Assembly (NCBI GenBank): GCA_020845475.1
Contig: JADLFN010000026.1
Location: forward strand, 7,080-71,079
DNA: 64,000 nt
Direction of reading: 5' to 3'
Source of the DNA: Planctomycetota bacterium
GTDB lineage: Bacteria; Planctomycetota; UBA8742; UBA2392
Part shown: positions 1 to 64,000 of the stretch, piece by piece
Layout: the number at the start of each line of letters is the position of its first letter
Position numbering within the stretch: position 1 is the first letter of the stretch
Notes under the pieces: generated by a model
Database searches by the model: none
What the model was told of the DNA's origin: nothing
What the model saw: only the letters and a program-made list of their open reading frames with translations
Program-made: the position numbers and the translations under genes

Positions 1-546
1 AGCCCTGATTTCGATGCGCCGATGGTGGCCGCAAACGAGATTCTCGAGTTCGAGGTTACAGTCACCGATGACCGCGGCGACTTCACGACCGATCGCGTGC
101 AGGTGACTGTCGAAGAGAATCTGCCGCCCGTCGCCAACGCCGGGCCCGACCAGGGCGCAATGTTCACGTCTCTCGTTCAGCTCAGCGGCAGCGGCAGCAC
201 GGACCCGAACACCGGCGACGTGCTGACGTATTCCTGGACGCAGATCTCCGGCACGAGCGTCACGCTCAGCGGCGCCAACACGGCATTCCCGTCGTTCGTC
301 ACCGGAGGCGGAGACGCGACCTTCGTGTTCGAACTGACCGTGACCGATTCGCTGGGCCTGACCTCGACCGATCAAGTGCGCGTGGTCGTAAACAAGAACG
401 GCATCATCGGCAGTGGGGGAGGCGGCGGCGACAAAGGCGACGGCGGCTGCACCACCGGCGAGTCAGTGGGGGTGCTGTGGCTTGCGGCCCTGATGTTGAC
501 GTTGCTGCTCAGGCGCACACGCAGGGAGAAGGCATTCGCACGTTGA
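1..546 (+). CDS. C-terminal part of a secreted PKD/Ig-like repeat protein ending in a Gly-run/Cys/TM/basic tail (5' end outside the window)
   Basis: The frame is open from base 1 (agc cct gat ttc ...); track ORF 22..546. Repeated modules EFEVTVTDDRGDFTTDRVQVTV and FVFELTVTDSLGLTSTDQVRVVV plus the linker PPVANAGPDQ are typical of PKD-type repeats. Tail: GSGGGGGDKGDGGC-TTGESVGVLWLAALMLTLLL-RRTRRE. Confidence 0.75.
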   Translation, partial: SPDFDAPMVAANEILEFEVTVTDDRGDFTTDRVQVTVEENLPPVANAGPDQGAMFTSLVQLSGSGSTDPNTGDVLTYSWTQISGTSVTLSGANTAFPSFVTGGGDATFVFELTVTDSLGLTSTDQVRVVVNKNGIIGSGGGGGDKGDGGCTTGESVGVLWLAALMLTLLLRRTRREKAFAR

Positions 547-566
547 AGGTGAGTGTGCGTCCGTGA

Positions 567-594
567 GTAGGGGCGACATATATGTCGCCCCTAC
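567..594. repeat. 28-nt perfect palindrome GTAGGGGCGACATATATGTCGCCCCTAC (REP-like element; possible bidirectional terminator between convergent genes)
   Basis: Read directly from the sequence. An identical 28-mer recurs at 55480..55507 and a variant at 7310..7333. Confidence 0.9.
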
Positions 595-609
595 GGTGCA
601 ATCTCTCGA

Positions 610-629
610 GGGCGACCCATGGGTCGCCC
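610..629. repeat. 20-nt palindrome GGGCGACCCATGGGTCGCCC (REP-like, same GGGCGAC/GTCGCCC arms)
   Basis: Read directly. A near-identical copy GGGCGACCCATCGGTCGCCC lies at 55426..55445. It abuts the dapA stop codon (630..632). Confidence 0.85.
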
Positions 630-1502
630 CTACAGCGCACCGAAATCCTTGAGCGCTTTCCTCAGGACTTCTTTGTTCTTGTCCGCCAACGGCGCCAGCG
701 GCAGGCGCACGTGCTCTTTGATCTTGCCCAGCATCGCCAAGGCGGCCTTTGCGGGCACGGGGTTGGTTTCAATAAACAAGGCGTTGATCACGGGCAGCAG
801 TTTCAAGTGAAGCTCCATGCCCTTGTCGAGATTCTTCGCGGCGCACGCATCCACAAGCTCGCGAATCGCGCGCGGAACCACGTTGCTGGCCACGGAAATT
901 ACGCCCGTGGCCCCCATGGCCATCATGGGAAAGGTCAGTCCGTCATCGCCCGAAAGCACCGTCAGCTTTGAAAGGCGCAGGACTTGCGCCGTCTGCTCGA
1001 GATTGGCCGCAGCATCCTTGTAAGCCACCACGTTTTTGAAGTCGGCATTAAGTCGCGCGCAGGTTTCCGGCAACAGGTTCACAGCGGCGCGGCCCGGCAC
1101 GTTGTAGAGCACCACGGGTATTTTCGTGGCCTTGGCCACTTCGGCGTAGTGGCGGTACAGCCCTTCCTGCTGCGGCTTGTTGTACGCGGGCGTCACGACC
1201 AAGACGGCATCGGCGCCCATTTTCTCGGCGCGCTTGGTGGCTTCCACCGTGGCCCAGGTCGCGCTCGAGCCGGTGCCCGCAATGATCGGCACGCGCTTTT
1301 TCGCGGCCTTGATGACGCGTTCAATGACTGCTTCGCGCTCATCGTTGTTGAGCGTGATGCTTTCGCCTGTGCTGCCGCAGGGAATTAGGCCCTGCGTGCC
1401 CTGCTCGATTTGCCAGTGAACGAGCTTCTCCAGGGCGTCGAGGTCAACTTTGCCGCTGTCGTCGAAGGGTGTAACAATGGCCGTGATGCTGCCAGCAAAC
1501 AT
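630..1502 (-). CDS. dapA: 4-hydroxy-tetrahydrodipicolinate synthase
   Basis: 290 aa. MFAGSITAIVTPF...GLIPCGSTGESITL...IIAGTGS...VLVVTPAYNKP...PVVLYNVPGR is the classic DapA pattern. Confidence 0.95.
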   Translation of the reverse strand: MFAGSITAIVTPFDDSGKVDLDALEKLVHWQIEQGTQGLIPCGSTGESITLNNDEREAVIERVIKAAKKRVPIIAGTGSSATWATVEATKRAEKMGADAVLVVTPAYNKPQQEGLYRHYAEVAKATKIPVVLYNVPGRAAVNLLPETCARLNADFKNVVAYKDAAANLEQTAQVLRLSKLTVLSGDDGLTFPMMAMGATGVISVASNVVPRAIRELVDACAAKNLDKGMELHLKLLPVINALFIETNPVPAKAALAMLGKIKEHVRLPLAPLADKNKEVLRKALKDFGAL

Positions 1503-1645
1503 GGTGGCTCCCGATAGTGCCCCGACAGGTTGACCATTTTTCGCGCGCCGTCAATCAGCAGTGCCCGCAAAGCCGCTAACTGAGCGGTTAGCGAGCCCGC
1601 GTCCGAATCTGTCGCAGCGCCTGCTAGCATTCGAGTGGGGGACTC

Positions 1646-2167
1646 ATGGCCGAATTTCGCCTGAGCATGCGCGCTATTGAACGCGGCGAGAAGCCGCGCC
1701 GTGCCCGCGCGCCCAAAGTGGTGAAACCGCCACGGCCGCTGAGCCAGTTGCGCAAGCGAGGCTACCCCAAAGATTGGGCCAAAATCAGCAGGCGCGTGCG
1801 CTTTGAGCGCGCCAAAGGCATCTGCGAGAACTGCGGCAAGCGCCACGGCGAGATTGTGTATCAGGGCCCGCAGGGATCATGGCAACGCGACGGCAAGTGG
1901 TTTGACGCCAACGGGAAACCCATCGATGCGCCGCCGCCGTGGCCAAGCCGCCAATGGTGGGACCATTTGCGGCACTACGGTGACCCGCCGCATATCAAGC
2001 GCGTCAAAGTCATCCTGCACACGGCGCACCTCGACCACAACCCAAGCAACTGCGCCGATGAAAACCTGGCCGCGTTCTGCCAGGCCTGTCATTTGAGATA
2101 CGACGAGGGCCTGCACCGCTGGACCTGGGGATCACGCGGGATCTCTCCCGCGGACAAAGAGTTCTAG
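1646..2167 (+). CDS. HNH endonuclease (phage-type, stand-alone)
   Basis: 173 aa. CENCGKRHG ... HTAHLDHNPSNCADENLAAFCQACHLRYD gives a Cys pair plus an H-N-H core. Confidence 0.8.
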   Translation: MAEFRLSMRAIERGEKPRRARAPKVVKPPRPLSQLRKRGYPKDWAKISRRVRFERAKGICENCGKRHGEIVYQGPQGSWQRDGKWFDANGKPIDAPPPWPSRQWWDHLRHYGDPPHIKRVKVILHTAHLDHNPSNCADENLAAFCQACHLRYDEGLHRWTWGSRGISPADKEF

Positions 2168-2229
2168 CATGGGCGGCGAAATTCAAATACGATCCGCAGC
2201 GATCTTGAACCACTCCAGGATAATCAGAG

Positions 2230-3303
2230 ATGGCAACAACTAAGCGTGAACTATTTATTCAGGACGAGCTTGGCGACGAACACGTAGTCGTCCCATTCAA
2301 GTACGCGATAACCAGTTACGGTGCCGACTACGACGTCCGCGGCATTGTGCACAGAATTAAGGACGAGGACATTTACGTACCGCGATTTCAGCGCGGCTAT
2401 GTGTGGAACTACCATCAAGCGTCGCGATTTATTGAGACGCTCTTGCTCGGCTTACCGGTACCGGGCATTTTCTTGGCCCGCGAGGCAGAGACAAATCGAC
2501 TTTTGGTCGTAGATGGTCAACAACGACTGAAGACCTTGCTCTTCTTCTATGAGGGCGTGTTTGGACCAAATGAGCGGGCGTTCTCGCTAGTTGACGTTCA
2601 GGAACAATTTGAAGGACTCTCCTACAAGAAGCTTGATCAGCAGGACCGCCGCCGCCTTGACGACTCAATCCTGCACGCCACGGTTATCAAGCAAGACGTT
2701 CCCTCGGAGGATGACAGTAGCATCTACCACGTGTTCGAGAGGCTGAACACAGGTGGTACGCGATTGCAGCCCCAAGAAATACGGGCCTGTATCTACCACG
2801 GAGAATTTAATGAAGCCCTAGATGATCTAAACAAGACGAAATCCTGGCGATCGATCTTTGGCGCTGTAAACAAACGGATGAGAGACAAGGAGTTGATCCT
2901 GCGCTACTTTGCGTTGCTTTACCACTCCAACAGCTATAAGCGCCCAATGGTCGAATTCCTCAACCGGTACATGGGTGCCAATCGACATCTCCAGAAGCAA
3001 CAGTTTGGACAACTAAGGACTGACTTCGTCGAAGTAATTGACATCGTATTCGAATCGGTCGGGAAACGTGCATTCAAGCCCGAGCGCGCATTCAATGCCG
3101 CCGTGTTCGACTCGGTCATGGTCGGCATTTCCAGGCGCCTGAGCAACGGGCGAATTAGCAAGATTACAGATGTTGGCAGCAAGTACCGTGAACTGATCAA
3201 AGATGCAGATTTTCAGGAGGTATGCAGCACTTCGACCTCTCAAGAGGATCGCCTCGAAAAGAGACTGAAGATCGCGACAAGGTACTTTCACGAGGTCGAT
3301 TAG
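2230..3303 (+). CDS. DUF262 (ParB/GmrSD N-terminal-like) domain protein
   Basis: 357 aa. PRFQRGYVWNYHQASRFIETLLLGLPVPGIFL...LLVVDGQQRLKTL matches the DUF262 signature including DGQQRL. No DUF1524/HNH C-terminal domain is seen. The gene is more AT-rich than its flanks by eye. Confidence 0.85.
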   Translation: MATTKRELFIQDELGDEHVVVPFKYAITSYGADYDVRGIVHRIKDEDIYVPRFQRGYVWNYHQASRFIETLLLGLPVPGIFLAREAETNRLLVVDGQQRLKTLLFFYEGVFGPNERAFSLVDVQEQFEGLSYKKLDQQDRRRLDDSILHATVIKQDVPSEDDSSIYHVFERLNTGGTRLQPQEIRACIYHGEFNEALDDLNKTKSWRSIFGAVNKRMRDKELILRYFALLYHSNSYKRPMVEFLNRYMGANRHLQKQQFGQLRTDFVEVIDIVFESVGKRAFKPERAFNAAVFDSVMVGISRRLSNGRISKITDVGSKYRELIKDADFQEVCSTSTSQEDRLEKRLKIATRYFHEVD

Positions 3304-3758
3304 TGCATCCGGACATAGTCGCGCATCAGTCACGTCTGAAATCGACTTTGGCCTTCGCACAGAAGTTAGTCGATGCCGAAGCACAGGGGCATTTTGCTCG
3401 TTACATTTGTGTTCTGACTTCTGGGTTTATCGAACAAGCGATTCGAGTGCATTTTGGTGCCTACGCCCAAATCCATGCCTCTCCTGAACTCGTTCGATTC
3501 ATCTCGAAGGAGTTGGAGACATTTCAAAACCCCAAAGTAGGCAAGGTCATTGCTCTCTTGCAAAAGTTCAGCGAGGACTGGGCGAGGGAAGTGCAAAGTG
3601 GAATCGAGGGACGCATCGGCGACCATATCGATAGTATCGTCGCTAGACGCCACGAGATAGCGCACGGAAAACCTAGCGGCCTCAGCTTGGGCACCGCTAC
3701 AGAGTACCTAAAGAGTGCGTTCGAATTCCTTGAGGTTATCTGCAGCAAGTGTGCCTAG
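3303..3758 (+). CDS. small HEPN-domain protein (MAE_28990-like; Rx4-6H motif)
   Basis: In-frame GTG at 3303 overlaps the DUF262 stop (TAGTG), suggesting translational coupling. The protein is all-helical with ARRHEIAHGKP near the C-terminal third, which fits the HEPN Rx4-6H motif. The track ORF starts earlier (3222) inside the upstream gene. Confidence 0.7.
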   Translation: MHPDIVAHQSRLKSTLAFAQKLVDAEAQGHFARYICVLTSGFIEQAIRVHFGAYAQIHASPELVRFISKELETFQNPKVGKVIALLQKFSEDWAREVQSGIEGRIGDHIDSIVARRHEIAHGKPSGLSLGTATEYLKSAFEFLEVICSKCA

Positions 3759-3974
3759 TACGATTCTAGCCCTCAGACCCCCTACGTCCGATAATCAGTG
3801 TTATGTGCGGTTGGGGGTCCGAGGGGGCTGCTGCCAGCCGTCTGGCTCTGCTGGCTGGTTTGGCGCCGATTGACGGTCACGGGTTGCTGCTTTGCTTGCC
3901 TGCGGCCGAGTTTACTTCACCGGCTTGGGCATTCGGGAGTTAAACTGGCACTTTGCCCCGACTCTCGGCCCCAA

Positions 3975-5237
3975 TTGAGGCTTTCCTTGGCTTCTAAATC
4001 GATCCTGGCGCTTTTCGCCCTGTGTGCCGCTTTGCTGGCGGCTTCCACGCTGGCTGCTGCTACTTTGAACGTGACGCTCAGCGGCGCCTCGCCCGCGAAC
4101 TTCGAAAACCGGCTCAGCGACACTTCCATTGAGGTCACGCGCTTTGTGCTAACCTCAACTGGCGCTTCCGTGGATTGTTCGGCCGTGACTATCACGTTTA
4201 CGAACCCAACCACGGCCGACGAAGCTTTCACCGCCGTGCGCGTGTTCTATGACGCCAACGGCAACTCCAGTTTCGAAGCCGGCGAAGAAATCGGCGTCGG
4301 CCAGGCGCCCAACGGCGTAGCCGCGACACTGTTGTTCACCGGCGCGTTCAGCGTGCCCACCAGTTCGCGCCTGATGCAGGTGATTGTCAACACCGGCGCC
4401 AATGTGGCCAGTTACGGCGACGGGTTTCGTTTCAGCATCGCGGCGGCTGGCGATATCACGCTGGCGAATCCCGGCACCGATAGCGTCACGGGTGCGTTTC
4501 CCGTTCAAGGGAACACGATCACCATCCGCAACAGCATGTCCAATCTGCTGGCGGGCACGGGCAATCCCGCATCGCCGCGCACCGTGGCTCGCGGAAGCAC
4601 CAACGTTGCCGGGGCGCACTTTCGCCTTGACTGTCTGGCGGCCGTGATTCCCGGCGAGCTGGTAGGTCTTGACCTGTCAAGCATCACCGTCAGCCTCAAC
4701 CTCGGCGCACCCGCCGATGCCAACGTGATTGCTTCGGTCAGCCTGTTCGGCGACGATTTCGATGCCGCGTTTGAGCCCAACACACAAGACCCGCTGATCC
4801 AGGCGCGCACCAGCGCCGACGTCGCCAAGTGGGCGGTGGCCGGCAGCACCTTGACGGTCATCTTCGACGGCGCGGCTGTCACGGCGCTTACTTCGATCAA
4901 TTCGGGCACCGTGCGCGCCTTCTGGATTGGCGTGAGTTTCAACAGCACGGCCGACGCTGTCGTGGAAGTGCTGGTCAATCGCACCGGAATTCTCGGGGCC
5001 GAAGGCGCAAGCGGCGATTTCCTGACCACCGCGATCACCAGCATCAGCGGCAACGTGATTACCGTCAGTGGAAGCGGCGGCGGCGGAGGTGACGGCGGCC
5101 AGGGCAATCGGCCCTCGGAAGAGGGCGGCTGTGTTGTCTCCCCCACTGGCTCATGGGCGCCGGGGATGTTGCTTTGCATGCTGGCGGCGGGCTTCTGGTT
5201 TGTGCGTAAGCGTAGCCGGCCCAATTCCACTACTTAG
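3975..5237 (+). CDS. secreted protein of unknown function with a Gly-run/Cys/TM/basic C-terminal tail
   Basis: Track ORF 3798..5237 (GTG). The signal-peptide-like stretch SKSILALFALCAALLAASTLAAA follows an in-frame TTG at 3975, so the start is uncertain. Tail: SGSGGGGGDGGQGNRPSEEGGC-VVSPTGSWAPGMLLCMLAAGFWFV-RKRSR. Confidence 0.6.
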   Translation: MRLSLASKSILALFALCAALLAASTLAAATLNVTLSGASPANFENRLSDTSIEVTRFVLTSTGASVDCSAVTITFTNPTTADEAFTAVRVFYDANGNSSFEAGEEIGVGQAPNGVAATLLFTGAFSVPTSSRLMQVIVNTGANVASYGDGFRFSIAAAGDITLANPGTDSVTGAFPVQGNTITIRNSMSNLLAGTGNPASPRTVARGSTNVAGAHFRLDCLAAVIPGELVGLDLSSITVSLNLGAPADANVIASVSLFGDDFDAAFEPNTQDPLIQARTSADVAKWAVAGSTLTVIFDGAAVTALTSINSGTVRAFWIGVSFNSTADAVVEVLVNRTGILGAEGASGDFLTTAITSISGNVITVSGSGGGGGDGGQGNRPSEEGGCVVSPTGSWAPGMLLCMLAAGFWFVRKRSRPNSTT

Positions 5238-5263
5238 TTAGATACTGGGCAACTGGAGAGGAC

Positions 5264-6235
5264 ATGAAAGCCACAGCGTTGGGATTGCTGGCCTTGGCGA
5301 GCGTGTTGTTTGCTGGCTCGCTTAGCGCCGTCGCCGTCGGGGAAATGGGCCCCGATTTCAAGTTCGACAAGAGCTGGAACACAATTGAGGGCGCGACCAA
5401 GCTCTCTGACTACCGTGAGCGCGTGGTACTCGTTGAACGATGGGCCACGAACTGAAGCCCCTGCATGCGCGGGGTCCCGCACTTGAATGAACTGAACAAG
5501 AAATACCGCGAACGCGGCTTCGAGATTGTTGCCGTAAGCAGTGAAGCCGCCGGCACCATTGAAGACAAGATGGTCAAAGGGGCAAGCGCCTCCTTTGGAG
5601 TTGTGAAGGCCGATATTGCAGCCCTGTACCAGACCAACGGCATCCCCCACGGCTGGGTTCTTGACGCCGAGGGAAAGTGCATCTGGGAAGGCCACCCGGC
5701 CCAGTTGAACGATGCACAGATCGAAGAGTGGATCAAGGATCTCGCCCCCGGCAAGATCACGCGCGAGGTTCAAAAGCCGCTAAAGGCGTCCGTTGAGGCC
5801 TACAACAAGGGCCAGTTCGGAAAGGCCTTTGAAGCCGTGGCTGAGCACCTGACGTCTGAGGACGCAAAAGTCAAAGCTGACGCTGAATATGTCAACGGCG
5901 TGATCGAGAAGCGCAAAGCAGCAGGCGAGGCCAAGGCCAAGAAACTGCGCGACGCCGGCGATCTCGTCAAGCTGCTGCCGGTCCTTGAAGAAGAGGCCAA
6001 GGGCTGGGAAGGCAGCGAATACGGCAAGGCCTGCGGCGACGAAGCCAAGACGGTCAAGGCGAGCAAGGAATACAAGCTCTGCGCCAAAGCCGCCGACGCA
6101 TGGGCCAAGCTCGAGCCCAAGCTCAATGACCTTGCCGACGACAAAGCCGCCAAGGCGCTTGAGAAGTTCATCAAAGATTTCGCCGGAACGCCCCAGGCCA
6201 AGCTTGCCGAAGAGAGACTCAAAGACCTCAAATAG
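5264..6235 (+). CDS. periplasmic thioredoxin-fold (TlpA/ResA/redoxin-like) protein, predicted selenoprotein with UGA-Sec at 5453..5455 (U-S-P-C)
   Basis: ORFs 5264..5455 and 5465..6235 share a frame and are separated only by TGA agc ccc tgc. The read-through LSDYRERVVLVERWATN-U-SPC-MRGVPHLNELNKKYRERGFEIVAVS aligns with the FWATWCxPC redoxin motif. There is a signal peptide (MKATALGLLALASVLFAGSLSA) and a GGAGAGG Shine-Dalgarno-like sequence upstream. Confidence 0.8.
5458..5474 (+). promoter_or_regulatory. candidate bacterial SECIS-like hairpin 3 nt downstream of the UGA
   Basis: CCCCUG-CAUG-CG(C)GGGG: pairs 5458-5474, 5459-5473, 5460-5472, 5461-5471, 5462-5469 (GU), 5463-5468; loop 5464..5467. 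The same CUG-CAUG-CGG core follows the paralogue's UGA. Confidence 0.4.
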
Positions 6236-6249
6236 CCGGTGATTCAACG

Positions 6250-6282
6250 CGCCCGCCGGCAAAAGAGCTGGCGGGCGTTTTC
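6250..6282 (+). terminator. rho-independent terminator after the first selenoprotein gene
   Basis: CGCCCGCC (6250..6257) pairs with GGCGGGCG (6270..6277) and is followed by TTTT. Confidence 0.7.
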
Positions 6283-6307
6283 ATTCCTCTGGGCAAAGGG
6301 GACAGCA

Positions 6308-7282
6308 ATGAAGACGATGTTTCTAGCCGCGTGTTTGGCGCTGTACGCCACGACGCTTGCGGCCATGGACAAGGGCGAAGAAGCTCCCAACTTCAAGTTC
6401 GAGGCAAGCTGGAACACACTGCCCGGCGCGAAGCAGCTCACGGATTACCGCGGCAGAATTGTATTCCTCGAGATCTGGAAGATTCACTGAGAGCCCTGCA
6501 TGCGGTTTCTCCCGCACCTCGTTGAGGTAAATGAGAAGTATCGCGACAAAGGCGTCGAAATCATCATGGCCACGGACGTTGACAAGGCGCCCGAGCTTGA
6601 GAAATTCATCGCTGATAAGAAGCTCAAGCTTGGCGTCGCGCGCGTTGTGGACGTCTACAAGCTCGTCAAGGCCCAGGGCTACCCCACCAGCTACGGCATC
6701 GACGTTGACGGCAACTGCATCTGGCGCGGCCACCCGCAGGGGCTGAACGACGCGTTAGTGGATGGCTGGCTCAAAGACCTGCGCGCGCCCAAGATCCCGC
6801 GCAAGCTCAGTGATGCGCTTGGCGCGGCTGTGAGCGCATACGACAACGGCCAGTACGGTGGAGCGCTCAATGCGCTCGAAAAGCCGCTCAAACACAAGGA
6901 CGAGAAGGTCAAGGCTGACGCGCAGTACATCGCCGATCTGCTCAACGGCCGCCTCGAGATGAACAAGGCTGCCGCCAAGATCTACCGCGACAGCGGCGAA
7001 CTGGAGAAGCTCGTGGCGCTGCTCGAGGGCGACGCCAAGGACTTTGGCGGTATCGACTACGCCAAAGATTGCGCCAGCGAAGCCAAGAAGACCAAGGCCA
7101 GCAAGGCCTACAAGCAATGCGTCGAAGCGCGCGAGAAACTGGAGAAGCTGAAGCCCGGCCTCAAAGACATGAAGCCCGCAGATGCCGCCAAGGCCCTCAA
7201 CAAGCTCGCGAAAGAATTCGCCGATACGCCCGCAGGCAAGCAGGCCGCAGAATTGGCCAAGGAATACGAAGAGAAAAAGTAG
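6308..7282 (+). CDS. paralogous periplasmic thioredoxin-fold protein, predicted selenoprotein with UGA-Sec at 6488..6490 (U-E-P-C)
   Basis: ORFs 6239..6490 and 6500..7282 share a frame. Read-through: LTDYRGRIVFLEIWKIH-U-EPC-MRFLPHLVEVNEKYRDKGVEIIMATD. The likely start is ATG 6308 (MKTMFLAACLALYATTLAA signal peptide). It has the same C-terminal Lys/Ala/Glu-rich helical domain as 5264..6235. Confidence 0.8.
6491..6511 (+). promoter_or_regulatory. candidate bacterial SECIS-like hairpin immediately after the UGA
   Basis: GAG-cc-CUG-CAUG-CGG-uuu-CUC: outer pairs 6491-6511, 6492-6510, 6493-6509; inner pairs 6496-6505, 6497-6504 (GU), 6498-6503; loop 6499..6502. Confidence 0.4.
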
Positions 7283-7309
7283 AGATAGCGGGCACTTGCA
7301 ACGTGTAAC

Positions 7310-7333
7310 AGGGGCGACAAAGATGTCGCCCCT
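7310..7333. repeat. REP-like palindrome AGGGGCGAC-AAAGAT-GTCGCCCCT
   Basis: Read directly. It has the same arms as the 28-mer at 567 and 55480, and is intergenic between 7282 and 7350. Confidence 0.85.
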
Positions 7334-7349
7334 ACCGTTAGGTGCATCG

Positions 7350-7994
7350 ATGCCTTTGAAACTCAATGAAATCGAACGCCGCGTTCTGGGCACGCTGATT
7401 GAGAAGTGGCTCACGACGCCGCAGGCCTACCCACTCTCGCTCAATGCGCTGACCAACGGCTGCAACCAGAAATCGGCGCGCGACCCCGAAACCAGTTACA
7501 CCGAGCAACAAGTTGAGCAAACCTGCATGAGCCTGAAAACGCGCTCGCTCGCCATGCAGTTCTTCGGCGCCGGCGCGCGCGTTTCAAAGTGGGAAGAGGC
7601 GCTGAGCGCCACGATGCACCTCGGCAAGGACGAAGTAGCCGTGCTGGCCGAGCTCATGCTGCGCGGCCCGCAAAGCGAAGGCGAGCTGCGCTCACGCGCC
7701 AGCCGCATGCACGATTTCCCAACGCTCGAATCCCTGCACGCCACACTCGAATCGCTGCGCACAAGGGCCGAGCCGCTGGTGCAAAGGCTGAGCGAAGAAG
7801 GCCGCACCCGCGGAGTACGCTGGGCCCACACGTTTTACGGAGAGGGCGAGAAGCTCCCCCAAGCCGCGCCGGAGGCCCCCACCACGGCATCAGGCAGCTT
7901 GAACGCAACAGCCGTGTCCCCCACTCTCGATCAGCGCCTCGCTGCGCTGGAAGCGCGCGTAGCCGAATTGGAGAGAAAGACGCTGGGGCTGTAA
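7350..7994 (+). CDS. yceH: YceH/DUF480 (UPF0502) family protein
   Basis: MPLKLNEIERRVLGTLIEKWLTTPQAYPLSLNALTNGCNQKSARDP...LMLRGPQSEGELRSRASRM matches the E. coli YceH pattern. ATG 7350 was chosen because ATG 7323 lies inside the palindrome. Confidence 0.8.
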   Translation: MPLKLNEIERRVLGTLIEKWLTTPQAYPLSLNALTNGCNQKSARDPETSYTEQQVEQTCMSLKTRSLAMQFFGAGARVSKWEEALSATMHLGKDEVAVLAELMLRGPQSEGELRSRASRMHDFPTLESLHATLESLRTRAEPLVQRLSEEGRTRGVRWAHTFYGEGEKLPQAAPEAPTTASGSLNATAVSPTLDQRLAALEARVAELERKTLGL

Positions 7995-8004
7995 CTTTGG
8001 AGTG

Positions 8005-8024
8005 CGCCGGCTCGCCGGCGTTTT
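8005..8024 (+). terminator. rho-independent terminator
   Basis: CGCCGG-CTCG-CCGGCG followed by TTTT, 10 nt after the stop at 7994. Confidence 0.6.
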
Positions 8025-8148
8025 GCAGTTTGGCCGCACGCACATGCCCCAAAGTTCGTTGCGCAACGCGCGCCAAGCCTGCATCATGCGCACCCCCACC
8101 CGACTTCGCCTAAGCTAAGTCAGGCAAGCCCGTATTCGAGACCAAGCC

Positions 8149-9789
8149 ATGTACAGATTTGCCTCAATGCTCGCGATTGCCCTGCTGCCGGTAGTGTGGC
8201 TGTCTGCATGTGGAGGCAACAGCGTCCCGGAACTCAAGAAAGTCGAGAAGAAGGACGTCATCGTTGTAGCACGCGGCGACAAGTCGGAGATTCTTGACCC
8301 GCACGCGACCAACAGCGGCGGCGATGCCTACCTGATCCAGCAGATGTACGACACACTCGTACAGCCTTCAGCCAAGCCGCCCGTGCGCTGGGAGCCATGC
8401 CTCGCGGAGAGCTGGAAGGACGAAGATTTCAAGGTGTTCACTTTCAATCTGCGCAAGGGCGTCAAGTTCCACGACGGCGCTGATTTCAACGCGGCCGCCG
8501 CCAAGCGCAGTTTCGAGCGCGGCACCAACCTGAAGGATCCGGCCGCACCGCCCAAGCTGCCCTACGCCGAGGAGTATTTTGGCGATATCGAGAAGATTGA
8601 AGCGGTGGACGACTTCACGCTGCGCATTACGCTCAAGGCCTCCAACCCCAAGTTCATTGCCAGCTGTGGCTTGTTTGCCGCTTCGATCGTGAGCCCCAAG
8701 GCGATTGCGGCCATGGAAAAAGAGGCCAACGCCGGTGCACGCCAGAACTGGCTCACGCGTCATCCAGCGGGAACAGGCCCATACACGATCGCCAAGGAAG
8801 GCGACTACCAGGGCGCCGAAACCGTGATCATGACGGCCTTTGACGGCTACTGGGGAGGCAAGGCGGCGACTTCGCGGGTCGTTTTCAATCACGACAAAGA
8901 CCACAAGAAACGCCGCGAGCAACTTACCAGCGGCGCTGTGCAGTTGATTGACAGCCCCGCCCCTGAAGACTGGGACTTGCTGAGCAAGGACACCGGCGTG
9001 ACGCTCTATTCGTGGGAAGCCGAAAATCTGTGCTATCTGGGTCTGAACACCGATGCCGCCAACGGCTTTGCCACATCCAAGCTCGAAGTGCGCCAGGCCA
9101 TTGCCTACGCCATTGATCGCGAGCAGATGCTCACGCTCTATGCGGGCACGGCCAAAGCGCACCATGTGCTCCTGCCGCCCGTGATGATCGGGCACCCTGC
9201 GGGCTACAGGCCTTCCACCGATACTGGATCACGCGCTGAACGGCTTGAAAAAGCGCGCGCGCTGCTCAAGGGGGCGGGCGTTGAAAAGCTTGAACTCAAG
9301 CTGCTGCACCCAGCTGTTTCGCGGCCCTACCTGGGCAAGCCGCCGGAGGTTGCGGATTTCATTCGCCAGCAACTCGCGGAAATCGGCATCACCGTCAAAC
9401 CCGAACCCACGCCCATGCGCGAACTGGGCGACATCATCTCCAAGGGTACGGCGCCTATGGTGTTGATCGGCTGGATGGGCGAAACGGGCGAGCCCGACAA
9501 CTTCTGGACGCCGCTTCTTTCCGGCCGTGGTAAGCCCTCTGACAACAACGTGCCGCGCTTCTGGGACAAGGATGTAGCGGCAAAAGTAGATGCTGCCGCA
9601 GTTGAACGCGACATCTCCAAGCGTGAAGCCATGTACCTGGAGCTCGAAAAAACCGTGCATGAGAAATTCCGTCCCATGGTTCCGCTGCTTACCGCCAAGC
9701 AGGCTGTTGCCTGGCGTTCGGAGGTTGAAGGCATTTACGTGGACTCGACCGGAACGTACCGGCTGCACAAGGCGCACTACAAAGAGTAA
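8149..9789 (+). CDS. ABC transporter substrate-binding lipoprotein, family 5 (peptide/nickel, DppA/OppA-like)
   Basis: 546 aa with lipobox LSACGG, family-5 SBP size and motifs, followed by two Dpp/Opp-type permeases. Confidence 0.85.
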   Translation: MYRFASMLAIALLPVVWLSACGGNSVPELKKVEKKDVIVVARGDKSEILDPHATNSGGDAYLIQQMYDTLVQPSAKPPVRWEPCLAESWKDEDFKVFTFNLRKGVKFHDGADFNAAAAKRSFERGTNLKDPAAPPKLPYAEEYFGDIEKIEAVDDFTLRITLKASNPKFIASCGLFAASIVSPKAIAAMEKEANAGARQNWLTRHPAGTGPYTIAKEGDYQGAETVIMTAFDGYWGGKAATSRVVFNHDKDHKKRREQLTSGAVQLIDSPAPEDWDLLSKDTGVTLYSWEAENLCYLGLNTDAANGFATSKLEVRQAIAYAIDREQMLTLYAGTAKAHHVLLPPVMIGHPAGYRPSTDTGSRAERLEKARALLKGAGVEKLELKLLHPAVSRPYLGKPPEVADFIRQQLAEIGITVKPEPTPMRELGDIISKGTAPMVLIGWMGETGEPDNFWTPLLSGRGKPSDNNVPRFWDKDVAAKVDAAAVERDISKREAMYLELEKTVHEKFRPMVPLLTAKQAVAWRSEVEGIYVDSTGTYRLHKAHYKE

Positions 9790-9798
9790 ACCGGCCCC

Positions 9799-10821
9799 AT
9801 GTTCGCGCACATAGCCCGACGCCTGCTCGCGGCAGTGCCCATGCTGATTGGCATCAGCCTGGTCTCGTTCCTGCTTCTGCACGCCCTGCCCGGCGATCCG
9901 GCGGCTGCACTACTGGGCCAGCGCGCCACCGAAGAAAACAAGCGCCAGTTTCGTGAGCAGGCAGGGCTCAATCTTCCGCTGCACGAACAGTATCTGCGCT
10001 GGGTCTCGGGCGTGATGCGCGGCGACTTCGGCGACAGCCACGCTTCCAACCGCCCTGTGCTCAAGGAGCTGGCAGAGCGAGTACCCGCCACCATTGAACT
10101 GGCGGTGGGCGCCATGCTGTTCGCTACGTTGATCGGCGTTTCACTGGGAATTCTGGCGGCTCTCAAGCCGCGTTCGATCTGGGACTTTGTGTGCCTGGCG
10201 TTTGCGCTGATTGGCGTTTCGATGCCCATCTTCTGGCTGGGCTTTCTGGTGCAAAAGCTATTTGCCGGCACGATGAAGATTCTGCCTTTCGGGCAAAGGC
10301 TGAATTACGCTGGTTGGGAAGGCTTCGAGCCGCAGACGGGCTTTTTCGTCATCGACGCCATCTTCTATTACAAGAACCTCGACCTCACGCTGGACGTGCT
10401 TTCGCACCTGTTCTTGCCCTCCCTCGTGCTTGCGACGGTGCCGATGGCCTTGATCGCGCGCATTACGCGCTCGACTATGCTGGAGGCGTTGAAGCAGGAC
10501 TACATTCGAACCGCTCGCGCCAAGGGCGCCAAGCCCGCAAGTGTGGTGCTCAAGCACGCGCTCAGGAACGCGTTCATCCCGATCATCACAGCCATCACCA
10601 CACAGTTCGGCTACCTCCTGGGCGGCGCCGTATTGACCGAAACAATTTTCAGCTGGCCTGGCCTTGGACGTTACGTGATTGAGGCCATTGAAGTTCTCGA
10701 CGCGCGACCCCTTCAGGCCGGCGTGCTGTTGATTGCGTCCACGTTTGTGCTCATGAACCTGCTCACCGATATCAGTTACTCCTTCATTGATCCACGCCTC
10801 AGAAAGCGAGAGGCGTCATGA
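9799..10821 (+). CDS. ABC transporter permease (DppB/OppB-like)
   Basis: 340 aa. The N-terminus MFAHIARRLLAAVPMLIGISLVSFLLLHALPGDP and the EAA-loop region YIRTARAKGA are typical. Confidence 0.9.
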   Translation: MFAHIARRLLAAVPMLIGISLVSFLLLHALPGDPAAALLGQRATEENKRQFREQAGLNLPLHEQYLRWVSGVMRGDFGDSHASNRPVLKELAERVPATIELAVGAMLFATLIGVSLGILAALKPRSIWDFVCLAFALIGVSMPIFWLGFLVQKLFAGTMKILPFGQRLNYAGWEGFEPQTGFFVIDAIFYYKNLDLTLDVLSHLFLPSLVLATVPMALIARITRSTMLEALKQDYIRTARAKGAKPASVVLKHALRNAFIPIITAITTQFGYLLGGAVLTETIFSWPGLGRYVIEAIEVLDARPLQAGVLLIASTFVLMNLLTDISYSFIDPRLRKREAS

Positions 10822-11684
10822 AAGAATTCACGATCTTTTTCGCCACGGGCGCGCGCGACTTCTGGCGCTTCGTGCTCACGCACAGACCCGCGCAGGGCGG
10901 TCTGGCCATCATTGGCTTGATGATGCTCGCTGCCGTGTTTGCGAATGTCCTCGCGCCCTACGGCGCCATGGAGGCGTTTCGGGATCAACTCCACTCCCCT
11001 GCCAGCAGCGATCACTGGCTGGGTACAGACAGCCAGGGGCGCGATCTCTATTCGCGGCTTATTTTCGGCGCGCGGTACACGTTGAGTATTGCCTTGGCGG
11101 CCACGTTGCTCTCTTTGGTAGCAGGTAGTGTGGTTGGTGCGCTCGCAGGCTACTTTGGCCGATGGGTTGACCTAGTGCTGATGCGGCTCGTCGATTTCAT
11201 GATGAGCTTTCCCAGCTTCCTTTTGGCGGTCGTCACAGTGGCAGTTTTGGGCAAATCACTCGAGAACCTGATCTGGGCCGTTGGCATAGCGGGTGCGCCC
11301 TCCTTTGCACGGCAGGTGCGCGCCGAGGTGCTGCGGCTTCGCTCGCTGGAGTTTGTTGAAGCCGCGCACTCGCTGGGGTATTCGCACGGCCGCATACTGG
11401 CGCGGCACATTATCCCCAACTGCCTGACGCCGATCATTGTGCTGGGCACGCTAGGTATGGGCGGTTCCATTCTGAGCGTGGCCGGGCTGGCGTTCTTGGG
11501 CCTTGGCGGCGATGTGTTCGTGCCCGAATGGGGCCTGATGCTCAAGCTCGGCTGGGACCAAAGCAGCAAGGGCGCGTTCCAAGTGGGCGTTTCGGGTGCG
11601 TGCATTCTGGTGACCGTGCTGGGCTTCAACTTGTTTGGTGATGGCCTGCGTGATTGGCTGGACCCGCGTTCGCGTTCCCGTTGA
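10818..11684 (+). CDS. ABC transporter permease (DppC/OppC-like)
   Basis: 288 aa, 4-nt overlap with the upstream permease. HWLGTDSQGRDLYSRLIFGAR and FVEAAHSLG motifs. Confidence 0.9.
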   Translation: MKEFTIFFATGARDFWRFVLTHRPAQGGLAIIGLMMLAAVFANVLAPYGAMEAFRDQLHSPASSDHWLGTDSQGRDLYSRLIFGARYTLSIALAATLLSLVAGSVVGALAGYFGRWVDLVLMRLVDFMMSFPSFLLAVVTVAVLGKSLENLIWAVGIAGAPSFARQVRAEVLRLRSLEFVEAAHSLGYSHGRILARHIIPNCLTPIIVLGTLGMGGSILSVAGLAFLGLGGDVFVPEWGLMLKLGWDQSSKGAFQVGVSGACILVTVLGFNLFGDGLRDWLDPRSRSR

Positions 11685-11709
11685 TGCGCGGCTTTGTTAG
11701 ACTGATCTC

Positions 11710-13815
11710 ATGAAACCCGATCGCAACTCGCCCAGCGAGAAACCTATGGCCGCATCCAAGAAACCCGCGCTTGACGCCGAGCAGATTCTCGACGCCATCG
11801 ACGACAGCCCGGAAGTCACCATCTACCGCGACCTCCAGTGGGAGGGCTCGTTCAAAGATTATATGGCGATGGTGCTTGAAGACCCCGCCATCATCCGCAA
11901 CGCGCACCAGCGCATGTACGACCTGATCCTTCAGCACGGCTCGAGCGAGTACGTGCACCAGAAGGAAACCATGGTCAATTACAAGTTCTTCTCCGACCCG
12001 TTCAACAATGGCCACGAGGCTGTATTCGGCATTGAGCGCGCCCTGATGCAGCTTGTGGCCCATTTCAAAAGCGCCGCATACCACTTCGGCACCGAAAAGC
12101 GAGTGCTCTTGCTTCATGGCCCTGTTGGCAGCGCCAAGAGCACGATCGTGCGCCTGCTCAAACGCGGCCTTGAGCAGTATTCGCGCAGTAAAGAAGGCCG
12201 GATGTACAGCTTCGGCTGGAAGGTCAAAGATGAAGTCACGGGCCAGGATGTGATCTGGAGCCCGATGAACGAAGAGCCCTTGAAGCTGATCCCGGTCGGG
12301 CCGCGCAAAAAGCTGATGCAACAGATCAACGAGCGCAGCAAGCTTCCGTACAAATTGAACGTGGAAGGCGACCTCGACCCGCTCTCGCGCAAGCTCATGG
12401 CCGAGCTGCTGGCCAAGTACAGCGGCGACTGGCGCAAGGTGATCGACAACCACGTCGTGATCCGCCGCATCATGATCAGCGAAAAAGATCGCGTGGGCAT
12501 CGGCACGTTCCAGCCCAAGGATGAAAAGAACCAGGACGCCACGGAACTCACGGGCGACGTGAACTACCGCAAGATCGCGTTTTACGGAGTGGATTCCGAC
12601 CCGCGCGCCTTCAACTTCGATGGCGAGTTCAACGTCGCCAATCGCGGCTTGATCGAGTTCATCGAAGTATTGAAGCTGGATGTTGCATTTCTCTACGACT
12701 TGCTCGGTGCCTCGCAGGAACACTCGATCAAGCCCAAGAAATTCCCGCAGACGGACATCGACGAAGTCATCATCGGCCACACCAACGCGCCGGAATACCG
12801 CAAGCTGCAAAGCAACGAACTCATGGAGGCATTCCGCGACCGCACGGTGAAAATCGACGTGCCCTACAACACCGTGCTCGACAACGAAGTCCGCATTTAC
12901 AAGAAGGACTTCACGCCTGAGCGCGTGAACAAACACATTGCCCCGCACACGATTGAAATCGCGGCGATGTGGGCGGTGCTCACGCGCCTCGAAGAACCCA
13001 AGCGCGGCGGCATCTCGTTGTTACAGAAGCTCAAGCTTTACAACGGCAAGAGTGTCCCCGGCATGACCGAGGACAACATCCGCGAAATGCGCGCCGAAGC
13101 CACGAGTGAAGGCATGGAGGGCATTTCGCCGCGCTACATCCAGGACAAGATTTCGAACGCGATCGTGAATCACCAGGGCTCGGACACTGTCAACCCGTTC
13201 ATGGTGCTCAACGAGCTTGAAACGGGCCTGACGCACCATTCACTGATTTCCAGTGAACAGGTGCGCAAGTTCTATCGGGAGCTGCTGGGTGTGGTGCGCC
13301 AGGAGTATGAGGAAATCGCCAAGAACGAAGTGCAGCGCGCGATCTCGGCCGACGAAGACGCCATCGGCCGCCTGTGCAGCAATTATATCGATCATGTAAA
13401 GGCCTACACGCAGCGCGAACGTGTGCGCAATAAGTACACCGGCCAGCTCGAGGAGGCCGATGAGCGCATGATGCGCAGCATCGAGGAGAAGATTGATATC
13501 TCCGACTCGCGCAAGGATGACTTCCGCCGGGAGATCATGAACTACATCGGCGCCCTGGCCCTCGAAGGCCGCACGTTTGACTATCGCACCAATGAGCGGC
13601 TGCACCGCGCGCTGGAACTCAAGCTCTTTGAGGACCAGAAGGACTCGATCAAACTCACCAGCCTGGTCAGCAACGTGGTCGATAAGGAAACCCAGGCCAA
13701 GATCGACGTCGTCAAACAGCGACTGATCGAAAAGTACGGCTACAACGAAACCAGTGCGACGGATCTGCTGAACTTCGTGGCCAGCATCTTTGCCCGCGGC
13801 GATACCAAGGAGTAG
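11710..13815 (+). CDS. prkA: PrkA/YeaG family serine protein kinase (AAA-type)
   Basis: 701 aa. [13 protein letters not shown] Walker A and extended PrkA-like sequence ([10 protein letters not shown]..., EFIEVLK...). Confidence 0.9.
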
Positions 13816-13897
13816 CGCGCAACGTCACGGGCGAAATGGTTGACAATCGCGCTGCCGGAAACGACAACACCAGCCCTGAACAGCAGGGCCCTAAAGC

Positions 13898-14563
13898 ATG
13901 TTTGAAGCCGCTGAAGCATTTGATGTTCGCTTTCTGGAGTACTTCGCCCGGCTGGGGCGGCGTTACGTCATGTCATTGCCCGACAGCAACCAGATTGCGG
14001 CAGCCGACAAGATGGAAATGGCGCGCATCAAAGTTGAGCAGGCCATGCGCGAGATCGTTGATGGCCAGGCACAATTCGCCGAGAAATTCATCAACGCCGC
14101 CTATGACGACGAGCCCGGCACCGTGGTTTACGGCCTTGGAATGACCGTCTGGGCCAGCGCCGGCCCGATGATGGAAGATGAGCTGCGCAAGCAGGGCAAG
14201 AAGATCCTCGAGCAAGCCTGCAAGAAACGCCCGGGCAATCGCTTCCTGCTGCGCGCTATGGCCATCGTTGCGCGCCAGGAGCGCCAATACGCCACCGCGC
14301 ACCGCTATTTTGACCTTGCGCTGCGCCTGAATCCCAAGGACGCCGAAACTGTGGTGGACAAGATCGACCTGTTCATGCTGGCCGAGGAATACGACAAGGC
14401 CGCAGGCATGATTGCCAAAGCAGCCAAGGCCTTCCCCGGCGAGGCCGCGCTGGCGGATACGCAGGCGAAGTTCGCGCGCGATTCCAAGCGCTGCCCAAAG
14501 TGCGGCACGTATATGCGTTACTCCGCGCCGTTTTGTCCAAAGTGCAAGCTGAGCTTCTTGTAA
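13898..14563 (+). CDS. TPR-like protein with C-terminal zinc ribbon
   Basis: 221 aa. Helical repeats (YATAHRYFDLALRLNPKDAE) and a CPKCGTYMRYSAPFCPKC ending. Confidence 0.55.
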   Translation: MFEAAEAFDVRFLEYFARLGRRYVMSLPDSNQIAAADKMEMARIKVEQAMREIVDGQAQFAEKFINAAYDDEPGTVVYGLGMTVWASAGPMMEDELRKQGKKILEQACKKRPGNRFLLRAMAIVARQERQYATAHRYFDLALRLNPKDAETVVDKIDLFMLAEEYDKAAGMIAKAAKAFPGEAALADTQAKFARDSKRCPKCGTYMRYSAPFCPKCKLSFL

Positions 14564-14578
14564 CCTCTTGGCCAATCC

Positions 14579-15667
14579 ATGGCCGCCAAGACCAAATCAC
14601 TTGCCACAAAGATCGCGCTCTTCTGGGCACGGCGGCACTTGCGCAAACACCCGCTGACGCCATTTGAGCCGCTGGACGCTGACACGCCCGCGCGCATTTT
14701 GGTCGTGAACACCACGGGCATCGGCGACACCATTTTCGCCACCAGCGCGCTGGCCGATTTACGAGAGAGTTTTCAATTCGCTCACATAGCCGCGTTTGTT
14801 GACCGTCGCCGTGTGGAATTGCTCGCGGGTAACCCGCGCGTCAACCAGTTGATTCCCTATGAAGGCAAGTTCAAGCAGGTGCGCTCGACGCGCAACCTGC
14901 TGCGCGGCTTTGATGTCGCGATCATCCAGCACGCCAATGACCCCGATGTAGTGCCACTGGTGGCATCGGCGCTGCCGGGTGCTTTGGTTGGCTACGAAAG
15001 CCATACCTACAGCCTGCTTTACGCGATTAAACTGCCGCCGGCCAACCGTGCAGGTGGCGATCACACGATTGACGCGCGGCTTGCGCTCACGCGCGCCGTC
15101 GGGGCAAGCGGTAATCACTGGCACCCGGAGCTGTTTGCCAGTGCGCAGGCGCAAGCGCTGGCCGCCGACGTGCTCAAGCAGGCGGGCCTGCAGCAAGGCG
15201 AGGCCATCGCGCTCAATCTCGGTGGCAGCAACCAGTCGAAACGCTGGCCCCTGCAACGTTGGGCAGAGTTGCTCGCCCTGCTGCGAGCCGCTAACCAGCA
15301 GGTGCTGCTCGTAGGCGGCCCCGACGAAGCCGCCGACGCGCGCAAGCTGTTGCCCGATCAGCGCCAACGCGCACTGGCGGGCGCGCTGCCTTTCATGGCG
15401 TGCGCCGCATTGTTGAAACTGTGCCGCGCGCATATCTCGGCGGACACAGGCCTGATGCACGCCGGGCTCGCACTGGATGTTCCCACGGTTGCGCTCTTTG
15501 GCCCCGATGATCCCAAGTGGACCGGCCCCTACCCGCGCCAGCGAAGAGCGGTCGTCGTGCAACCGCATGCTGCGCTTGCTTTGAGTGCGGAAGAACGCAA
15601 GAAACGCACGGACCTGATGGCGGCGATTACAGCTCTGAGCGTTGTTGAGGCCCTTGAGCGGGTTTGA
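14579..15667 (+). CDS. glycosyltransferase family 9 (LPS heptosyltransferase-like)
   Basis: 362 aa. ILVVNTTGIGDTIFATSALADLR, NLGGSNQSKRWP and SADTGLMHAGLALDVPTVALFGP are GT9 hallmarks. Confidence 0.8.
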   Translation: MAAKTKSLATKIALFWARRHLRKHPLTPFEPLDADTPARILVVNTTGIGDTIFATSALADLRESFQFAHIAAFVDRRRVELLAGNPRVNQLIPYEGKFKQVRSTRNLLRGFDVAIIQHANDPDVVPLVASALPGALVGYESHTYSLLYAIKLPPANRAGGDHTIDARLALTRAVGASGNHWHPELFASAQAQALAADVLKQAGLQQGEAIALNLGGSNQSKRWPLQRWAELLALLRAANQQVLLVGGPDEAADARKLLPDQRQRALAGALPFMACAALLKLCRAHISADTGLMHAGLALDVPTVALFGPDDPKWTGPYPRQRRAVVVQPHAALALSAEERKKRTDLMAAITALSVVEALERV

Positions 15668-15723
15668 TGCCGCCACGGGCCAGGCATGCCCGACGAAGCC
15701 TCGGCGAAGTCGGGAGGCCCGTG

Positions 15724-16314
15724 CTACAGCACGCCCTTGGTGCTGGGCACACCCGCTTCGCGCGCGTCGATGGTCAGTGCCACGCGCAGTGCGCGCGTCA
15801 CGGCCTTGAACACGCCCTCGATGATGTGGTGCGTGTCGTTGCCGCGCAGCACATCAATGTGCAGGTTCATGGGAAAGTGCGTGCTGAAACTGCGGAAGAA
15901 GTGCTCAACCATTTCGGTGGGCAGCCCCCCCACCACTTCGCGCTTGAGCTCGCCAAGATTGGGCACGAAATAGGGCCGACCGCTGAGGTCCAGCGCGGCG
16001 CGCACGAGAGCCTCGTCCATGGTGATATAGGCGTGGCCATAGCGCATAAGGCCCTTCTTGTCACCGGCTGCGGCCCTGAGCGCTTCGCCCAGCGCAATGG
16101 CGATATCCTCTACGCTGTGGTGCGCATCGACATGCAGGTCGCCTTTGCATTCCAGCTTCAGGTCAAACAGGCCGTGGCGCGCGAACAACTCCAGCATGTG
16201 GTCGAGAAAGCCGATGCCGCTCTTGACGTCATAACTGCCCGAACCATCAAGCTCGATGGATACCGAAATCTCCGTTTCCTTCGTTTTGCGCTGATAACTT
16301 CCTTTGCGGCTCAT
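15724..16314 (-). CDS. hisB: imidazoleglycerol-phosphate dehydratase
   Basis: 196 aa. RKTKETEISVSIELDG...GIGFLDHML...DLHVDAHHSVEDIAIALG. Confidence 0.95.
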   Translation of the reverse strand: MSRKGSYQRKTKETEISVSIELDGSGSYDVKSGIGFLDHMLELFARHGLFDLKLECKGDLHVDAHHSVEDIAIALGEALRAAAGDKKGLMRYGHAYITMDEALVRAALDLSGRPYFVPNLGELKREVVGGLPTEMVEHFFRSFSTHFPMNLHIDVLRGNDTHHIIEGVFKAVTRALRVALTIDAREAGVPSTKGVL

Positions 16315-17384
16315 TTCTTTACCTCCACGAGCGCGGCTTCGAGCGCCTTCAGAAACGCATCGTTTTCTTCAGGCCGGCCAATCGAGACGCGCAGAGCGCG
16401 CTCCAGCCTCGGGTATTTTGAAACGTCGCGGACAAGCACTCCGCGCTTGACCATTTTCTCCCACAGCTTGCGCGCGTTCTTGTCGCTCTCGAAGAGCACA
16501 AAATTGGCGCGGCTGGGATAGACGTGCAGGCCGCGTTCTTTGAGCACGCGAATCACGCGCTCGCGCTCGCGCTTGATCTCATCAAGCCGGCCCTTGAGAA
16601 CGTTGGCTTGTTCCAGGGCTACTTCAACGGCCGCCATCGTAAAGATGTTCACGTTGTACGGGAGCTTGGCCGTGGCGAAGTAGGGCTGCACGGCCTCGTG
16701 GCAAACCATGAAACCAAAACGCAGGCCGGCCGTGGCGAAGGCCTTTGAAAAGGTACGCAGGACAACGACGTTCTTGTGCGTTGCGCACAGTTCAAGCGCA
16801 CTGACGCCGTGGAAGTCGAAGTAGGCTTCATCGATCACGAACAGCGCCTCGCTGCTGGCCACGAGGTGCTCAAGCTCCATCGGGTCAATCACGCTGCCGG
16901 TGGGATTGTTGGGCGTAGCTATGATCACGCAAGCCGCGTCTTTGGCGGCTATCTCCAGTCCCGGCAAATCAAAGCGCATCTCGGCGTCGAGCGGCACATC
17001 GACAACATCGGCTCCAAACACCTTTCCCAGCAGCGCGTAAAGGGTGAACGTGGGCTGCGTGATGACAAGCTTGCGGCGCGGCTCAAGCACACAGGCGAAA
17101 ACTGCGTACATCAGTTCGTTGCTGCCATTGCCGACGAGCACCTGGCCGGGATCGACGCCAACATACTTTGCAACCTTGGCAACAAACGCCGCGGGCACGA
17201 AGGGCGGATAGCGATTCCAGCTCATGTCCCGCACGCGCTCGAACACCGCCTGTTTAAGCGAAGACGGCCAATCGTAGGGATTCTCGTTCTGGTTGAGCTT
17301 AATGGGGCACTCGGGCACGTCGAGCTTGTAGCCCCCGACCGCCTCGCGCAATTGCGGCTTGAGAAATGACAGCGTGCCACGCAT
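16311..17384 (-). CDS. hisC: histidinol-phosphate aminotransferase
   Basis: 357 aa. LNQNENPY..., the class-II aminotransferase pattern RTFSKAFATAGLRFG, and a 4-nt overlap with hisB. Confidence 0.9.
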   Translation of the reverse strand: MRGTLSFLKPQLREAVGGYKLDVPECPIKLNQNENPYDWPSSLKQAVFERVRDMSWNRYPPFVPAAFVAKVAKYVGVDPGQVLVGNGSNELMYAVFACVLEPRRKLVITQPTFTLYALLGKVFGADVVDVPLDAEMRFDLPGLEIAAKDAACVIIATPNNPTGSVIDPMELEHLVASSEALFVIDEAYFDFHGVSALELCATHKNVVVLRTFSKAFATAGLRFGFMVCHEAVQPYFATAKLPYNVNIFTMAAVEVALEQANVLKGRLDEIKRERERVIRVLKERGLHVYPSRANFVLFESDKNARKLWEKMVKRGVLVRDVSKYPRLERALRVSIGRPEENDAFLKALEAALVEVKK

Positions 17385-17434
17385 GGCGGCTTTCTGCCAC
17401 GAATACGGCGCAAACGCAATGCGCAGGCCATTAC

Positions 17435-18832
17435 CTAGAACCGCGCCTCAACACTCCGGGCGTGGGCTTCCAGGCCCTCGATGCGCGCCAGGGCTGCGAT
17501 CGTGGCGACGTGCGGCCTGAGCATGGCCTCGCTGCCGCGGATGATGCTGACGTGGCGCAGAAAATCTCCCACACCCAGTGCACTGGCAAAACGCGCCGTG
17601 CCTGCCGTCGGCAGCACGTGATTGGGGCCCGCCATGTAATCGCCAAAGGCCTCGGGCGCAAAGGGCCCGATGAAGATTGCGCCGGCGTTGCGAATCTGCC
17701 CGGCGTGCTTTTCGGCGTCGCCCGTGATCACTTCAACGTGTTCCGCCGCGAGCGTATCCACAAACCGCAGCGCAAAGCCCATGCTCGGCGCAACCACAAT
17801 TCCGCCAAAGCTCTCAAGCGAACGACGGCAGATAGCCTCACGCGGGAGACCCGCAAGCTGCAAGTTGATCTCGGCGGCCACGGCTTGAGCCGCTTCCGCA
17901 CTGTCGGTGACGCCCACGGCGGCCGCCATTTCATCGTGCTCCGCCTGCGCCAGCAAATCGGCGGCCACGTGCGCGGGAGTGGCGCTTGCATCAAACAGGA
18001 TCACGACCTCGCTCGGCCCTGCAAAGCTGTCAATCGCCACGCGACCATTGAGCATGCGCTTGGCCGTGGCGACAAACTGATTGCCCGGGCCCACCACCTT
18101 GTCCACGCGCGCAATCTTTTCGGTACCCAGCGCAGCCGCGGCCACGGCCTGCGCGCCGCCCACGCGGTAAATTTCCGTAATGCCCAGCTCCTTGCACAAT
18201 CCAGCGAGCAGTGGCGTTTTGTCCACTGCTGCAGGCGGCGTGAACACGGCAATCTCTTTCACGCCCGCGACTTTGGCGGGAATGGCCGACATCATCAATG
18301 AGCTGGGATAGAATGCCTTGCCGCCCGGAACGTAAAGCGCAACGCGTTGCAAGGGCTGAACGCGAATGCCAACACTGCCGCCTTGCTCATCAAGCTGCCA
18401 GCTTTCCTGGCGCTGCTTTTCGTGAAAGCGCATCAGCCGGGGAATGACCTGCGTGCGGCAAAGCTCGAGGGTGGCCGCGTCGGCCTGCGCCGCCAGTGCG
18501 TCGAGCTCCTTGGGCGAAACGCGGATGTTGGGCGGCGTGAGCGGGTAGCCGTCAAAAAGGCGCGAAAGGTTGCAAAGCGCGCCATCTCCTTGCGCCTGAA
18601 CGCGCTGGATCACACGCTCGACCGTTGCAACGATGCCGGGATGCAGGCCCTCGAAGAACTGCTCGGCGAACATGAGCAGCACGCTGTCGCCTCCGGCGCG
18701 TGCTTTCTCTAGCAACTCAGCGTGGATCGATCCCGCCGGCCCATCGCCGATCTCGGCGCGCTCACGCAGGCGCTTGAAAAACATGTTGAACTCGGTGGAG
18801 CCGATTTCGAGGCACTGGATCGCGTCAGGCAT
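17435..18832 (-). CDS. hisD: histidinol dehydrogenase
   Basis: Contains LLAQAEHDEMA and GDYMAGPNHVLPT motifs. The start is placed at ATG 18832 (MPDAIQ...), an 8-nt overlap with the hisG stop; track ORF runs to 18865. Confidence 0.9.
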   Translation of the reverse strand: MPDAIQCLEIGSTEFNMFFKRLRERAEIGDGPAGSIHAELLEKARAGGDSVLLMFAEQFFEGLHPGIVATVERVIQRVQAQGDGALCNLSRLFDGYPLTPPNIRVSPKELDALAAQADAATLELCRTQVIPRLMRFHEKQRQESWQLDEQGGSVGIRVQPLQRVALYVPGGKAFYPSSLMMSAIPAKVAGVKEIAVFTPPAAVDKTPLLAGLCKELGITEIYRVGGAQAVAAAALGTEKIARVDKVVGPGNQFVATAKRMLNGRVAIDSFAGPSEVVILFDASATPAHVAADLLAQAEHDEMAAAVGVTDSAEAAQAVAAEINLQLAGLPREAICRRSLESFGGIVVAPSMGFALRFVDTLAAEHVEVITGDAEKHAGQIRNAGAIFIGPFAPEAFGDYMAGPNHVLPTAGTARFASALGVGDFLRHVSIIRGSEAMLRPHVATIAALARIEGLEAHARSVEARF

Positions 18833-19466
18833 GTTGGTTCTCCGTGCTGCGTGCGAAATCCGCAATCACGGCGCCGACTGCGCCGAATTGCGAGTAATGG
18901 GCGGCCCTGTTGATGACCAAACGGGCGCTGCACTGGGCCAATTCCTCGTGCACGACCAGGCCGTTCTCGCGCAGCGTGGTGCCGGTCTCCACGATATCCA
19001 CGATGTAATGCGCCAGTCCCAGCACCGCTCCAATTTCCACGCTTCCTGAAAGCTTGAACACCACGTGCGGGATGCCGCGCTTTTCGAAATGCAGCCGGGC
19101 CACGCGCGGAAACTTGCTGGCAACGCGCACGGGCGAAAGAGTGTTGTCCAGCGAGCGGCGGATTTCCGGGCGCCCCGCAACCACCATGCGGCAGCGCGCA
19201 AAGCCCAGGTCAAGCGGCTCCAGCAGGTCGGGCGCGAGCTCCATGAGCGTGTCTTTGCCCGAAATGCCGAGTTCGGCCAGCCCCTGTTCGACGTACAAGG
19301 GCGCATCGACGGGTTTGACGAGCAGATATTCCAGCCGGCCGCATTGGCTGGGCACCAGCAGCTTACGTGTCGCCGCAAGATTCTCCGCCGGCGCGTATCC
19401 CGCTGCGGTCAAAAACCGCTCGGCATCTTTCAGGATACGGCCTGTAGGTAGTGCTACTCGCAGCAT
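18825..19466 (-). CDS. hisG: ATP phosphoribosyltransferase, short form
   Basis: 213 aa. MLRVALPTGRILKDAERFL...; the short HisG length is consistent with the adjacent HisZ. Confidence 0.9.
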   Translation of the reverse strand: MLRVALPTGRILKDAERFLTAAGYAPAENLAATRKLLVPSQCGRLEYLLVKPVDAPLYVEQGLAELGISGKDTLMELAPDLLEPLDLGFARCRMVVAGRPEIRRSLDNTLSPVRVASKFPRVARLHFEKRGIPHVVFKLSGSVEIGAVLGLAHYIVDIVETGTTLRENGLVVHEELAQCSARLVINRAAHYSQFGAVGAVIADFARSTENQHA

Positions 19467-20566
19467 CAGCGCTTGCCCTCCGCCAACGAAACCGCCTGGC
19501 CGGCCGCACGCAACGCCAGCGCTTCGCGCAAGGCGACCGCGCCTTCTTTGGCGTTGACTTGAACCGCCGCCGCTTCGCCACTCTCCGTGCGCGGCATCGC
19601 TTCCGTTACGCGCGCGAGGTCAAAGCCAAAGCCGACGGCCGGAACGTCAAGCCCATAGCGGTCGAAGAGCCGATCATAGCGGCCCCCACCGCCAAGGTCG
19701 TCGCCGACGCGCGGGTGGTAAATCTTGAACATCATGCCGCTGTAGTAGTTGAACTGGCGTACTTCGCCGAGGTCAAACAGTGGTGCAACGCCCGCGCCGG
19801 ACTCGCGCAACATCTGGGAGAGCTTTTCCAACTCATCGAGTGCGTGGCGCGCCGAGAGCATGGGCGCGATCTCCCTGGCACGCGCGATCACATCCGGCCC
19901 GCCGCACAGGCTGGGCAATTCGGCAAGCAGCGCTGTGCGCTGTTCGTCGAGGCCCCGGCGGTGCGCAAGCTCTTTGATGCGCGCCGCGTTTTTATGGTCG
20001 ATCGCTTCCAGCAGTGCACGGTCGCTCTTGCCCTTGTCGCCCAAGGCGGCTGCCACGAAACCGGCGTGGCCAACTACTGTGGTGGCATCTTTCAAGCCCA
20101 GCTCGGAAAGACACTCACTGGCAATGCACAGCGCGGCTGCATCGTGAACAATGCCGCGTGCGTTGACCCACTCGAGGCCGCGCTGCGATTGCTCAACACG
20201 CGCGCCGTGGCCCGCCGCCTGGAAGCGGAACACGCGGCCTTCATAGCTTGCACGAATCACGCGCAGCTCGCGGCGCAGCTCAATGGCAAGGGCCTTGGCA
20301 GCAATCAGCGTGAAATCCGCGCGCAGCGTAAGCCAGCGGCCCTCGCGATCCATGAAGCGATAGAGATCGGCGTCGTGCGCCTCGCCGCCTTCGAACGTGC
20401 GCCGATCATCAAATGAAGGCAACACGATATCGGTAAAGCCCCAGCCGCGCGAAACGCGCGCAATCGTGTCGCTCACCTGGGTGCGGCGCGCGGCCTGCGG
20501 CCCGAAGACAAGTTCGGTGCCGGGTGCAAAAGCCAGGTCGCGTGAACGAATGTGGGTGTCAGCCAT
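19466..20566 (-). CDS. hisZ: ATP phosphoribosyltransferase regulatory subunit (HisRS-like)
   Basis: Class-II aaRS-like core (YRFMDREGRWLTLRADFT..., GGGRYDRL). The stop overlaps the hisG start (TGATG). The start could be 20566 or 20602. Confidence 0.8.
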   Translation of the reverse strand: MADTHIRSRDLAFAPGTELVFGPQAARRTQVSDTIARVSRGWGFTDIVLPSFDDRRTFEGGEAHDADLYRFMDREGRWLTLRADFTLIAAKALAIELRRELRVIRASYEGRVFRFQAAGHGARVEQSQRGLEWVNARGIVHDAAALCIASECLSELGLKDATTVVGHAGFVAAALGDKGKSDRALLEAIDHKNAARIKELAHRRGLDEQRTALLAELPSLCGGPDVIARAREIAPMLSARHALDELEKLSQMLRESGAGVAPLFDLGEVRQFNYYSGMMFKIYHPRVGDDLGGGGRYDRLFDRYGLDVPAVGFGFDLARVTEAMPRTESGEAAAVQVNAKEGAVALREALALRAAGQAVSLAEGKR

Positions 20567-20611
20567 GTGCACTTGACTACTACACGTAACGAAATCGCGC
20601 AAGCAAGCGAG

Positions 20612-21067
20612 TTACCGCATCGTCATCAAGTGCTCGACGAGGGCCCGCATCTCTTCATTGGAAATCTGCTCGTAGGCGGGCATTTTTACGGCCGCATAGG
20701 CGCCATCATTGTGGTAGGTGCCCGGGTGGCCTTTGGGGTTACGGATGTGGGCATAGAACCAGCGTCGGGCTGCCAACTCGTCGCCGCTTTGGCGCGTGAG
20801 ATGTCGCGTGGCGGCCCCGCCCAGCGGCGGTCCGCCCAATCCTTCGCGCTGCAAAGAACGCGAATGACAGGTTCCGCAGGCATATTTCTTGAACACCTCG
20901 GATCCCTGCGCCGCCAGCGGGCCCTGCTCGGCCTGTGTAGGAAGGGCGGCAATTGCCATGGCAGCGCCTTCGTCGCCGCCCGCGGGCTTATTCGTGTTCG
21001 CGTTCGAGTTGCCACTGCACGCCGCGCAAAGCATGCACAGGATCAAACTGGCTATTCGCCCGACCAT
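20612..21067 (-). CDS. c-type cytochrome lipoprotein (class I, single CxxCH)
   Basis: 151 aa. Lipobox LCAACSG, haem-binding CGTCH and a distal Met region (VKMPAY). Confidence 0.75.
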   Translation of the reverse strand: MVGRIASLILCMLCAACSGNSNANTNKPAGGDEGAAMAIAALPTQAEQGPLAAQGSEVFKKYACGTCHSRSLQREGLGGPPLGGAATRHLTRQSGDELAARRWFYAHIRNPKGHPGTYHNDGAYAAVKMPAYEQISNEEMRALVEHLMTMR

Positions 21068-21648
21068 GGTCGCACCTCCACCGAGGGCCCCGGGTGCGGA
21101 CCCTCGTGCGGCAAAGAAAAGATGCGATCAAGATCCGCCCTGAAACCCAGCACACCCAGGGCAAACCTCAGGCCGCGAATCCCGATCGTCAACGGCTGCC
21201 ACATCATGTCGATCACATTGGCCAGTGTAAGGGTGATTTCCTTGTAGCTGTCATCTATCTGCGGCATCAACGGCGCAATCATGTAGTTGACCGTACGCCC
21301 CAGATCCAGCTCGTCATAGCGCAACAGCAGGTCGGCCTTACGCGCCTCGTTCTGCCGCCAGAGTGAAATCTGGCCGTTGCGGCTCCTGAGCCAAACCAAC
21401 GGAAGCGCATGGGAAGGGATGTCCGCGGCCGGATCTCCATCGAGATCATCGTCGTTTACAATGTGCGGCTCTCGCCCCTCCAGACGCTCAAGCTGTTCCC
21501 ATTCCCCTTTGACGATCTCGAATGCACTCATGAAAACGCTGTCGAGGTGGCCCTGCTGCCACTGCGCCTCGCTCAGGCCTTCCAGCAGTTTCAAGAGTTC
21601 CGTGCGCTGCCAGAGCGAGCGCTCGAACAGCGATTTGCGGTCAAGCAT
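21052..21648 (-). CDS. hypothetical cytoplasmic protein
   Basis: Open frame 21052..21696. ATG 21648 overlaps the upstream ATPase stop by 8 nt, and the 3' end overlaps the cytochrome c start by 16 nt. No domain recognised. Confidence 0.5.
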   Translation of the reverse strand: MLDRKSLFERSLWQRTELLKLLEGLSEAQWQQGHLDSVFMSAFEIVKGEWEQLERLEGREPHIVNDDDLDGDPAADIPSHALPLVWLRSRNGQISLWRQNEARKADLLLRYDELDLGRTVNYMIAPLMPQIDDSYKEITLTLANVIDMMWQPLTIGIRGLRFALGVLGFRADLDRIFSLPHEGPHPGPSVEVRPWSGE

Positions 21649-22378
21649 GCGCGGCCTCTGTGCCGGGGCGCCCTTCAATGCGCTCGATCGTGCCATCCTT
21701 GATGTGTACGACGCGATCAGCGCGGCTGGCCACGTTGGGCTCGTGCGTCACGACCACCAGGGTCATTCCGTGCTTGCTGCGCAGGCTGTCAAACAAGTCA
21801 AGAAGGATGCCCTCGGTGACGCTGTCCACGTTGCCGGTGGGTTCATCGGCCAGCAGCACCCGCGGGCGGTTGACGATGGCGCGGGCAATAGCCGCGCGCT
21901 GGCGCTCGCCGCCGCTGACCTTGCCGGGAATGTGGTGCACTCGGTGGGCGAGGCCTACTTCCTCAAGTGCGGCCCGGGCCAGCTTTTGCGCATCGCTGCG
22001 GCCGAATAATGGCAGGGCAACGTTGTCGAGCAACGTCAGGTGCGGCAGCAGATAGTGAAGCTGAAACACAAAGCCGATCTGCTCGAGACGAAACTTGGCG
22101 AGGTTGCGAACGCTGCGCAAATCGGTTCCGTGGTAAGCGACGCTGCCGCTTTGCGGTGTGTCGAGACTGCCAATGATGCTGAGCAAAGTGGACTTGCCGC
22201 TGCCCGATTTGCCCACAATGGCCAGCATTTCGCCCTGGAAGACGTCAAGTGATATTCCACTCACCGCGTTGACACCGCCGGGGTAAGTCTTGCACAGATC
22301 GCGCACGGCGATTGCAATCGCCCGCCCCGGGGGCGGCTGCGGCGGGGACTGCACAGTGGAAGTAGGCTCAAGCGTCAT
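21641..22378 (-). CDS. ABC transporter ATP-binding protein (LolD/MacB/FtsE-like)
   Basis: Walker A GKSGSGKST, signature VSGGERQR, Walker B LLADEPTGNVD. Start placed at ATG 22378 (MTLEPT...). Confidence 0.85.
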   Translation of the reverse strand: MTLEPTSTVQSPPQPPPGRAIAIAVRDLCKTYPGGVNAVSGISLDVFQGEMLAIVGKSGSGKSTLLSIIGSLDTPQSGSVAYHGTDLRSVRNLAKFRLEQIGFVFQLHYLLPHLTLLDNVALPLFGRSDAQKLARAALEEVGLAHRVHHIPGKVSGGERQRAAIARAIVNRPRVLLADEPTGNVDSVTEGILLDLFDSLRSKHGMTLVVVTHEPNVASRADRVVHIKDGTIERIEGRPGTEAAHA

Positions 22379-22565
22379 CGACGTATCCAAACACGTAAGG
22401 CAAAGTGTGGCAATTGGAATGAACTGAAGGCAAGGTTGAAACTTGTAGGGCGGGGCGTCAGGGCTTTCCGTTTGCACTTGACAGGGCTTGCGTTTCAGAC
22501 AGACAATCCCAGCTTCACTATTCGGGCTATCTCACTGCTCAACGCCGTGGATCGGTGGCACAGGT

Positions 22566-23927
22566 ATGGCGTCAAAAGAAGTCACTTTGCGTGCGGGCGA
22601 ATCGATGACGTTGCAGCTCGAGACGGCCGGCAAAATCTATCGCTTGAACCTGAGCCTGACTGAGCACGGCGTCAGCGTCTCCGCGCCCGCCGAGGCAAAA
22701 GTCGAATTGCACGCGGCTTCCGTGGCCGCTGCGCCGGGTCGCGGCCATGAGCGCTCGCAGCCGGCGGAAGAATCCGTGATAGAGTCGGACTTTCCTGTGG
22801 ACATTCCTGCCGATTCTGAATCTTCGCCCGTTGAGGTGCCGGAAGAATCGCACGACATGAGTGAAACGGATTTCTCGCTCGATGAAGAAGAAAGCCAGGA
22901 AGCCACAGCGCAGGATTTCACCGTCGCCCAGCAGCACGACTCAAGCATTGAAACGCCGGAGGATACGCTGGCGGGCGCAGAGAACTTTTCACTTACCGGC
23001 GTGCCCGGCGTATCGCACAGCGAAGAGATCACGCTTGATGAACCCGGCTTTTCAGATGAAGGCCTGACGATGGTGCCGCCATCACGCGGCTCGCGTTCGC
23101 CCCAGCCTGAACCTGAACCCGAGCCCCTTCTGGAAATGGAAGACAACGCGCAGCCGCTGGATGCGGTCAGCGCGACGCTATCCCCGGTTCGATTCCACGA
23201 CCCGGCCACAGACAATCTGGAGCAACCTGAAATGGAAGAGAAACGCCCCGCCGCGCCCGCTCCGCAACTCAAGAAACCTCTCGGGCCGGCACCGCGTCCT
23301 GGTCAACCTGCGCCACGCGCCGCTCAGCCGGCTCCGGTTCCCTCGGAGGAGCTTCCGCCGTGGACGGGTCGTGCGCGCGATTATCGCGATCCCAAACTTG
23401 AAGCCAAGAAGGCCGCGACGTCCAAGATCGACAAGAACGCGCTTGCCGCGCGGCAGCCCGCGCCCGAAGCGATGGAAGATCAGCCCCTTGACCTCGCGCT
23501 TGAGGATGAACCGGCTCCCGCCAAGCCCGTTGCGCCTGCGCCAAAACCTGCGCCGATCGCGGCCAAGCCGGCACCTGCAATTGCACCCAAGCCCGCGCCC
23601 ATTGCGGCCAAGCCTGCACCCGCGCCTGCACCCAAACCCGCGCCCGTAGCGGCCAAACCCGCTCCCGCTCCAGCAAAACCGGCGGCGCCGGCCAAAGCTG
23701 AAGGCAATTTCACCGTGTTCCTTTCACCGCCCAAAGGTGCGGACAAGAAACAGGCTGCGGCTGAAATCATCGCTGAAGTCCAGGGCATTGATATCAACGC
23801 GGCTACGCAGCTGGCCGGCAAAATGATTGTGCCCGTAGTGAAGGGCGTAACGGAGGAGGACGCAAACAAGGTGCGTGACCGCCTCAAGGATGCCGGGCTG
23901 TCGTGCCGTATCACCCAGAAGCGCTAA
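22566..23927 (+). CDS. hypothetical protein: small N-terminal domain, long acidic/Pro-Ala-Lys disordered linker, C-terminal L7/L12-CTD-like domain
   Basis: Start ATG 22566 (MASKEVTL...). The C-terminus FTVFLSPPKGADKKQAAAEIIAEVQGIDINAATQLAGKMIVPVVKGVTEEDANKVRDRLKDAGLSCRI parallels the pattern of ribosomal L7/L12 CTD ([64 protein letters not shown]). Confidence 0.6.
   Translation: MASKEVTLRAGESMTLQLETAGKIYRLNLSLTEHGVSVSAPAEAKVELHAASVAAAPGRGHERSQPAEESVIESDFPVDIPADSESSPVEVPEESHDMSETDFSLDEEESQEATAQDFTVAQQHDSSIETPEDTLAGAENFSLTGVPGVSHSEEITLDEPGFSDEGLTMVPPSRGSRSPQPEPEPEPLLEMEDNAQPLDAVSATLSPVRFHDPATDNLEQPEMEEKRPAAPAPQLKKPLGPAPRPGQPAPRAAQPAPVPSEELPPWTGRARDYRDPKLEAKKAATSKIDKNALAARQPAPEAMEDQPLDLALEDEPAPAKPVAPAPKPAPIAAKPAPAIAPKPAPIAAKPAPAPAPKPAPVAAKPAPAPAKPAAPAKAEGNFTVFLSPPKGADKKQAAAEIIAEVQGIDINAATQLAGKMIVPVVKGVTEEDANKVRDRLKDAGLSCRITQKR
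23521..23699 (+). repeat. imperfect tandem coding repeat (KPAPxAA units)
   Basis: It encodes AKPVAPAPKPAPIAAKPAPAIAPKPAPIAAKPAPAPAPKPAPVAAKPAPAPAKPAAPAKA inside the 22566..23927 CDS. Confidence 0.6.
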
Positions 23928-23937
23928 CGGGGAAACC

Positions 23938-24216
23938 ATGCAATTCCAACGCCATCCAGACGGTTCCGCCACGCTTGAAACGCCGCAAGGCTCGTTTAAG
24001 CTGACAGACACGGAATTCGACGACCTGCTCCACGCCGTGCCGATCAACACCACCGCGATGTACCGGTTGCTGAACGACACACTTGTGGAAGATGAGCCGC
24101 GCGTCGGAGAGTTTCGCAAGCTGTTGCAGGCGCTGATCAAAGCGGCCAACGGCAAAACGGATCCGGTAATGACCGAGATCCAGAATGAAGTGCTGAAGCA
24201 CGTGGAAGAACAATGA
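23938..24216 (+). CDS. small hypothetical protein (92 aa)
   Basis: ATG 23938 lies 10 nt after the upstream stop and is preceded by GGGGA. ATGA overlap with the next gene. Confidence 0.5.
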   Translation: MQFQRHPDGSATLETPQGSFKLTDTEFDDLLHAVPINTTAMYRLLNDTLVEDEPRVGEFRKLLQALIKAANGKTDPVMTEIQNEVLKHVEEQ

Positions 24217-25142
24217 CCGCAACGCTGCGCTGGAACAGGCTGTCCATTGCCGCCGATGGCGAAGAAGAATTCGTCAGCGCCGTCACCGAGTTTTTTCCTC
24301 AATTGCTCGAGTTGCCCTACGACGAACTCGAGATGGACATCACCAAGTCCAAAAACATTTCGGAAGATGCGTTCCGCAGTATCGCCATCAAGTTGGTATC
24401 GGGCGAAGCCTCGGACAAACGCATCCTGATCCGCATACCGGATCAAATGGAACGCTTTTTCCGCCACAGTTCGCTGTTTCGGGTAGTGGACGTGGACATT
24501 GTGCGGCGCATGACCGCCGACAAAAAAGACAAGTACACGCGCGAAATCATCAAGCGCAACATTGAGTCCGGCGAGATTGCAGTCGAGGCTGACGAGGTTC
24601 GTGAAGAGGAAATGGCCGCAGCAACGAGAGTTCCGGCCGCAGATCTCACCGAACGCGCAGGCTCCACCAAGCTCAAGCTTGGCGAAAGCGACGTAGATAC
24701 TGTCAGCAATCGCAAGAGTGTTTTCCCCACCGTCGGCGGCAACGGCGATTCCCAGGAGCCCGTCACGGAGCTCGCACCCGAAGCCGATGCCGCTAAGGGC
24801 AAGAAGCGCGACACGCAAGTCGCCGGCAAGTCGGATTTTGGCTGCCTCGTGGATGATGAAACGGGCAATCGCCACGAAGTCAAAGACAACATCGTGGTGG
24901 GCCGTGAAGCGCCGGCCTCCGTGCTGTACGCCATTCCCACCATCTCCAAGAGGCACTTCCAGATTCGCAAGCAGGCCGGAGGCTTCTTTATTGAAGACCT
25001 GCACTCGACCAACGGCACCTACCTGAATGGATTGCCGGTGCACGAACCGCAGCCATTGCGCGATGGCGACGAAATCGTAGTCGCCATTACGCTCAAGCAT
25101 CCCAAGGGCGCGCGCATTTTTCACTTCTCCACCAAGGCGTGA
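24213..25142 (+). CDS. FHA domain-containing protein
   Basis: C-terminal IVVGREAPASVLYAIPTISKRHFQIRKQAGGFFIEDLHSTNGTYLNGLPVHEPQPLRDGDEIVV is a canonical FHA pattern (G-R ... S-x-x-H ... S-T-N-G). The N-terminal ~200 aa is unrecognised. Confidence 0.8.
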   Translation: MTATLRWNRLSIAADGEEEFVSAVTEFFPQLLELPYDELEMDITKSKNISEDAFRSIAIKLVSGEASDKRILIRIPDQMERFFRHSSLFRVVDVDIVRRMTADKKDKYTREIIKRNIESGEIAVEADEVREEEMAAATRVPAADLTERAGSTKLKLGESDVDTVSNRKSVFPTVGGNGDSQEPVTELAPEADAAKGKKRDTQVAGKSDFGCLVDDETGNRHEVKDNIVVGREAPASVLYAIPTISKRHFQIRKQAGGFFIEDLHSTNGTYLNGLPVHEPQPLRDGDEIVVAITLKHPKGARIFHFSTKA

Positions 25143-25225
25143 ACCCGCGCGTGTTCGCCCCGTTTCTATGCTTGAGGCCCTAGCCGCGCGCTTGGGCCGG
25201 CGCTGGCCCCGGAAGGGGGCGATCT

Positions 25226-27085
25226 GTGCTGAAGCCGTTTGATTTCTACCGCAAGCCGCCACCCCAGAACTTCCAGCAGATGCTGTCGCGCGTTGTCGCT
25301 TTGGGTCTGGGCGTGTTGGCCATTGGCGGCATGGTCATGGTTTTTTCCGCCTACAGCCGAAGCGAGGTAAAGCAGGAGTGGAAGTGGGAACACCGCGACA
25401 TCCGCCGCAACTTCATGCCGATCTACAGTACGGAAGAGAATGACCGCCGCTTTAAAGAAGAGATCGACAAGACCAGCAAGTCCTTCGGCATGGAGACGCC
25501 TGACGCCCGGCCAAAGCCGCCCGAGAACAAGGAAGGGCCTCGCCTGCCGGGTGAAACAACTCCCCCGCCACGAACACCTGAAGAAGACGCGCCGCCGCCG
25601 GGAGATCCCGCAATAGAGCGCGAGGCGCGTGAGGTCAAACGGTTCCCTGAACTGACCCGGGGCCGCTGGCTCACCGTTGAAGAAGAAGTCGCGAACATTC
25701 CCACCTTCACGCCCTACCAGGATTGGCGCCCGCAGTTTCGCAGCCATTTGAAGTCGGAGTTTGACGCCAACGAAGGAAGGCAGGCCCCCGCTTATGAGCA
25801 ACTTTCCCTCAAGCTGCTGCAGCGGCTGCCCGCCACAGGCAAGCCCGGCCGCGACCAGTGGGACAGCAAGCTGGAGAAAGGCAAGTTCTGGTTCGGAGTC
25901 GGCAAGGAGGCAGTCAACTTCTATCGCGGGCGCGTGTTTGAAGCCGAGGGCCGCCTCTTTGACATCTACGAAGTCAAGCTGAAGCCCGCAGTGGTGCTTT
26001 CAGACGGTACGACCGTCGATCGATACTTCGAAGCTGTGGTTGCCTTTCTTCGACAGGGCAATGGCTTTGATGAAATGGCCGTGCACCAGCAGCAGGTTCT
26101 AGTTCACTTCGCCCAATGCCCCAAATCGTTGGAGCCTTTTCTCAATAGCAAAGGCGCAGTCGGCCACGAGGACGTGTTGTGCAAGCAGTCGGTTTACGTC
26201 AAATTCAGCGGGCTGTACCTCCGGAACTTCATCTACAACCGGCCCGTGGCGCCCTTTCACTCCACAGCCAAACCCGTTTATTGCCAGGCGTTTCTACCCA
26301 TGCTGCTGAGTGCTGATCTAGAGCGCAGCGAGCGTGACACTTACAGCCTCACCGACGAATTGTTGCAGCAGGTGCGTGATTCCACGCGCGAAGACATCAA
26401 TTACGTGCAGGATGAAGCCGCGTATTACGCAACACTGGCTCAGGCCAACATGCCAGGCGATGCGCCCAAGGTAGTACCCGAGATTAACTACTTCGACCTC
26501 GCCAACCAGGAAACGGGACCCAAGTATCGCGGCCAGGGCGTGCGCGTGTTCGGAATGCTGGGCGACAACTACGCACCTGTGATTCTGCCGCCCAACATCA
26601 GCGGCCTGCGACGCGTTTATCGCTGCTATGTGGCCGCGAGCATGACCGACATGGCCACGCCCAATCGCTGGCTTGTGGACATGATCGATCTGCCGCCGGG
26701 CCTCGAGGCGCGCGTCTCGGTGGCATTCAGCGGCCGCTATTATCGCAACGTGTTTGAAACGCAGGACAACCGCTCCATGATCCGGCCCTTGCTGGTTGTG
26801 CACCACGTAGAGCGCCACTACTCCAGCGATACCAGCCAGGACTGGATCTTCGCCGTCGTGCTCACCGGCCTCGCCACTATCATGATCGGTGGCATGGCAT
26901 GGTTCCTGTTCAGCGATCGGCGTGCGAGCAGCAAGTTTGAACAACAGAACATGGCGCGGCTGCGCGAGCGCATCCAGAAACAAGGCGGGTTCAAGCTCAA
27001 GCCCTTGCCAAACGACGCAAAGCCGCCCACGCCACCCGATACACCGCAAGCGGCATTGCCCACCCCTGAGAAACCGAAAGAGTAG
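25226..27085 (+). CDS. large bitopic membrane protein of unknown function
   Basis: 619 aa, GTG start preceded by GGAAGGGGG. N-terminal TM (VVALGLGVLAIGGMVMVF) and C-terminal TM (IFAVVLTGLATIMIGGMAWFLF), with a Pro-rich segment after TM1. Confidence 0.6.
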   Translation: MLKPFDFYRKPPPQNFQQMLSRVVALGLGVLAIGGMVMVFSAYSRSEVKQEWKWEHRDIRRNFMPIYSTEENDRRFKEEIDKTSKSFGMETPDARPKPPENKEGPRLPGETTPPPRTPEEDAPPPGDPAIEREAREVKRFPELTRGRWLTVEEEVANIPTFTPYQDWRPQFRSHLKSEFDANEGRQAPAYEQLSLKLLQRLPATGKPGRDQWDSKLEKGKFWFGVGKEAVNFYRGRVFEAEGRLFDIYEVKLKPAVVLSDGTTVDRYFEAVVAFLRQGNGFDEMAVHQQQVLVHFAQCPKSLEPFLNSKGAVGHEDVLCKQSVYVKFSGLYLRNFIYNRPVAPFHSTAKPVYCQAFLPMLLSADLERSERDTYSLTDELLQQVRDSTREDINYVQDEAAYYATLAQANMPGDAPKVVPEINYFDLANQETGPKYRGQGVRVFGMLGDNYAPVILPPNISGLRRVYRCYVAASMTDMATPNRWLVDMIDLPPGLEARVSVAFSGRYYRNVFETQDNRSMIRPLLVVHHVERHYSSDTSQDWIFAVVLTGLATIMIGGMAWFLFSDRRASSKFEQQNMARLRERIQKQGGFKLKPLPNDAKPPTPPDTPQAALPTPEKPKE

Positions 27086-27117
27086 CAACATCGCGACATG
27101 TGCTGTATTCTCCGGCC

Positions 27118-28203
27118 ATGTCGCAGCGCCTTACAGTCAACCTGACCGGCCATGCCTACGAGATTGCCGTGGGCAAAGGGCTTGCGGCCGAGCTGTCCGG
27201 TGCGCTCATTGCGCTGAATGCGCCGTCACTCCTGCTTGTCACCGATGAAAATGTCGCGAGCCATCACGCGCCAGCTATCGAGAGTCTGCTCGCTTCCATC
27301 GCACCGACGCGGCGCTTTACGCTGCCCGCAGGCGAAGAAAGTAAGCGCATGGCCTTTTTCGCGGCTCTGTGCGAAACCGCACTTTCGCCTCCGGCCCTGG
27401 AGCGAAAGAGTGTGATCGTTGCGCTGGGCGGCGGCATGGTCGGAGACATCGCGGGATTTGCCGCGGCTACGCTGTTGCGCGGCGTGCGCTATGTCCAAGT
27501 GCCAACGTCGCTGCTTGCCATGGTTGATTCCAGCGTCGGCGGCAAGACGGCGATCAATGCGAATGCCGGGAAAAACCTGATTGGCGCGTTCTGGCAGCCC
27601 TCGGCGGTTATTTGCGACCTGGCCTATCTCGATACGCTGCCGGCGCGCGAATACTGCTCTGCCCTGGCCGAAATCGTGAAGTATGGCGTGATCGGCGGAG
27701 AGCCGTCCATCGACATTCTCGAGGCCCACAAAGAGCGCATCAAGGCGCGTGCATCAGGCCCGCTCGAGTCCATCGTGCTTGATTGCCTGCGGCACAAGGC
27801 GCGCGTCGTGGCACAGGACGAACGCGAAACCGGCAGCGCGCGCGTTCTCTTGAACTTCGGACATTCCGTGGCGCACGTGCTGGAAACGTTCTTCCCCCAG
27901 CGCTATCTGCATGGCGAAGCGGTGGCTTTGGGCATGATGGCCGCGCTGCGTGTTTCACGCGCCCATGCCCGGCTCGACAAGCACGCCGTGGGCCGCATCG
28001 AACGGCTGCTCAAGGCGTTCAGCCTGCCGCTGGCGCTTCCGCCGGAGTTGACACGTCAAGACCTGCTTGCAGGGCTTCGTAGCGACAAAAAGCGCGCATC
28101 GGACCGGATTGAGTACGTCGTCACGCCCCGTCTTGGCCAGGCGACCGTGGTATCCCTGCCCATCGACGACGCGCTGGCGTCGCTGATTCTGGAGCCGGCA
28201 TGA
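27118..28203 (+). CDS. aroB: 3-dehydroquinate synthase
   Basis: GGGMVGDIAGFAAATLLRGVRYVQVPTSLLAMVDSSVGGKTAIN is the DHQS signature. Start at ATG 27118. Confidence 0.9.
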   Translation: MSQRLTVNLTGHAYEIAVGKGLAAELSGALIALNAPSLLLVTDENVASHHAPAIESLLASIAPTRRFTLPAGEESKRMAFFAALCETALSPPALERKSVIVALGGGMVGDIAGFAAATLLRGVRYVQVPTSLLAMVDSSVGGKTAINANAGKNLIGAFWQPSAVICDLAYLDTLPAREYCSALAEIVKYGVIGGEPSIDILEAHKERIKARASGPLESIVLDCLRHKARVVAQDERETGSARVLLNFGHSVAHVLETFFPQRYLHGEAVALGMMAALRVSRAHARLDKHAVGRIERLLKAFSLPLALPPELTRQDLLAGLRSDKKRASDRIEYVVTPRLGQATVVSLPIDDALASLILEPA

Positions 28204-29306
28204 ACGAGCTTGAAGCCTCGCTCGCGCTGGTGGTCGCCGAGAAATTCACGCCGCTGGCGATGCGCAATCTGTTCGAGCGTTTCAAGACCGCCACGGCCAT
28301 TGTTGGCGTGAGCAAGGTCGAGTTGCTTTCCGTGCCCAACGTGGCCAAAGCCGCGCCTGACGCGCTGGCCGAGGTCGTGCGCGAGGGCAAGCACCTGCGC
28401 GAGCTCGAAGAATGCCAGAAGCAGGGCGTCGCGCTGCTCACCCTCAGCGACGCGGCTTACCCGCCCGCGCTGAAAACCATTTTCGATCCGCCGCCGCTGC
28501 TTTACCTGCGAGGCACACTCAAGCCCGATGATGCGCTGGCGTTGGCCATCGTGGGTTCGCGCAATGCTTCAACTTACGGGAACGTGCAAGCCACGCGCTT
28601 TGCGCGCGACTTCGTGATGCGCGGCGCCTGCGTGGTCAGCGGCCTGGCGCGCGGGATCGACACCGCGGCGCACAAGGCCGCACTTGAAGCGCGTGGCCGC
28701 ACCATTGCCGTGGTGGGCTCGGGGCTGCTCGATATCTACCCACCTGAGAATGAACGCCTCGTGCGCCAGATTGCGGAGCAAGGCGCGGTGCTCAGTGAAT
28801 TCCCGCTGCACACGCCGGGCGTGGCGCGCAATTTTCCACGGCGCAACCGCATCATAAGCGGACTTTCGCTGGGTGTACTCGTAGCCGAGGCCAACGTGCG
28901 TTCAGGTTCGCTGATAACCGCGCGCACCGCCGCCGAACAAGGCCGCGAGGTCTTCGCAATTCCCGGCAAAGTAGACAGCGAAAACAGCCGAGGCTGCCAC
29001 AAGCTGATTAAAGAAGGTGTGCATCTCGTCGAAGAACCCGCCGATGTTTACGCCCACATCGCAGCCATGAAGAACCTGCCGCGCGGCGACGAAGCGCCCG
29101 CCAAGCCCAAGTTGCCGCCCGGTCTGTCCCCCACCGAAGCCGCGCTGTATGCACTGCTGCGACCAAGCGACCCGATAACGGGTGAGGAACTGATCGACAA
29201 AACGGGCCTGCCCGCGCCGCAGGTTTCAAGCGGCCTGCTAACGCTCGAACTCAAGCGCCTGGCCAAGTGCCTGCCGGGCAAGAAGTTCATTCGCCTCGAC
29301 GCCTGA
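28200..29306 (+). CDS. dprA: DNA-processing protein DprA (Smf)
   Basis: IVGSRNAS..G...A......G..VVSGLARGIDTAAHKAALEARGRTIAVVGSGLLDIYPPEN. 4-nt overlap with aroB. Confidence 0.9.
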   Translation: MNELEASLALVVAEKFTPLAMRNLFERFKTATAIVGVSKVELLSVPNVAKAAPDALAEVVREGKHLRELEECQKQGVALLTLSDAAYPPALKTIFDPPPLLYLRGTLKPDDALALAIVGSRNASTYGNVQATRFARDFVMRGACVVSGLARGIDTAAHKAALEARGRTIAVVGSGLLDIYPPENERLVRQIAEQGAVLSEFPLHTPGVARNFPRRNRIISGLSLGVLVAEANVRSGSLITARTAAEQGREVFAIPGKVDSENSRGCHKLIKEGVHLVEEPADVYAHIAAMKNLPRGDEAPAKPKLPPGLSPTEAALYALLRPSDPITGEELIDKTGLPAPQVSSGLLTLELKRLAKCLPGKKFIRLDA

Positions 29307-29348
29307 CGCGCCCCTTCGCGACTCGCGCGCCGCTGCTATAACTCTCGC

Positions 29349-31193
29349 ATGGAGCCCTTTCTCGACGCCCTGAAAAAACGCGTGCTCGTTGGCGATGGCG
29401 CCTACGGCACGCTGTTCTCGCGCCGCGGGCTCTCAACGCCGGGGCTGATTTCGCCGCTGCTCAATCTGGCCAAACCCGGCTTCGTCAAGGCCATCCACGA
29501 AGAATATCTGCGCGCCGGCGCGGATGTAATCGAGACGAACACGTTTGGCGCTTCGCGCCCCGTGCTTGAAGCGGCGGGCATGGGCGAGCGCGCGCGCGAC
29601 GTGTGGGTCAAGGGCGCGCAAATCGCGCGCGACGCCGCCAATGGCAAAGCCTGGGTGCTGGGCAGCATCGGGCCCCTGGGCCGCGTCGGATTGAAACTTA
29701 CGCCCGAAGAACGGCAGGCCGCCTACGCCGAGCAGGCGCGCGGCTTGGCGGAAGGCGGCGTGGACGCGATTTTGTTTGAAACATTTTCGGATCTCGAGGA
29801 CATCTCCCTCGCGATTGCCGGCGGCAAAGAAGCAGCGCCGAGCACACCGCTGATGGCGCAAATGGCGTTCTCGATAGCGGGCACGACCACCAGCGGCGTC
29901 TCGCCGGAAACGATGCTCGATGCGCTCACCAAGCTGCGCATCGACGTGATTGGCGCCAACTGCGGCGGCGGCGAAAGTGCGGCGATAGAGGTCATACGGC
30001 GCATCGCGCAACGCACCAGCATGCCGATCAGCGTGTATCCCAACCGCGGGTTGGCTGATTTCGACGAAAACGGAAGGCCCATCTACATCGAAGGCGCAGA
30101 TTACTTCGCCAAGAGCGCTCGGCGGCTGGCCGACCTCGGCGCGAATCTGATAGGCGGCTGTTGCGGCACGGGCCCGGAGGAGATCAAGAAACTCAAGGCG
30201 CTTCTGGCCGGTCGCCTCGTTAGCGCGCGCCACCCCGCCGCAGCCTCGAGCGGCAAACGCGCCGCCGTGCGCCACGCGACGCTTAAAGTGCAGAAGACGC
30301 TGGGCGTGGAACTCGCGCGCGGCGGAGTCGTTGTTGCCGAAATCGACCCGCCCCGCGGCGTCGATGCCACCGAGCAACTCGAAGGCGCCAAGAAGGTGAC
30401 AGCTGCGGGCGTTGACGCAATCACGATCGCCGACAACGCGCTGAGCGTGATGCGCATGGGCAACCTCGCGTTGGCGCAACTGTTCATGCGCGAACTCAGC
30501 GCCCGCATCATCCTCCACGTGGCCTGCCGCGACCGATCGCTGATGGGCACGCAGTCCCATCTGCTGGCCGCCTATGCGATGGGAATCTCGAATATCCTCG
30601 CCGTCACGGGCGACCCCATTGCCACGCAGGCGCACCAAGGCAGCTCGGGCGTATTTGACATGAGCAGCACGAAGTTGATTGAGCTGATTTCGCGCATCAA
30701 TCGCGGCGAATTCACAGCCGAGGCCGACGGCGACTTGCGCACCAACTTTTACATTGGCGCGGCCTTCAACAGCGCCACGCGCTCGCTCGAGAACGAGACC
30801 AAGCGCCTGGAGCGAAAGAAACAGTCGGGCGCGGGCTTTGTTATGACGCAACCTGTGTTCAGTGTTGAAGCTGCGCGCGCAGTGGCCAACACGATTGCGC
30901 CGTTGAACATGCCGGTGCTGCTGGGTGTGATGCCCCTGGTGAGCGAGCGCAACGCCGAGTTTCTGCACAACGAGGTGCCCGGCATCCAGATTCCGGAAAG
31001 CGTGCGCGCACGCATGGCCGGCAAGAGCGGCAAAGCAGGCCGCGCCGAAGGCATGGCGATCGCGCGCGAAATGATGGAGCAGGTTTCGGAGCAGGTCGCC
31101 GGTTTCTACCTGATCACGCCCTTTGACCGTTACGACATGATCGCCGAACTCGCCAAAGCCGCCAAGTCTTTACGCGTCAAGGCCCGCGCATGA
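29349..31193 (+). CDS. bifunctional homocysteine S-methyltransferase / 5,10-methylenetetrahydrofolate reductase
   Basis: 614 aa. The N-terminal Hcy-binding domain (GDGAYGT..., ETNTFGAS, GANCGGG, GGCCGTGP) is fused to a MetF-like C-terminal half (ITIADN..., TQPVFS). Confidence 0.85.
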   Translation: MEPFLDALKKRVLVGDGAYGTLFSRRGLSTPGLISPLLNLAKPGFVKAIHEEYLRAGADVIETNTFGASRPVLEAAGMGERARDVWVKGAQIARDAANGKAWVLGSIGPLGRVGLKLTPEERQAAYAEQARGLAEGGVDAILFETFSDLEDISLAIAGGKEAAPSTPLMAQMAFSIAGTTTSGVSPETMLDALTKLRIDVIGANCGGGESAAIEVIRRIAQRTSMPISVYPNRGLADFDENGRPIYIEGADYFAKSARRLADLGANLIGGCCGTGPEEIKKLKALLAGRLVSARHPAAASSGKRAAVRHATLKVQKTLGVELARGGVVVAEIDPPRGVDATEQLEGAKKVTAAGVDAITIADNALSVMRMGNLALAQLFMRELSARIILHVACRDRSLMGTQSHLLAAYAMGISNILAVTGDPIATQAHQGSSGVFDMSSTKLIELISRINRGEFTAEADGDLRTNFYIGAAFNSATRSLENETKRLERKKQSGAGFVMTQPVFSVEAARAVANTIAPLNMPVLLGVMPLVSERNAEFLHNEVPGIQIPESVRARMAGKSGKAGRAEGMAIAREMMEQVSEQVAGFYLITPFDRYDMIAELAKAAKSLRVKARA

Positions 31194-31858
31194 ACTGGCT
31201 ATGGATTGGCGCTACTTTCGCCGCCGCTTACCTGGTAGGCGGCATTCCCTTTGGACTCGTTGCCGGCAAGCTCAAGGGCATCGATATTCGCGAACACGGC
31301 AGCAAGAACATTGGGGCAACCAATGCCGGGCGCGTGCTCGGTCGCCCGTGGTTTTTCATCGTGCTTGCTCTTGATGCGCTCAAGGGCGCGGCTTGCGCGC
31401 TTGCGGGGCATTACCTTGCACGCGAGGGCGCTGACCTTGCGCTGGCCGGCGGCGTGGGCGCGATTGTCGGCCATTTCTTTTCGATCTTTCTGAGGTTCAA
31501 GGGCGGCAAGGGCGTTGCCGCCGGGCTTGGTGTCGTGCTCGTGCTGGCTCACCCGCCCGCGACCGTTGTGCCCTATGCCGCGTTTGTGGCGCTTGGAATC
31601 TTTGTGCTCACGTTGGCAATCACGCGCTGGGTGAGCGCTTCGAGTATCATGGCCGCGCTGGCGCTGCCTATTGCCTACGGCCTGTGGCTTGGCGAGGCGA
31701 TTGGTGATTCGTTCTACCTGACGAGGCTGCTATTCTTTGCGCTGGTAGGCGGCGCCGTTATCGTGAAACATCGCGCCAACATCGGGCGTATTTTCGCGGG
31801 CAAAGAGCCTCGCCTGGGTGAAAGCAGACCACTGCCGATGCCAGAGGTGAAAACGTGA
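31190..31858 (+). CDS. plsY: glycerol-3-phosphate acyltransferase PlsY
   Basis: GSKNIGATNAGRVLG, FKGGKGVA. Confidence 0.9.
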   Translation: MNWLWIGATFAAAYLVGGIPFGLVAGKLKGIDIREHGSKNIGATNAGRVLGRPWFFIVLALDALKGAACALAGHYLAREGADLALAGGVGAIVGHFFSIFLRFKGGKGVAAGLGVVLVLAHPPATVVPYAAFVALGIFVLTLAITRWVSASSIMAALALPIAYGLWLGEAIGDSFYLTRLLFFALVGGAVIVKHRANIGRIFAGKEPRLGESRPLPMPEVKT

Positions 31859-32838
31859 GCCAGCGTGTTCTCATCGTGGGCGCGGGCGGCTGGGGCACGG
31901 CAATGGCCGCGCTGCTGGCCCAGGGCGGCGCGCAAGTCACGCTGCTGGCGCATCGCGAAGCGCACGCGCTTGAGCTCAAGCAGACGCGCGAAAACCATCT
32001 GCTCAAGGGCGTGAAAATCCCCCAAGGCGTTGATCCGGTTGCAAGCGTTACTGATTTCGCCGTCTTTGACTGGTGCTTCTGCGCCGTCCCCACCCGATTT
32101 GTGCGCTCGATGTTTGTGCCGCTGGCCGCGCACTACCCGCGCGAATTGCCGCTTGTCAGCCTTACCAAGGGCATCGAGCAGCAGTCGCTGCTGTTTCCGA
32201 GCACGTTGCTCAAACAAGTACTTGGCGCAAAGCACATGCTCGCGCTCTCCGGCCCCAGCCACGCCGAAGAAGTCGCGCGCGGCTTGCCCGCAAGCGTGGT
32301 GATTGCGGGCGATGGCGTCCATGCCGAGGCCGCGCAGAAGCTGGTCAGCGGCAAAACTTTCCGTGCCTATGCAAGCGATGACCTGCTGGGAGTGGAGCTT
32401 GCAGGCGCAGCCAAAAACGTGGTCGCGATTGCCGCGGGTATCCTCGAAGGCTTGAAGTTCGGCGATAACGCCAAAGCCGCGTTGATTGCGCGCGGTTTGG
32501 CTGAAATCACGCGGCTGGGCGTAGCGCTTGGCGCCAAGGAGCGGACGTTCTACGGGCTCAGCGGCGTGGGCGACCTGTACACCACTTGCGCGTCGCCGCA
32601 CGGCCGAAACCGCGCATTTGGTGTGCGTGTCGGCAAGGGTGAGACACCGTCGGAAATCATTGCGTCGCAGGAGATGGAAGTTGAGGGTTACAATACGGCC
32701 AAGGCGCTGAAAGCGCTGGCAGCGCGTGCAGGCGTTGAAATGCCTATCGTGGAACAGGCCTGCCGCGTGTTATATGAAGGCGCAAATCCGCGTGATGCCG
32801 TCATTGAATTGATGACGCGCAACCTCAAGGCGGAGTGA
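31855..32838 (+). CDS. gpsA: NAD(P)H-dependent glycerol-3-phosphate dehydrogenase
   Basis: VLIVGAGGWGTAMA Rossmann motif, GAAKNVVAIAAG, GLSGVGDLYTTC. Confidence 0.9.
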   Translation: MSQRVLIVGAGGWGTAMAALLAQGGAQVTLLAHREAHALELKQTRENHLLKGVKIPQGVDPVASVTDFAVFDWCFCAVPTRFVRSMFVPLAAHYPRELPLVSLTKGIEQQSLLFPSTLLKQVLGAKHMLALSGPSHAEEVARGLPASVVIAGDGVHAEAAQKLVSGKTFRAYASDDLLGVELAGAAKNVVAIAAGILEGLKFGDNAKAALIARGLAEITRLGVALGAKERTFYGLSGVGDLYTTCASPHGRNRAFGVRVGKGETPSEIIASQEMEVEGYNTAKALKALAARAGVEMPIVEQACRVLYEGANPRDAVIELMTRNLKAE

Positions 32839-32863
32839 ACGGGCCGGGCGACCAGGAAGCGGA

Positions 32864-33889
32864 ATGATTACCTGCCGCAATTGTTCGCAGTCCTACGACG
32901 AAACAAATGAGTCGTGCCCGCATTGCGGCTACAAGCCGCGCGTCATGGGCGAACTTGCACCCAAGGGCACGGCCATTCGCCGCCAACAGGCGATTGCCAG
33001 AGCGCGCGGCTTGGCCACGCCGCCGCCAGAAACGCGCGAGATTCCCGCCGCGACGGTTCCGCCGCTGCCGGTTGCGCCCGCCAGGCCGGCCGCCACAGAA
33101 CGCACCAAGACTGATCCCGGGCTGATACCGATTTCGACAGATCAAGACGCACCTCCTTCGCCATATGAAGCGCTTGCCAATGACCTGCGCAAGGAATTGG
33201 ACACGCGAGGCCGTCTGGTCTGGTGGGTCAACAACAACATACCGACCGAGCGCGTAAAGGAACTCTTGCAAGCCGCGTCACATGGTGACGCTCACGCCAT
33301 GCTGTTGTTGGGCGTCGCGCTCTTTGCGCGTTCGACAGATCGCGCTTCGCTTCGGGAATCGATTGTGTGGCTTCAGCAAGCGGCGAACTACGGCAGCGGT
33401 CACGCCAGTTGCGCTTTGGGAGTTATCTACCAGGGCGTCACAGGCATGGCAGCCAACCCAGCCGTCGCGCGCGGACACTACGAGAAAGCCGCGGCCTTGG
33501 GTGTGGCAATGGCAAGCAACAACCTTGGCAGCATGTACGAGCAGGGTCAAGGTGTGCTTGTGGACGCGGCCAAAGCCCGTGCGCTATTCTTGGCGGCCGC
33601 GAACAAGGGACTGGCACTCGGCATGTTCAACGCCGGCCGCTGTATGCTGGAGAGCATCGGCGGGCCCGCTGATTCCAAGAAGGCAATGGATTGGATTACC
33701 CGCGCTGCCGATGGCGGCGAGCCAAGCGCCATGGTGGTTGCAGCCAAGGCATATTTTACGGGCAATGGCGCGGCCATGGATCGCTACAAAGCGGGCCACC
33801 TGTTGAACAAGGCGGCCGACGCAGGCTCTACGGAAGCGGAAAAGCTTCTTGCCGAATTCAAACTTCAACGCGCCAAGAAATCACAGTAG
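32864..33889 (+). CDS. zinc-ribbon plus Sel1-like repeat (SLR) protein
   Basis: N-terminal CRNCSQSY..CPHCG, a Pro-rich linker, then repeated A..G...A...LG..Y..G.GV units (Sel1 repeats). Confidence 0.75.
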   Translation: MITCRNCSQSYDETNESCPHCGYKPRVMGELAPKGTAIRRQQAIARARGLATPPPETREIPAATVPPLPVAPARPAATERTKTDPGLIPISTDQDAPPSPYEALANDLRKELDTRGRLVWWVNNNIPTERVKELLQAASHGDAHAMLLLGVALFARSTDRASLRESIVWLQQAANYGSGHASCALGVIYQGVTGMAANPAVARGHYEKAAALGVAMASNNLGSMYEQGQGVLVDAAKARALFLAAANKGLALGMFNAGRCMLESIGGPADSKKAMDWITRAADGGEPSAMVVAAKAYFTGNGAAMDRYKAGHLLNKAADAGSTEAEKLLAEFKLQRAKKSQ

Positions 33890-34801
33890 TTCGCGCGCGG
33901 CCTTGAGAATGCCGGCTGTGTCGATGCCGTACTTCTTCCACAGGTCGGCAATCTTGCCGCTTTCGCCGAACGTGTCCTGAGTGCCCACAAAGCGCATGGG
34001 CGTGGGATGCAGCTTTGCAAGCGCTTCCGCACAGGCCGAACCGAGCCCGCCAATTACGTTGTGTTCTTCGCAGGTGACGATGCGTTTGCAGCGCTCGGCG
34101 AGTTTTGCAAGCGTTTCACTATCCAACGGCTTGACGGTATGGAAATCGGCCACGCTGGCCTGTACGCCTTGCTTGGCCAGCTCGTCGGCGGCTTCAAGGG
34201 CGAACGCCACGCAAGGGCCGTTGGCAATCAGCGCAATATCTTTGCCGTCGCGCAGGATGTTGGCTTTGCCAATCTTGAACTCAAATTCTTTGTCGTAAAC
34301 CACTTTCACGGCCGGGCGACCCAGGCGCAAATAAACCGGGCCCACATGCGCGGCTACGGCCTTGGTGGCCCGGTAGGCGCTGGCGTAATCGGCGGGCACG
34401 ACCACCGCCATGCCGGGAATAACGCGCATGACGCAAACGTCTTCGAGCGCTTGATGGCTGGCACCGTCTTCACCCACGCCAAGACCGCTGTGTGTGCAGG
34501 CAATTTTGACGTTGAGCCTGGGGTAGCCCACAGTGTTGCGCACGCTCTCCCAAGCGCGACCCGTGCCGAAAATGGCGAACGTGGTCGCAAACGGAATCTT
34601 GCCGACGGTGGCCATGCCGGCGGCGACATCGACCATGTTGGCCTCGGCGATGCCCATCTGGAAAAAGCGATTGGGGAACTCCTTGGCAAAGGCGCCGGTC
34701 TTCACGCTCTCGCCGAGGTCGGCTGTCAGCGCAACCACGTTGGGATTTTCACGTCCGAGTTCGAGCAGGGCTTGTCCAAAGGCGTCGCGCGTAGCTTTCA
34801 T
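33881..34801 (-). CDS. transketolase family protein, C-terminal (pyrimidine-binding) subunit
   Basis: 306 aa. TRDAFGQALLELGRENPNVVALTADLGESVKT...FFQMGIAEANMV is typical of the split-transketolase B subunit. Confidence 0.85.
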   Translation of the reverse strand: MKATRDAFGQALLELGRENPNVVALTADLGESVKTGAFAKEFPNRFFQMGIAEANMVDVAAGMATVGKIPFATTFAIFGTGRAWESVRNTVGYPRLNVKIACTHSGLGVGEDGASHQALEDVCVMRVIPGMAVVVPADYASAYRATKAVAAHVGPVYLRLGRPAVKVVYDKEFEFKIGKANILRDGKDIALIANGPCVAFALEAADELAKQGVQASVADFHTVKPLDSETLAKLAERCKRIVTCEEHNVIGGLGSACAEALAKLHPTPMRFVGTQDTFGESGKIADLWKKYGIDTAGILKAARELL

Positions 34802-34846
34802 GTCAGGCTCCAGGGCGCAAACACAGTAGGCCCGCGCCTGCGGACT

Positions 34847-36196
34847 TCAAGTTGTCGATAACTCGTCAGTTATCACCTTGGGCTTCCGCACGAGCATCAG
34901 GAAGCAAAGGCCCAGCGTCAGCGGCACCGCCTGAAAATAAAGCGCGGCCTTCCACGCAGCGAGGTCATTGCCCGTGGCGCGTGTGACCTGATCTACGATC
35001 GTGCCGAACACGGCCGAGCCGATAATCGAAACCTTGGTCGTCAAACCGTAAAGACTGAAGTATTGCGCCAGACGTTCGCGCGGCGCCAGTTCGATCAGCA
35101 GTTTGCGCCCCGCCGTCCAGATGCCGGCAAGCCCCAGTCCGCCGAAGCCGCAAATCATCAGCAAGTAGAAGCCAAGATCAACGCCGGCAAACGCCGCCGT
35201 GCCAAGTAACCCGAGCACCAGGAACAGTGCCGAGAGACGAAGCACTTTGAGCGCGCCGAAACGATCACAGGTAAAACCAAGCAGCACGCCAAAAATCAAG
35301 GCCAGCACGTTGAGCGACGTTCCCGCGAGCTTGAGAATGCCGCTGGCTGTCTCGATATGCAGGCCGAATGCTTCCAGCGGCATGCGCGACTGCCATACAG
35401 GATGATCGGCGCTGCCCGTGTTCTTGAAGAACGTGCTGACCGTGAAATCGCCGAAGTAGAGAATGGCAGTGTTCAAAACGTCCACGCAGAAGAAGTTCCC
35501 AAGCAGAAACCACATCATGGCGCGATCTTGCGGAAGCCCTTTGATGGTTCGAAGCAGCGTGCCCATTTGCGCGCGGATTAGCGGCCACGTGACAGGTTGG
35601 CGTTCAAGCACACGGCGCTCGCGCACGAACAGGAAACAAGGCATGGCCAGCAACAAAAAGATGCCCGCCGCAATTGCGAATGTCATGCCGTAGCCGTACT
35701 TGCCGGGCAAATCAAGCAACAGCACGATGATAAGCGTTCCGATGTAACCTAAACCCACGCCAAGTCCGGAGACCAGCCCTTGGTGGCGATCGTCAGCGAC
35801 ACTGGGCAGCAGCGAATTGTAAAACACCAGTGCCGTGTTGTAGCAGAGTGTGGCCGTGAAGAAGGCCGCCATCGTGACAAACTGCGAGTCTGTCGCGCCA
35901 AAGCAGGCCAGGCCGCCAATGCAAATCAGCGTTGACAGCACGAGATAAATGCGCGCGCGGCCCGTGCGATCGGCGAGATTCGCAAACACGTCCAGCGAAA
36001 AAGCGGAGAGCACCATAGCCGCGCCGGAAACAAGGCCAATGGCGCCACGCGTGCCGAACTTCTCGCCGGCAAAGGGCGTGAAGATGTAGGTGAGTACGGC
36101 GGCGTAAACGGTGTTGGCGACGTCGTAAAGAATCCAAGCCGCGCTGGCGCCCTTGAGGGTCGTTTCGAGACGCGCAACCTTGACGGGATCAGCCAT
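34847..36196 (-). CDS. MFS transporter (UMF1/Atg22-like)
   Basis: About 12 predicted TM segments. The N-terminus SAAWILYDVANTVYAAVLTYIFTPF is typical of the UMF1 family. Start at ATG 36196 (track alternative start 36217). Confidence 0.7.
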   Translation of the reverse strand: MADPVKVARLETTLKGASAAWILYDVANTVYAAVLTYIFTPFAGEKFGTRGAIGLVSGAAMVLSAFSLDVFANLADRTGRARIYLVLSTLICIGGLACFGATDSQFVTMAAFFTATLCYNTALVFYNSLLPSVADDRHQGLVSGLGVGLGYIGTLIIVLLLDLPGKYGYGMTFAIAAGIFLLLAMPCFLFVRERRVLERQPVTWPLIRAQMGTLLRTIKGLPQDRAMMWFLLGNFFCVDVLNTAILYFGDFTVSTFFKNTGSADHPVWQSRMPLEAFGLHIETASGILKLAGTSLNVLALIFGVLLGFTCDRFGALKVLRLSALFLVLGLLGTAAFAGVDLGFYLLMICGFGGLGLAGIWTAGRKLLIELAPRERLAQYFSLYGLTTKVSIIGSAVFGTIVDQVTRATGNDLAAWKAALYFQAVPLTLGLCFLMLVRKPKVITDELSTT

Positions 36197-36242
36197 GGCG
36201 CGCAAGTGTGGCGGCACTCGTCGTGCGCGGCAAGAGATCGTT

Positions 36243-36455
36243 TCAGGCTACTTTGACGTCGCCCGGCTTGGAGGCAAAAAGGGGCGGCATGGGGCGCATT
36301 TTGCGCACGGCCTCGGTTACGTCAGCGTCAGCGACAAAGCGACGTGTGCGCTTGCGGTCTTCAAACCACGCACCCTTCGTGCCCTGCTTTACGACGGTTT
36401 CAACAAAGGTGAGTTCTCGGGCAGCACAAAACGCATTGAGCGTGGCGGCATCCAT
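36243..36455 (-). CDS. possible small protein (70 aa), unrecognised
   Basis: It is the only ORF co-oriented with its neighbours in the 36218..36674 gap. No motif recognised. Confidence 0.3.
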   Translation of the reverse strand: MDAATLNAFCAARELTFVETVVKQGTKGAWFEDRKRTRRFVADADVTEAVRKMRPMPPLFASKPGDVKVA

Positions 36456-36630
36456 GGCATGGCTCCGAAGAACGAAGCAACCTGTTTACGGGTTCTTGCC
36501 AGTCCGTCAATCGCTTGAAAAATCGCAGGTTCTGATGCTCGACACAGAGCCTTGATCCTGCGCCACTTGCGGGATTGTCCACGCTTTCCAAAAGTTTTCC
36601 CCCGCGAAGCCTGCGTGTGACCAACCCAAC

Positions 36631-36656
36631 AAAAGAGGCGGCCCGAAGGCCGCCCC
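36631..36656 (-). terminator. rho-independent terminator of the PDZ protein gene
   Basis: The minus strand reads GGGGCGGCC-TTCG-GGCCGCCTC-TTTT starting 19 nt after the stop at 36675. Confidence 0.7.
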
Positions 36657-36674
36657 ATGTCTTGTTGCTGCACT

Positions 36675-38234
36675 CTAGCGTTTGACCTTCAGAGTCTCCT
36701 TCTTGCCATCGCGCATGATAGTGAGCTTGAGGTCTTCGCCTTTCTTGAGCGAGGCCACTGCTTCGCGCAGGGCGGTTCGCGTGTCCACTTTCTCGCCGTT
36801 GATTTCAAGGATGATGTCGTAAACCTCAAGGCCGGACTCGGCCAGAATGCCGTCGGCGTTTACGATTTCATTCACCGAAAGGCCGTTGTCCAGGTTGAGT
36901 TGCTTGCGCACCAGCGGCGTCAGCCGTGCAACACGGACACCGCCGACAACATCTGCTACCTCGCCCGGGGGCAGGTCCATATCGCGCTCGGGCGACTGGT
37001 TGTCCTTCCAGTCCGGATCCTTGGGCGGATCCTTCACTTCAGGATGAGACTCACGTTCCTGGGGCTTTTTGGCGCTATCAATCTGTCTCGCCACTTTGTC
37101 GAGGTCGGCCTCCATCTGGGCCGCAAATTTCACGTGCATCTCCCCCACCGGCTTCCAGGCCGCCGTGCCGTCGTCCTTCAGCTTGTCGAACATATCGGCG
37201 TAGGTGTCTTTGATTTTGTCTTCGAAGTTGTCGAGGATGTCCTCAAACTTGTCGCCGCCGGCGCGGCGCAGATTCTTGACTCGACGAATCAGGCGGCGCT
37301 CGGTGTCGCGCATGTCGTCATAGGGATTGGGTGCCTTGGCGTCGCCGCCGATCTTCTTCTCCCAGCCATCCAGTTGAGCACTATACTCATCAAAGAACTT
37401 GCGGCCTTGTTCCAGCGTCTGGCCCCAGGTCTTCTTACTCTCGTCGAGCACTTTGTCGCGCAGGTCGGCGTATGTGTCTTTGATTTTTCCGCCCACGTCG
37501 TCGAGGCTTTTCAAGGTATCGCCATTGGCACCGCTCTTGAGCGCACTGCAACGATCAAGCAGTGAGCGCTCCAGCGCGCGCAGGCTGGCGAGATAGCGAT
37601 CCTGTGAGATGCTTTCCGCTTCTTCAGCCTTGTCCTCAGGATCGCGCTCCTTGCCGTTCTCGCGGTCGCGCTCTTCCAGGCGGCGCATGTCGCGCTCGAG
37701 GCGTTCACGCGCTTCCTTGCTCAGCCGCTTCATTTCGGCGTCATTCAAGTCGCCATCGGCCATCAAACCGCTTTCGCCCTGTTTCATCCGCTCAACGCCT
37801 TGGCGGAATGCCTCCATCCCCTCTGCGCCGCCGCGGAAATCAGGACGCTCACCCGCCGCATCGCGCTCGGCGGGCGCGCTTTCGGCGAACACCTTGACTG
37901 TCTTGCCCGCGTAAAGTCCATGCAACTCCGCATCGGCCTCCTTCAACGCGGCTTCACTTTCATACTTGCGCTCATCGTTGGTGCCATCGCGCGTGACCAG
38001 CACCGTCACGGAACCATCGGCTTCCTTGCTGAAGCAGAAGCGCGAGCCATCACGTTCTACGGTAATGCGCACAGACTGGCCATTGACCTCCACCGTGCGA
38101 TTCTCCGCTTTGACGCGCAGTGTGACACCCGGCTTTTCCTGCAACCATGTCATTGCAGCGCCATGTTGCGTCGCGGCGCCAAGCCAACTTCCAAGCAAAC
38201 TCGTACCAGCAAACACCAGTGCAAGCTTGTTCAT
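36675..38234 (-). CDS. secreted coiled-coil/charged protein with C-terminal PDZ domain
   Basis: Signal peptide MNKLALVFAGTSLLGSWLGAA. C-terminal GVRVARLTP...GLSVNEIVNADGILAESGLEVYDIILEINGEKV...LKLTIMRDGK fits a PDZ domain. Confidence 0.7.
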   Translation of the reverse strand: MNKLALVFAGTSLLGSWLGAATQHGAAMTWLQEKPGVTLRVKAENRTVEVNGQSVRITVERDGSRFCFSKEADGSVTVLVTRDGTNDERKYESEAALKEADAELHGLYAGKTVKVFAESAPAERDAAGERPDFRGGAEGMEAFRQGVERMKQGESGLMADGDLNDAEMKRLSKEARERLERDMRRLEERDRENGKERDPEDKAEEAESISQDRYLASLRALERSLLDRCSALKSGANGDTLKSLDDVGGKIKDTYADLRDKVLDESKKTWGQTLEQGRKFFDEYSAQLDGWEKKIGGDAKAPNPYDDMRDTERRLIRRVKNLRRAGGDKFEDILDNFEDKIKDTYADMFDKLKDDGTAAWKPVGEMHVKFAAQMEADLDKVARQIDSAKKPQERESHPEVKDPPKDPDWKDNQSPERDMDLPPGEVADVVGGVRVARLTPLVRKQLNLDNGLSVNEIVNADGILAESGLEVYDIILEINGEKVDTRTALREAVASLKKGEDLKLTIMRDGKKETLKVKR

Positions 38235-38406
38235 TTTTGGTCTCCATTTCGGCGGCCATCAGCCCCAGGCCACCCAAGTATTGAGCCAACTATTCTACGC
38301 CATGGATGGCCCTCATGTTCCATTTATTTCGACCTGAATGCAGCACCCCCAATTGACCATAACTCATGGAATATTCATACTTTGCATCATTGCTACGGAA
38401 TCTTGC

Positions 38407-39432
38407 ATGAAACTTGGCAGCTTGACCCTTCGCAACAACCTGATGGCCGCTCCTTTGTGCGGCATTTCGAACCGTGCCTATCGCGTGATCTGCAAGCGCT
38501 ATGGCGCGGGCCTGGTTTACGTTGAGATGCTGAAGGTGGAGAGTTTTCTACACCACAACCGCAAAATGATGACGCTGAAGTTTTTCCGAGACGACGAGCG
38601 TCCCATCGGTATCCAGTTCGCAGGCAATAACCCGCAGTGGCTTGGCGACGCCTGCAAGATGGCCGAAGACGAAGGCTATGACATCATTGATTTTAACATG
38701 GGCTGCCCCGTTCCAAAGATTGGCAAGTGCGGTGCGGGCAGTGCGTTGATGGCCTATCCTGAACGCGCGGCCAAGTGTTTCGAGGCCATGGTCAATGCCG
38801 TGAAGATACCGGTCACGGTCAAGTTCCGCGCGGGCGTGAACGAGAACCACCTCAATTTCCTGCAAATCGGCAAACTGGCCGAAGAATCAGGCATGGTCGG
38901 CGTCACGATTCATCCGCGCACGCGCGAACAGGGCTACACGGGCTTTGCCAACCATGAGCGCACCGGCGAACTGAAAGCCGCGCTCAAGATTCCTGTGACA
39001 GCCTCGGGCGACGTGAAGGAGCCCGAAGACGCCATGCGCGTGCTGCGACAAAGCAGGTGCGACGGCATCATGCTCGGCCGAGGCGTCTGGGGCCGGCCAT
39101 GGCTGTTCCGCGAAATCGATGAAATGCAGAAACACGGTCGCGTGATAACGCCGGCGCCCAATTCTCTTGAGCGCCTGGCGGTGTTGCGCGAGCACTTTGA
39201 GCTGCTGCTTGAATCGTTCAATATCACGCACGCCTGCCAAGTCGTGCGTCGCTATGCAACTTGGTACATCCGCGACGTAAAGGGCAGCCCCGCCATTCGC
39301 GCGCGCATGAACCGCGTAAACACGCGCGAGGAGTTCCACGAGATACTCGACGAGACGGAAGCCCTGTTCGAGCAAGAATTGAGAGAAGCGCCCCCCGAGG
39401 CCGCGCTGGCGACTTCCGGCGTCGGCCGCTAG
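38407..39432 (+). CDS. tRNA-dihydrouridine synthase
   Basis: NNLMAAPLCGISNRAYRVICKRYGAGLVYVEM..., IDFNMGCPVPK, VTVKFR, TIHPRT. Start at ATG 38407. Confidence 0.85.
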   Translation: MKLGSLTLRNNLMAAPLCGISNRAYRVICKRYGAGLVYVEMLKVESFLHHNRKMMTLKFFRDDERPIGIQFAGNNPQWLGDACKMAEDEGYDIIDFNMGCPVPKIGKCGAGSALMAYPERAAKCFEAMVNAVKIPVTVKFRAGVNENHLNFLQIGKLAEESGMVGVTIHPRTREQGYTGFANHERTGELKAALKIPVTASGDVKEPEDAMRVLRQSRCDGIMLGRGVWGRPWLFREIDEMQKHGRVITPAPNSLERLAVLREHFELLLESFNITHACQVVRRYATWYIRDVKGSPAIRARMNRVNTREEFHEILDETEALFEQELREAPPEAALATSGVGR

Positions 39433-39474
39433 ACTGCGCGTTGACGTTCCACGGTTATTTGAGCGTAAGGCTGC

Positions 39475-41055
39475 ATGAGCCGCATTCGCCGACTTGCAAT
39501 CCAGTCATTGATGGCCACCGCGCTGCTGTTTGTCGTCATGGCGCTGCAGGCCTGTGCAGTCGTGCCCGAAGGCCCGCGCTCGCGCACCTACGCCTGGCCT
39601 GCGTTCCGTCAGGACTTTGACCCTGAAACCGGCGCCACCACGACGCGCGCGGCGGGGCCGTTCTTCGATACCACCAAGCGCCCTGACGGATTCACGCAAG
39701 TCAACGTGCGACCGTTTTACAGCTATACGCGCGACCCGGTGCGTGAGCAGGAAGAGCAGACGTTCTTTTATCCAATCGGGCTCTATCGCGACCGCGAGAA
39801 GCGCGGCTGGGAAGGCCGCCACGAAACCAAGGTGCAGATTCTGCCGTTTTTTTACTGGAACGATGTCAGCCTTTCACCGGGCCACCGCGAGCTGGATTAC
39901 TGGTTTTTCCCGCTGGTGTTTGGCGGCAACAGCTCGATTGAGGGTTCGCATTTTGCGGTGGCTCCCTTTGGCGGCAACCTGAAGGGCGTTTTTGGCAACG
40001 ACGAAATCCGCTTCGTGATGTTTCCGCTTTACGTGGAGCTGCGCCGGCAGGGACGCGTGACCTATTATCTACCCTTCCCGATCGTGAAGTGGGGCTATGG
40101 ACCGGGCTACCGCACTTACGGCGTGATGCCGTTTTTCTCGCGCACAGAGATCTGGAAGGAAGTGGACGACCCCGTAACCGGCGGCAAGAAGGAGATACCG
40201 GTCGCGGACCGCTGGACGATCCTGTGGCCACTCTTCCGCTACGACCGCGACCGCATGGATCGCAAATATCCGCGCGAAGCGCTGCTCAGCTATCCGTTTT
40301 TTGGTTTTGCGAAAACGCCCGTCACGTTCAACTTTTCGATGTTGTTTATCCTGAACTACCCCATGTTCAGCTACACGCGCGCGGACCTGACGGATACGAC
40401 CATCCTTGACCTCTTCTGGCCCATTTTCCGCTTCGGCCAGGGAAAGAACTTTGAGCAATACCGTTTCTGGCCGCTTTGGGATTACTCGGTAACCAACGGC
40501 AACACCGCGATTTCAGCGCTCTGGCCGATCTTCTGGTATTTCGATGAAATCACGCCCTGGTATCGCGAGGAGCGCTACCAGATTTTCCCGATCTTCTTCG
40601 CCAACTTCCGGCGCTACCTGCCCGAGCCCGACGGCACGATCCGCACCAAGGACCTGATCAGGGTCTGGCCATTCCTCAAGTACAAAAAGGATGTAGATGA
40701 CACGGTGACGTTCGAGATGCTTTCGTTGTTTCCTTTCAACGACGAAAAGTTCGACCGGACCTATGGCCCACTGTTCAAGTTCCTCACAGTTCGCGTAGGC
40801 CCCAAAGAGACAGCCGTCAGCTTCATGTTTGATATTTTCCACTATGAGGAAGACCCTAACCACATCGATTTGAGCCTGGCTCCGCTGTTTCATTGGACCG
40901 TTGAAAAGCAGGCCAAAGATCGCCTCCCGGATGTCTATGGGCCGCAGCCGGGAGATGTGGAAGACTTCAACCTTCTCTATGGCCTGCTGGGTTACCACCA
41001 CGGGCCCGATGACCGATACACGCGCCTGTTCTGGGGAATCAAGATTCGCCCGTGA
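39475..41055 (+). CDS. lipoprotein built from about 20 short aromatic-Pro-aromatic repeats, function unknown
   Basis: Lipobox VMALQAC. The motif recurs as WPAF, GPFF, RPFY, LPFF, FFPLVF, MFPLY, LPFPI, MPFF, LWPLF, SYPFF, NYPMF, FWPIF, FWPLW, LWPIF, IFPIF, VWPFL, LFPF, GPLF, APLF. The 3' end overlaps mlaE by 4 nt. Confidence 0.6.
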   Translation: MSRIRRLAIQSLMATALLFVVMALQACAVVPEGPRSRTYAWPAFRQDFDPETGATTTRAAGPFFDTTKRPDGFTQVNVRPFYSYTRDPVREQEEQTFFYPIGLYRDREKRGWEGRHETKVQILPFFYWNDVSLSPGHRELDYWFFPLVFGGNSSIEGSHFAVAPFGGNLKGVFGNDEIRFVMFPLYVELRRQGRVTYYLPFPIVKWGYGPGYRTYGVMPFFSRTEIWKEVDDPVTGGKKEIPVADRWTILWPLFRYDRDRMDRKYPREALLSYPFFGFAKTPVTFNFSMLFILNYPMFSYTRADLTDTTILDLFWPIFRFGQGKNFEQYRFWPLWDYSVTNGNTAISALWPIFWYFDEITPWYREERYQIFPIFFANFRRYLPEPDGTIRTKDLIRVWPFLKYKKDVDDTVTFEMLSLFPFNDEKFDRTYGPLFKFLTVRVGPKETAVSFMFDIFHYEEDPNHIDLSLAPLFHWTVEKQAKDRLPDVYGPQPGDVEDFNLLYGLLGYHHGPDDRYTRLFWGIKIRP

Positions 41056-41840
41056 ACGCATCCGAGAACATCTGGCCGTTGAGTTTTCTCCGCACCGCCG
41101 GCTACACACTGGTGATGTTGCTCAACGCACTGGGCCACGTCACGGACCTGTACAAGCGCAGCCGCGCAGTGTTCACCCAGATGTATGTCATTGGCGTGGA
41201 ATCACTGCCAATCGCCTGCTTCTTCCTGATGCTTGTGGGCATGGTGTTCGCGCTGCAGACGGGCATCGAGTTGTCACGCTTCAACCAGACAAGCCTGGTC
41301 GGCATCATTATTGCCGCCGGCATGGTGCGCGAACTGGGCCCGTGGATGACCGCCTTCGTACTTGTAGCGCGCGTGGGCGGCTCCATGGCCGCCGAGATCG
41401 GCACCATGAAAGTCAGCGAGGAGATCGACGCGCTCGATGTCATGAGCATCAATCCGGTCAGTTTTGTCGTGATGCCGCGCCTGCTGGGCTATGCGATCAT
41501 GGGGCCGATCCTGACCGTGATTGCGACTTGCGTTGGCATTGCGGGCGGGGCGATCGTGGCGCGCGTCCAACTGGGCGTGCAGTTCAGCGATTTCATCCGC
41601 AACGCGCGCAATGGCGTTGAGCCGCTGGACATCTACTGGGGTGCGCTCAAGAGCCTTGTTTTCAGCCTGACTGCGGCCACCGTGGCGTGCAGTTACGGCA
41701 TGCGCACTTCCGGCGGCGCCGTGGGTGTGGGCGCGGCCAGCCGCAACACCGTAGTTGTCAGCCTGACGCTGATCGTGTTCTTCAATTATTTGCTGACCAG
41801 CTTCTATAGAATTGTGAAGACGTTGATCACCGGGGCGTAG
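41052..41840 (+). CDS. mlaE: MlaE-family ABC transporter permease
   Basis: GVESLPIACFFLMLVGMVFALQ..., AGMVRELGPWMTAFVLVARVGGSMAAEIGTMKVSEEIDAL is the MlaE signature. Confidence 0.85.
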   Translation: MNASENIWPLSFLRTAGYTLVMLLNALGHVTDLYKRSRAVFTQMYVIGVESLPIACFFLMLVGMVFALQTGIELSRFNQTSLVGIIIAAGMVRELGPWMTAFVLVARVGGSMAAEIGTMKVSEEIDALDVMSINPVSFVVMPRLLGYAIMGPILTVIATCVGIAGGAIVARVQLGVQFSDFIRNARNGVEPLDIYWGALKSLVFSLTAATVACSYGMRTSGGAVGVGAASRNTVVVSLTLIVFFNYLLTSFYRIVKTLITGA

Positions 41841-41847
41841 AGGTCAC

Positions 41848-43227
41848 ATGGCGCAGACGTCCGAAATTCCTGCACGCACGAAGGCCGCTGTCGGCGCGCC
41901 CGTGGTGGAATTCACGGACGTTCACACCAAGTTGGGCGGGCGGCAGATACTTGACGGCCTGACCTTTGACGTGCGCAAGGGCGAGACTTTCGTGATCATC
42001 GGCTACTCCGGCACGGGCAAGTCGGTCACGCTGCGCCATCTGGTTGGCCTGATGCAACCGGATGCAGGCAGCATTCGCGTAGAGAACGAAGAAATCACCA
42101 CGATGTCCGGCCGCGAACTGGCCGACATGCGGCGCAAGTTCGGCGTGCTTTTCCAAAGCGGCGCCTTGATTGCTTGGCTGACAGTGTTCGAGAATGTCGA
42201 GCTGCCGCTGCTCGAACACTCGCGCCACTCCAGGAAAAGGCGCGCCGAGATCATCGAAGAGAAGCTCAAGCTGGTGAACCTCTGGCCGGACAAGGACAAG
42301 TACCCAGCCGAAATCTCCGGCGGCATGAAGAAACGTGCGGGACTCGCGCGCGCGATCGCGCTTGATGCCCAGATCGTGCTCTACGACGAGCCGTCCTCGG
42401 GCCTCGATCCCGTTATCGCCAACGAAGTGGACAAGCTTATCAACTCGCTTCGCGACAAGCTGGGGGTTACCAGCATCGTTGTTACGCATGACATGGAAAG
42501 CGCCTACTTCATCGCTGACCGCATCGGCATGTTTTACAAGGGCAGAATGATCCAGATTGGCACGCCCGATGAAATCCGCAATTCGACTATCCCCGAGGTT
42601 CGCCACTTCATTACCGGTGGCAAAGAGGGCGCGCTTTCGATGCGCAGCCACGCCGCCATTGGCACCGGGCGCGCACCGGGCATGGAACATCCTTCCATGC
42701 GCGTCGAGCCACCCGCGGCGCCGCAGACGTCGAGCGGCGACACCACCATCATGCAGGGCTTTGTGTTGCTTGATGAAATTCCCCCTGAGCGTAGCCGCGC
42801 CGAGCAGACCACTGCTCACGGCATTTCGGGCGATGCAAAAGTGCGGGGCACCCAACCGGTTGAAGACGGCGAAAAGACACGCCTGGGCGTGGCTTCAGAC
42901 GCGACAGTGCGGGGCGCGCAACCCGTCAACGCGCGCGATCTTGAGGAAGTTACGCCCAACGCCCCCACGACACTTTCCGGCCGCCAGGTGGTCACTGAAG
43001 AAGACGACGACGAGATCGTTGACCTCTCCAAGACTGAAGAGGACACGCAAAGCCGAACTGCATCCGGCCGCTACGTCATGGACGAAGAAGAACCGGAGCA
43101 GGAGGACAGTTCCATAGCGGTGCCAGCAGATAAGACCGCTATTGAGCCGCTGGCGCTCGAACCCGAACCTGCGCCAAAGCCCGTAGTGCAAGACCTCAGC
43201 CCTGAACAACCCGAGGAACTCAAATGA
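41848..43227 (+). CDS. mlaF: MlaF-like ABC transporter ATP-binding protein with a ~200-aa acidic C-terminal extension
   Basis: Walker A GYSGTGKS, signature ISGGMKKR, Walker B VLYDEPSSGLD within the first ~260 aa. The remainder is low-complexity and acidic. Confidence 0.8.
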   Translation: MAQTSEIPARTKAAVGAPVVEFTDVHTKLGGRQILDGLTFDVRKGETFVIIGYSGTGKSVTLRHLVGLMQPDAGSIRVENEEITTMSGRELADMRRKFGVLFQSGALIAWLTVFENVELPLLEHSRHSRKRRAEIIEEKLKLVNLWPDKDKYPAEISGGMKKRAGLARAIALDAQIVLYDEPSSGLDPVIANEVDKLINSLRDKLGVTSIVVTHDMESAYFIADRIGMFYKGRMIQIGTPDEIRNSTIPEVRHFITGGKEGALSMRSHAAIGTGRAPGMEHPSMRVEPPAAPQTSSGDTTIMQGFVLLDEIPPERSRAEQTTAHGISGDAKVRGTQPVEDGEKTRLGVASDATVRGAQPVNARDLEEVTPNAPTTLSGRQVVTEEDDDEIVDLSKTEEDTQSRTASGRYVMDEEEPEQEDSSIAVPADKTAIEPLALEPEPAPKPVVQDLSPEQPEELK

Positions 43228-44324
43228 AATCGCGCGAGATTATCGTCGGTCTGGTCTTTCTGGCCGCAGTCGGCGTGGCGCTCTACTTTGCCATTGAGCT
43301 TGGCGGCACGGGCCAGATCAAGATGCCGTGGGAAGCGAAGGACAAGCGCTATCGTGCGGTATTCCCGCAGGTTGGCGGCCTCTCAGAAAGTGCGCCGGTA
43401 TGGGTCAGCGGCGTTCCCAAGGGCCAGGTACGTAAGCTGTATGTGGATCCGCGCAATGGTCAGGTAGAAGTTACTTTTACCCTTGATGAGTCGATCCGGC
43501 TTCACGAGGGCGCCACGGCCGAAATCATCTCGTCAAGCGCCTTTGGCGGCAAAACCGTGGTGGTCGGAATCGGCGATCCGCGCAAGCCGGACTTTGACTC
43601 CGGCACGGCAATCCAGGGCACGCTGCTTGAAGACGTGTTCACCTCAGCCAGCCGCAGCATCTCCAAGATCGATGAGGGCATCGACATTGCGGTGGACACG
43701 CTCAAAGAGGTGAATGCAATCGTCAAGGATGTGCGCACCGGCAAAGGCCCGGTGGGAACCGTGCTCTACGACGAAAAGGTCGCCGACGACATCCGCGACA
43801 CCACGCACAACATCCGCACCATGAGCGAGGACGGCAAGTCGATTACGTCCGACATCCGGGACATCACCAACAAGGTCAACACCGGTGACGGCACGCTCTC
43901 GATGATACTCAACGACGCCGATACCGCGCAGCGCGTCAAGCGCACAATCCAGAATGTAGAGGATACATCGGATCACGCGGTGGGCATTTCACGTGCGGGT
44001 GAGCGCATCGCTAACAACCTGGCGGAAGGCAAAGGCCTGTTTGGCGCCCTGCTCGTTGACGATGAGGTCGCCGAGAACGGCAAGGGCATTATCCGCAAGA
44101 CCAACTCGGCAATGGATGACGTGGGCCGCGCGAGCAAAGACATCGCCGACATCGTGGGCAAGGCCAACCGCGGCGAAGGCACGTTGGGCAAGATCATCAA
44201 CGACCCGACGTTGTACAACGACCTGCTCAACGGAATAAACACGCTGCGCGCGGGTTTTGAGGACATCAGGGAACAGGCGCCGATCACGACTTTTGCAACG
44301 TTGCTTTTCCAGGTGTTCCAATGA
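43224..44324 (+). CDS. mlaD: MlaD/MCE-domain protein
   Basis: N-terminal TM, then an MCE core (YRAVFPQVGGLSESAPVWVSGVPKGQV) and a long helical C-terminal region. 4-nt overlap with mlaF. Confidence 0.8.
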   Translation: MKSREIIVGLVFLAAVGVALYFAIELGGTGQIKMPWEAKDKRYRAVFPQVGGLSESAPVWVSGVPKGQVRKLYVDPRNGQVEVTFTLDESIRLHEGATAEIISSSAFGGKTVVVGIGDPRKPDFDSGTAIQGTLLEDVFTSASRSISKIDEGIDIAVDTLKEVNAIVKDVRTGKGPVGTVLYDEKVADDIRDTTHNIRTMSEDGKSITSDIRDITNKVNTGDGTLSMILNDADTAQRVKRTIQNVEDTSDHAVGISRAGERIANNLAEGKGLFGALLVDDEVAENGKGIIRKTNSAMDDVGRASKDIADIVGKANRGEGTLGKIINDPTLYNDLLNGINTLRAGFEDIREQAPITTFATLLFQVFQ

Positions 44325-44440
44325 TCTGATGGCGCACGTTGCGCCTGCAAGACACAGGAGGCAACGCCGCATCAGACGAAGTGATGGATCGACACTTTTT
44401 GTGGTTTTGGACACGCAACACGCGACCAGGCACACGAGAC

Positions 44441-45334
44441 ATGCTTTCGACCGTGCACAGCTTTTCATCTGGCGCTATGGGGCCCGTGGCCTCGCTGGCG
44501 CTGCACGTTGCCATCGGCGGCTACCTTGTCGCCGCAATCTTGGCCATCGGCGCGCTGCTGCTGCCCAACAAGCTGAAAATGGCCGCGGCAGATATTGCCG
44601 GCGGGGTATCCACGGCTGCGCTCGCATTCTTTTTCGCAGCTCGTTTCGCAGAGGCTGGCACGCAACCTTTGGGCAGCATGTTCGAGGTGATAGCGCTCAG
44701 CGCGCTGTTTCTGGCACTGGCCTATTTTGTCGCCATGACGCTCAAGCGGCTGCAGGGCGTAGGCGCCTTCGCTTTCCCTGCCCTGGCCGTGATCTTTCTG
44801 GTCGATTACCTGTTTGCAATTCGCTTTCCACCCGGTTCGCAGACCGGCCCGGAGCAGCCGTTGCTGGTCGTGCACATCGTGCTGATCGTCCTCTCCTACG
44901 GCGTCTATTTCATGGCTGCCGTAGCCGCGGCTATGTACCTGCTGCAGGAGCGCCAGCTCAAGTTGCACCGCGAGCCGCGCTGGACGCGCAACTTCCCGTC
45001 GCTTGAAGCCCTCAGCCGCCTGGTCAACACGTGCGTCCAGATCGGGCTGCCACTGCTGACCATCGGCTTTTCACTGGGGTTTGCCGCCTTCACTCCTGAG
45101 GACTGGGCCGGCCTCTCGCGCAACACGAAAGTGTTGTCCGGCGTGGTGCTTTGGATCGTGCTTGTCGGCATCAGTGCCGGTCGCTTCACGGGTTATCTTT
45201 ATGGCCGGCGCCACTTCTATTGGGTGCTGGTGGGCTTTTTTCTCGTGCTGCTCACTTTCGTGGGGCTTGGCCTTTACACGGCCGCCCAAGCCGAGCGCGC
45301 CCGGCTGGAGCCCGTTGCACGGGAGGCCCGCTGA
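44441..45334 (+). CDS. cytochrome c assembly (CcsA/HemX-like) membrane protein
   Basis: Polytopic membrane protein directly upstream of hemA and overlapping it (TGATG). The CcsA-family-like C-terminal half includes LWIVLVG...YWVLVGF. Start at ATG 44441 is uncertain. Confidence 0.6.
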   Translation: MLSTVHSFSSGAMGPVASLALHVAIGGYLVAAILAIGALLLPNKLKMAAADIAGGVSTAALAFFFAARFAEAGTQPLGSMFEVIALSALFLALAYFVAMTLKRLQGVGAFAFPALAVIFLVDYLFAIRFPPGSQTGPEQPLLVVHIVLIVLSYGVYFMAAVAAAMYLLQERQLKLHREPRWTRNFPSLEALSRLVNTCVQIGLPLLTIGFSLGFAAFTPEDWAGLSRNTKVLSGVVLWIVLVGISAGRFTGYLYGRRHFYWVLVGFFLVLLTFVGLGLYTAAQAERARLEPVAREAR

Positions 45335-46647
45335 TGCAGCGTTACGCGATCATCGGCCTGAGCCACAAGTTTGCGCCGCTGGAGATTCGGGAGCGGCTGG
45401 CCTACTCCGACCGGCGCGTGCCCTCCGCACTGCGAGACGCGCGCGAGCGCTTCAATTGCGACGAAGCGGTGTTGCTCTCCACCTGCAATCGCGTTGAACT
45501 TTACGTGTTCACCAGTGATGCCGAGCCGCGCGAGACTCTTCTGAAAATGCTCGCCGAAGATCACGGCATGGCGCCGGAATTCGTGGGCAAATACACCTAC
45601 TTCCACCGCGGGCGCGCCGCCGTGGAGCACCTGTTGCGCGTTTGCGGCGGCCTGGACAGCCTGGTGCTGGGCGAAACGCAGATCCTCAATCAGGTCAAAC
45701 GTGCCTATCTTCTGGCTCAAAGCGAGAATTCAACGGGCAAGGCGCTCAACACTTTGTTCCACAAAGCTTTTGGAGTGGCCAAGCGCCTGCACAGCGAAAC
45801 GGGCATTTCCGAGGGGCAACTCTCGGTTTCCAGCGTAGGCGTATCTTTTGCGCGCCGCCTTTTCGACACGCTAACTGACAAGACCGCATTGCTCGTGGGC
45901 GTGGGCGAGGTCGGCGAGCTGACCCTGAGTTACCTTAAGGAGCAGGGCATTGGCCGCGCCATCGTCGTTTCACGCACTCTTGAGCGCGCCCGTGAGGTCG
46001 CGGTCAAACACGGCGCCGACGCCGTACCTATTGAACTGATGGAGGATTACCTGCCACGCGCCGACATCGTGATCTCGCAGACTGCCGCCGATCACGCCAT
46101 TTTCACGCGCGAGATGATCAAGGCCGCCCAGAAAAAGCGCGGCTGGCGACCCATGTTCATCCTCGATCTTGCCGTACCTCGCGACGTGGCTTCAGACGTT
46201 GACGAACTTTCCGACGTTTACCTCTACAATGTCGATGATCTCGAAAAAGTGGTGGCCGAGCACACGCTGGCGCGCAGTGCGGAAATGCAGCACTGCAACG
46301 AGATTATCACGGAAGAAGCCGAACGATTCGTCGCGGGCTTCGAAGCGTTCTCGGCGGGGCCGCTGATCAAAGCGCTGTCTGAACGCGCTCATGCGTTGCG
46401 TGAAGCCGAGGTTAGCCGCGTGCTTTCGCAGCTTGTTGATCTCCCCTTGGAACAGAAGCAGGAGATTGAGCGCTTTGCCGAGCAGCTCGTGAACAAGTTG
46501 CTGCACCAGCAGATCTCCGCCATCAAGGCCGAATCCAGGCGACAAGATGCTGCGTCGAGCCTGCGGGTACTTGCGCGTGTGCTTGGCATCGAAGACGACA
46601 CGCAAGGCCAAACCGCACCCGGAGCCGAGGTGGAGAAGAAATCGTGA
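45334..46647 (+). CDS. hemA: glutamyl-tRNA reductase
   Basis: MQRYAIIGLSHKFAPLEIRERLAY...LSTCNRVELY...GLDSLVLGETQILNQVK. Confidence 0.9.
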   Translation: MQRYAIIGLSHKFAPLEIRERLAYSDRRVPSALRDARERFNCDEAVLLSTCNRVELYVFTSDAEPRETLLKMLAEDHGMAPEFVGKYTYFHRGRAAVEHLLRVCGGLDSLVLGETQILNQVKRAYLLAQSENSTGKALNTLFHKAFGVAKRLHSETGISEGQLSVSSVGVSFARRLFDTLTDKTALLVGVGEVGELTLSYLKEQGIGRAIVVSRTLERAREVAVKHGADAVPIELMEDYLPRADIVISQTAADHAIFTREMIKAAQKKRGWRPMFILDLAVPRDVASDVDELSDVYLYNVDDLEKVVAEHTLARSAEMQHCNEIITEEAERFVAGFEAFSAGPLIKALSERAHALREAEVSRVLSQLVDLPLEQKQEIERFAEQLVNKLLHQQISAIKAESRRQDAASSLRVLARVLGIEDDTQGQTAPGAEVEKKS

Positions 46648-47450
46648 AGGACAGCGGCCACTCAAGGCTTGAGTTCCTGGGCCAGCTTGCGGGCGGGCTT
46701 GCCCATGAAATCAAGAACCCGCTAAGCACAATGAAGCTGACGCTGCAATTGCTGCAGGAGGATTTTGCTCAGGACAAGAGTGCGCTCGCCATGCGCTCGC
46801 TGCGCAAAATTGAACTCCTGCTCAAAGAGGTGAACCATCTCGACGAAATCGTGCAGGAATTCCTGCGCCTCTCGCGCGGCCACGACCTGAAGTACCAGCG
46901 CGCCGATTTGCGCAAGATGATCCACGAGCTGGTCGAATTCATGCACGCCGACGCCGAACAACGCCAGATCGCGCTGCACAGCCAGCTTACCGGCGAACTC
47001 GAAGTCATCGTGGACGCCACCTACATCCGGCAGGCACTGACCAACCTGATTCGCAACGCGTTCGAGGCCATTGAGCCCAAAGGTACGGGCGAGGTAATTG
47101 TGCGCGCGCGCCAGCAGGGCGATGTGGTCGTAATTGAAGTCATTGACACCGGCGTTGGCATTGCGCCCGCCAACTTCGAACGTATGTTCCGGCCCTACTT
47201 CACGACGAAAAAGGGCGGCACGGGCATGGGTTTGCCCATGGTTCGCCGCATTGTGGAGGAACACGGCGGGCAGGTCACGTTTGAATCGGTCGAAGGCGCG
47301 GGCAGCCGTTTCGTATTGCTGCTGCCGGTCGATCCGGGCAAGCGCGAAACCCTGCAGGCGATGATTCGTGTGGCAGCAGCGCCCGAAAACACGGCTCCGC
47401 CGCCAGTGAAAAAGCCGAGTCGGCCGGCATTGGAACGTAAGGTTGAATAG
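46644..47450 (+). CDS. soluble sensor histidine kinase (HisKA + HATPase_c)
   Basis: H-box LAGGLAHEIKNPL, N-box LIRNAFEA, G-boxes DTGVGI and GGTGMGL. GTGA overlap with hemA. No response regulator is adjacent. Confidence 0.8.
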   Translation: MKDSGHSRLEFLGQLAGGLAHEIKNPLSTMKLTLQLLQEDFAQDKSALAMRSLRKIELLLKEVNHLDEIVQEFLRLSRGHDLKYQRADLRKMIHELVEFMHADAEQRQIALHSQLTGELEVIVDATYIRQALTNLIRNAFEAIEPKGTGEVIVRARQQGDVVVIEVIDTGVGIAPANFERMFRPYFTTKKGGTGMGLPMVRRIVEEHGGQVTFESVEGAGSRFVLLLPVDPGKRETLQAMIRVAAAPENTAPPPVKKPSRPALERKVE

Positions 47451-48716
47451 ATGAAAGTTCTCGTCATCGGAAGTGGTGCCCGTGAACACGCGCTATGCTG
47501 GAAGTTGCGGCAATCCAAGCACGTCACGGAATTGTTTGCCGCGCCCGGCAGCGATGGCATATCGAGATTCGCCAAAGCGGTCCCGATTGCTGTGAACGAG
47601 ATCGAAAAGCTGGTCACGTTCGCGCGCGAGAACAAAATCGACCTGACGGTCGTCGGCCCCGAAGATCCGCTGGTGGCGGGGATCGTTGACCGCTTCAGGA
47701 AGAAGGGGCTGCGCATTTACGGACCCAGCGAAAGTGCCTCGCGCCTCGAGGGTTCCAAGGCGTTCGCCAAAGATGTCATGCGCCGCCACGCCATCCCCAC
47801 CGGCGGCTTCAAGCTCTACGAAAAAGCCCAGCCCGCGCTCGAATACCTCAAGAACTGCGATTATCCCGTCGTGATCAAGGCCGACGGTCTGGCGGCGGGC
47901 AAGGGCGTCGCAATTTGTGAAGACTACGAACAGGCCGAAGTCGCCATCAACGAGGCCATGACCAAGAAGCGCTTTGGCGACGCCGGCAAGCGCGTGCTGA
48001 TCGAAGACTTCCTGCAAGGCGAAGAAATCAGCGTGCACGCCATTACCGACGGCCGCACGATTTTGCCGCTGTGCATCGCGCAGGATCACAAGCGCGTGGG
48101 CGACGCCGACACCGGCGAAAACACCGGCGGCATGGGCACCTACAGCCCGCTACCGCAAGTCGACGACGCGCTCATGGACCAGATCCAGGACGAAATCATC
48201 GTGCGCAGCGTCCACGCCATGAACCGCGACGAAGTCCCATTCAAAGGTACGATGTTCATTGGCGTGATGCTCACCAAGCAGGGGCCGCGCGTGCTCGAGT
48301 ACAACGTGCGCTTTGGCGACCCGGAAATGCAAACCATCCTCGCGCGGCTACGCGGCGACCTCTATGAAATCTTGAGTGCCACCGTGGACGGCAAACTCGA
48401 CGAAGTGGAAGTCGATTGGGACCCGCACACGGCGGTTACAGTAGTGGTTGCCAGCGGCGGCTACCCGCGCGACTACGCCAAGGGTTACAAGATCGAAGGC
48501 CTCGACCAGGACTTCGGTCGAGATGTCATGGTCTTTCACGCCGGCACGAAAAAAGACAAAGGCGAGTGGTTCACCAACGGAGGCCGCGTGCTGAGCGTAA
48601 CCGCGCTCGGAACGGACATCGCCGACGCCCGAGCCAAAGCTTACGCAGCCATTGAAAAGATCAAGTTCGACAAGATGATCTACCGCAAAGACATCGGCTG
48701 GCGCGGCATGAAGTAG
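47451..48716 (+). CDS. purD: phosphoribosylamine-glycine ligase
   Basis: MKVLVIGSGAREHALCWKL..., VVIKADGLAAGKGV, EYNVRFGDPE. Confidence 0.95.
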   Translation: MKVLVIGSGAREHALCWKLRQSKHVTELFAAPGSDGISRFAKAVPIAVNEIEKLVTFARENKIDLTVVGPEDPLVAGIVDRFRKKGLRIYGPSESASRLEGSKAFAKDVMRRHAIPTGGFKLYEKAQPALEYLKNCDYPVVIKADGLAAGKGVAICEDYEQAEVAINEAMTKKRFGDAGKRVLIEDFLQGEEISVHAITDGRTILPLCIAQDHKRVGDADTGENTGGMGTYSPLPQVDDALMDQIQDEIIVRSVHAMNRDEVPFKGTMFIGVMLTKQGPRVLEYNVRFGDPEMQTILARLRGDLYEILSATVDGKLDEVEVDWDPHTAVTVVVASGGYPRDYAKGYKIEGLDQDFGRDVMVFHAGTKKDKGEWFTNGGRVLSVTALGTDIADARAKAYAAIEKIKFDKMIYRKDIGWRGMK

Positions 48717-48742
48717 CGCGGGCCTCGCTGATCGGACCGGTT

Positions 48743-49135
48743 TTGACCAATTTGAGTACTATGGTTGATCTCGAACCGTTCTCGCACACTCCCTTGCCGA
48801 CTCAACATGGGAAGACGGCAACCGGCGGCGTTACAACTGCAGTTTCGCTTTCAGGCACCGTTCAGCTACTAACGTTTGCGTACTTTTGTGTTTCAGTAGT
48901 GGCGCCGCAACCCAACAAGAACCCTGCCGGAGCGCTTCACAGCCACCTTTCAAGCCTCGGGTTTTTCATGCTTCCGGGGATAATGGCCTCTATTGTTTTG
49001 GTCTGCTACGCCGTGGTTGAGTGGCGTTCTTACGGCAAGATCCATTGGGCGATTACAGTTTCTTCATTGCTCGCATTGACTCTGATGTTCTCGTTCCTCG
49101 CGCTCGCGCAACGATTCGGCTATCCTCCGCGCTAG
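48743..49135 (+). CDS. hypothetical membrane protein
   Basis: TTG start in the track (an ATG alternative is at 48761). Three hydrophobic segments. More AT-rich than its neighbours by eye. Confidence 0.45.
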   Translation: MTNLSTMVDLEPFSHTPLPTQHGKTATGGVTTAVSLSGTVQLLTFAYFCVSVVAPQPNKNPAGALHSHLSSLGFFMLPGIMASIVLVCYAVVEWRSYGKIHWAITVSSLLALTLMFSFLALAQRFGYPPR

Positions 49136-49157
49136 CCCGAATACTACAGGACTCCCT

Positions 49158-50162
49158 ATGCTTGCGACTGTACCCCGAGTTTCCGAAGGCCCGCTCACTG
49201 AGTTGGCCGAGTTCGTCATCAATGGCGGCGAAGTTGACGTCGCGCTGGCTGAGCAACTCCTGCGCCTGCCGCTCGAGCGCGCCTATGACCTCATGTATGC
49301 CGCGTTCCTGGTGAAGCGCCACTTTGTGGGTGATGCGCTGCATCGTTGCGGCATCGTGAACATCAAGAGCGGCAATTGCGGCGAGAACTGCGGCTTTTGC
49401 GCGCAGAGCGTTTTCTACCAGACGGCCGCCGGCACCCCCACCTACAACCTCATGTCGCCCCAGCAGATGGTCGATGCCGCGCGCGAGGCTACGCAATTCG
49501 GGAGCAGCAATTTCGGGCTTGTGGCCGCGTGGAAGGGCATCAAGAAGGGCCCGCAGCTGGACCAGATCTGTGAGGGCATCAAACGCATCAAGGCCGAAGG
49601 CAAGATCCTGCCCGACGTGAGCCTGGGCGTTGCAGGCCGCGAAGAAATGAAGCAGCTGAAGGAAGCGGGCTGCGTGGTCTATCACCACAACCTTGAGACC
49701 AGCGAAAGCTATTACACGCAAGTGTGCACTACGCGCCCCTGGCGCGAGAATTACGACACCGTGCGCTACGCCAAAGAAAGCGGCATGGAAGTGTGCTGCG
49801 GCGGCATCATCGGCATGGGCGAGAGCCTGCGCCAGCGCGCCGAATTCATGAAAGAAGTCAGCACGCTGCAACCCGAGCACATTCCCGTGAACTTCCTCGT
49901 CAGCGTGCACGGCACGCCGCTGGCCGGAAAAGCCGCGCTTGGGCCCATGGAATGTCTCATGGCGCTGGCCGTGTTCCGCCTGACAAACCCCAAGAGCGAC
50001 ATCTTCGTCGCCGGCGGGCGCGTGCAGCAGTTGCGCCAGTTGCAGCCGTTCCTCTTCATGGCCGGCGCCAACGGCATGATGGTGGGCAATTATCTGACAA
50101 CACCGGGCCGCACCAAAGAGCAGGATGAAGAACTGGTGCGAGACCTCGGGCTGAATGGTTGA
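49158..50162 (+). CDS. bioB: biotin synthase
   Basis: Radical-SAM CGENCGFCAQS and a BioB-like remainder (YHHNLETS, GGIIGMGES). Confidence 0.9.
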   Translation: MLATVPRVSEGPLTELAEFVINGGEVDVALAEQLLRLPLERAYDLMYAAFLVKRHFVGDALHRCGIVNIKSGNCGENCGFCAQSVFYQTAAGTPTYNLMSPQQMVDAAREATQFGSSNFGLVAAWKGIKKGPQLDQICEGIKRIKAEGKILPDVSLGVAGREEMKQLKEAGCVVYHHNLETSESYYTQVCTTRPWRENYDTVRYAKESGMEVCCGGIIGMGESLRQRAEFMKEVSTLQPEHIPVNFLVSVHGTPLAGKAALGPMECLMALAVFRLTNPKSDIFVAGGRVQQLRQLQPFLFMAGANGMMVGNYLTTPGRTKEQDEELVRDLGLNG

Positions 50163-50235
50163 CACTCGCTTCGCTTGTGCCATATAATTTAGCCGTGGCA
50201 TGGAATGCATCTTTGCCATTGGGCGGAGGTGTGCC

Positions 50236-50493
50236 ATGGATGTCGTCGAACAAATTCACGTGCGCTTGGGAAAGAACGGGCGCGTCGTGATTCCGGCTGA
50301 ATGGCGTGAGAAGCTCGGGCTGGGCGAAGGCGACGAGCTTGTGCTGACGTTTGGGCCCGATGGCTTCCGTATCCAGAGCGCGCTGGAATTACGCAAGCAG
50401 GCCCAGCAGCGTATGATGAAGTACAAGCCCAAGGGCCGTTCGGGCGTTGACGAACTCATCGCAGAGCGCCGCAAAGAGGCCGGTCGTGGCTAG
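50236..50493 (+). CDS. AbrB/SpoVT-type antitoxin (VapB-like)
   Basis: GGAGG lies upstream of ATG 50236. RLGKNGRVVIPAEWREKLGLGEGDELVL is the swapped-hairpin AbrB motif. It overlaps the PIN gene. Confidence 0.7.
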   Translation: MDVVEQIHVRLGKNGRVVIPAEWREKLGLGEGDELVLTFGPDGFRIQSALELRKQAQQRMMKYKPKGRSGVDELIAERRKEAGRG

Positions 50494-50866
50494 AGTGCTG
50501 GATGCCTCGGCTGTGCTTGCGTTCCTTTTGGGTGAAAAGGGGGCAGATGCGGCTTTGGCCGCGATGCCGGGCTCCCAGATTTCCACGGTCAATATCGTTG
50601 AAGTTTTTTCACGCATGGTGGACTACGGTTCACCCGACGAAGACGTCCGTCAATCCATCAGGGAGCTCGCGCTGGAAACGGTGAATTTTGATGAGGATCT
50701 CGCAGTGCGCTCCGGCGCGCTTCGCCGCGAAACGGCAAGCCTGGGGCTTTCTGTGGGTGATCGAGCCTGTCTTGCCACTGCGATGAAACTAGGCGCCACG
50801 GTCGTCACTGCCGATCGGGCCTGGCTGAAGCTCAAGCTGGGCGTCACCATCGAGTGCATTCGCTGA
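50486..50866 (+). CDS. vapC: PIN-domain toxin (VapC-like)
   Basis: VLDASAVLAFLLGE... (N-terminal Asp), ...LSVGDRACLATAMKLGATVVTADRAW (conserved Asp). GTG starts are possible at 50486 or 50495. Confidence 0.75.
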   Translation: MARVLDASAVLAFLLGEKGADAALAAMPGSQISTVNIVEVFSRMVDYGSPDEDVRQSIRELALETVNFDEDLAVRSGALRRETASLGLSVGDRACLATAMKLGATVVTADRAWLKLKLGVTIECIR

Positions 50867-50984
50867 GTGACTCAAGAGACCCCGGAATTCTCCACTTTCG
50901 CGTGGAACGCCTTAAAAGGATGGCAATATCTGGTTAAAGGACGATTCCTGACGCGGCTATGCCGCACTGACCGGAGACACAGCC

Positions 50985-51491
50985 ATGATTCACAACGTTT
51001 CGGGCGACATTCTTCTGAGCAAGGCCGACTTGATCGCGCACGGCGTTGCGCCACTGGACGACTTCAAGAGCGGGCTCGCGCTGGCGCTGCGCGAGAAGTA
51101 CCCCTCGATGTACAAGGATTTCCGCCACTACTGCAAAACGCTGAGCCCCAAGACCGGCAGCGCCTGGCTTTGGGCCGGCGTAGGCGAGGGCGGCAAGACG
51201 GTTAAAGTAGCCGCGCTGCTGACACAGGAAGCCCCCAAGAAAGAAGGCGAGCATCCCGGCAAGGCGCACATCGAATTCGTCAACCGCGCGCTTCACGACC
51301 TCAAGAAGCTGATTGAGAAAGAGAAATTCAAGAGCGTGGCATTGCCGCGCGTGGCCACGGGCGTCGGCGGCCTGGCGTGGAAAGACGTGCAGCCACTGAT
51401 TGCAAAGGTGCTGGGCGATCTCAAGGTTCCAGTGTTTGTGTACGAGACGTTCCACAAGGGACAGGCGGCAACGGAACCCGGACTGAAGTAG
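50985..51491 (+). CDS. macro-domain protein (ADP-ribose binding/hydrolase-like)
   Basis: 168 aa. SGDILLSKADLIAHGV..., SVALPRVATGVGGL resembles macro-domain Gly-rich loops. Confidence 0.7.
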   Translation: MIHNVSGDILLSKADLIAHGVAPLDDFKSGLALALREKYPSMYKDFRHYCKTLSPKTGSAWLWAGVGEGGKTVKVAALLTQEAPKKEGEHPGKAHIEFVNRALHDLKKLIEKEKFKSVALPRVATGVGGLAWKDVQPLIAKVLGDLKVPVFVYETFHKGQAATEPGLK

Positions 51492-51633
51492 CTGCGGAAG
51501 GTTCAACCAGGAGGCGCGATGACGGCCCGGAATGCAGGCCGCAGTCGCGCCGCGTTCCAAATGACATTCGCAAATGTAGTGCGCGGCAGGCCCTTGGCGG
51601 TGTACTTTTGACGGGTATCCGTCGGGGGAATCT

Positions 51634-52308
51634 ATGCGCTGGAGAAGCTCAAACCGGCCGCCAACCAAGGGTGGCGGCATTATTGCGATCATCGTTGGCG
51701 TCATCTTTGTCATTGGCGGGCTGATCTTCGCGGTCAGCGCCTCGGGCGAGCAGCACGATTACGAGTTCCTGCGCGACAGCGGCCAGAAGCTGCCCGGCGA
51801 GATCATTGGGACGCGGCACCAGGAGAAAAAGTCGCGCCGCAGCACCACGCACTACTATTACCTCACGGTGCGTTTCCAGCATGCGGCGGGGCCCATTGTA
51901 AAGGAACTTGAAGTCGAGCACGGTGCATACAGCCGCTTCAAGAGCGCCAGCAGCTTCTCGCCCGCGCAATGCACGGTGCTGTCGGATCCCGCTCGAGCTG
52001 ATCACTTCACGGTGCAGGAAGCCGTGGCAGAACAGATTGACAGCAAAGGAAACAGTTCGCTGATTGCGTTGCTGATCGGTCTCGGGATCGGCGCAATTGC
52101 CATTTTCTCAGGCATCTTCACATACAAGAAGGCGGTTGCGCTCGACCACGCCAACCGCTTCGCATTTGCCACGGGGCCTTACCCTCCGCCGGGCTATGGA
52201 ACACCCAACCCCTACGCACAACCAGCCCAAGCACCCCCTTACATGCCGCCACAACAGCGTGCTCAAAACCCCTACTACGGGAACCAGGGGCCCTACAGAC
52301 CAAGCTAG
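51634..52308 (+). CDS. DUF3592-like membrane protein with Pro/Tyr/Gln-rich tail
   Basis: TM - beta-rich segment (LPGEIIGTRHQEKKSRRSTTHYYYLTVRF) - TM topology typical of DUF3592. Tail: PYPPPGYGTPNPYAQPAQAPPYMPPQQRAQNPYYGNQGPY. Confidence 0.55.
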   Translation: MRWRSSNRPPTKGGGIIAIIVGVIFVIGGLIFAVSASGEQHDYEFLRDSGQKLPGEIIGTRHQEKKSRRSTTHYYYLTVRFQHAAGPIVKELEVEHGAYSRFKSASSFSPAQCTVLSDPARADHFTVQEAVAEQIDSKGNSSLIALLIGLGIGAIAIFSGIFTYKKAVALDHANRFAFATGPYPPPGYGTPNPYAQPAQAPPYMPPQQRAQNPYYGNQGPYRPS

Positions 52309-54042
52309 CTACTCCAGCTTCCAGCGCACGCCCTGGGGCACGTCTTCGATCATGACGCCACGGTGCTTCAGGCCGTCACGGATGGCATCGCCGCGTTTGA
52401 AATCTTTCGCCTTGCGCGCGGCTTGACGCAGCGCCACGAAACCCGCCACCGCCGCGGAATCCAGCTCGGCGTTCGCCAATAAATCGAACTCGGGCAATGG
52501 CAGGGCAAGGCGCTGCTCGATTTCGGTCTTGGTGAGAATGCCGGAGCGCTCGCGACGGTCGATCACGTCGAGCACCTCGTCGAAGCTGTCCATCAGGCGC
52601 ATGGCCTCGACGGCTTCGGCTTTGCCCAGCGTCATGGCGTTGATTTCATTAATGGCCTTGAACACCGCCGCCAGCGCGTTGGGCGTGTTCAGGTTGTCGT
52701 TGAGTGCGTCGTCAAACTCCCGCTCGTACTTGTCAACGAGCTCAATCATCTTGTCGCTCGCAGTCTCTGCAATGTCGAGATCCGTGCCGGGGCCGATAAT
52801 CTCACGCAGGCGCTCATAGCAGCGCTGGATGCGCTCGACGCTGGCTTTGGCCTGCACCAGCAGATCAACGCCGAAATTCATCTGCTGTGTGTACTGGTTT
52901 GAAATCAGCGCGTAACGCAGCGTGAGCGGGTCTACGCGTCCGCCCTTGAAACCCGCAGCCTCAAGCTTCGCGGCGAGATCCTTGCGGCCTGCCGCCACGG
53001 GATCCATCAAATCGCGCGCGGTGTAGAAGTTGCCCTCGCGCTTGGCCATCTTCTTGTTGTCCACGAGCAAGAAGCGCCCGTGCAGCCAGTAACGCGAGAA
53101 AGTCTTGCGCGCGTGGTGTTCGTCGGGCGCACCGTGAGGGCCTGGCACGGTGAAGCCAAAGGCGCCGTAGCTTTGCGCGATTTCGCACTCGTGGTGCGGG
53201 AACATGTTGTCTTCGCCGCCCGTGTGAATATCAATTGTGCTGCCCAGATGCGCGCGGCTCATGGCGCTGCACTCGATGTGCCAGCCGGGGAATCCCGGCT
53301 TGATGGTTTTATCGACGCCTTCGGGCGCGAGTTCGCGATAGCGCCCGTAATCCGCCTTGTCCCAGCCTTTGTCGCTGTGCGGGTCCCATTGCATCAGGTG
53401 TTTAGCGTCCACTTTCCAGAGTGCGAAGTCGCGCGGGTCTTTCTTTTCTTCGCGCACACCCACGCGCGCGCCGGCCTCGTTCTCTTCGATGTTCTTGCCG
53501 GAAAGCTGCCCGTACTCAGGAAACTTCGCCACGCTGAAATACACTTCGCCCGTGGGCACCACGTAGGCGTAGCCGCGCTCGAGAAGTTTCTGGATCATCG
53601 CAAGCATCTCGGGAATGTGGCCTGTTGCGCGTGGGTGTAACTCGGGATCGTCGGTCTCGCCTCCGCGATAGATCTTCAGGCGCAGCGCCTTGGCGTCTTC
53701 GACGAACGCGCGCTCAAAGTGCTGCGCAACTTTGAACGGGTCGCTGCCCAGTTCGCGCGCGGCTTTGGCCAATTTGTCCTCGCCGGAAGCATCGGCGAGG
53801 TGGTCTTCCGTCATGTGGCCCACGTCGGTGATGTTCATGACGTGGCGGACTTCGTAGCCATTGCGCTCAAGCACGCGGCGCAGCACATCGGCGAACAGGA
53901 AGCTGCGGAAATTTCCGATGTGGGCAAACGAATAAACCGTCGGGCCGCACGAATACATCGTGACGCGGCCCGCCTGCAGGGGCTCGAAGACTTCGAGTTG
54001 GCGGGTGTAGGAGTTTTTGAGTTTCAGAACACTCACCGTCAT
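52309..54042 (-). CDS. cysS: cysteine-tRNA ligase (long form, 577 aa)
   Basis: MYSCGPTVYSFAHIGNFRSF (HIGH region), WHIECSAM, KMAKREGN (KMSKS-like). Confidence 0.9.
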   Translation of the reverse strand: MTVSVLKLKNSYTRQLEVFEPLQAGRVTMYSCGPTVYSFAHIGNFRSFLFADVLRRVLERNGYEVRHVMNITDVGHMTEDHLADASGEDKLAKAARELGSDPFKVAQHFERAFVEDAKALRLKIYRGGETDDPELHPRATGHIPEMLAMIQKLLERGYAYVVPTGEVYFSVAKFPEYGQLSGKNIEENEAGARVGVREEKKDPRDFALWKVDAKHLMQWDPHSDKGWDKADYGRYRELAPEGVDKTIKPGFPGWHIECSAMSRAHLGSTIDIHTGGEDNMFPHHECEIAQSYGAFGFTVPGPHGAPDEHHARKTFSRYWLHGRFLLVDNKKMAKREGNFYTARDLMDPVAAGRKDLAAKLEAAGFKGGRVDPLTLRYALISNQYTQQMNFGVDLLVQAKASVERIQRCYERLREIIGPGTDLDIAETASDKMIELVDKYEREFDDALNDNLNTPNALAAVFKAINEINAMTLGKAEAVEAMRLMDSFDEVLDVIDRRERSGILTKTEIEQRLALPLPEFDLLANAELDSAAVAGFVALRQAARKAKDFKRGDAIRDGLKHRGVMIEDVPQGVRWKLE

Positions 54043-54064
54043 GACTCCGTGCTATCAGATTCGT

Positions 54065-54149
54065 GAGGTCAGAAGTCAGAGGTAAGAGGTCAGAAGAACT
54101 GCAACAAAGCAGCTAAACTTCTGACCTCTGACTTCTGACCTCTGACTTC
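54065..54149. repeat. long imperfect inverted repeat made of GAGGTCAGAAGTCA-type units (32-bp stem, 21-nt loop)
   Basis: The left arm 54065..54096 pairs with the right arm 54118..54149: 28 Watson-Crick pairs, 2 GU pairs and 2 mismatches, counted by hand. The loop contains the ispF stop (54113..54115). Confidence 0.85.
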
Positions 54150-54619
54150 ATGTCGCGCAGCGACACTACGGCCTGGGCCGCGATGGCCTCTTTGCGCCCG
54201 AGCGCATCAAAACCCTCGTTCGTGCGCGCCTTCACGTTCACCTGGCTTGTGCGAATCTCGAGAATGTCGGCGATGCGTGCTTCCATCTTGCGCTTGAAAC
54301 GGCCCAGCTTCGGCGCCTGCGCAATCACGTTCGTGTCAATGTTCTCGATCTCATAGCCGCCCTCACGCACGAGGTCCCAGGCCTTCTTGAGCAGCATCGC
54401 GCTATCGGCGTCTTTCCATTTGGCGTCCGTGTCGGGGAACAGCTCGCCGATGTCGCCCTTGCCGGCAGCACCCAGAATCGCGTCCGTAATCGCATGCAGA
54501 AGCGGGTCCGCGTCGCTGTGGCCAAGGCAGCCGCGCTCGTAGGGAATCTGCACGCCGCCCAGCATCAGCTTGCGGCCTTCGACCAGCGCATGAATGTCAT
54601 ATCCGATGCCAACGGGCAT
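54113..54619 (-). CDS. ispF: 2-C-methyl-D-erythritol 2,4-cyclodiphosphate synthase
   Basis: [51 protein letters not shown]... The start at ATG 54619 was verified. The track ORF (to 55492) is an antisense extension. Confidence 0.9.
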
Positions 54620-54682
54620 GGCGTTCCCCTTTCCACGGCGGGCGATAGTATGCCCGTCGAGCGGACTTGTGTAGGGGACAAC

Positions 54683-55399
54683 ATGGCAGACCCGGTGATT
54701 TACGGTGACGGCAGCACGGACTACGAAAAATACATTCGCACGCAGGAGCTCTATCGTCTGCAGAAGGGCCCCAAGGAATGGGCCAACGAAGAGGAGCTGC
54801 TGTTCCAGAGCATCCACCAGGCCATGGAATTGTGGCTCAAAGTGGTAATCCAGCATCTCGAGCAATCGGTCGCTTGGGTGAAGGCCGACAAGCTGCGCGA
54901 CGCCACGCGCTTCATCAAGCGCACCGCCAGCATGATCGAGTTTCTGGGCGATAGCCTGAAGTTCCCGATGTCGATTGCGCCCTGGGATTACCACAAGATT
55001 CGCATGGGCCTGGGCAAGGGCAGCGGCCAGGAAAGCCCCGGCTTCAACAAGCTGCTCGACTCGCCCGAAAAGCTCTGGGAAGCCTACGCGGCTACGCTCA
55101 AGCGGCACAAGAAAACGATTGATGAGGTACACCAGGATCCGCACGGACTGCCCGACCTGTTTGAACTCACGATCGCGATGTCCGAGCTGGATCAGGAGCT
55201 GATGCACTGGCGTTATCGCCACTTCCAGCTCGTGAAGCGAATCATCGGCGACGCCGTGATGAGTTTGAAAGGCATCCCGGCCAGCGCGCTGGAGAAGAAC
55301 GGCAACATGGCGTTCTTCCCGGAAATCTGGGCGGTGATCAATCGAACCACGAACGCCTATAACCAGAAGTACAGGCCCCAAGGCGGCGGGGCCTATTAG
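54683..55399 (+). CDS. kynA: tryptophan 2,3-dioxygenase family protein
   Basis: [14 protein letters not shown]...[16 protein letters not shown]..., [14 protein letters not shown] (proximal His), FFPEIW all parallel the bacterial TDO pattern. Start at ATG 54683. Confidence 0.75.
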
Positions 55400-55402
55400 T
55401 AG

Positions 55403-55422
55403 CACGGGCCTCCCGGCCCGTG
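55403..55422 (+). terminator. stem-loop right after the kynA stop (no T-tract)
   Basis: CACGGGCC-TCCC-GGCCCGTG, an 8-bp stem. Confidence 0.4.
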
Positions 55423-55425
55423 TAT

Positions 55426-55445
55426 GGGCGACCCATCGGTCGCCC
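55426..55445. repeat. REP-like palindrome GGGCGACCCATCGGTCGCCC
   Basis: Read directly. It differs by one base from the copy at 610..629. Confidence 0.85.
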
Positions 55446-55479
55446 GCGTGAAACGGGGCGTAAACGAATCGCGGGCGTT

Positions 55480-55507
55480 GTAGGGGCGACATATATGTCG
55501 CCCCTAC
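55480..55507. repeat. 28-nt palindrome GTAGGGGCGACATATATGTCGCCCCTAC (identical to 567..594)
   Basis: Read directly. Confidence 0.9.
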
Positions 55508-55518
55508 GGGAGAGAACC

Positions 55519-55725
55519 ATGAAACCCGGAATGATTCTTGTGCTGGTCGGAGCCGCGCTTGTGGTGTGCGCGCTCATGGACGTATTCGGCATGAGTCACG
55601 GCATCAATTTAGATCTCGGCTTCAAGAAGTTCAGCGAATGGCCCCCCGAACGCTGGGGTTTACTGGGCGCAGGGGCAGCGGTTGCAATCCTCGGCGCCTG
55701 GTCGCTCAAGGGCAAGGGACGCTAG
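55519..55725 (+). CDS. small membrane protein (68 aa)
   Basis: GGGAGAGAACC precedes ATG 55519. Two hydrophobic helices. Confidence 0.5.
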
Positions 55726-55781
55726 CCAGAGTGACATTATCGTGAGGAAACAAGGCTGCACAACAACGCGCTCAACGGAGC

Positions 55782-56711
55782 ATGCACGAAATGCCACCTG
55801 ACTCAAAATTAGCCAGCCAGTTTTCCACGCTGATTGGGCGATGGAAGCGATTGATTCCGCTGGTCGGCGACCCTGTCTTCCCGCATCGGGACGCCCTGCC
55901 CGGTACCGTTCGCGATGCCTTCGGTTCCTTCGTTAGATCAATGAGGATGCAACTTACAACAGCAATAGAACAGGATCTCAAACGCATAGCGGCGATCAAA
56001 ACAACGCTAAAAAGGTGGTGGACCGAGCACGACTTGCTCACGGTAGCTCTCTTGCGGTTCGGCGAGGACGGCTACACCGAGCTAATGAAATGGGCTATGG
56101 AAGCGTCTGGGAGCAGCGAATTGGCACTGCTTTTACAGCATGCGTTCTTGAAACACTTCAATCTATTTGAGACATGCACCCCGTCTAAGCCGGCGGCAAT
56201 TCACTCTCAATTCCGTACCGACTATGGCAACTATCCGGATATGGTCATGGACTTCACGACGCTGGTAGTCGTGATCGAGGCTAAGACCGGTACAGACGAA
56301 CACGAAACGAGGACAAGCAAAGAAGGTGACACACTTAAGCACGCGATGCAGACAGAGGCCTACCCCTGGCAGGTGCGGGAAACTCTTGGGCGTTCCGACT
56401 CACTGCCTGTCCCAGTCGTCTTCGTGACTCCCGACAGGTGCAAACCTCAAAACGAAAGAGCTTTGCGCCTAAGTTATCTGGAGTTCGCGATCATACTGGC
56501 CCACACGCTCTCGAAAGTCCCGGAACACTGCATCCACGACTCATTGAGATGGGCATACAAAGCCGTGATCTCTCATTTCACTGTGTGCGGCTTGAGCCAG
56601 GAAGCCGTCACGTTCATCTTTGTCAACGACAATTCCTTGCCGTTGGACAAGTTGTCTTTGATTCAAGAAATCTCGGATCGATTGGGAGAAGTTCCGTATG
56701 GCGAAGATTGA
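55782..56711 (+). CDS. PD-(D/E)xK nuclease superfamily protein (PDDEXK_4-like arrangement)
   Basis: 309 aa. N-terminal WTEHDLLTVALLRF (E-x-x-h-T-x-x-L), then YPDMVMDFTTLVVVIEAKTG (D ... E-x-K core) and QTEAY. More AT-rich than its flanks by eye. Confidence 0.6.
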   Translation: MHEMPPDSKLASQFSTLIGRWKRLIPLVGDPVFPHRDALPGTVRDAFGSFVRSMRMQLTTAIEQDLKRIAAIKTTLKRWWTEHDLLTVALLRFGEDGYTELMKWAMEASGSSELALLLQHAFLKHFNLFETCTPSKPAAIHSQFRTDYGNYPDMVMDFTTLVVVIEAKTGTDEHETRTSKEGDTLKHAMQTEAYPWQVRETLGRSDSLPVPVVFVTPDRCKPQNERALRLSYLEFAIILAHTLSKVPEHCIHDSLRWAYKAVISHFTVCGLSQEAVTFIFVNDNSLPLDKLSLIQEISDRLGEVPYGED

Positions 56712-57225
56712 ATTTTCAGACATGGCGAGGGAGTATGCCGCGAATCTGGCGGTCATCCAGCGCGTCGAGAAGGAATTTGAAGAGAGCATTACAGCCTTTT
56801 GGGACAGCCTTTATTCTGAGCTAGCGTTAGGCGTTAAACCGTTGATCTTTGGTCATTCCAAGCCCACAAAGCAGTGGACCTTCTGGGCCTCCAACGTCAA
56901 GCGGCCCGAAAAAAAGTCGGAGTATTGGCCAGGAGCATTGCTTTGGACGGAAGACGCCTTCGATACGCGCATTGTACTGTCAGGAGAACTCCACCTAATT
57001 GCTGGAGTCCCTTCAGGTGAAGCTGAAATCTGCAAGAGCGTCCGTGCGTTGGCCGGTGATCCCAAGTTCTCGGCATTCTGCAAGCCTGACACCAAGGCGA
57101 TGTGGTATCTGTTCAGGGCTCAATTCAAATCCCCCAATGGCGCGGATATGCAAACTTTAGTCGAGCCGATTACGGGTCTCCTTCGCGCTATGCATGAGGC
57201 AACCGTGGCAGCGCAGCCCAAGTAG
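56698..57225 (+). CDS. hypothetical protein (175 aa)
   Basis: 14-nt overlap with the nuclease gene and the same AT-richer composition. No motif recognised. Confidence 0.5.
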   Translation: MAKIEFSDMAREYAANLAVIQRVEKEFEESITAFWDSLYSELALGVKPLIFGHSKPTKQWTFWASNVKRPEKKSEYWPGALLWTEDAFDTRIVLSGELHLIAGVPSGEAEICKSVRALAGDPKFSAFCKPDTKAMWYLFRAQFKSPNGADMQTLVEPITGLLRAMHEATVAAQPK

Positions 57226-57354
57226 GGTCAGATTCAGATTAATGAAAACTTGTGCTGGTACGACGGGGCACGGCTCAGCATTGCTCAGCGCAACGGGTAT
57301 CATTCGCTCGGTGGGGCACTTTGAAAAGCACTGTGGTCAAGTCGAAAGGCGGCT

Positions 57355-58029
57355 ATGTCAGATGACGTGGAAGATCTAAGTGTTTTCGATCCAATCGCGG
57401 AACGGAACCGACGGGCCGAACAAGACTTGCAGGCAAAAGAAGCCGCGCAACAGGCGAACCCCGTTGCATTAGATCCCGTCGCCCAGGCAGTAAAGTCGGT
57501 TCACCGCACTCTGTTGATCGTTATCGGAGTAGTCGTGCTTGGGTTAGTCGGCGCGGTCTCTGGCGTCGGTTATCAGCAGCGCCGTGCGTACGTTGACGAC
57601 GCAGAACGAGCCGCGCGCACACAACGCGACGAGTATTCCAAGCGGGCTCAACGCTACTTGGATCATGCGCGAGCATCCAAGAATCCAAAGGCGTTTGCTC
57701 TTTGGTGCGTCTACAGAGAGAGCGCAGGGACATACTTGTTGGTCATCAACGAACGCAAGGACCCGAGCTTCTTTCTGAGTGGAAGGTGGTCTGTGGCTGA
57801 AGCTAAACGTGACCGAACAGGGCAGTTTGAGGGCATGGATTGGTCCGCTGTGTCGAGCGAGCTGAAGGTCGCTGCTGAAGCGATCACACAATATGACATC
57901 CACATTGGGTCGCTGTTCAGCGCAGAAGCTGAAGACGAGCTGCGGGCCCAGCGAATGGCTTGCGCTTGGGCCGAGAAGGCCCTTGATGGATATACGTACG
58001 CAAGGGAGAACGATGGGACAACGAAGTAG
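57355..58029 (+). CDS. hypothetical single-pass membrane protein (224 aa)
   Basis: Acidic N-terminus, TM LLIVIGVVVLGLVGAVSGVGY, C-terminal globular part. No motif recognised. Confidence 0.5.
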   Translation: MSDDVEDLSVFDPIAERNRRAEQDLQAKEAAQQANPVALDPVAQAVKSVHRTLLIVIGVVVLGLVGAVSGVGYQQRRAYVDDAERAARTQRDEYSKRAQRYLDHARASKNPKAFALWCVYRESAGTYLLVINERKDPSFFLSGRWSVAEAKRDRTGQFEGMDWSAVSSELKVAAEAITQYDIHIGSLFSAEAEDELRAQRMACAWAEKALDGYTYARENDGTTK

Positions 58030-58103
58030 GTGCGGTGAAGCCGTTTTCAAAGCACACACACCTTGCTACTTACGAGTCGGCTGCGAAACACAGGGTCTAA
58101 CCC

Positions 58104-59264
58104 ATGCGTGTAAACGATCCCCTGCTTAAATGGCGCGAGGAGTTTCCGATCCTTTCGCGCAAGACCTACCTGATCAACAACTCGCTGGGTGCGATGCCCC
58201 GCGGCGTTTACGAAGGCGTCAAGCACTTCGCTGACATGTGGAACAACGACGGCGTCGTGGCCTGGCACTATCCCGACGGCTCGGGCTGGCTGCATGATTG
58301 CGAATTCACGGCCGACCTCATTGGCTCCGTGATGGGCGCGCCCAAGGGCAGCGTGATGCTGCACCTCAACGTAGCCACGCTTACGGCTCAGGTGCTCAGC
58401 TCAATTGATTTCTCAAAGAAGCGCAACGGCATCGTTTACGACACGATGCAGTTCACGAGCCCCCATTACGTCGTCCAGGAGTGGGCGCGCTATGGCGCCA
58501 GGATCACGATGGTTGAGAGCGACGACGGCATCGGCGTGGACGTGCAGAAGATCTGCGACGCCATCACCGAGAAAACCGCGCTCGTTCCCATCAGCCACGT
58601 CTATTTCCGCAGCAGCTACCTGCAGGACGTGCAGCCCATCATCGAGAAAGCCCACAAAGTCGGCGCGAAAGTGTTGCTCGACGTTTACCAGAGCATCGGC
58701 ACCGTGCCCTTTGACGTCACGAAAATGGGCGTCGATTACGTTGTCGGCGGCTCCGTGAAATGGGTCTGCGGCGGCCCGAACGTGTGCTACCTCTACATCC
58801 GCCCCGACCTGATCAAGGACTACGACCCCGCGCTCACGGGCTGGATCAGCCACGCGCGGCCTTTCAAATTCGAGATGGAGTTCACGCCCCACGAAGGTGT
58901 CTGGCGCGCGAGCACCGGGACTCCGCCCGTCGTTGCGCTTTACTCGTGCCGACCCGGCTACGAGATCATCAAGCAGGTGGGTGTCGAGAACATCCGCGAG
59001 AAAAGCCAGAGGCTGACCTCGCGCCTGATCGAGCAAGCCCAGGCCGCAGGTTTCAAGGTCAACACGCCGCTCGACCCCAAGCGCCGCGGCGGCACGGTGT
59101 GCATCGACTGGCCCGGCGCCGACAAAGCCGAGCAGGAGCTTATTAAACGCGGCTTCGTGATCGACTATCGCCCCAAGGGCGGCATCCGCGTCAGCCCGCA
59201 CTTCTATAACACGGAAGAGGAGTGCGACGCGATCATCGCTGAAATGAAGAAACTGCGCGCCTGA
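58104..59264 (+). CDS. kynU: kynureninase (class V aminotransferase fold)
   Basis: YLINNSLGAMP, VGGSVKWVCGGPN (compare KYLNGGPG), LTGWISHARPFKFEME, VIDYRPKGGIRVSPHFYNT all parallel Pseudomonas kynureninase. Confidence 0.8.
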   Translation: MRVNDPLLKWREEFPILSRKTYLINNSLGAMPRGVYEGVKHFADMWNNDGVVAWHYPDGSGWLHDCEFTADLIGSVMGAPKGSVMLHLNVATLTAQVLSSIDFSKKRNGIVYDTMQFTSPHYVVQEWARYGARITMVESDDGIGVDVQKICDAITEKTALVPISHVYFRSSYLQDVQPIIEKAHKVGAKVLLDVYQSIGTVPFDVTKMGVDYVVGGSVKWVCGGPNVCYLYIRPDLIKDYDPALTGWISHARPFKFEMEFTPHEGVWRASTGTPPVVALYSCRPGYEIIKQVGVENIREKSQRLTSRLIEQAQAAGFKVNTPLDPKRRGGTVCIDWPGADKAEQELIKRGFVIDYRPKGGIRVSPHFYNTEEECDAIIAEMKKLRA

Positions 59265-59316
59265 GCGCAAGCTACAATGCTCGCGCGTAGAAAACGCTGG
59301 GCACCAAGGAGAGAAT

Positions 59317-60513
59317 ATGCGCCTGGCATTGCTGGCAGTGCTGTTGGCTTCGCCGCTTCTTGCTCAATCGTCTGTGGCCACTGCGCCGAGTAACACCGAG
59401 GCCTTGGCGATCTACGAGATCAATCGCGCCCGCGCCAACCCGCAGGCCTATGACACCGCCAATTCGCTGGGCGGCGTCCTCACCGGCATCACGCCAGCCA
59501 GCCCGCTGGCGCTCAACGAGCGCCTGGTTACTTCTTCGCGCTTTCATTCAACTGAGATGGCCCAAAACGGCTACTTCGCGCACACCAGCGCGATCACGGG
59601 CAACCAGCCCAATCTTATGGTGCGCAACGCAGGCTACCCGCTGATCTCGAGCTTCCCCAACGCAGCGAATAATCTTGAATCGCTGGCATGCCAGTTTACG
59701 TCAAGCAGCGGCGGTATCAGCTATTCCGCACCCAACGCGATTCGCGCGCTGATCTTGGATAGCGGCGTGAGCCCGCCGGGCCACCGCTACCACCTGCTGG
59801 CATGGGGCGGATCGTCGAGCGAGATCAACTTCTACCGCCAGTTCCGCGAGATCGGCACGGGCTATGCCGAGGGTTTCCGCCCTGAAAGCCCCTACAGCTC
59901 CAGCACGCCGCCCGATGGCAGCGGCGCCTATTGGGCCATCCATACCGGCGTGCGCGACACAGCGGTCTATTTCATCTGCGGCTTTGTTTACAACGATGCC
60001 AACACCAACGGCCGCTATGACCTCGGCGAAGGCCTCAGCGGCGTGACCGTTTCGGCCAACGGCGGCGGAACGGTGACCGTGCCTGCGACCACCAACTCGG
60101 CCGGCATGTATTGGCTCAACCTCAACCCCGCCACCTGGACGTTGACTTGTAGCGGCGGAACTTTTGGCGGGCCCACTTACGCGCAAGTCACGCTGTCCAC
60201 GAACAACATCGCCGTCGATTTTCGGCAGGGCAACGCGAACGTCGACGTCAATTTCGGCACGTGGGGCGCGCTCACCGGCAGCGCCGTGCAGAACGGCAGC
60301 ACCAACCCCGGCCCCGGCAGCGGCGGAACGAGCGGCACGGGAAGCGGCGGCGGCTCGGGTGGCGGTGGTGGAGGTGGCGGCGGTTCCAGCGGCACCGGCG
60401 ATGCCGGCGGCGGTGGATGCTCGACGGATGAAACAGCGCTTGGATTTGCAGCCCTGCTTGCGCTGATTGCGTGTGCGCTGCAAGTGGCTACGCGCTTCCG
60501 CCGCTTGGCGTAA
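59317..60513 (+). CDS. secreted CAP/SCP-domain protein with a beta-sandwich module and a Gly-run/Cys/TM/basic tail
   Basis: Signal peptide MRLALLAVLLASPLLAQS. YEINRARANP...SSRFHSTEMAQNGYFAHTS fits a CAP/SCP domain. GFVYNDANTNGRYDLGEGLSGVTV is carboxypeptidase-regulatory-like. Tail: GGGGGGGGGSSGTGDAGGGGC-STDETALGFAALLALIACAL-QVATRFRR. Confidence 0.75.
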   Translation: MRLALLAVLLASPLLAQSSVATAPSNTEALAIYEINRARANPQAYDTANSLGGVLTGITPASPLALNERLVTSSRFHSTEMAQNGYFAHTSAITGNQPNLMVRNAGYPLISSFPNAANNLESLACQFTSSSGGISYSAPNAIRALILDSGVSPPGHRYHLLAWGGSSSEINFYRQFREIGTGYAEGFRPESPYSSSTPPDGSGAYWAIHTGVRDTAVYFICGFVYNDANTNGRYDLGEGLSGVTVSANGGGTVTVPATTNSAGMYWLNLNPATWTLTCSGGTFGGPTYAQVTLSTNNIAVDFRQGNANVDVNFGTWGALTGSAVQNGSTNPGPGSGGTSGTGSGGGSGGGGGGGGGSSGTGDAGGGGCSTDETALGFAALLALIACALQVATRFRRLA

Positions 60514-62044
60514 TGATTTCGAGCGCATCGCCGGCTTCAAGCCTGCCGCTGCATTTTGGCGGCAGGCGTTGCTTTTTGCCGCCGCGTATCAGCGCGTTTT
60601 CCCCCACCGCGCCATCGCTTGCGCCGTTGTAGCCGCGCGGGGCGTGCTTGCGGCGTTCCGTGAGCAAGCCGAACTCGCAGGGCACCAGTGCGCGGATGCG
60701 GCGAATGACGCCCGCGCCGCCGTGCCCGACTCGCGAAGATTCCTCGGCGCGCATGCCATACTCTTCAACGCGCAGCGGGTAAGCGTGCTCCAGCGCTTCG
60801 ATCGGCGTGTTGAGCGTGTTGGTCATGTGCGAGTGCGTGGCGCTTGCGCCAGCATGTTCGCGCGTCGCGCCGCAGCCGCCCGCGATGGTCTCGTAATAAG
60901 TGAACGGCTTATCGCCCCCACCGCCGATGGTCACGTTGTTCATCGTGCCCTGGCTTTGCGCGCAGCCTGTCCTGAGCAAAGTCGAAGGGCCTCGCCCGCC
61001 TGCGGCCTGTGAGAGCGCGCTGAGGCACACGTCCACGATGCGCTGGCTGGTTTCCACGTTGCCGCCCGCGACGGCGGCGGGCCTACGCGCGTTGACGATG
61101 CTGCCTTCGGGAGCAATCACCTGGACACACTCAAAGCAACCCGCATTAACGGGCGGCACGGGATCACAGAAACACAGCGCCGCGTAGTAGCAGGCGCTCT
61201 GCGTAACGGCGAGCACGGCATTGATGCCGCCGCGAACCTGTGGCGCAGAACCCGTGAAGTCAAACGTCAGGCGATTGCGCGCTACCGTCAGCTTGAGCTT
61301 GATCGGAATGTCCGTTGCACCCGCGCCATCATCGTCCATGACATCCTCGGTGCGATAGACGCCGCGTTTGAGTTTGGCGAACGAGTGCCGCATCAGCGAG
61401 CGGCTGTGTTCAAGCAATGCGTCGCAACGGCCTGCAAACTCACGCAACTCGCGGCCGAAGATAGCAACCATGCGCGCGGCGCCGCGTTCGCAAGCCGCCC
61501 TCTGGGCGCCGATGTCGCCGGCTCGTTCCTGCGACGTGCGCGTATTGGCAAGAATCAAAGACAGTGCAGTTTCTTCGAGGAGCATAGGCGGAATGACGAG
61601 CCCTTCCGCGATCAGGTCCGTTTGCGGAGACATGCTGCCGGGCGCGCCGCCGCCAATGTCAGCGTGGTGGGCGCGATTAGCCGCAAAGCCAATGCACCGT
61701 TTGCCCGCAAACACAGGCGCAACAATCGTGATGTCCGGCAGGTGTGTGCCGCCGTCGTAGGGGTCATTCACTACCGCAAATGACCCTCTCGTAAGACGAT
61801 TGCCCAGGGAACGCACGACTGCACTCACGCTTGCGGGCATGCTTCCCAAATGCACGGGCAAATGCGCGGCTTGGGCCAGCAGGCGGCCCTTCGCGTCGAA
61901 GAGCGCGCATGAGTAGTCCTGGCGCTCCTTGATGTTGGGCGAGAACGCGCTGCGCTTGAGCACTTCGCCCATTTCCTCGGCGGCCCCCACCAGCGCGTGG
62001 TGGAACACGCTGATCTCCGCTGATTGTGCAATGTCGCGAGTCAT
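60488..62044 (-). CDS. hyuB: hydantoinase B/oxoprolinase family protein
   Basis: Start at ATG 62044 (MTRDIAQSAEISVFHHAL...SPNIKERQDYSCALFD...). It matches the HyuB family pattern throughout. Confidence 0.85.
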   Translation of the reverse strand: MTRDIAQSAEISVFHHALVGAAEEMGEVLKRSAFSPNIKERQDYSCALFDAKGRLLAQAAHLPVHLGSMPASVSAVVRSLGNRLTRGSFAVVNDPYDGGTHLPDITIVAPVFAGKRCIGFAANRAHHADIGGGAPGSMSPQTDLIAEGLVIPPMLLEETALSLILANTRTSQERAGDIGAQRAACERGAARMVAIFGRELREFAGRCDALLEHSRSLMRHSFAKLKRGVYRTEDVMDDDGAGATDIPIKLKLTVARNRLTFDFTGSAPQVRGGINAVLAVTQSACYYAALCFCDPVPPVNAGCFECVQVIAPEGSIVNARRPAAVAGGNVETSQRIVDVCLSALSQAAGGRGPSTLLRTGCAQSQGTMNNVTIGGGGDKPFTYYETIAGGCGATREHAGASATHSHMTNTLNTPIEALEHAYPLRVEEYGMRAEESSRVGHGGAGVIRRIRALVPCEFGLLTERRKHAPRGYNGASDGAVGENALIRGGKKQRLPPKCSGRLEAGDALEIITPSGGSA

Positions 62045-62097
62045 CTGCAGCTCCGTGGCTGGCGACGCCCGTCGCCAGCAAACTAGGGCCGGAGGCC

Positions 62098-64000
62098 CTA
62101 GCTCCGTGTCAATAACATCGCCCCGCTCTTTTTCACTTCGAACTTCCAGCCCTTTGCCAGCCACAGGCAGCTCGAAAGTTCCGTGACGATCGCCGGGCCT
62201 CGCAGCTTGAAACCCGCAGGCAAGGCGTCGCGTTCGTACACGGGCACGCCCTTCCACTTCTTCGCGCGCGGCTTGCCCGTCGGCAACTTCGGCGCAGACA
62301 GCCTTGCTAACGTTTGCGCGCTGACACGTAGGCGCACGTTCACAATCTCTGCGCGGCGCTCAGGGTACGCGTCACCGAATTCCTTCTTGTGGGCCGCGTC
62401 GAAGAGTTTTCGCCAGTTGGCCTTGAGCGGCACGTTCAACTCAAAGCTCTGCCCGGCATAACGCGCGTCGAGCGAAGCCGCGTTTTTGAATGGGCCCTTC
62501 AAGCCGCATGCGCGCAATTCGCTGCTGCCGCGCAACTCCATCTCCCTTGCTGCGCGCTGTGCACGGGCGAAGCATTTTCGGTCGGCGTCGCTCAGCAGCA
62601 GCGTGCGAGAGAAATCGCGCGAGGCTGGCGTTTGCAACATGCCCAGCGCGCACAGCAGGCCGGGATCGCGCGGCACGAGAATCGTGTCCATGTCGAGCAG
62701 TTCCGCCAGCTCGCAGGCAATCAGCCCACCCGCGCCGCCAAAGGGCACCAGCGGCAAGCCTGAGGGCGAGATGCCGCGCTCGACGGTGACGCGGCGCAGC
62801 GCGCGTTCGATGCCGGCAAGCGCGACGCGCACGATGGCCGTGGCAGTCTGCAGGGGCGAGGCATACCTCGCCCCTACCTGAGACACGGCTTTTTCGGCGA
62901 GCGCATGATCCAGTTCCAGCGTGCCACCAAGTTTCATCGTTTGCGGCACACGTCCGAGCACCACCAGCGCATCCGTCAGCGTGGCCTGATTGCCGCCTCG
63001 CCCGTAGCACGCTGGACCTGGTTGCGCGCCCGCGCTTTGTGGGCCGACATTCAACGCGTCCGCCGCGTCGATCCAGGCCAGTGAGCCCCCACCGGCGCCA
63101 ATGGTGTGAATGTCGAGCGACGGCGTGCGCAGCGGCAGGCCCGCGATCTCCGTGACCGCGCGCAGGCGCGGCTCGCGCGTTACCAACGAAACATCGGTGC
63201 TCGTGCCACCCACGTCAAAGGCAACGCCGCTCTCGCAACCGTCCGCGTCCAAAGCCGCGCGCACGCCCGCGATGCCGCCGGCGGGTCCGCTGAGCGCAAG
63301 TTTCACGGGCTCGCGCGCCGCAATCTCCGCGGGCAACCAGCCCCCCGCGCTGTGCATAATCACCACGCGCGCGGGCGAAACGCGCTCTTCAAGCGCGGCT
63401 ATGTAGCTGCGCAAAAGCGGCATCAGGCCCGCATTGGCGGCGGTAACGAGCGAGCGCTCGTATTCGCGGAATTCCGGCGCCAGCTCGCTCGATAGCACGA
63501 CCGGAATGCCGAGCTTGTTCAAGGCTTGGCCCAGAGCGCGTTCGTGATTCCCATTGGCGTAGCTGTGCAGCAGGCACACACCTGTGGCTTGCGGCTTCAG
63601 CGCGGCTACGGCGTTGCACACCGAGGCGATCTCGCGCTCACCCAGAGCCGACTCCACTTCGCCGTGCGGACCTAGCCTCTCCTCAACTTCAAGTCGATGC
63701 GAGCGCGGAACAAGTTCGTTGCGCTGGCGCGGGGCAAGAGAATACAGGTCGCGCGGGTCGCGGTTCTGGCGGCCAATGGCCAGCACATCGCGCATGCCCT
63801 TGGTCGTGATAAACGCGATTGGTGCGAGTTTGCCTTCGAGCAGCGCGTTCGTTGCCGTGGTTGTTCCGTGTATCAGCAAGTCCGCACCGCCAAGTTGCGC
63901 CAACGCCTGCGCCACGCCGCGGCTTGGATCGTCGGGTGTCGTCGGCACTTTGGCGCGTGTAAGCCGGCCCCCGTCGAGCCGAACGGCATCAGTGAAGGTG
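62098..64000 (-). CDS. hyuA: hydantoinase A/oxoprolinase family protein (5' end outside the window)
   Basis: The frame stays open beyond 63948 to the window edge; the reverse complement of the last bases reads TFTDAVRLDGGRLTRAKVPTTPDDPS, the usual HyuA N-terminal region. Confidence 0.85.
   Translation of the reverse strand, partial: TFTDAVRLDGGRLTRAKVPTTPDDPSRGVAQALAQLGGADLLIHGTTTATNALLEGKLAPIAFITTKGMRDVLAIGRQNRDPRDLYSLAPRQRNELVPRSHRLEVEERLGPHGEVESALGEREIASVCNAVAALKPQATGVCLLHSYANGNHERALGQALNKLGIPVVLSSELAPEFREYERSLVTAANAGLMPLLRSYIAALEERVSPARVVIMHSAGGWLPAEIAAREPVKLALSGPAGGIAGVRAALDADGCESGVAFDVGGTSTDVSLVTREPRLRAVTEIAGLPLRTPSLDIHTIGAGGGSLAWIDAADALNVGPQSAGAQPGPACYGRGGNQATLTDALVVLGRVPQTMKLGGTLELDHALAEKAVSQVGARYASPLQTATAIVRVALAGIERALRRVTVERGISPSGLPLVPFGGAGGLIACELAELLDMDTILVPRDPGLLCALGMLQTPASRDFSRTLLLSDADRKCFARAQRAAREMELRGSSELRACGLKGPFKNAASLDARYAGQSFELNVPLKANWRKLFDAAHKKEFGDAYPERRAEIVNVRLRVSAQTLARLSAPKLPTGKPRAKKWKGVPVYERDALPAGFKLRGPAIVTELSSCLWLAKGWKFEVKKSGAMLLTRS

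Follow-up and report, generated by a model that had tools for sequence, protein, structure and literature searches.

Cysteine-type C-terminal sorting tags have been described from the Myxococcota, the Bradymonadales, a few Proteobacteria, the Synergistetes and the Thermococcales. MYXO-CTERM, the tag processed by the myxosortases, was curated by Haft as limited to Myxococcota and Bradymonadales (10.1101/2023.06.07.544157). In the published model an 'Lgt-like acyl-transferase' lipidates the MYXO-CTERM Cys; the acyltransferase itself was left unidentified and Lgt was named as the 'leading candidate' (PMC11980579). A role for Lgt in this pathway is hard to test because Lgt is essential. Planctomycetes are not mentioned in the myxosortase papers (10.1101/2023.06.07.544157, PMC11980579), and neither in these papers nor in a wider literature search did we find a description of the planctomycete tail reported here.

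We analysed a stretch of 64,000 nucleotides (G000:C26:7080-71079, hereafter the window) from a planctomycete genome of 4.27 Mb in 94 contigs (61% G+C, 77% complete), and followed the C-terminal tail of three of its secreted proteins through the genome and its relatives. Two results are new in this analysis, namely the three orthogroups of Lgt in one family, where most relatives have one, and the linkage of tail genes to one of them, LgtC.

A shared tail in three window proteins and throughout the genome

The initial annotation had placed one tripartite tail on three proteins of the window with unrelated cargo, and the reading frames P1, P2 and P3 bear this out (Table 1). Their common plan is a Gly/Asp-rich linker, the signature G-G-C-[ST]-[TAS]-[GSD]-E, a helix of ~20 residues and an Arg cluster. 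P1 carries Peptidase_S8, a P-domain and K319L-like PKD repeats ahead of its tail; the tail lies where it had been placed, although five final residues of the basic end had been omitted (RRTRREKAFAR, not RRTRRE). This protein also matches, at 103 bits locally, the model NF038112 for a 'myxosortase-dependent M36 peptidase'; we rejected this assignment because nothing beyond the PKD repeats and the tail is matched and the protein is an S8 subtilase. P2 has no confident domain, with a weak GEVED match, and its true start is probably internal, ahead of ...KSILALFALCAALLAASTLAAA; its signature is the most divergent among the three window tails. In P3 a YkwD/CAP-like region is joined by a CarboxypepD_reg/SdrD_B-like domain. 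No sortase-like gene is present in the window, again as first described.

Table 1. Positions of the tail proteins (numbered within the window) and of lgtC and the CPBP protease genes (numbered by contig of the same genome).
Feature	Coordinates	Strand	Details
P1	1..546	+	3' end of the gene for a 1296-aa secreted subtilase; start at G000:C26:3735, upstream of the window
P1 tail	406..543	+	Tail HMM 34.7 bits (43.9 bits with profile A2)
P1 tail linker	406-447	+	IGSGGGGGDKGDGG
P1 tail Cys codon	448-450	+	CTTGE at 448-462
P1 tail helix	463-510	+	SVGVLWLAALMLTLLL
P1 tail basic end	511-543	+	RRTRREKAFAR
P2	3798..5237	+	Secreted protein, at most 479 aa
P2 tail	5088..5234	+	Linker GDGGQGNRPSEEGG; tail HMM 33.8 bits
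P2 tail Cys codon	5130-5132	+	CVVSP
P2 tail helix	5145-5204	+	TGSWAPGMLLCMLAAGFWFV, then RKRSRPNSTT
P3	59317..60513	+	398-aa secreted protein; signal peptide MRLALLAVLLASPLLAQ
P3 tail	60376..60510	+	Linker GGGSSGTGDAGGGG; tail HMM 36.3 bits
P3 tail Cys codon	60418-60420	+	CSTDE
P3 tail helix	60433-60492	+	TALGFAALLALIACALQVAT, then RFRRLA
lgtC	C49:87950-88924		Between the two tail genes below
Tail gene beside lgtC	C49:89179-92577		
Tail gene beside lgtC	C49:83227-86310		
CPBP C39	C39:38998-39732		244 aa; PF02517 64.8 bits; EEFWFR, FAVAH and HVAGN intact
CPBP C68	C68:30375-31241		288 aa; PF02517 58 bits; all three motifs intact
CPBP C8	C8:34469-35275		268 aa; PF02517 43 bits; motifs degenerate

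All 24,545 ORFs of the genome were searched by a regex scan and then with an HMM built from 33 regex-picked tails. This gave 46 matches of at least 20 bits, 45 of which end within 15 residues of the C-terminus, and control ORFs (reversed, or with the last 60 residues shuffled) gave no match of 15 bits or more. In all, ~50 proteins of the genome bear the tail, so the expectation that the proteome would hold further members was well founded. Their cargo includes a subtilase, a purple acid phosphatase, an N-acetylmuramoyl-L-alanine amidase, and beta-helix/fn3, cadherin-like and CAP-like proteins. N-terminal signal peptides are evident in most of them, and a lipobox-like N-terminus in 1 of 50 only.

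Across 50 tails the Cys is the sole invariant column. Gly occupies position -1 in 37/50 and position -2 likewise in 37/50; downstream, S/T follows at +1 (43/50), T/A/S at +2 (47/50), G/S/D at +3 (40/50) and E at +4 (25/50). A Trp at +8 to +10, found in 37/50, usually opens the helix, and the distance from the Cys to the protein end is 26-36 residues. The Gly-Gly-Cys conservation suspected from three tails thus holds genome-wide. Given this conserved frame and the further members, plain anchors lacking positional conservation are ruled out.

Relation to curated sorting signals and distribution

When the 50 tails were scanned singly against NCBIfam (E <=10), MYXO-CTERM (TIGR03901.2) was the best-matching model, with 39/50 tails and a best E of 1.6e-7. 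JDVT-CTERM (NF033191) matched 19/50, the older GC_trans_RRR model 16/50, Synerg-CTERM 4/50, PEP-CTERM (TIGR02595) 4/50 weakly and GlyGly-CTERM (TIGR03501) 1/50 (E = 0.13). Searching the genome in six frames, we found 14 of ~50 tails above the MYXO-CTERM cut-off of 20 bits; none of the three window proteins reached it, P1 scoring 9.3 bits, P2 giving no match and P3 scoring 14.2 bits. These counts agree with the initial annotation, in which MYXO-CTERM had been called the closest type while the poly-Gly run and spacer were said to differ. The tail lies in the neighbourhood of MYXO-CTERM and is only partly captured by TIGR03901.

A tail profile search recovered 23-58 tails per genome in 23/23 species genomes of the window's GTDB family. 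The sister family (2 genomes) has 1-2 tails each, and the remaining five genomes of this small, 30-species class have 0-5 each. Among ~375 genomes from other classes of the phylum, none has more than 3 tails and only 14 have any, as judged from an even sample of 401 genomes in which at most 19 candidates per genome were scored. The tail is therefore a lineage-specific variant bound to one Planctomycetota family. As it marks ~1.5% of the genes across that family, it defines a large part of the surface proteome there, including proteases, phosphatases, amidases and adhesins.

A helix followed by an Arg cluster is on its own a stop-transfer anchor, and no recognised sortase of any class was found (see below). 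It could thus be argued that the tail is a plain, unprocessed membrane anchor of the type I bitopic kind, with its Cys kept, say, for a disulfide or a metal contact. We consider this improbable. In 50 unrelated proteins the invariant Cys and the conserved G-G-C-[ST]-[TAS] frame keep the same spacing to the helix, and the tails have significant similarity to curated Cys-type sorting models. Moreover, dedicated sorting systems typically show the distribution seen here, with dozens of copies in each genome of one lineage and essentially none elsewhere, and the linkage of tail genes to lgt described below would be unexplained by a mere anchor. We are confident that the tail is instead a Cys-type sorting signal related to MYXO-CTERM.

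An Lgt paralog encoded beside tail genes

Because the published model has an Lgt-like acyl-transferase act on the MYXO-CTERM Cys (PMC11980579), we searched 31 genomes for Lgt with TIGR00544. Genomes of the family encode 3-4 copies, those of the sister family 2-3 and most other relatives 1. A parallel expansion of LspA was ruled out, this gene being single-copy in every genome searched. In a maximum-likelihood tree of 62 Lgt sequences the copies of the family fall into three well-supported orthogroups: LgtA, the canonical form, with orthologs in the sister family; LgtD, of ~490 aa, found in the family only; and LgtC, of 365-390 aa, whose sister sequences come from the sister family. LgtC is sharply bounded. 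Among 5.8 billion proteins, 45 clusters match it at 48% identity or more and the next at 31%, the score dropping from 255 to 158 bits, and this search found no LgtC in an independent, distant lineage outside the family.

Tail genes were mapped in 20-kb windows around each lgt copy. In 14/14 family genomes a same-strand tail gene ends no more than ~110 bp upstream of lgtC. Often two to four tail genes precede it in a row, and in the window's genus it is flanked on both sides (Table 1). Of four further LgtC contigs examined from public assemblies, two have the small tail gene at 89 bp on the upstream side, and in the other two the only tail gene lies 1.7 kb downstream. Altogether 18/18 LgtC loci have a same-strand tail gene within 2 kb, which is directly upstream in 16/18, against a background in which tail genes make up no more than ~1.5% of genes. 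In contrast, 0/13 LgtA and 0/15 LgtD loci have a confident tail gene within ~9 kb (Fisher 2e-11 for lgtC against LgtA/LgtD, with shared ancestry ignored). A scan of GTDB contigs yielded at least 78 other Lgt loci, of 37% identity or less, with no Cys tail nearby, and a scan of metagenome contigs gave one further near-identical LgtC locus among the matches listed.

One more adjacency was seen at a different paralog. In the window's own genome a tail gene lies 43 bp upstream of a second, genus-specific duplicate of LgtA; the ortholog of this duplicate in a genome of the same genus has no such neighbour, and the adjacency is possibly due to chance.

The gene neighbourhood of lgtC is itself conserved. 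We counted 33 genuine lgtC-adjacent tail proteins, leaving out three further ORFs as spurious regex hits; with their tails removed, 31/33 belong to one family, in which a HYDIN/VesB-like Ig module is repeated. Downstream of lgtC comes a gene for a TM-anchored protein that combines CarboxypepD_reg repeats with a PDZ domain, and then one for a methyltransferase. Given that the neighbours are mostly of one family and that flanking synteny is conserved, the linkage may go back to a single inherited event, or one ancient operon, in which case the Fisher value overstates independence. lgtC could then be a passenger in an inherited block, the Cys of a MYXO-CTERM-type tail being lipidated by the housekeeping LgtA or by an unrelated enzyme, with LgtC and LgtD serving subsets of N-terminal lipoproteins. 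MrtX processed a MYXO-CTERM in E. coli, where the housekeeping Lgt is the only one (PMC11980579), so a dedicated paralog is not required in principle; moreover, most tail genes, the three of the window included, lie far from any lgt. Even so, we hold a passenger lgtC to be unlikely. A tail neighbour at 18/18 LgtC loci against 0/28 for LgtA and LgtD together speaks against it, and in the neighbouring family a sister-clade lgt follows, at 63 bp, a gene for a He_PIG-type tail protein ending ...GAAGCSLATGQHGVVAMAFLLAIALGAGLLRRRRTAA, which is of a different cargo family. Two further points against it come from the sequence of LgtC and from its partner protein.

LgtC passes the Lgt model TIGR00544 (140.3 bits vs 118.9) and covers positions 11-238 of 240 in PF01790. 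Aligned to E. coli Lgt (5AZB), it keeps G99, H103, G104, R143, N146, G154, Y235, R239, E243 and R246, with E or D at the position of E151; H103, R143, N146, Y235 and R239 are invariant in 14/14 LgtC sequences. To judge from these residues, LgtC looks catalytically competent. It differs from LgtA at E. coli positions Y26 (F in 11/14), G27 (H), S101-F102 (T-I), G105-L106 ([MV]-I) and G145 (A in 14/14). The E. coli Lgt variants Y26F and G145A are inactive (PMC4728403), which speaks against the lipidating role proposed for LgtC below. The LgtC-specific substitutions cluster in and around the HGGL motif, the proposed peptide-binding site of Lgt according to Mao et al. (PMC4728403); such grouping would not be expected of a passenger, and the substitution pattern fits a changed acceptor specificity.

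The partner encoded immediately upstream of lgtC is a tail protein of ~180 aa. Its signal peptide is of type I, it lacks a lipobox, and the tail Cys is the only Cys that it would expose after export in 8/11 genomes. Should LgtC act on this neighbour, the tail Cys would thus be the sole possible site, which again argues against a passenger. On these grounds we regard LgtC as a candidate for the enzyme lipidating the tail Cys, a proposal we place at or just short of even. That it is a neofunctionalised prolipoprotein diacylglyceryl transferase, acting on a C-terminal Cys in inverted topology, is a narrower suggestion which we advance more tentatively.

Lipidation could in theory serve release rather than anchoring, with Lgt lipidating the Cys and LspA cutting before it, so that the cargo is freed and a lipidated stub stays behind. 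Both enzymes are encoded, and Gly at -1 and -2 is in keeping with the small residues that a lipobox allows ahead of its Cys; however, position -3 holds G/D/E where a lipobox has L/V/I, no hydrophobic helix lies N-terminal to the Cys, and LspA has not expanded with Lgt. Moreover, MYXO-CTERM, a relative that has been studied by experiment, is cut distal to the Cys and the protein is anchored (PMC11980579). We therefore give a release signal very little credence.

Candidate proteases, a proposed pathway and its relation to known systems

Enzymes known to process C-terminal sorting tags were sought in the window's own genome and 30 relatives, 14 of which are at least 90% complete. For the myxosortase core (NF040914, cut-off 100 bits) the best score was 25 bits in the own genome; the relatives reached up to 39 bits, and 0/31 genomes passed. 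Searches for rhombosortase (TIGR03902, cut-off 84 bits) returned only generic rhomboids at 42 and 26 bits. None of the 21 genomes from the two nearest families encodes exosortase (PF09721), although four members of the phylum at a greater distance do. The description of the tail as an 'exosortase-type' sorting signal is accordingly apt for its architecture and does not extend to an enzyme, since exosortase, rhombosortase and the myxosortase core are all absent. With the genome 77% complete and 14 tails above the MYXO-CTERM cut-off, one might suppose an ordinary PEP-CTERM/exosortase, GlyGly-CTERM/rhombosortase or MYXO-CTERM/myxosortase system whose enzyme is merely missing from an incomplete MAG. 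The consistent absence across relatives, together with the few and weak PEP-CTERM and GlyGly-CTERM matches given above, makes this most improbable.

What the genome-wide look for a co-occurring sortase did turn up was three generic CPBP proteases (Table 1). All score above the Pfam cut-off for PF02517 and were checked for the CPBP/Rce1-like motifs EExxxR, FxxxH and HxxxN. C8 can be aligned over almost its entire length with the model of the archaeomyxosortase MrtA (58 bits vs a cut-off of 200). The candidates fall far below every Mrt cut-off, with 25 bits vs 100 for NF040914, 35 vs 75 for MrtJ (NF033192) and 29 vs 130 for MrtS. Full-length orthologs of the C39 type occur in 17/18 family genomes (35-49% identity) and in both sister-family genomes (~30%); elsewhere among the relatives there are core domain matches only. 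Around the C39-type gene in 13 genomes there is no tail gene within 10 kb, the neighbours being housekeeping genes only, namely tadA, HU, an RDD protein, a MEMO-like protein, acpS and carB. The context of C8 and C68 in the own genome is uninformative and no CPBP gene adjoins a tail gene; more generally, no protease gene was found linked to tail genes or to lgtC. CPBP enzymes are thus present without a gene context that would tie any particular one to the tails, and a CPBP as the tail-cutting protease is, by analogy, possible at a rather doubtful level.

Taken together, we slightly favour a reading in which the tail is a lineage-specific tag of the MYXO-CTERM kind, lipidated by LgtC and relieved of its helix by a protease, probably a CPBP. 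Tail proteins would be exported by Sec through the N-terminal signal peptides visible in their sequences. From the architecture of the tail, the C-terminal helix and the cytoplasmic Arg cluster would then hold the protein in the cytoplasmic membrane, with the invariant Cys ~8 residues outside the bilayer. LgtC would transfer diacylglycerol to this Cys, as suggested by gene linkage and a conserved catalytic core. By analogy with myxosortase, an intramembrane protease would next cut off the helix to give a C-terminally lipid-anchored protein; this enzyme would most likely be of the CPBP/Rce1 type, C39 or C8, although gene context lends neither of them support. Onward movement to the outer membrane or the cell surface is possible. 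The conserved TM-CarboxypepD_reg-PDZ protein encoded downstream of lgtC may also take part. As part of the same slightly favoured reading, the tail would tether dozens of secreted enzymes and adhesins to the membrane in one uncultured Planctomycetota family.

The linkage of lgtC to tail genes bears on the open step of the 2025 myxosortase paper, namely which enzyme lipidates the invariant Cys. A separate and probably non-essential Lgt paralog, in an operon-like block with a 180-aa single-Cys candidate substrate, provides a small and direct experimental system. If the proposal is true, no acyltransferase of a Cys-type C-terminal sorting system would have been identified before LgtC, and the substrate range of the Lgt family would be widened. 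Moreover, the family would run a complete and separately evolved C-terminal lipoprotein pathway made up of the tail, LgtC and a non-myxosortase protease.

Several known systems offer points of comparison. With the N-terminal lipoprotein pathway (Lgt, LspA, Lnt) there is common ground in that LgtC is a genuine homologue of Lgt and retains the catalytic Arg, His and Tyr residues, and in that small residues would precede the acceptor Cys. However, the tail Cys is at the C-terminus, N-terminal to its own helix and hence in inverted topology, and L/V/I is lacking at -3. In addition, LgtC and the housekeeping paralog differ at Y26/G27, G145 and the HGGL motif, and LspA is not duplicated. GlyGly-CTERM/rhombosortase and PEP-CTERM/exosortase share the three-part architecture and the logic of many cargos served by one enzyme, whereas their signatures are without an invariant Cys and their models barely match the tails here. 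A further likeness to these systems is the HYDIN/VesB-like Ig module carried by the lgtC-linked proteins. JDVT-CTERM and Synerg-CTERM are also Cys-containing tripartite tags; the JDVT system is defined by a cargo gene beside a protease gene, a pair not seen here.

The closest system is MYXO-CTERM with its myxosortases (MrtX, MrtC, MrtP; NF040914). The signature here is G-G-C-S-T-G-E behind a poly-Gly/Asp linker rather than the generic GCGC, no myxosortase core occurs in the 31 genomes, and the host is a member of the Planctomycetota, outside the Myxococcota/Bradymonadales range. Moreover, tail genes here are linked to a dedicated Lgt paralog, of which there is no report in the myxosortase papers (10.1101/2023.06.07.544157, PMC11980579). 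The two systems are nevertheless alike in the tripartite tail, in an invariant Cys after Gly and in dozens of unrelated secreted cargos per genome, and the predicted logic would be common to both: the Cys is lipidated and the helix is then removed.

Genes adjacent to lgtC and the other Lgt orthogroups

A membrane-anchored protein of ~735 aa, with about six CarboxypepD_reg repeats and a PDZ domain at the C-terminus, is encoded immediately 3′ of lgtC (the tail-gene-linked Lgt orthogroup) in the mapped loci of the window's family (n = 14). The exception is the relative G010, in which the gene was not detected downstream of lgtC. The window's own genome (G000) carries two copies in tandem, and beyond the window's own genus most loci continue with a class-I methyltransferase gene. 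The CarboxypepD_reg/PDZ protein may belong to the same module as lgtC.

Canonical LgtA has a genus-specific duplicate, which in the window's own genome lies 43 bp downstream of an amidase gene whose product carries the tail. The ortholog of this duplicate in a same-genus genome lacks a tail-carrying amidase neighbour. The third orthogroup is LgtD (~490 aa), whose sequence includes an insert and continues into a long C-terminal extension. Within the sample it is restricted to the window's family; tail genes were found near LgtD at 0 of 15 loci.

Coordinates of the features discussed (window positions unless a contig or locus is named)
Feature	Position	Strand	Remarks
HNH-like Cys-rich protein	1646-2167	+	
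357-aa protein	2230-3303	+	
178-aa protein	3222-3758	+	
ORF, thioredoxin-like, first part	5264-5455	+	
ORF, thioredoxin-like, remainder	5465-6235	+	one stop codon between the two ORFs
ORF, 589 aa	60488-62257	-	
ORF, ≥633 aa	62098-63999	-	open at window's end; overlaps 589-aa ORF
CPBP C8	G000:C8:34469-35275		degenerate catalytic motifs VEFFFR; HIAVAF
ORF with tail-like segment	G000:C35:410-1576		34.7 bits (tail HMM)
LgtD	G000:C55:67605-68576		14 orthologs in relatives, e.g. L044:9350-10879
LgtA duplicate	G000:C51:22860-23801		canonical LgtA type
Tail-carrying amidase	G000:C51:23853-25799		
CarboxypepD_reg/PDZ protein	G000:C49:78402-82475; L043:5841-8072		directly downstream of lgtC

Genes flanking P2 and P3, a CPBP protein and an off-end tail-like segment

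Between dapA and the gene for the tail protein P2 lies a run of three genes (1646-3758, + strand) that has the appearance of a small island, either defence-related or mobile. On the other side of P2, a thioredoxin-like protein is divided between two ORFs, the first holding its signal peptide and start. The gene for the tail protein P3 overlaps the opposite-strand 589-aa ORF by ~25 bases at its end; judged by eye, this ORF and the next resemble paired hydantoinase B and A genes (oxoprolinase-like).

Elsewhere in the genome, CPBP C8, a candidate tail-cutting protease, aligns over nearly its full length with the archaeomyxosortase MrtA model, scoring 58 bits (cut-off 200). The tail-like segment on contig C35 is not at the C-terminus, stopping 27 residues short of the stop codon, a position that may reflect a frameshift or a read-through extension.

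Lgt types across the Planctomycetota

Most other sampled Planctomycetota have a single Lgt (L087-L099) of the type ‘FYGG / GRxGCFLNGCCxG’, in which the E. coli Lgt residues H103, N146 and E151 are missing, whereas the type in the window's class is ‘FHGG / GRxGNFxNGELWGR’. Therefore, these motifs place two deeply different Lgt types within the one phylum.

What the first reader, a model, noticed from the sequence alone, without database searches (positions are those of the whole stretch)
2230..3758. DUF262 (ParB/GmrSD-N-like) gene translationally coupled to a small HEPN gene: candidate two-gene defence module
Gene 1 (2230..3303) has the DUF262 signature (FQRGYVW ... VVDGQQRLKTL). This domain is the sensing/NTPase half of GmrSD, BrxU and SspE-type modification-dependent nucleases. 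Gene 1 lacks the DUF1524 His-Me nuclease half. Instead, its stop overlaps (TAGTG) the GTG start of a 151-aa helical protein carrying ARRHEIAHG, the HEPN Rx4-6H RNase motif (MAE_28990-like by recollection). The pair is visibly more AT-rich than the surrounding DNA, which suggests horizontal acquisition. By analogy with split GmrSD architectures and with HEPN abortive-infection effectors, DUF262 may act as a sensor controlling a HEPN RNase. I do not recognise this pair as one of the named, experimentally characterised defence systems.
Basis: partly seen in the sequence, partly recalled or inferred. Interest (0 to 1): 0.75.

Follow-up and report, generated by a model that had tools for sequence, protein, structure and literature searches.

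The report
PD-T4-2-type DUF262–HEPN anti-phage gene pair
The two genes are real and form a horizontally acquired copy of a known, experimentally validated two-gene anti-phage system (PD-T4-2: a ParB-like DUF262 NTPase plus a small HEPN RNase-type protein), so the pair is not a new system, although how this system works is still not published.

Summary
Gene A (2230..3303, 357 aa) is a DUF262/ParB-like protein. Gene B (GTG 3303..3758, 151 aa) is a HEPN protein of Pfam family RiboL-PSP. The TAG/GTG overlap and the low G+C are as described.

The pair is not unrecognised. It has the architecture of PD-T4-2 (Vassallo et al. 2022, "DUF262, HEPN"). That system protects E. coli from T4, and its strain table lists a PD-T4-2B H127A HEPN mutant among the four mutants reported to lose protection. 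The RiboL-PSP-HEPN/ParB operon link was already tabulated in 2013.

I recovered the prototype from an E. coli P4-like satellite. Window A is 28% identical to it (E 6e-42). Window B is in the same Pfam family, but it misses PADLOC's PD-T4-2_B models.

In 79 of 80 other species, including archaea, a B homologue (two split, a few cut by contig ends) directly follows A, usually overlapping by 4 nt, and no third gene is conserved. A metagenome contig 89% identical on both sides has 63 nt where the window has this 1.6-kb cassette. The neighbouring HNH gene therefore belongs to the host backbone.

The likely mechanism, inferred and not shown, is a DNA-sensing NTPase that licenses a HEPN RNase. Verdict: new member of a known kind, low to moderate interest.

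The parts
2135..3768 (.). The whole 1,634-bp cassette, defined as an insertion/deletion relative to a close relative.
   Evidence: Metagenome contig L085 aligns at 89% nucleotide identity to window 3..2134 and 3769..7492. It has the same gene order but only 63 nt between the two blocks. G+C falls from about 0.62 to about 0.50 over this stretch.
2135..2229 (+). 95-nt leader upstream of gene A. It replaces the last ~11 codons of the host HNH gene and presumably carries the cassette's own promoter (inferred).
   Evidence: Homology to L085 ends at 2134; junction alignment. The consensus scan found no sigma-70-like promoter.
2230..3303 (+). Gene A: 357-aa protein with a ParB/DUF262 NTPase-type domain and a helical C-terminal domain (PD-T4-2A / NsnA-like).
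   Evidence: PF03235 at 2.5e-29. PADLOC NsnA 1.7e-70 and PD-T4-2_A 1.1e-62, both near full length. 28% identity and E 6e-42 to the prototype PD-T4-2A. AF2 model pLDDT 81.6. Best PDB matches are BrxU 7p9k (prob 1.00), SspE and ParB CTPases.
2389..2406 (+). DUF262 motif I, QRxxxW (QRGYVW, residues 54-59).
   Evidence: Q54, R55 and W59 are invariant in 74/74 aligned homologues. Motif definition from PMC12065111.
2512..2526 (+). DUF262 motif II, DGxQR (DGQQR, residues 95-99), the predicted nucleotide-binding centre.
   Evidence: D95, G96, Q98 and R99 are invariant in 74/74. Motif definition.
2734..2748 (+). DUF262 motif III, FxxxN (FERLN, residues 169-173).
   Evidence: F169 and N173 are invariant in 74/74.
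3292..3305 (+). Coupling junction: GAGG (3292-3295), stop TAG of A (3301-3303), start GTG of B (3303-3305).
   Evidence: Read directly. In 82 homologous pairs (the genome loci plus three plasmid loci) the two genes overlap by 4 nt in 49, overlap by 1 nt in 6 and abut in 7.
3303..3758 (+). Gene B: 151-aa all-helical HEPN protein of the RiboL-PSP family (PD-T4-2B-like), the presumed RNase effector.
   Evidence: PF18735 at 4.4e-11, above the cut-off. AF2 pLDDT 95.4, seven helices. Top PDB fold matches are HEPN proteins 2hsb, 7bxo (HepT) and 4nqf, but they are weak (E 0.6-1, TM about 0.5). hhalign of the family against an E. coli B that hits PADLOC PD-T4-2_B: prob 98.7%, E 1.9e-16.
3648..3665 (+). 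HEPN Rx4H motif (R116-H-E-I-A-H121).
   Evidence: R116 is kept in 72/74 and H121 in 74/74 homologues. H121 is the His of the same Rx4H motif as H127 of PD-T4-2B, and the motifs align. H127 is the residue mutated in Vassallo's H127A strain.

Best explanation
Window 2135..3768 is a self-contained, horizontally acquired two-gene anti-phage cassette of the PD-T4-2 type.

Gene A encodes a ParB-fold DUF262 NTPase joined to a helical DNA-binding-type domain. This is the same sensor module found in GmrSD, BrxU, SspE and Menshen NsnA. Gene B is translationally coupled to A and encodes a minimal HEPN domain with an intact Rx4H site.

Proposed mechanism:
1. A and B are made in fixed proportion and form a complex in which B is held inactive.
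2. A recognises a feature of invading phage DNA. In relatives this feature is a base or backbone modification.
3. Nucleotide binding or hydrolysis at the DGQQR pocket switches A's conformation.
4. The switch licenses B, probably as a dimer, to cut RNA. This stops phage production, possibly at the cost of the infected cell.

Shown here: the genes, domains and motifs; strict pairing and coupling across prokaryotes; co-inheritance of the two genes; and the insertion relative to a near-identical genome.

Shown in the literature for the E. coli prototype: protection against T4. Vassallo et al. report that their four site-directed mutants lost protection, and their strain table lists PD-T4-2B H127A as one of the four.

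Inferred: the A-B complex, the nature of the trigger, NTP-driven licensing, and RNA as the target.
For: Identity:
- A hits PADLOC PD-T4-2_A at 1.1e-62. It aligns to the recovered prototype PD-T4-2A over 314 aa at 28% identity, E 6e-42.
- The prototype was verified by Vassallo's primers and by PADLOC scores of 538 and 213 bits.
- B and the prototype B both pass Pfam PF18735 (43.5 and 31.4 bits).
- The B family links to E. coli B proteins at 98.4-98.7% hhalign probability.

Pairing:
- In 79 of 80 species genomes a B homologue follows A. Most overlap by 4 nt.
- No third gene is conserved.
- A and B distances co-vary (Mantel r 0.74, 0/999 permutations).

Catalytic residues are conserved in both proteins.

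Folds: A matches BrxU, SspE and ParB. B gives the best, though weak, matches to HEPN proteins.

Mobility:
- Empty site in L085 and a G+C dip.
- E. coli variants sit in a P4-like satellite, a P2-like prophage, a lambdoid prophage and plasmids.

Phenotype of the prototype. The sensor role of DUF262 in GmrSD and SspE is summarised in PMC12065111 and PMC10952713.
Against: - Window B does not hit any of PADLOC's three PD-T4-2_B models.
- Window B has no BLASTP alignment to the prototype B. The family-profile alignment to it is weak (prob 25%, E 7.5e-4). B-level membership therefore rests on the shared Pfam family, synteny and intermediate sequences.
- No RNase activity, A-B interaction or trigger has been published for any member that I could find.
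- The text available to me does not say whether PD-T4-2 acts by abortive infection or direct immunity.
- The locus is not in a defence island. Its neighbours are dapA, an HNH gene, a surface protein and thioredoxin-like genes, none with PADLOC defence hits apart from weak ZorE-like HNH matches.
- The host is an uncultured planctomycete, and no phenotype can be tested here.
Confidence: 0.75

Rival explanations
1. The pair is mainly a toxin-antitoxin or addiction module. HEPN B is a toxin, DUF262 A is its neutraliser, and the module stabilises mobile elements. Phage defence would then be a side effect at most.
For: The gene order and tight coupling resemble TA operons. One E. coli variant is almost the only cargo of a 3.9-kb plasmid. 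Another lies beside pemIK on an IncF plasmid. HEPN proteins are toxins in HEPN-MNT systems, which are also the best structural matches.
Against: The prototype protects against T4 both in its native strain and on a low-copy plasmid. A is a 357-aa protein with invariant NTPase motifs, far more than a simple antitoxin needs. The window copy is a solitary chromosomal insertion with no element to stabilise. The two roles do not exclude each other.
Confidence: 0.12
2. A is itself the effector: a modification-dependent ParB-like DNA nuclease or nickase acting as a type IV restriction enzyme. B would be a non-catalytic adaptor or regulator.
For: DUF262 was first predicted to be the endonuclease half of GmrSD (abstract of PMC4619093). 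The closest solved structures are the type IV enzymes BrxU and SspE. The prototype was selected with T4, whose DNA is hypermodified.
Against: In GmrSD, BrxU and SspE the cutting or nicking is assigned to DUF1524, which is absent here. The HEPN Rx4H dyad is almost invariant in B. The H127A HEPN mutant is among the four mutants reported to lose protection.
Confidence: 0.1
3. The locus is a remnant of a three-gene Menshen (NsnABC) system that has lost NsnB and NsnC.
For: A scores slightly higher on PADLOC's NsnA model (236 bits) than on PD-T4-2_A (210 bits).
Against: The gene after A is a HEPN protein with no NsnB or NsnC hit, and the next gene has no defence hit. The same A+B pair, with no third conserved gene, recurs in 79 of 80 genomes. 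The NsnA model also hits the genuine prototype PD-T4-2A at 197 bits, so this is cross-matching between related sensor modules.
Confidence: 0.02

Closest known systems
PD-T4-2 (Vassallo et al. 2022, Nat Microbiol; E. coli ECOR65; PADLOC PD-T4-2_A/B)
   Same: Both are two genes in the same order: a DUF262 protein of about 360 aa without DUF1524, followed at once by a HEPN protein of about 150-170 aa from Pfam family RiboL-PSP with Rx4H. A is homologous over its full length (28% identity, E 6e-42). Both sit as small cargo in variable or mobile spots.
   Different: B is so diverged that PADLOC's B models and BLASTP miss it. The window belongs to a separate subgroup found mostly in environmental genomes. 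Within that subgroup A is about 51% identical across phyla, including archaea, and the pair is usually coupled by a 4-nt overlap. In the prototype locus the two genes are separated by a 4-nt gap. The host is a planctomycete, and no phenotype is known.
Menshen (NsnABC; Millman et al. 2022; Li et al. 2025, PMC12065111)
   Same: NsnA has the same two-domain sensor: ParB-DUF262 plus the helical 'ParBDB' domain. The PADLOC NsnA model matches A at 1.7e-70.
   Different: Menshen needs an NsnB ATPase and an NsnC inPIN-nuclease effector. Neither is present here, and the effector is a HEPN protein.
GmrSD / BrxU / SspE (type IV, modification- or phosphorothioate-sensing enzymes)
   Same: They have the DUF262 NTPase domain with the same three motifs. 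BrxU and SspE are the best structural matches to A. In these enzymes DUF262 senses modified DNA and controls a nuclease.
   Different: Their effector is a fused DUF1524 His-Me DNA nuclease. Here the presumed effector is a separate HEPN protein, so the target is probably RNA, not DNA.
HEPN toxins of HEPN-MNT (HepT/MntA) toxin-antitoxin systems and Abi HEPN proteins (AbiD/AbiF)
   Same: They are small helical HEPN domains with Rx4-6H, and they are the best PDB fold matches. The 2013 survey calls RiboL-PSP-HEPN distantly related to AbiF/AbiD.
   Different: The partner here is a ParB-like NTPase, not a nucleotidyltransferase or an RNA antitoxin. Sequence similarity to solved HEPN structures is nil.

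Membership tests
PD-T4-2 | Gene A has an N-terminal DUF262/ParB-like domain with QRxxxW, DGxQR and FxxxN motifs and no DUF1524. | tested here: met
   PF03235 at 2.5e-29 and no DUF1524 hit. The motifs are present and invariant across 74 homologues.
PD-T4-2 | Gene A is homologous to the prototype PD-T4-2A over its full length. | tested here: met
   PADLOC PD-T4-2_A at 1.1e-62, covering residues 50-354 of A and positions 55-362 of the 363-position model. BLASTP to the prototype (L095:5001-6092) gives 28% identity over 314 aa, E 6e-42.
PD-T4-2 | Gene B lies immediately downstream on the same strand and is a small HEPN protein of the RiboL-PSP family with Rx4H. | tested here: met
   PF18735 at 43.5 bits against a 28.4-bit cut-off. 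The prototype B scores 31.4 bits on the same model. R116 and H121 are present and conserved. The overlap is 1 nt.
PD-T4-2 | Gene B matches the PD-T4-2_B sequence models or the prototype B directly. | tested here: not met
   No hit to any PADLOC PD-T4-2_B model at E up to 10. No BLASTP alignment. hhalign of the family against the prototype B is only prob 25%, E 7.5e-4, though it is collinear and the motifs align. There is an indirect link: an E. coli B that hits PD-T4-2_B at 1.4e-8 aligns to the window's B family at prob 98.7%.
PD-T4-2 | Anti-phage protection that depends on the HEPN histidine. | not testable with these tools
   Known only for the E. coli prototype: the deletion in ECOR65, the cloned system, and the H127A strain.
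Menshen (NsnABC) | NsnA-like sensor (ParB-DUF262 plus ParBDB). | tested here: met
   PADLOC NsnA at 1.7e-70, covering residues 20-355 of A and positions 36-381 of the 385-position model.
Menshen (NsnABC) | NsnB ATPase gene and NsnC effector gene directly downstream of NsnA. | tested here: not met
   The downstream gene is the HEPN protein, with no PADLOC hit. The next gene, 3798..5237, has none either. No third gene is conserved in 80 loci.
GmrSD / BrxU / SspE type IV enzymes | DUF1524 His-Me finger nuclease domain, fused to DUF262 or encoded beside it. | tested here: not met
   There is no DUF1524 in A. The upstream HNH gene (1646..2167) is conserved host backbone that is present where the cassette is absent. 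It has no homologue next to the pair in 80 other genomes.
HEPN-MNT toxin-antitoxin | A minimal nucleotidyltransferase (MNT) antitoxin partner. | tested here: not met
   The only partner is the DUF262 protein.

The most novel reading that the evidence does not exclude
The window's pair represents a distinct subfamily of PD-T4-2 spread across bacterial phyla and into archaea. Its B component is invisible to the PADLOC v2 B models tested here. In this subfamily a ParB-type, nucleotide-gated DNA clamp or sensor would directly license a HEPN RNase. This would be a signalling route (ParB-fold NTPase to RNase) not yet demonstrated for any defence system. The trigger need not be hypermodified DNA, given hosts as different as planctomycetes, cyanobacteria and archaea.
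Probability: 0.25. Interest if true: 0.55.

Novelty: new member of a known kind. Interest (0 to 1): 0.25.

Why it matters
For annotation, this is a real defence cassette that the PADLOC v2 models would probably leave uncalled. The A protein hits both the NsnA and PD-T4-2_A models, and the B protein hits nothing.

For biology, the PD-T4-2 mechanism is still unpublished in the literature I could search. The survey here gives material for mechanistic work:
- The A+B pair is strictly conserved and translationally coupled.
- It is inherited as a unit.
- It needs no third gene.
- It occurs in at least 553 species genomes from many phyla.
- Both catalytic centres are invariant or nearly so.

It does not change what kinds of systems are known.

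Tried and rejected
1. HNH gene 1646..2167 as a third component (a split GmrD-like nuclease). Rejected. It is kept next to dapA in relatives that lack the cassette (L085-L090), and it has no homologue in 80 cassette loci.

2. ATG 3222 as the start of B (178 aa). Rejected in favour of GTG 3303, based on homologue lengths and N-terminal alignment and the conserved stop/start overlaps.

3. Flanking direct repeats as an insertion signature. GATAATCAG occurs only twice in the window, once on each side of the cassette. However, across 74 loci the longest shared flank words match the null distribution, and 9 nt is only its 95th percentile. I treat this as probably chance. The exception is L042, with a 44-nt perfect repeat.

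4. Defence-island context. The window's neighbours have no PADLOC defence hits apart from weak ZorE-like matches of the HNH gene. Neighbours in 80 loci are mostly housekeeping genes, with a minority of restriction-modification and other defence genes.

5. Direct sequence link of B to the prototype B. BLASTP finds nothing and hhalign is weak. I relied instead on the shared Pfam family and on intermediate sequences.

6. Solved structures. There are none for B by sequence. For A only the N-terminus of BrxU matches.

7. Other scans of the locus gave nothing: Rfam, tRNA, and promoters; the two terminator-like matches were within the shuffled expectation.

8. Four other E. coli DUF262-HEPN variants (L001, L002, L084, L094) turned out not to be the prototype. 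The prototype was then found with a primer sequence from Vassallo's Table S8.
Full report
**The observation**

The region holds two same-strand ORFs exactly as described. Gene A runs 2230..3303 (357 aa) and contains FQRGYVW and VVDGQQRLKTL.

The frame of gene B is open from 3222, but an in-frame GTG sits at 3303. The sequence reads GAT-TAG-TGC, so the stop of A (3301-3303) and the GTG (3303-3305) share one base, and GAGG lies 7 nt upstream. The GTG start gives 151 aa. Homologues are 150-160 aa long and align from residue 1. The 95%-identical database protein P0001 is also 151 aa. I therefore accept GTG 3303.

G+C is 0.50-0.53 across the pair and 0.60-0.64 on both sides.

**Domains**

A matches Pfam GmrSD_N (PF03235) at 2.5e-29, with no DUF1524 hit. 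B matches HEPN_RiboL-PSP (PF18735) at 4.4e-11, 43.5 bits against a 28.4-bit cut-off.

In PADLOC, A matches NsnA (1.7e-70) and PD-T4-2_A (1.1e-62), both over nearly its whole length. B matches nothing.

The AlphaFold model of B is confident (pLDDT 95.4) and all-helical. Its best PDB matches are HEPN proteins (2hsb, HepT 7bxo, 4nqf), but they are weak (E 0.6-1, TM about 0.5). No solved structure matches B by sequence.

The model of A (pLDDT 81.6) matches BrxU (prob 1.00, E 6.5e-5), then SspE and the ParB CTPases.

**The pair is a known system**

Vassallo et al. 2022 (PMC9519451) list PD-T4-2 from E. coli ECOR65 as 'DUF262, HEPN'. Their HHpred table gives PF03235 for A, and PF18735 then PF18737 for B. 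These are the same two HEPN families, in the same order, that I obtained for the window's B.

- Deleting PD-T4-2 in ECOR65 restored T4 plaquing, and the cloned system protected K-12.
- The strain and plasmid tables list 'PD-T4-2B H127A'.
- This is one of four site-directed mutants. The paper says that in all four cases the mutated residues were essential for protection.
- Reviews list PD-T4-2 under both DUF262 and PF18735.
- The 2013 HEPN survey already tabulates 'Ribo L-PSP-HEPN ... operon with ParB' (PMC3710099).
- I found no paper on the mechanism of PD-T4-2.

**Direct comparison with the prototype**

A 50-nt homology arm of Vassallo's deletion primer matches 17 complete E. coli chromosomes. 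In NZ_CP013025.1 the locus lies between psu and the integrase of a P4-like satellite at ssrA. Its B protein contains LKTPRNAAAHTFIKGTSMTI and ends in ...KTMKLL, as the mutagenesis and deletion primers require. The motif histidine is residue 127. These proteins score 538 bits on PADLOC PD-T4-2_A and 213 bits on PD-T4-2_B, so they are the prototype type.

| Comparison with the prototype | Result |
|---|---|
| Window A vs prototype A (BLASTP) | 28% identity over 314 aa, E 6e-42 |
| Window B vs prototype B (BLASTP) | no alignment |
| Window B family profile vs prototype B (hhalign) | prob 25%, E 7.5e-4; collinear; RHEIAH aligned to RNAAAH |
| Prototype B on Pfam PF18735 | 31.4 bits (window B 43.5 bits) |

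Intermediate sequences bridge the gap. An E. coli P2-prophage B that hits PD-T4-2_B at 1.4e-8 aligns to the window's B family at prob 98.7%, E 1.9e-16. A small-plasmid B aligns at 98.4%.

I therefore file the pair as a diverged member of the PD-T4-2 kind, with one caveat. B-level membership is supported by the shared Pfam family, by synteny and by intermediate sequences, not by the PADLOC B models.

**Co-occurrence**

I analysed the best 80, which include Thermoplasmata and Bathyarchaeota.

- In 79 of 80 loci an ORF matching the B-family HMM lies directly after A. It is split in two of them, and a few are cut by contig ends.
- Among 82 pairs, which include three plasmid loci, 49 overlap by 4 nt, 6 overlap by 1 nt and 7 abut.
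- Clustering of all flanking ORFs found no third conserved gene.
- The nearest neighbours are mostly housekeeping genes, with a minority of restriction-modification and other defence genes.
- Across 74 complete pairs, A averages 51% identity and B 37%. The two distance matrices are correlated (Mantel r 0.74, 0 of 999 permutations), so the genes travel together.
- In A, Q54, R55, W59, D95, G96, Q98, R99, F169 and N173 are invariant.
- In B, R116 is kept in 72/74 and H121 in 74/74.

**Acquisition**

A search with the upstream HNH protein found metagenome contig L085. It is 89% identical in nucleotides to window 3..2134 and 3769..7492 and has the same gene order. Where the window has 1,634 bp, L085 has only 63 nt.

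The cassette is therefore an insertion/deletion between close relatives. Together with the G+C dip, this points to insertion. The left boundary falls inside the 3' end of the HNH gene, whose last ~11 codons differ from L085.

The dapA-HNH arrangement is kept in relatives down to 54% HNH identity. The HNH gene is thus host backbone and not part of the module. Other relatives carry different DNA at the same spot.

The window's other neighbours have no PADLOC hits. The HNH gene has only weak ZorE-like matches. The cassette is therefore solitary and not part of a defence island.

E. coli carries at least five diverged DUF262-HEPN pairs, each in a different mobile-element spot.

**Mechanism**

By analogy with GmrSD, BrxU and SspE, DUF262 senses modified DNA and uses NTP hydrolysis to control a nuclease. 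Both catalytic centres are conserved here. The most likely model is that A senses phage DNA and, through nucleotide binding or hydrolysis, licenses the HEPN protein to cut RNA. Tight translational coupling suggests a stoichiometric complex.

The A-B complex, the trigger, NTP-driven licensing and RNA as the target are all inference. For the prototype the literature supports only that the system protects and that the HEPN histidine is needed.

The rival explanations are less likely, for the reasons given under each:
- a toxin-antitoxin or addiction role;
- A as the DNA-cutting effector;
- a decayed Menshen system.

**Verdict**

This is a new, diverged member of a known and experimentally validated kind. 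The remaining interest lies in the unsolved PD-T4-2 mechanism and in the fact that current PADLOC B models miss this widespread subgroup.

Noticed in passing
window 1646..2167 (+): A 173-aa HNH endonuclease gene lies 62 nt upstream of gene A. It has host-like G+C and only weak ZorE-like hits. It is conserved next to dapA in relatives that lack the cassette, and its last ~11 codons were replaced at the cassette boundary.
   Followed up: yes
window 2135..3768 and the same spot in L085-L089: The gap between the HNH gene and the surface-protein gene 3798..5237 varies among related contigs. L085 has 63 nt. L086 has a 353-aa ORF that looks like it has a signal peptide. L087 and L088 have other DNA of about 1.5 kb or more. 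The window has the DUF262-HEPN cassette.
   Followed up: partly
window 3779..3816: A 38-nt element just downstream of the cassette is 97% identical in contigs L089 and L091, although their proteins are only about 66-83% identical to the window's. It overlaps the predicted start of the 3798..5237 ORF. It has no Rfam match, and its function is unknown.
   Followed up: partly
window 2219..2227 and 3790..3798: The 9-mer GATAATCAG occurs only twice in the 64-kb window, once on each side of the cassette. The empty site in L085 has one copy. A test across 74 loci puts 9 nt within the null range, so this is probably chance.
   Followed up: yes
L042 (Acidobacteria MAG), about 150 nt upstream of A and 17 nt after B: A 44-nt perfect direct repeat flanks the DUF262-HEPN cassette in this genome. 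It is the only locus of 74 with such a repeat and could be a target duplication.
   Followed up: no
L057 (Schlesneria sp.) 3476..4847: In this planctomycete too, the cassette lies directly 5' of dapA (47.6% identical to the window's dapA), but in tandem orientation, whereas in the window it is divergent. This could be coincidence or a preferred spot.
   Followed up: no
L095, L084, L094, L001, L002 (E. coli): E. coli carries at least five mutually diverged DUF262-HEPN pairs, each in a different mobile-element spot: a P4-like satellite between psu and int (the prototype), a P2-like prophage between cI and int, a lambdoid prophage beside a truncated capsid gene, an IncF plasmid beside pemIK, and a 3.9-kb plasmid.
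   Followed up: partly
PADLOC models PDLC03877 (NsnA) and PDLC04027 (PD-T4-2_A): The NsnA model hits every PD-T4-2A-type protein tested at 197-236 bits, including the prototype. The PD-T4-2_B models miss most B variants. This creates a risk of partial-Menshen labels and of missed PD-T4-2 calls.
   Followed up: partly
window 5465..6235 and 6500..7282 (+): Two tandem paralogous genes of about 256-260 aa (about 41% identical to each other) follow the surface-protein gene. Both are conserved in L085.
   Followed up: no

Follow-up and report, generated by a model that had tools for sequence, protein, structure and literature searches.

Two tandem genes with in-frame UGA codons in a Planctomycetota contig as probable exported TlpA/ResA-like selenoproteins with a rare helical C-terminal domain

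Based on detailed analyses of reading frames, homologues, predicted folds and RNA structure, we propose that two adjacent Planctomycetota genes, A and B, each encode a single exported thiol-disulfide oxidoreductase of the TlpA/ResA type, in which an in-frame UGA is recoded as selenocysteine (Sec) in a UxxC redox centre. We place the probability of this reading at about 0.9. Both genes lie in the 64,000-nucleotide stretch of DNA analysed here (the window), and the coordinates of all features are collected in Table 1.

Table 1. Features of the selenoprotein gene pair and its surroundings, in window coordinates.
Feature	Position	Strand	Description
Conserved upstream neighbour	3987..5237	+	416-aa secreted protein; C-terminal GGC, transmembrane segment and RKR tail
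Gene A, probable selenoprotein gene	5264..6235	+	323 codons and TAG; TlpA/ResA-like UxxC thiol-disulfide oxidoreductase with C-terminal helical domain
Signal peptide, gene A	5264..5329	+	MKATALGLLALASVLFAGSLSA; predicted cleavage after LSA; read from the sequence by inspection
Probable Sec codon of gene A, TGA	5453..5455	+	Opens the U-S-P-C redox motif (5453..5464); residue 64
Candidate SECIS core, gene A	5467..5482	+	Apical loop GGUC 5473..5476; 17 nt after TGA
C-terminal all-helical, weakly TPR-like domain, gene A	5759..6232	+	Conserved Cys pair GKAC...YKLC
Intrinsic-terminator-like hairpin	6249..6278	+	12 bp stem with 10 G-C pairs, then a T-run; between genes A and B
Gene B, tandem paralogue of gene A	6308..7282	+	324 codons and TAG; shares about 45% of its amino acids, and its architecture, with A
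Probable Sec codon of gene B, TGA	6488..6490	+	First position of the U-E-P-C motif (WKIH-U-EPC); homologous to the gene A TGA
Candidate SECIS, gene B	6502..6544	+	Conserved core 6516..6528 (ACCUC-GUU-GAGGU, loop GUU), 30 nt after TGA

The frame of gene A opens with the ATG at 5264, reaches the TGA at 5453..5455 and continues in phase, through agc ccc tgc atg, to the TAG at 6233..6235; its read-through translation is ...VVLVERWATN*SPCMRGVPHLNELNKKYRERGFEIVAVSS... (asterisk at the TGA). The preliminary description of this DNA had joined the ORFs 5264..5455 and 5465..6235 into one frame with this TGA as the sole interruption, and had assigned the TGA to the first cysteine of a CxxC motif. The former agrees with the sequence, and the latter is borne out by alignment against the WATWCGPCM segment of full-length Cys homologues (P0013, P0014, P0015, P0017, P0018), the motif of gene A, WATN-U-SPC, having drifted from WATW-U-GPC. 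Truncation by gene callers, likewise anticipated, is what GenBank displays, where only the 256-aa downstream piece is held (MCC6149542.1, 'hypothetical protein IT461_04765'). An identical 256-aa product occurs together with the same 63-aa upstream fragment in the independent assemblies SRR17347209, SRR15507657, SRR12897917 and SRR35845085, all four of which carry the TGA, which is therefore neither a chance event nor a read error.

Three Pfam domains, each above its gathering threshold, cross the TGA of gene A, namely AhpC-TSA (residues 25-101), Redoxin (25-98) and Thioredoxin_8 (53-138), and redoxin domains also run across the TGA in gene B. The ResA/TlpA-like fold suggested earlier is recovered by structure prediction (AlphaFold2 pLDDT 85), and Foldseek matches it to ResA, DsbE and Etrx with a probability of 1.00, the TM scores, normalised to target length, being 0.72-0.74 to ResA (2h1b) and DsbE (3gl3). 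As in the TlpA/ResA-like group (cd02966), the thioredoxin fold has the TlpA-type insertion, and helix 1 bears the [C/U]xxC motif at its N-terminus. The N-terminal signal peptide previously noted in gene A is also seen by inspection as a hydrophobic N-terminus, and such a segment, ending in an A-x-A-like site, is present by the same means in A, B and all full-length homologues; the region is disordered in the AlphaFold2 model of an orthologue.

Gene B, directly downstream of gene A, was overlooked in the preliminary description. Its GenBank entry is again a fragment only, of 260 aa (MCC6149544.1, IT461_04775), and a scan of the 64 kb window returned no in-frame TGA candidates beyond genes A and B. 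Under selenocysteine recoding, the two 'hypothetical protein' entries would become full-length exported selenoenzymes, as would dozens of like fragments in metagenome catalogues.

The tandem paralogue is the strongest internal evidence for the selenocysteine reading of gene A, and the wider family points in the same direction. Sec-type contexts were drawn from Planctomycetota MAGs and independent assemblies; most of the family DNA was fetched protein by protein, as true family members made up 2 of the 21 matches in a scan of metagenome contigs. Among the distinct contexts, 14 of A-type and 7 of B-type, TGA occupies the aligned position each time, with TAA or TAG in none of these 21, and every Sec-type locus has it across a range of 46-96% amino-acid identity. 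Twenty-two homologue clusters of 255-258 aa all begin at the residue following UxxC, and five full-length clusters have CGPC. Three of the full-length Cys homologues were verified as positional orthologues (L047, L048 and L049), which share the gene neighbourhood and in which TGC or TGT replaces TGA; the Cys codons aligned to it are at L047:4526, L048:4982, L049:1995 and L002:4300. Orthologues with genuinely separate halves would have spoken against the preliminary description; the Cys orthologues are instead single proteins of 321-326 aa. Cys forms (L047 and L048) are nested twice within the Sec clade, and the two types differ in an amino-acid signature, Sec forms always having G-V-P-H (GGN GUN CCN) and Cys forms x-I-P-H. 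Purifying selection on gene A is equal on the two sides of the TGA, with amino-acid identities of 0.67 upstream and 0.68 downstream and ratios of divergence at codon positions 1+2 to position 3 of 0.45 and 0.46, respectively. Thus, with regard to the criteria for bacterial selenoproteins of Zhang, Fomenko & Gladyshev 2005 (PMC1088965), the family displays an in-frame TGA with conserved coding on both sides, conservation of that TGA in at least two different sequences (both A-type and B-type), and at least two Cys homologues with Cys aligned to it.

Candidate SECIS elements follow both UGA codons. The bacterial SECIS model asks for a loop of 3-9 nt with G in its two leading positions, an upper stem of at least 4 bp, a distance of 16-37 nt from the UGA and a minimum free energy of -7.5 kcal/mol or lower (PMC13188914). 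The gene A candidate, with the pairs G5469-C5480, C5470-G5479, G5471-C5478 and G5472-C5477 plus G5467-C5482, conforms in loop, stem and spacing but misses the energy threshold, folding at -6.6 kcal/mol (z = -0.6) in competition with an alternative hairpin. Counting the U of UGA as position 0, G21-U22 is invariant across all A-type Sec genes; one pair of the A-type family hairpin covaries (AU 5, GC 5, GU 1), and the stem register of gene A contains a compensating G-C to C-G change, in which an Arg codon CGC pairs with a Pro codon CCG. In gene B, the core hairpin has -4.9 kcal/mol (z = -2.3), and the extended structure, at -14.3 kcal/mol, satisfies all constraints of the model, its lower stem being lineage-specific. 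Cells of the B hairpin are paired in 93.7% versus 27-52% with the partners slid, and L047 has one compensatory change, from C-G to G-C. Overall, 15 of 21 Sec contexts pass the constraints; among the Cys contexts none of 7 does so, and random positions pass at a rate of 12%. RNAalifold, applied to the A, B and pooled sets, recovered the B hairpin and, for A, no more than the tiny core, and no one structure common to A and B. Whole-region folding z-scores were not significant apart from the B core hairpin, and Rfam, at gathering and permissive thresholds, returned no SECIS family, only sub-threshold matches to the terminator hairpin between the genes. Conservation at synonymous sites after the TGA is mildly raised in B-type genes and without a clear peak in A-type genes, where it is 0.55 compared with 0.56 overall; the strong codon bias (GC3 about 0.75) is the probable reason. 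With Sec and Cys orthologues sharing a neighbourhood, no fewer than two switches between Sec and Cys, and a different SECIS solution in each of the tandem paralogues, the family represents a natural experiment, useful for asking why extracytoplasmic redox enzymes keep Sec.

Alternatively, the UGA may be read through without Sec, by Cys insertion via a tRNA-Sec-like tRNA(Cys) and SelB, by near-cognate Trp, or in a reassigned code. Natural Sec-to-Cys recoding systems exist, and the inserted residue is not readable from sequence alone. Nevertheless, we consider this very unlikely. TGA is an ordinary stop in the window, where it ends 19 of 37 Pfam-supported genes and is the commonest stop codon, so that the genetic code is not reassigned and this variant was rejected. 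Trp in place of the catalytic Cys would abolish enzyme activity, yet this position is conserved; Cys insertion at UGA would have no advantage over the TGC codon of sister lineages; and the hairpins carry the G-U loop expected for SelB binding.

It is also highly improbable that most translation stops at the UGA and that the locus is what is left of a decaying Sec gene after its lineage lost the ability to decode Sec. The gene A SECIS is the weakest of the family, below the model threshold, and the motif drift in gene A would fit such decay. However, A and B are intact in all sampled strains of the lineage, free of further stops or frameshifts, the same genome holds a good gene B SECIS, and the gene A stem shows its compensating change. 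As to the machinery, a point against the selenocysteine reading itself is that selA, selB and selD are absent from the window (Pfam, 50 window ORFs) and from about 20 related loci, and in the search for tRNA-Sec (selC) ARAGORN found no tRNA in the window or in 21 loci. A query with Aquifex SelD, taken from a PDB alignment, gave best 120 matches that were all near the query, none of them named Planctomycetota. Some Planctomycetes possess the full Sec machinery (PMC4807772).

Two further readings were rejected. Sequencing or assembly errors, like inactivating mutations in pseudogenes, most commonly show themselves as a single in-frame stop within a MAG contig, and yet the same TGA is found in at least four independent SRA assemblies and in 21 distinct homologous contexts, the tandem paralogue included, with constraint upstream of the stop equal to that downstream, which renders this explanation exceedingly unlikely. 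A division into two genes, one for a secreted peptide of 63 aa and one for a protein of 256 aa from the ATG at 5465, would match the split made by gene callers and the ATG or GTG that follows UxxC in all A-type genes, but the chance of this is negligible, as the Trx-fold domain would be divided between the ORFs, the downstream piece would have neither signal peptide nor active site, visual inspection upstream of 5465 and 6500 shows no Shine-Dalgarno-like sequence, ATC or ATT stands directly after UxxC in 4 of 7 B-type genes, leaving a separate downstream ORF no start there, and the Cys orthologues are undivided.

Returning to recoding as selenocysteine, we propose the following mechanism. The hairpin with the G-U apical loop downstream of each UGA would recruit SelB and Sec-tRNA(Sec), and the ribosome at the UGA would then insert Sec rather than terminate. 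Once the Sec pathway had exported the proteins, the selenolate, now outside the cytoplasm, would attack substrate disulfides or oxidised thiols, forming a selenenylsulfide that is presumably resolved by the Cys three residues on, and the UxxC centre would be re-reduced by a membrane reductant of the CcdA/DsbD type. The substrate and the electron donor in this scheme are proposed solely by analogy with the family.

The fused C-terminal domain, which the preliminary description had been unable to place, can now be placed in part. It is homologous to positions 173-344, the C-terminal half, of the NF041382 profile (E 8e-18 for A, 1e-15 for B), and it is modelled by AlphaFold2 as eight helices with a pLDDT of 94.9. 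The likeness to TPR domains is weak: a fold search of the PDB returned no match below E 0.2, the YbgF TPR domain (2xev, E 0.23) and BamD being among the weak ones. A search of 1.84 billion proteins yielded no more than 16 representative clusters with the domain, and most of these have about 255-260 aa, the length expected from a gene-caller start just after UxxC, which reveals a blind spot of the catalogues. The domain probably holds a substrate or partner.

Comparisons to already described families place A and B among known fold and motif classes. Sec-for-Cys substitution in thioredoxin-fold proteins, which the preliminary description had taken as an established class, is indeed one, UxxC TlpA-like selenoproteins having been catalogued since 2005; general selenoprotein biology is hence unchanged by our findings. 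The 'thiol-disulfide isomerase-like protein' family (cd02966 TlpA-like / Thioredoxin_8) was originally described in metagenomic data of the Sargasso Sea (PMC1088965) and is also listed in PMC9312934 and PMC13188914. Like A and B, it has a TlpA-like thioredoxin fold with Sec first in UxxC, widespread Cys homologues and truncated database genes, a likeness drawn by domain class and UxxC motif only (exemplars MAK15852.1, MGB1650493.1); A and B differ in their extra 160-aa helical C-terminal domain, in their occurrence in Planctomycetota and in their tandem Sec paralogues. NF041382, the VPGUxxT thioredoxin-like (seleno)protein family, type 1, shares the arrangement, in which a helical domain of about 170 aa is placed after a Sec thioredoxin-like domain, and the C-terminal domain alone sufficed to retrieve one of its bona fide members (P0103, 430 bits). 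Nonetheless, A and B fall outside it, scoring 65 and 57 bits where 350 are required, with an N-terminal domain that does not match the profile and the motif WAT[WNT]-U-xPC or WKIH-U-EPC (UxxC) rather than VPGUxxT. They also fall outside NF041054 (WAxxUGC_long), reaching 30 and 16 of the 300 bits required and with U-x-x-C instead of U-G-C, despite the common TlpA/ResA-like selenoprotein type, W-A-x-x-U context and similar length (354 aa). With ResA, TlpA, DsbE (CcmG) and Etrx (PDB 2h1b, 1st9, 3gl3, 4hqz) they share the fold, the export signal, the position of CxxC after beta-1 in a W-A-x-W-C-x-P-C context and, from alignment, a conserved cis-Pro region (G-I-P), but they have Sec for the nucleophilic Cys and the additional domain, and they score below ResA proper (NF002854; 72 bits for A and 69 for B against a cut-off of 170 bits).

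The chaperedoxin CnoX (YbbN) is a thioredoxin domain fused to a TPR domain; it is cytoplasmic and has neither a CxxC motif nor Sec. CnoX, A and B each have a thioredoxin fold and then a helical TPR-type domain that could hold clients, an analogy rather than membership and structurally a very weak one, given TPR-like matches to the A domain at E >= 0.2. More speculatively, and with low confidence, A and B might belong to a distinct, uncatalogued selenoprotein family that combines an exported Sec-TlpA with a rare TPR-like domain, found mainly in one Planctomycetota lineage, almost always with Sec and tandem-duplicated. Within this tentative proposal, the helical domain, common to the VPGUxxT family, might be a dedicated client-binding module of extracytoplasmic selenoenzymes, similar to a periplasmic 'chaperedoxin', and might act on the adjacent 416-aa surface protein with its Cys-containing sorting tail.

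As for the surroundings, no cytochrome c maturation genes were found near A and B, and the 416-aa neighbour has no Pfam or NCBIfam match. This protein may be a partner, and wherever a locus extends far enough to tell, gene A is directly preceded by a gene encoding 403-416 aa.

Comparison of gene A with its homologues supports its earlier interpretation as a selenocysteine (Sec)-containing UxxC thioredoxin-fold protein. As proposed in the preliminary description, the frame opened by the ATG continues past an in-frame TGA, through the codons AGC CCC TGC ATG, to the TAG. Read-through yields a product of 323 residues, in which matches to Pfam AhpC-TSA, Redoxin and Thioredoxin_8, each above the gathering threshold, run across residue 64, the position of the TGA; four or more independent SRA assemblies contain the protein with the identical split. 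At the protein level, a search recovered 22 clusters of 255-258 aa, all beginning at the residue directly after the UxxC motif, the signature of gene callers restarting past a stop and in agreement with the truncation that had been anticipated. Five full-length clusters of 321-326 aa from the same search read WATW-C-GPC-M, confirming that the UGA falls on the first cysteine of CxxC.

A tandem paralogue, gene B, absent from the preliminary description, has the same layout, with the TGA in the context WKIH-U-EPC-M as compared to WATN-U-SPC-M in gene A. The genes are diverged paralogues (~45% amino-acid identity), and neither an error nor a random nonsense mutation can account for the presence of TGA at one homologous codon in both. 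The terminator-like hairpin between them suggests separate transcription. A scan of the window identified no in-frame TGA candidates beyond genes A and B. The locus tags here are IT461_04765 and IT461_04775 in the NCBI Planctomycetes MAG from which the window, part of a 72-kb contig, derives.

Table. Coordinates of genes A and B and of other features in the window
Feature	Position	Strand	Remarks
GmrSD_N (DUF262) restriction-type gene	2230..3303	+	GC3 lower (0.62); between DHDPS and 416-aa gene
416-aa secreted protein	3987..5237	+	Gly-rich linker; C-terminal tail GGC-VVSPTGSWAPGMLLCMLAAGFWFV-RKRS
Gene A	5264..6235	+	ATG 5264; TGA 5453..5455; TAG 6233..6235
C-terminal Cys pair, gene A	6014..6016, 6080..6082	+	GKAC...EYKLC; read by hand
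Terminator-like hairpin	6249..6278	+	12 bp, 10 G-C pairs, T-run after; between genes A and B; very strong
Gene B	6308..7282	+	TGA 6488..6490
C-terminal Cys pair, gene B	7070..7072, 7118..7120	+	AKDC...AYKQC; read by hand
DUF480 (YceH-like) gene	7350..7994	+	always after selenoprotein gene(s)
ORF stretch	20552..25262		GC3 lower (0.63-0.66)

Each gene encodes one protein rather than two. The codons 5' of the TGA are as constrained as those 3' of it, with amino-acid identities of 0.67 and 0.68 for the 38 codons before and after, respectively, and divergence ratios of codon positions 1+2 to position 3 of 0.45 and 0.46 over the same stretches. In 4 of 7 B-type genes (homologues of gene B), the codon after UxxC is ATC or ATT, leaving the downstream 'ORF' without a start there. 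A reassigned genetic code is ruled out, as UGA is otherwise an ordinary stop, terminating 19 of the 37 genes with Pfam support across the window.

In the DNA fetched for many homologues, the codon at Sec-type loci is always TGA and never TAA or TAG (14 different A-type and 7 different B-type contexts at the nucleotide level, drawn from several Planctomycetota MAGs and numerous independent assemblies), and the Cys forms are encoded by TGC or TGT. At the related loci L047 and L048, the Cys forms occupy the same place in the order DHDPS ... 403-416-aa unknown protein - A - B - DUF480 - peptide ABC transporter - PrkA, and are hence positional orthologues. In a neighbour-joining tree all B genes are Sec forms and the Cys forms nest at two places within the Sec A clade, the usual picture of Sec/Cys exchange. 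Adjacent Sec and Cys copies are present in some relatives (L002:3184/L002:4300, L047:4526/L047:5580 and L048:4982/L048:6054), with Cys at the A position and Sec at the B position in L047 and L048.

The bacterial SECIS model comprises a 3-9-nt apical loop with G in its two opening positions, an upper stem of 4 bp or more, a UGA-to-loop spacing of 16-37 nt and an MFE no higher than -7.5 kcal/mol (PMC13188914). Under a strict implementation, 15 of 21 Sec contexts fit the model, compared with none of the 7 Cys contexts and 12% of positions drawn at random from the window. The A-type hairpin is formed by the x-Gly-Val-Pro-His codons, typically as GGGG-GUU-CCCC with extensions, and one stem pair covaries (A-U, n=5; G-C, n=5; G-U, n=1). 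G21-U22 is invariant among A-type Sec genes, with a spacing from the UGA close to that of G23-U24 in E. coli fdhF. All Sec forms carry G-V-P-H as against x-I-P-H in Cys forms, the latter without the hairpin. The L049 Cys gene retains the greater part of the A-type hairpin (-17.7 kcal/mol) with loop CAUU in place of G-U, as if the Sec to Cys switch were recent. The B-type hairpin, ACCUC-GUU-GAGGU, differs from the A-type, lies 12 nt further downstream and is invariant save in L047, which has a single compensatory change from C-G to G-C. An Rfam search and synonymous-site conservation gave nothing useful for SECIS. At the family level the SECIS assignment is probable. It is firm for gene B, which conforms to the model at -14.3 kcal/mol, and weak for gene A, where the hairpin (stem G5469-C5480, GGUC loop, 17 nt past the UGA) lies within the model in loop, stem and spacing and fails it at only -6.6 kcal/mol; a competing hairpin is also present.

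Sec machinery is documented for some Planctomycetes (PMC4807772); neither the window nor the flanks of 21 related loci contain selA, selB, selD or tRNA-Sec. We propose that the hairpin would recruit SelB with Sec-tRNA(Sec), whereupon the UGA is decoded and the protein presumably exported. The N-terminal selenolate of UxxC would then attack substrate disulfides, the selenenylsulfide would be resolved by the cysteine of the motif, and the redox centre would be recycled by a CcdA/DsbD-type reductant, while the helical domain may bind a client or partner.

A TlpA-like UxxC 'thiol-disulfide isomerase-like protein' was reported from the Sargasso Sea in 2005 (PMC1088965) and stands in current catalogues (PMC9312934, PMC13188914), as do the related 'UGC-containing TlpA' and 'VPGUxxT' families. 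Genes A and B work like, and belong to, this TlpA-like UxxC class, in which they are placed by domain class and UxxC motif. Neither protein attains the cut-off of any NCBIfam model, the membership cut-offs of NF002854 (ResA subfamily), NF041382 (VPGUxxT type 1) and NF041054 (WAxxUGC_long) all being missed. The selenoprotein pair, overlooked by public annotation, is genuine but unsurprising.

For the Cys orthologue P0014, AlphaFold2 (pLDDT 85) gives a three-part model with a disordered signal peptide, a thioredoxin domain of the ResA/TlpA type and a C-terminal domain made of eight helices. In Foldseek, the thioredoxin domain matches ResA 2h1b, DsbE 3gl3 and Etrx2 4hqz (target-normalised TM 0.65-0.74). 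The C-terminal domain, previously unplaced, is homologous in sequence to the C-terminal half of NF041382, 'VPGUxxT thioredoxin-like (seleno)protein, type 1' (E 8e-18). For that of the window protein, modelled by itself (pLDDT 95), no solved structure is significantly related, the best matches being the TPR-type YbgF and BamD (E >= 0.2). An exhaustive search of 1.84 billion representatives detected the domain in only 16 clusters. Most of these are ~255-260 aa long, as expected of Sec-type proteins that gene callers have cut, and one is a genuine NF041382 member. The module is thus rare and apparently goes together with thioredoxin-fold domains that contain Sec. Its Cys pair, which may form a structural inter-helix disulfide, is kept in gene B and the closest A-type clade; the other clade has W and T/C in its place.

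The 416-aa secreted protein is the only recurrent neighbour without known function, and a 403-416-aa gene lies immediately 5' of the selenoprotein gene in all related loci long enough to show it. The protein has no match in Pfam or NCBIfam, looks beta-rich with two similar halves by eye, and ends in a tail that we take to resemble a MYXO-CTERM or GlyGly-CTERM type sorting signal. The DUF480 gene is followed by a conserved block of peptide ABC transporter, PrkA, TPR protein and heptosyltransferase, with no evident link to the redox proteins of genes A and B. Two ORFs scanned from the stretch of lower GC3, 22637..23272 and 23724..25262, have no Pfam match. At the GmrSD_N spot the cargo differs between loci: L032 (1..8263) carries Rep_1 and Transglut_core genes, and L035 and L036 carry phage-tail-like Collar genes. 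The site flanked by DHDPS and the 416-aa gene has the look of a variable hotspot for insertions.
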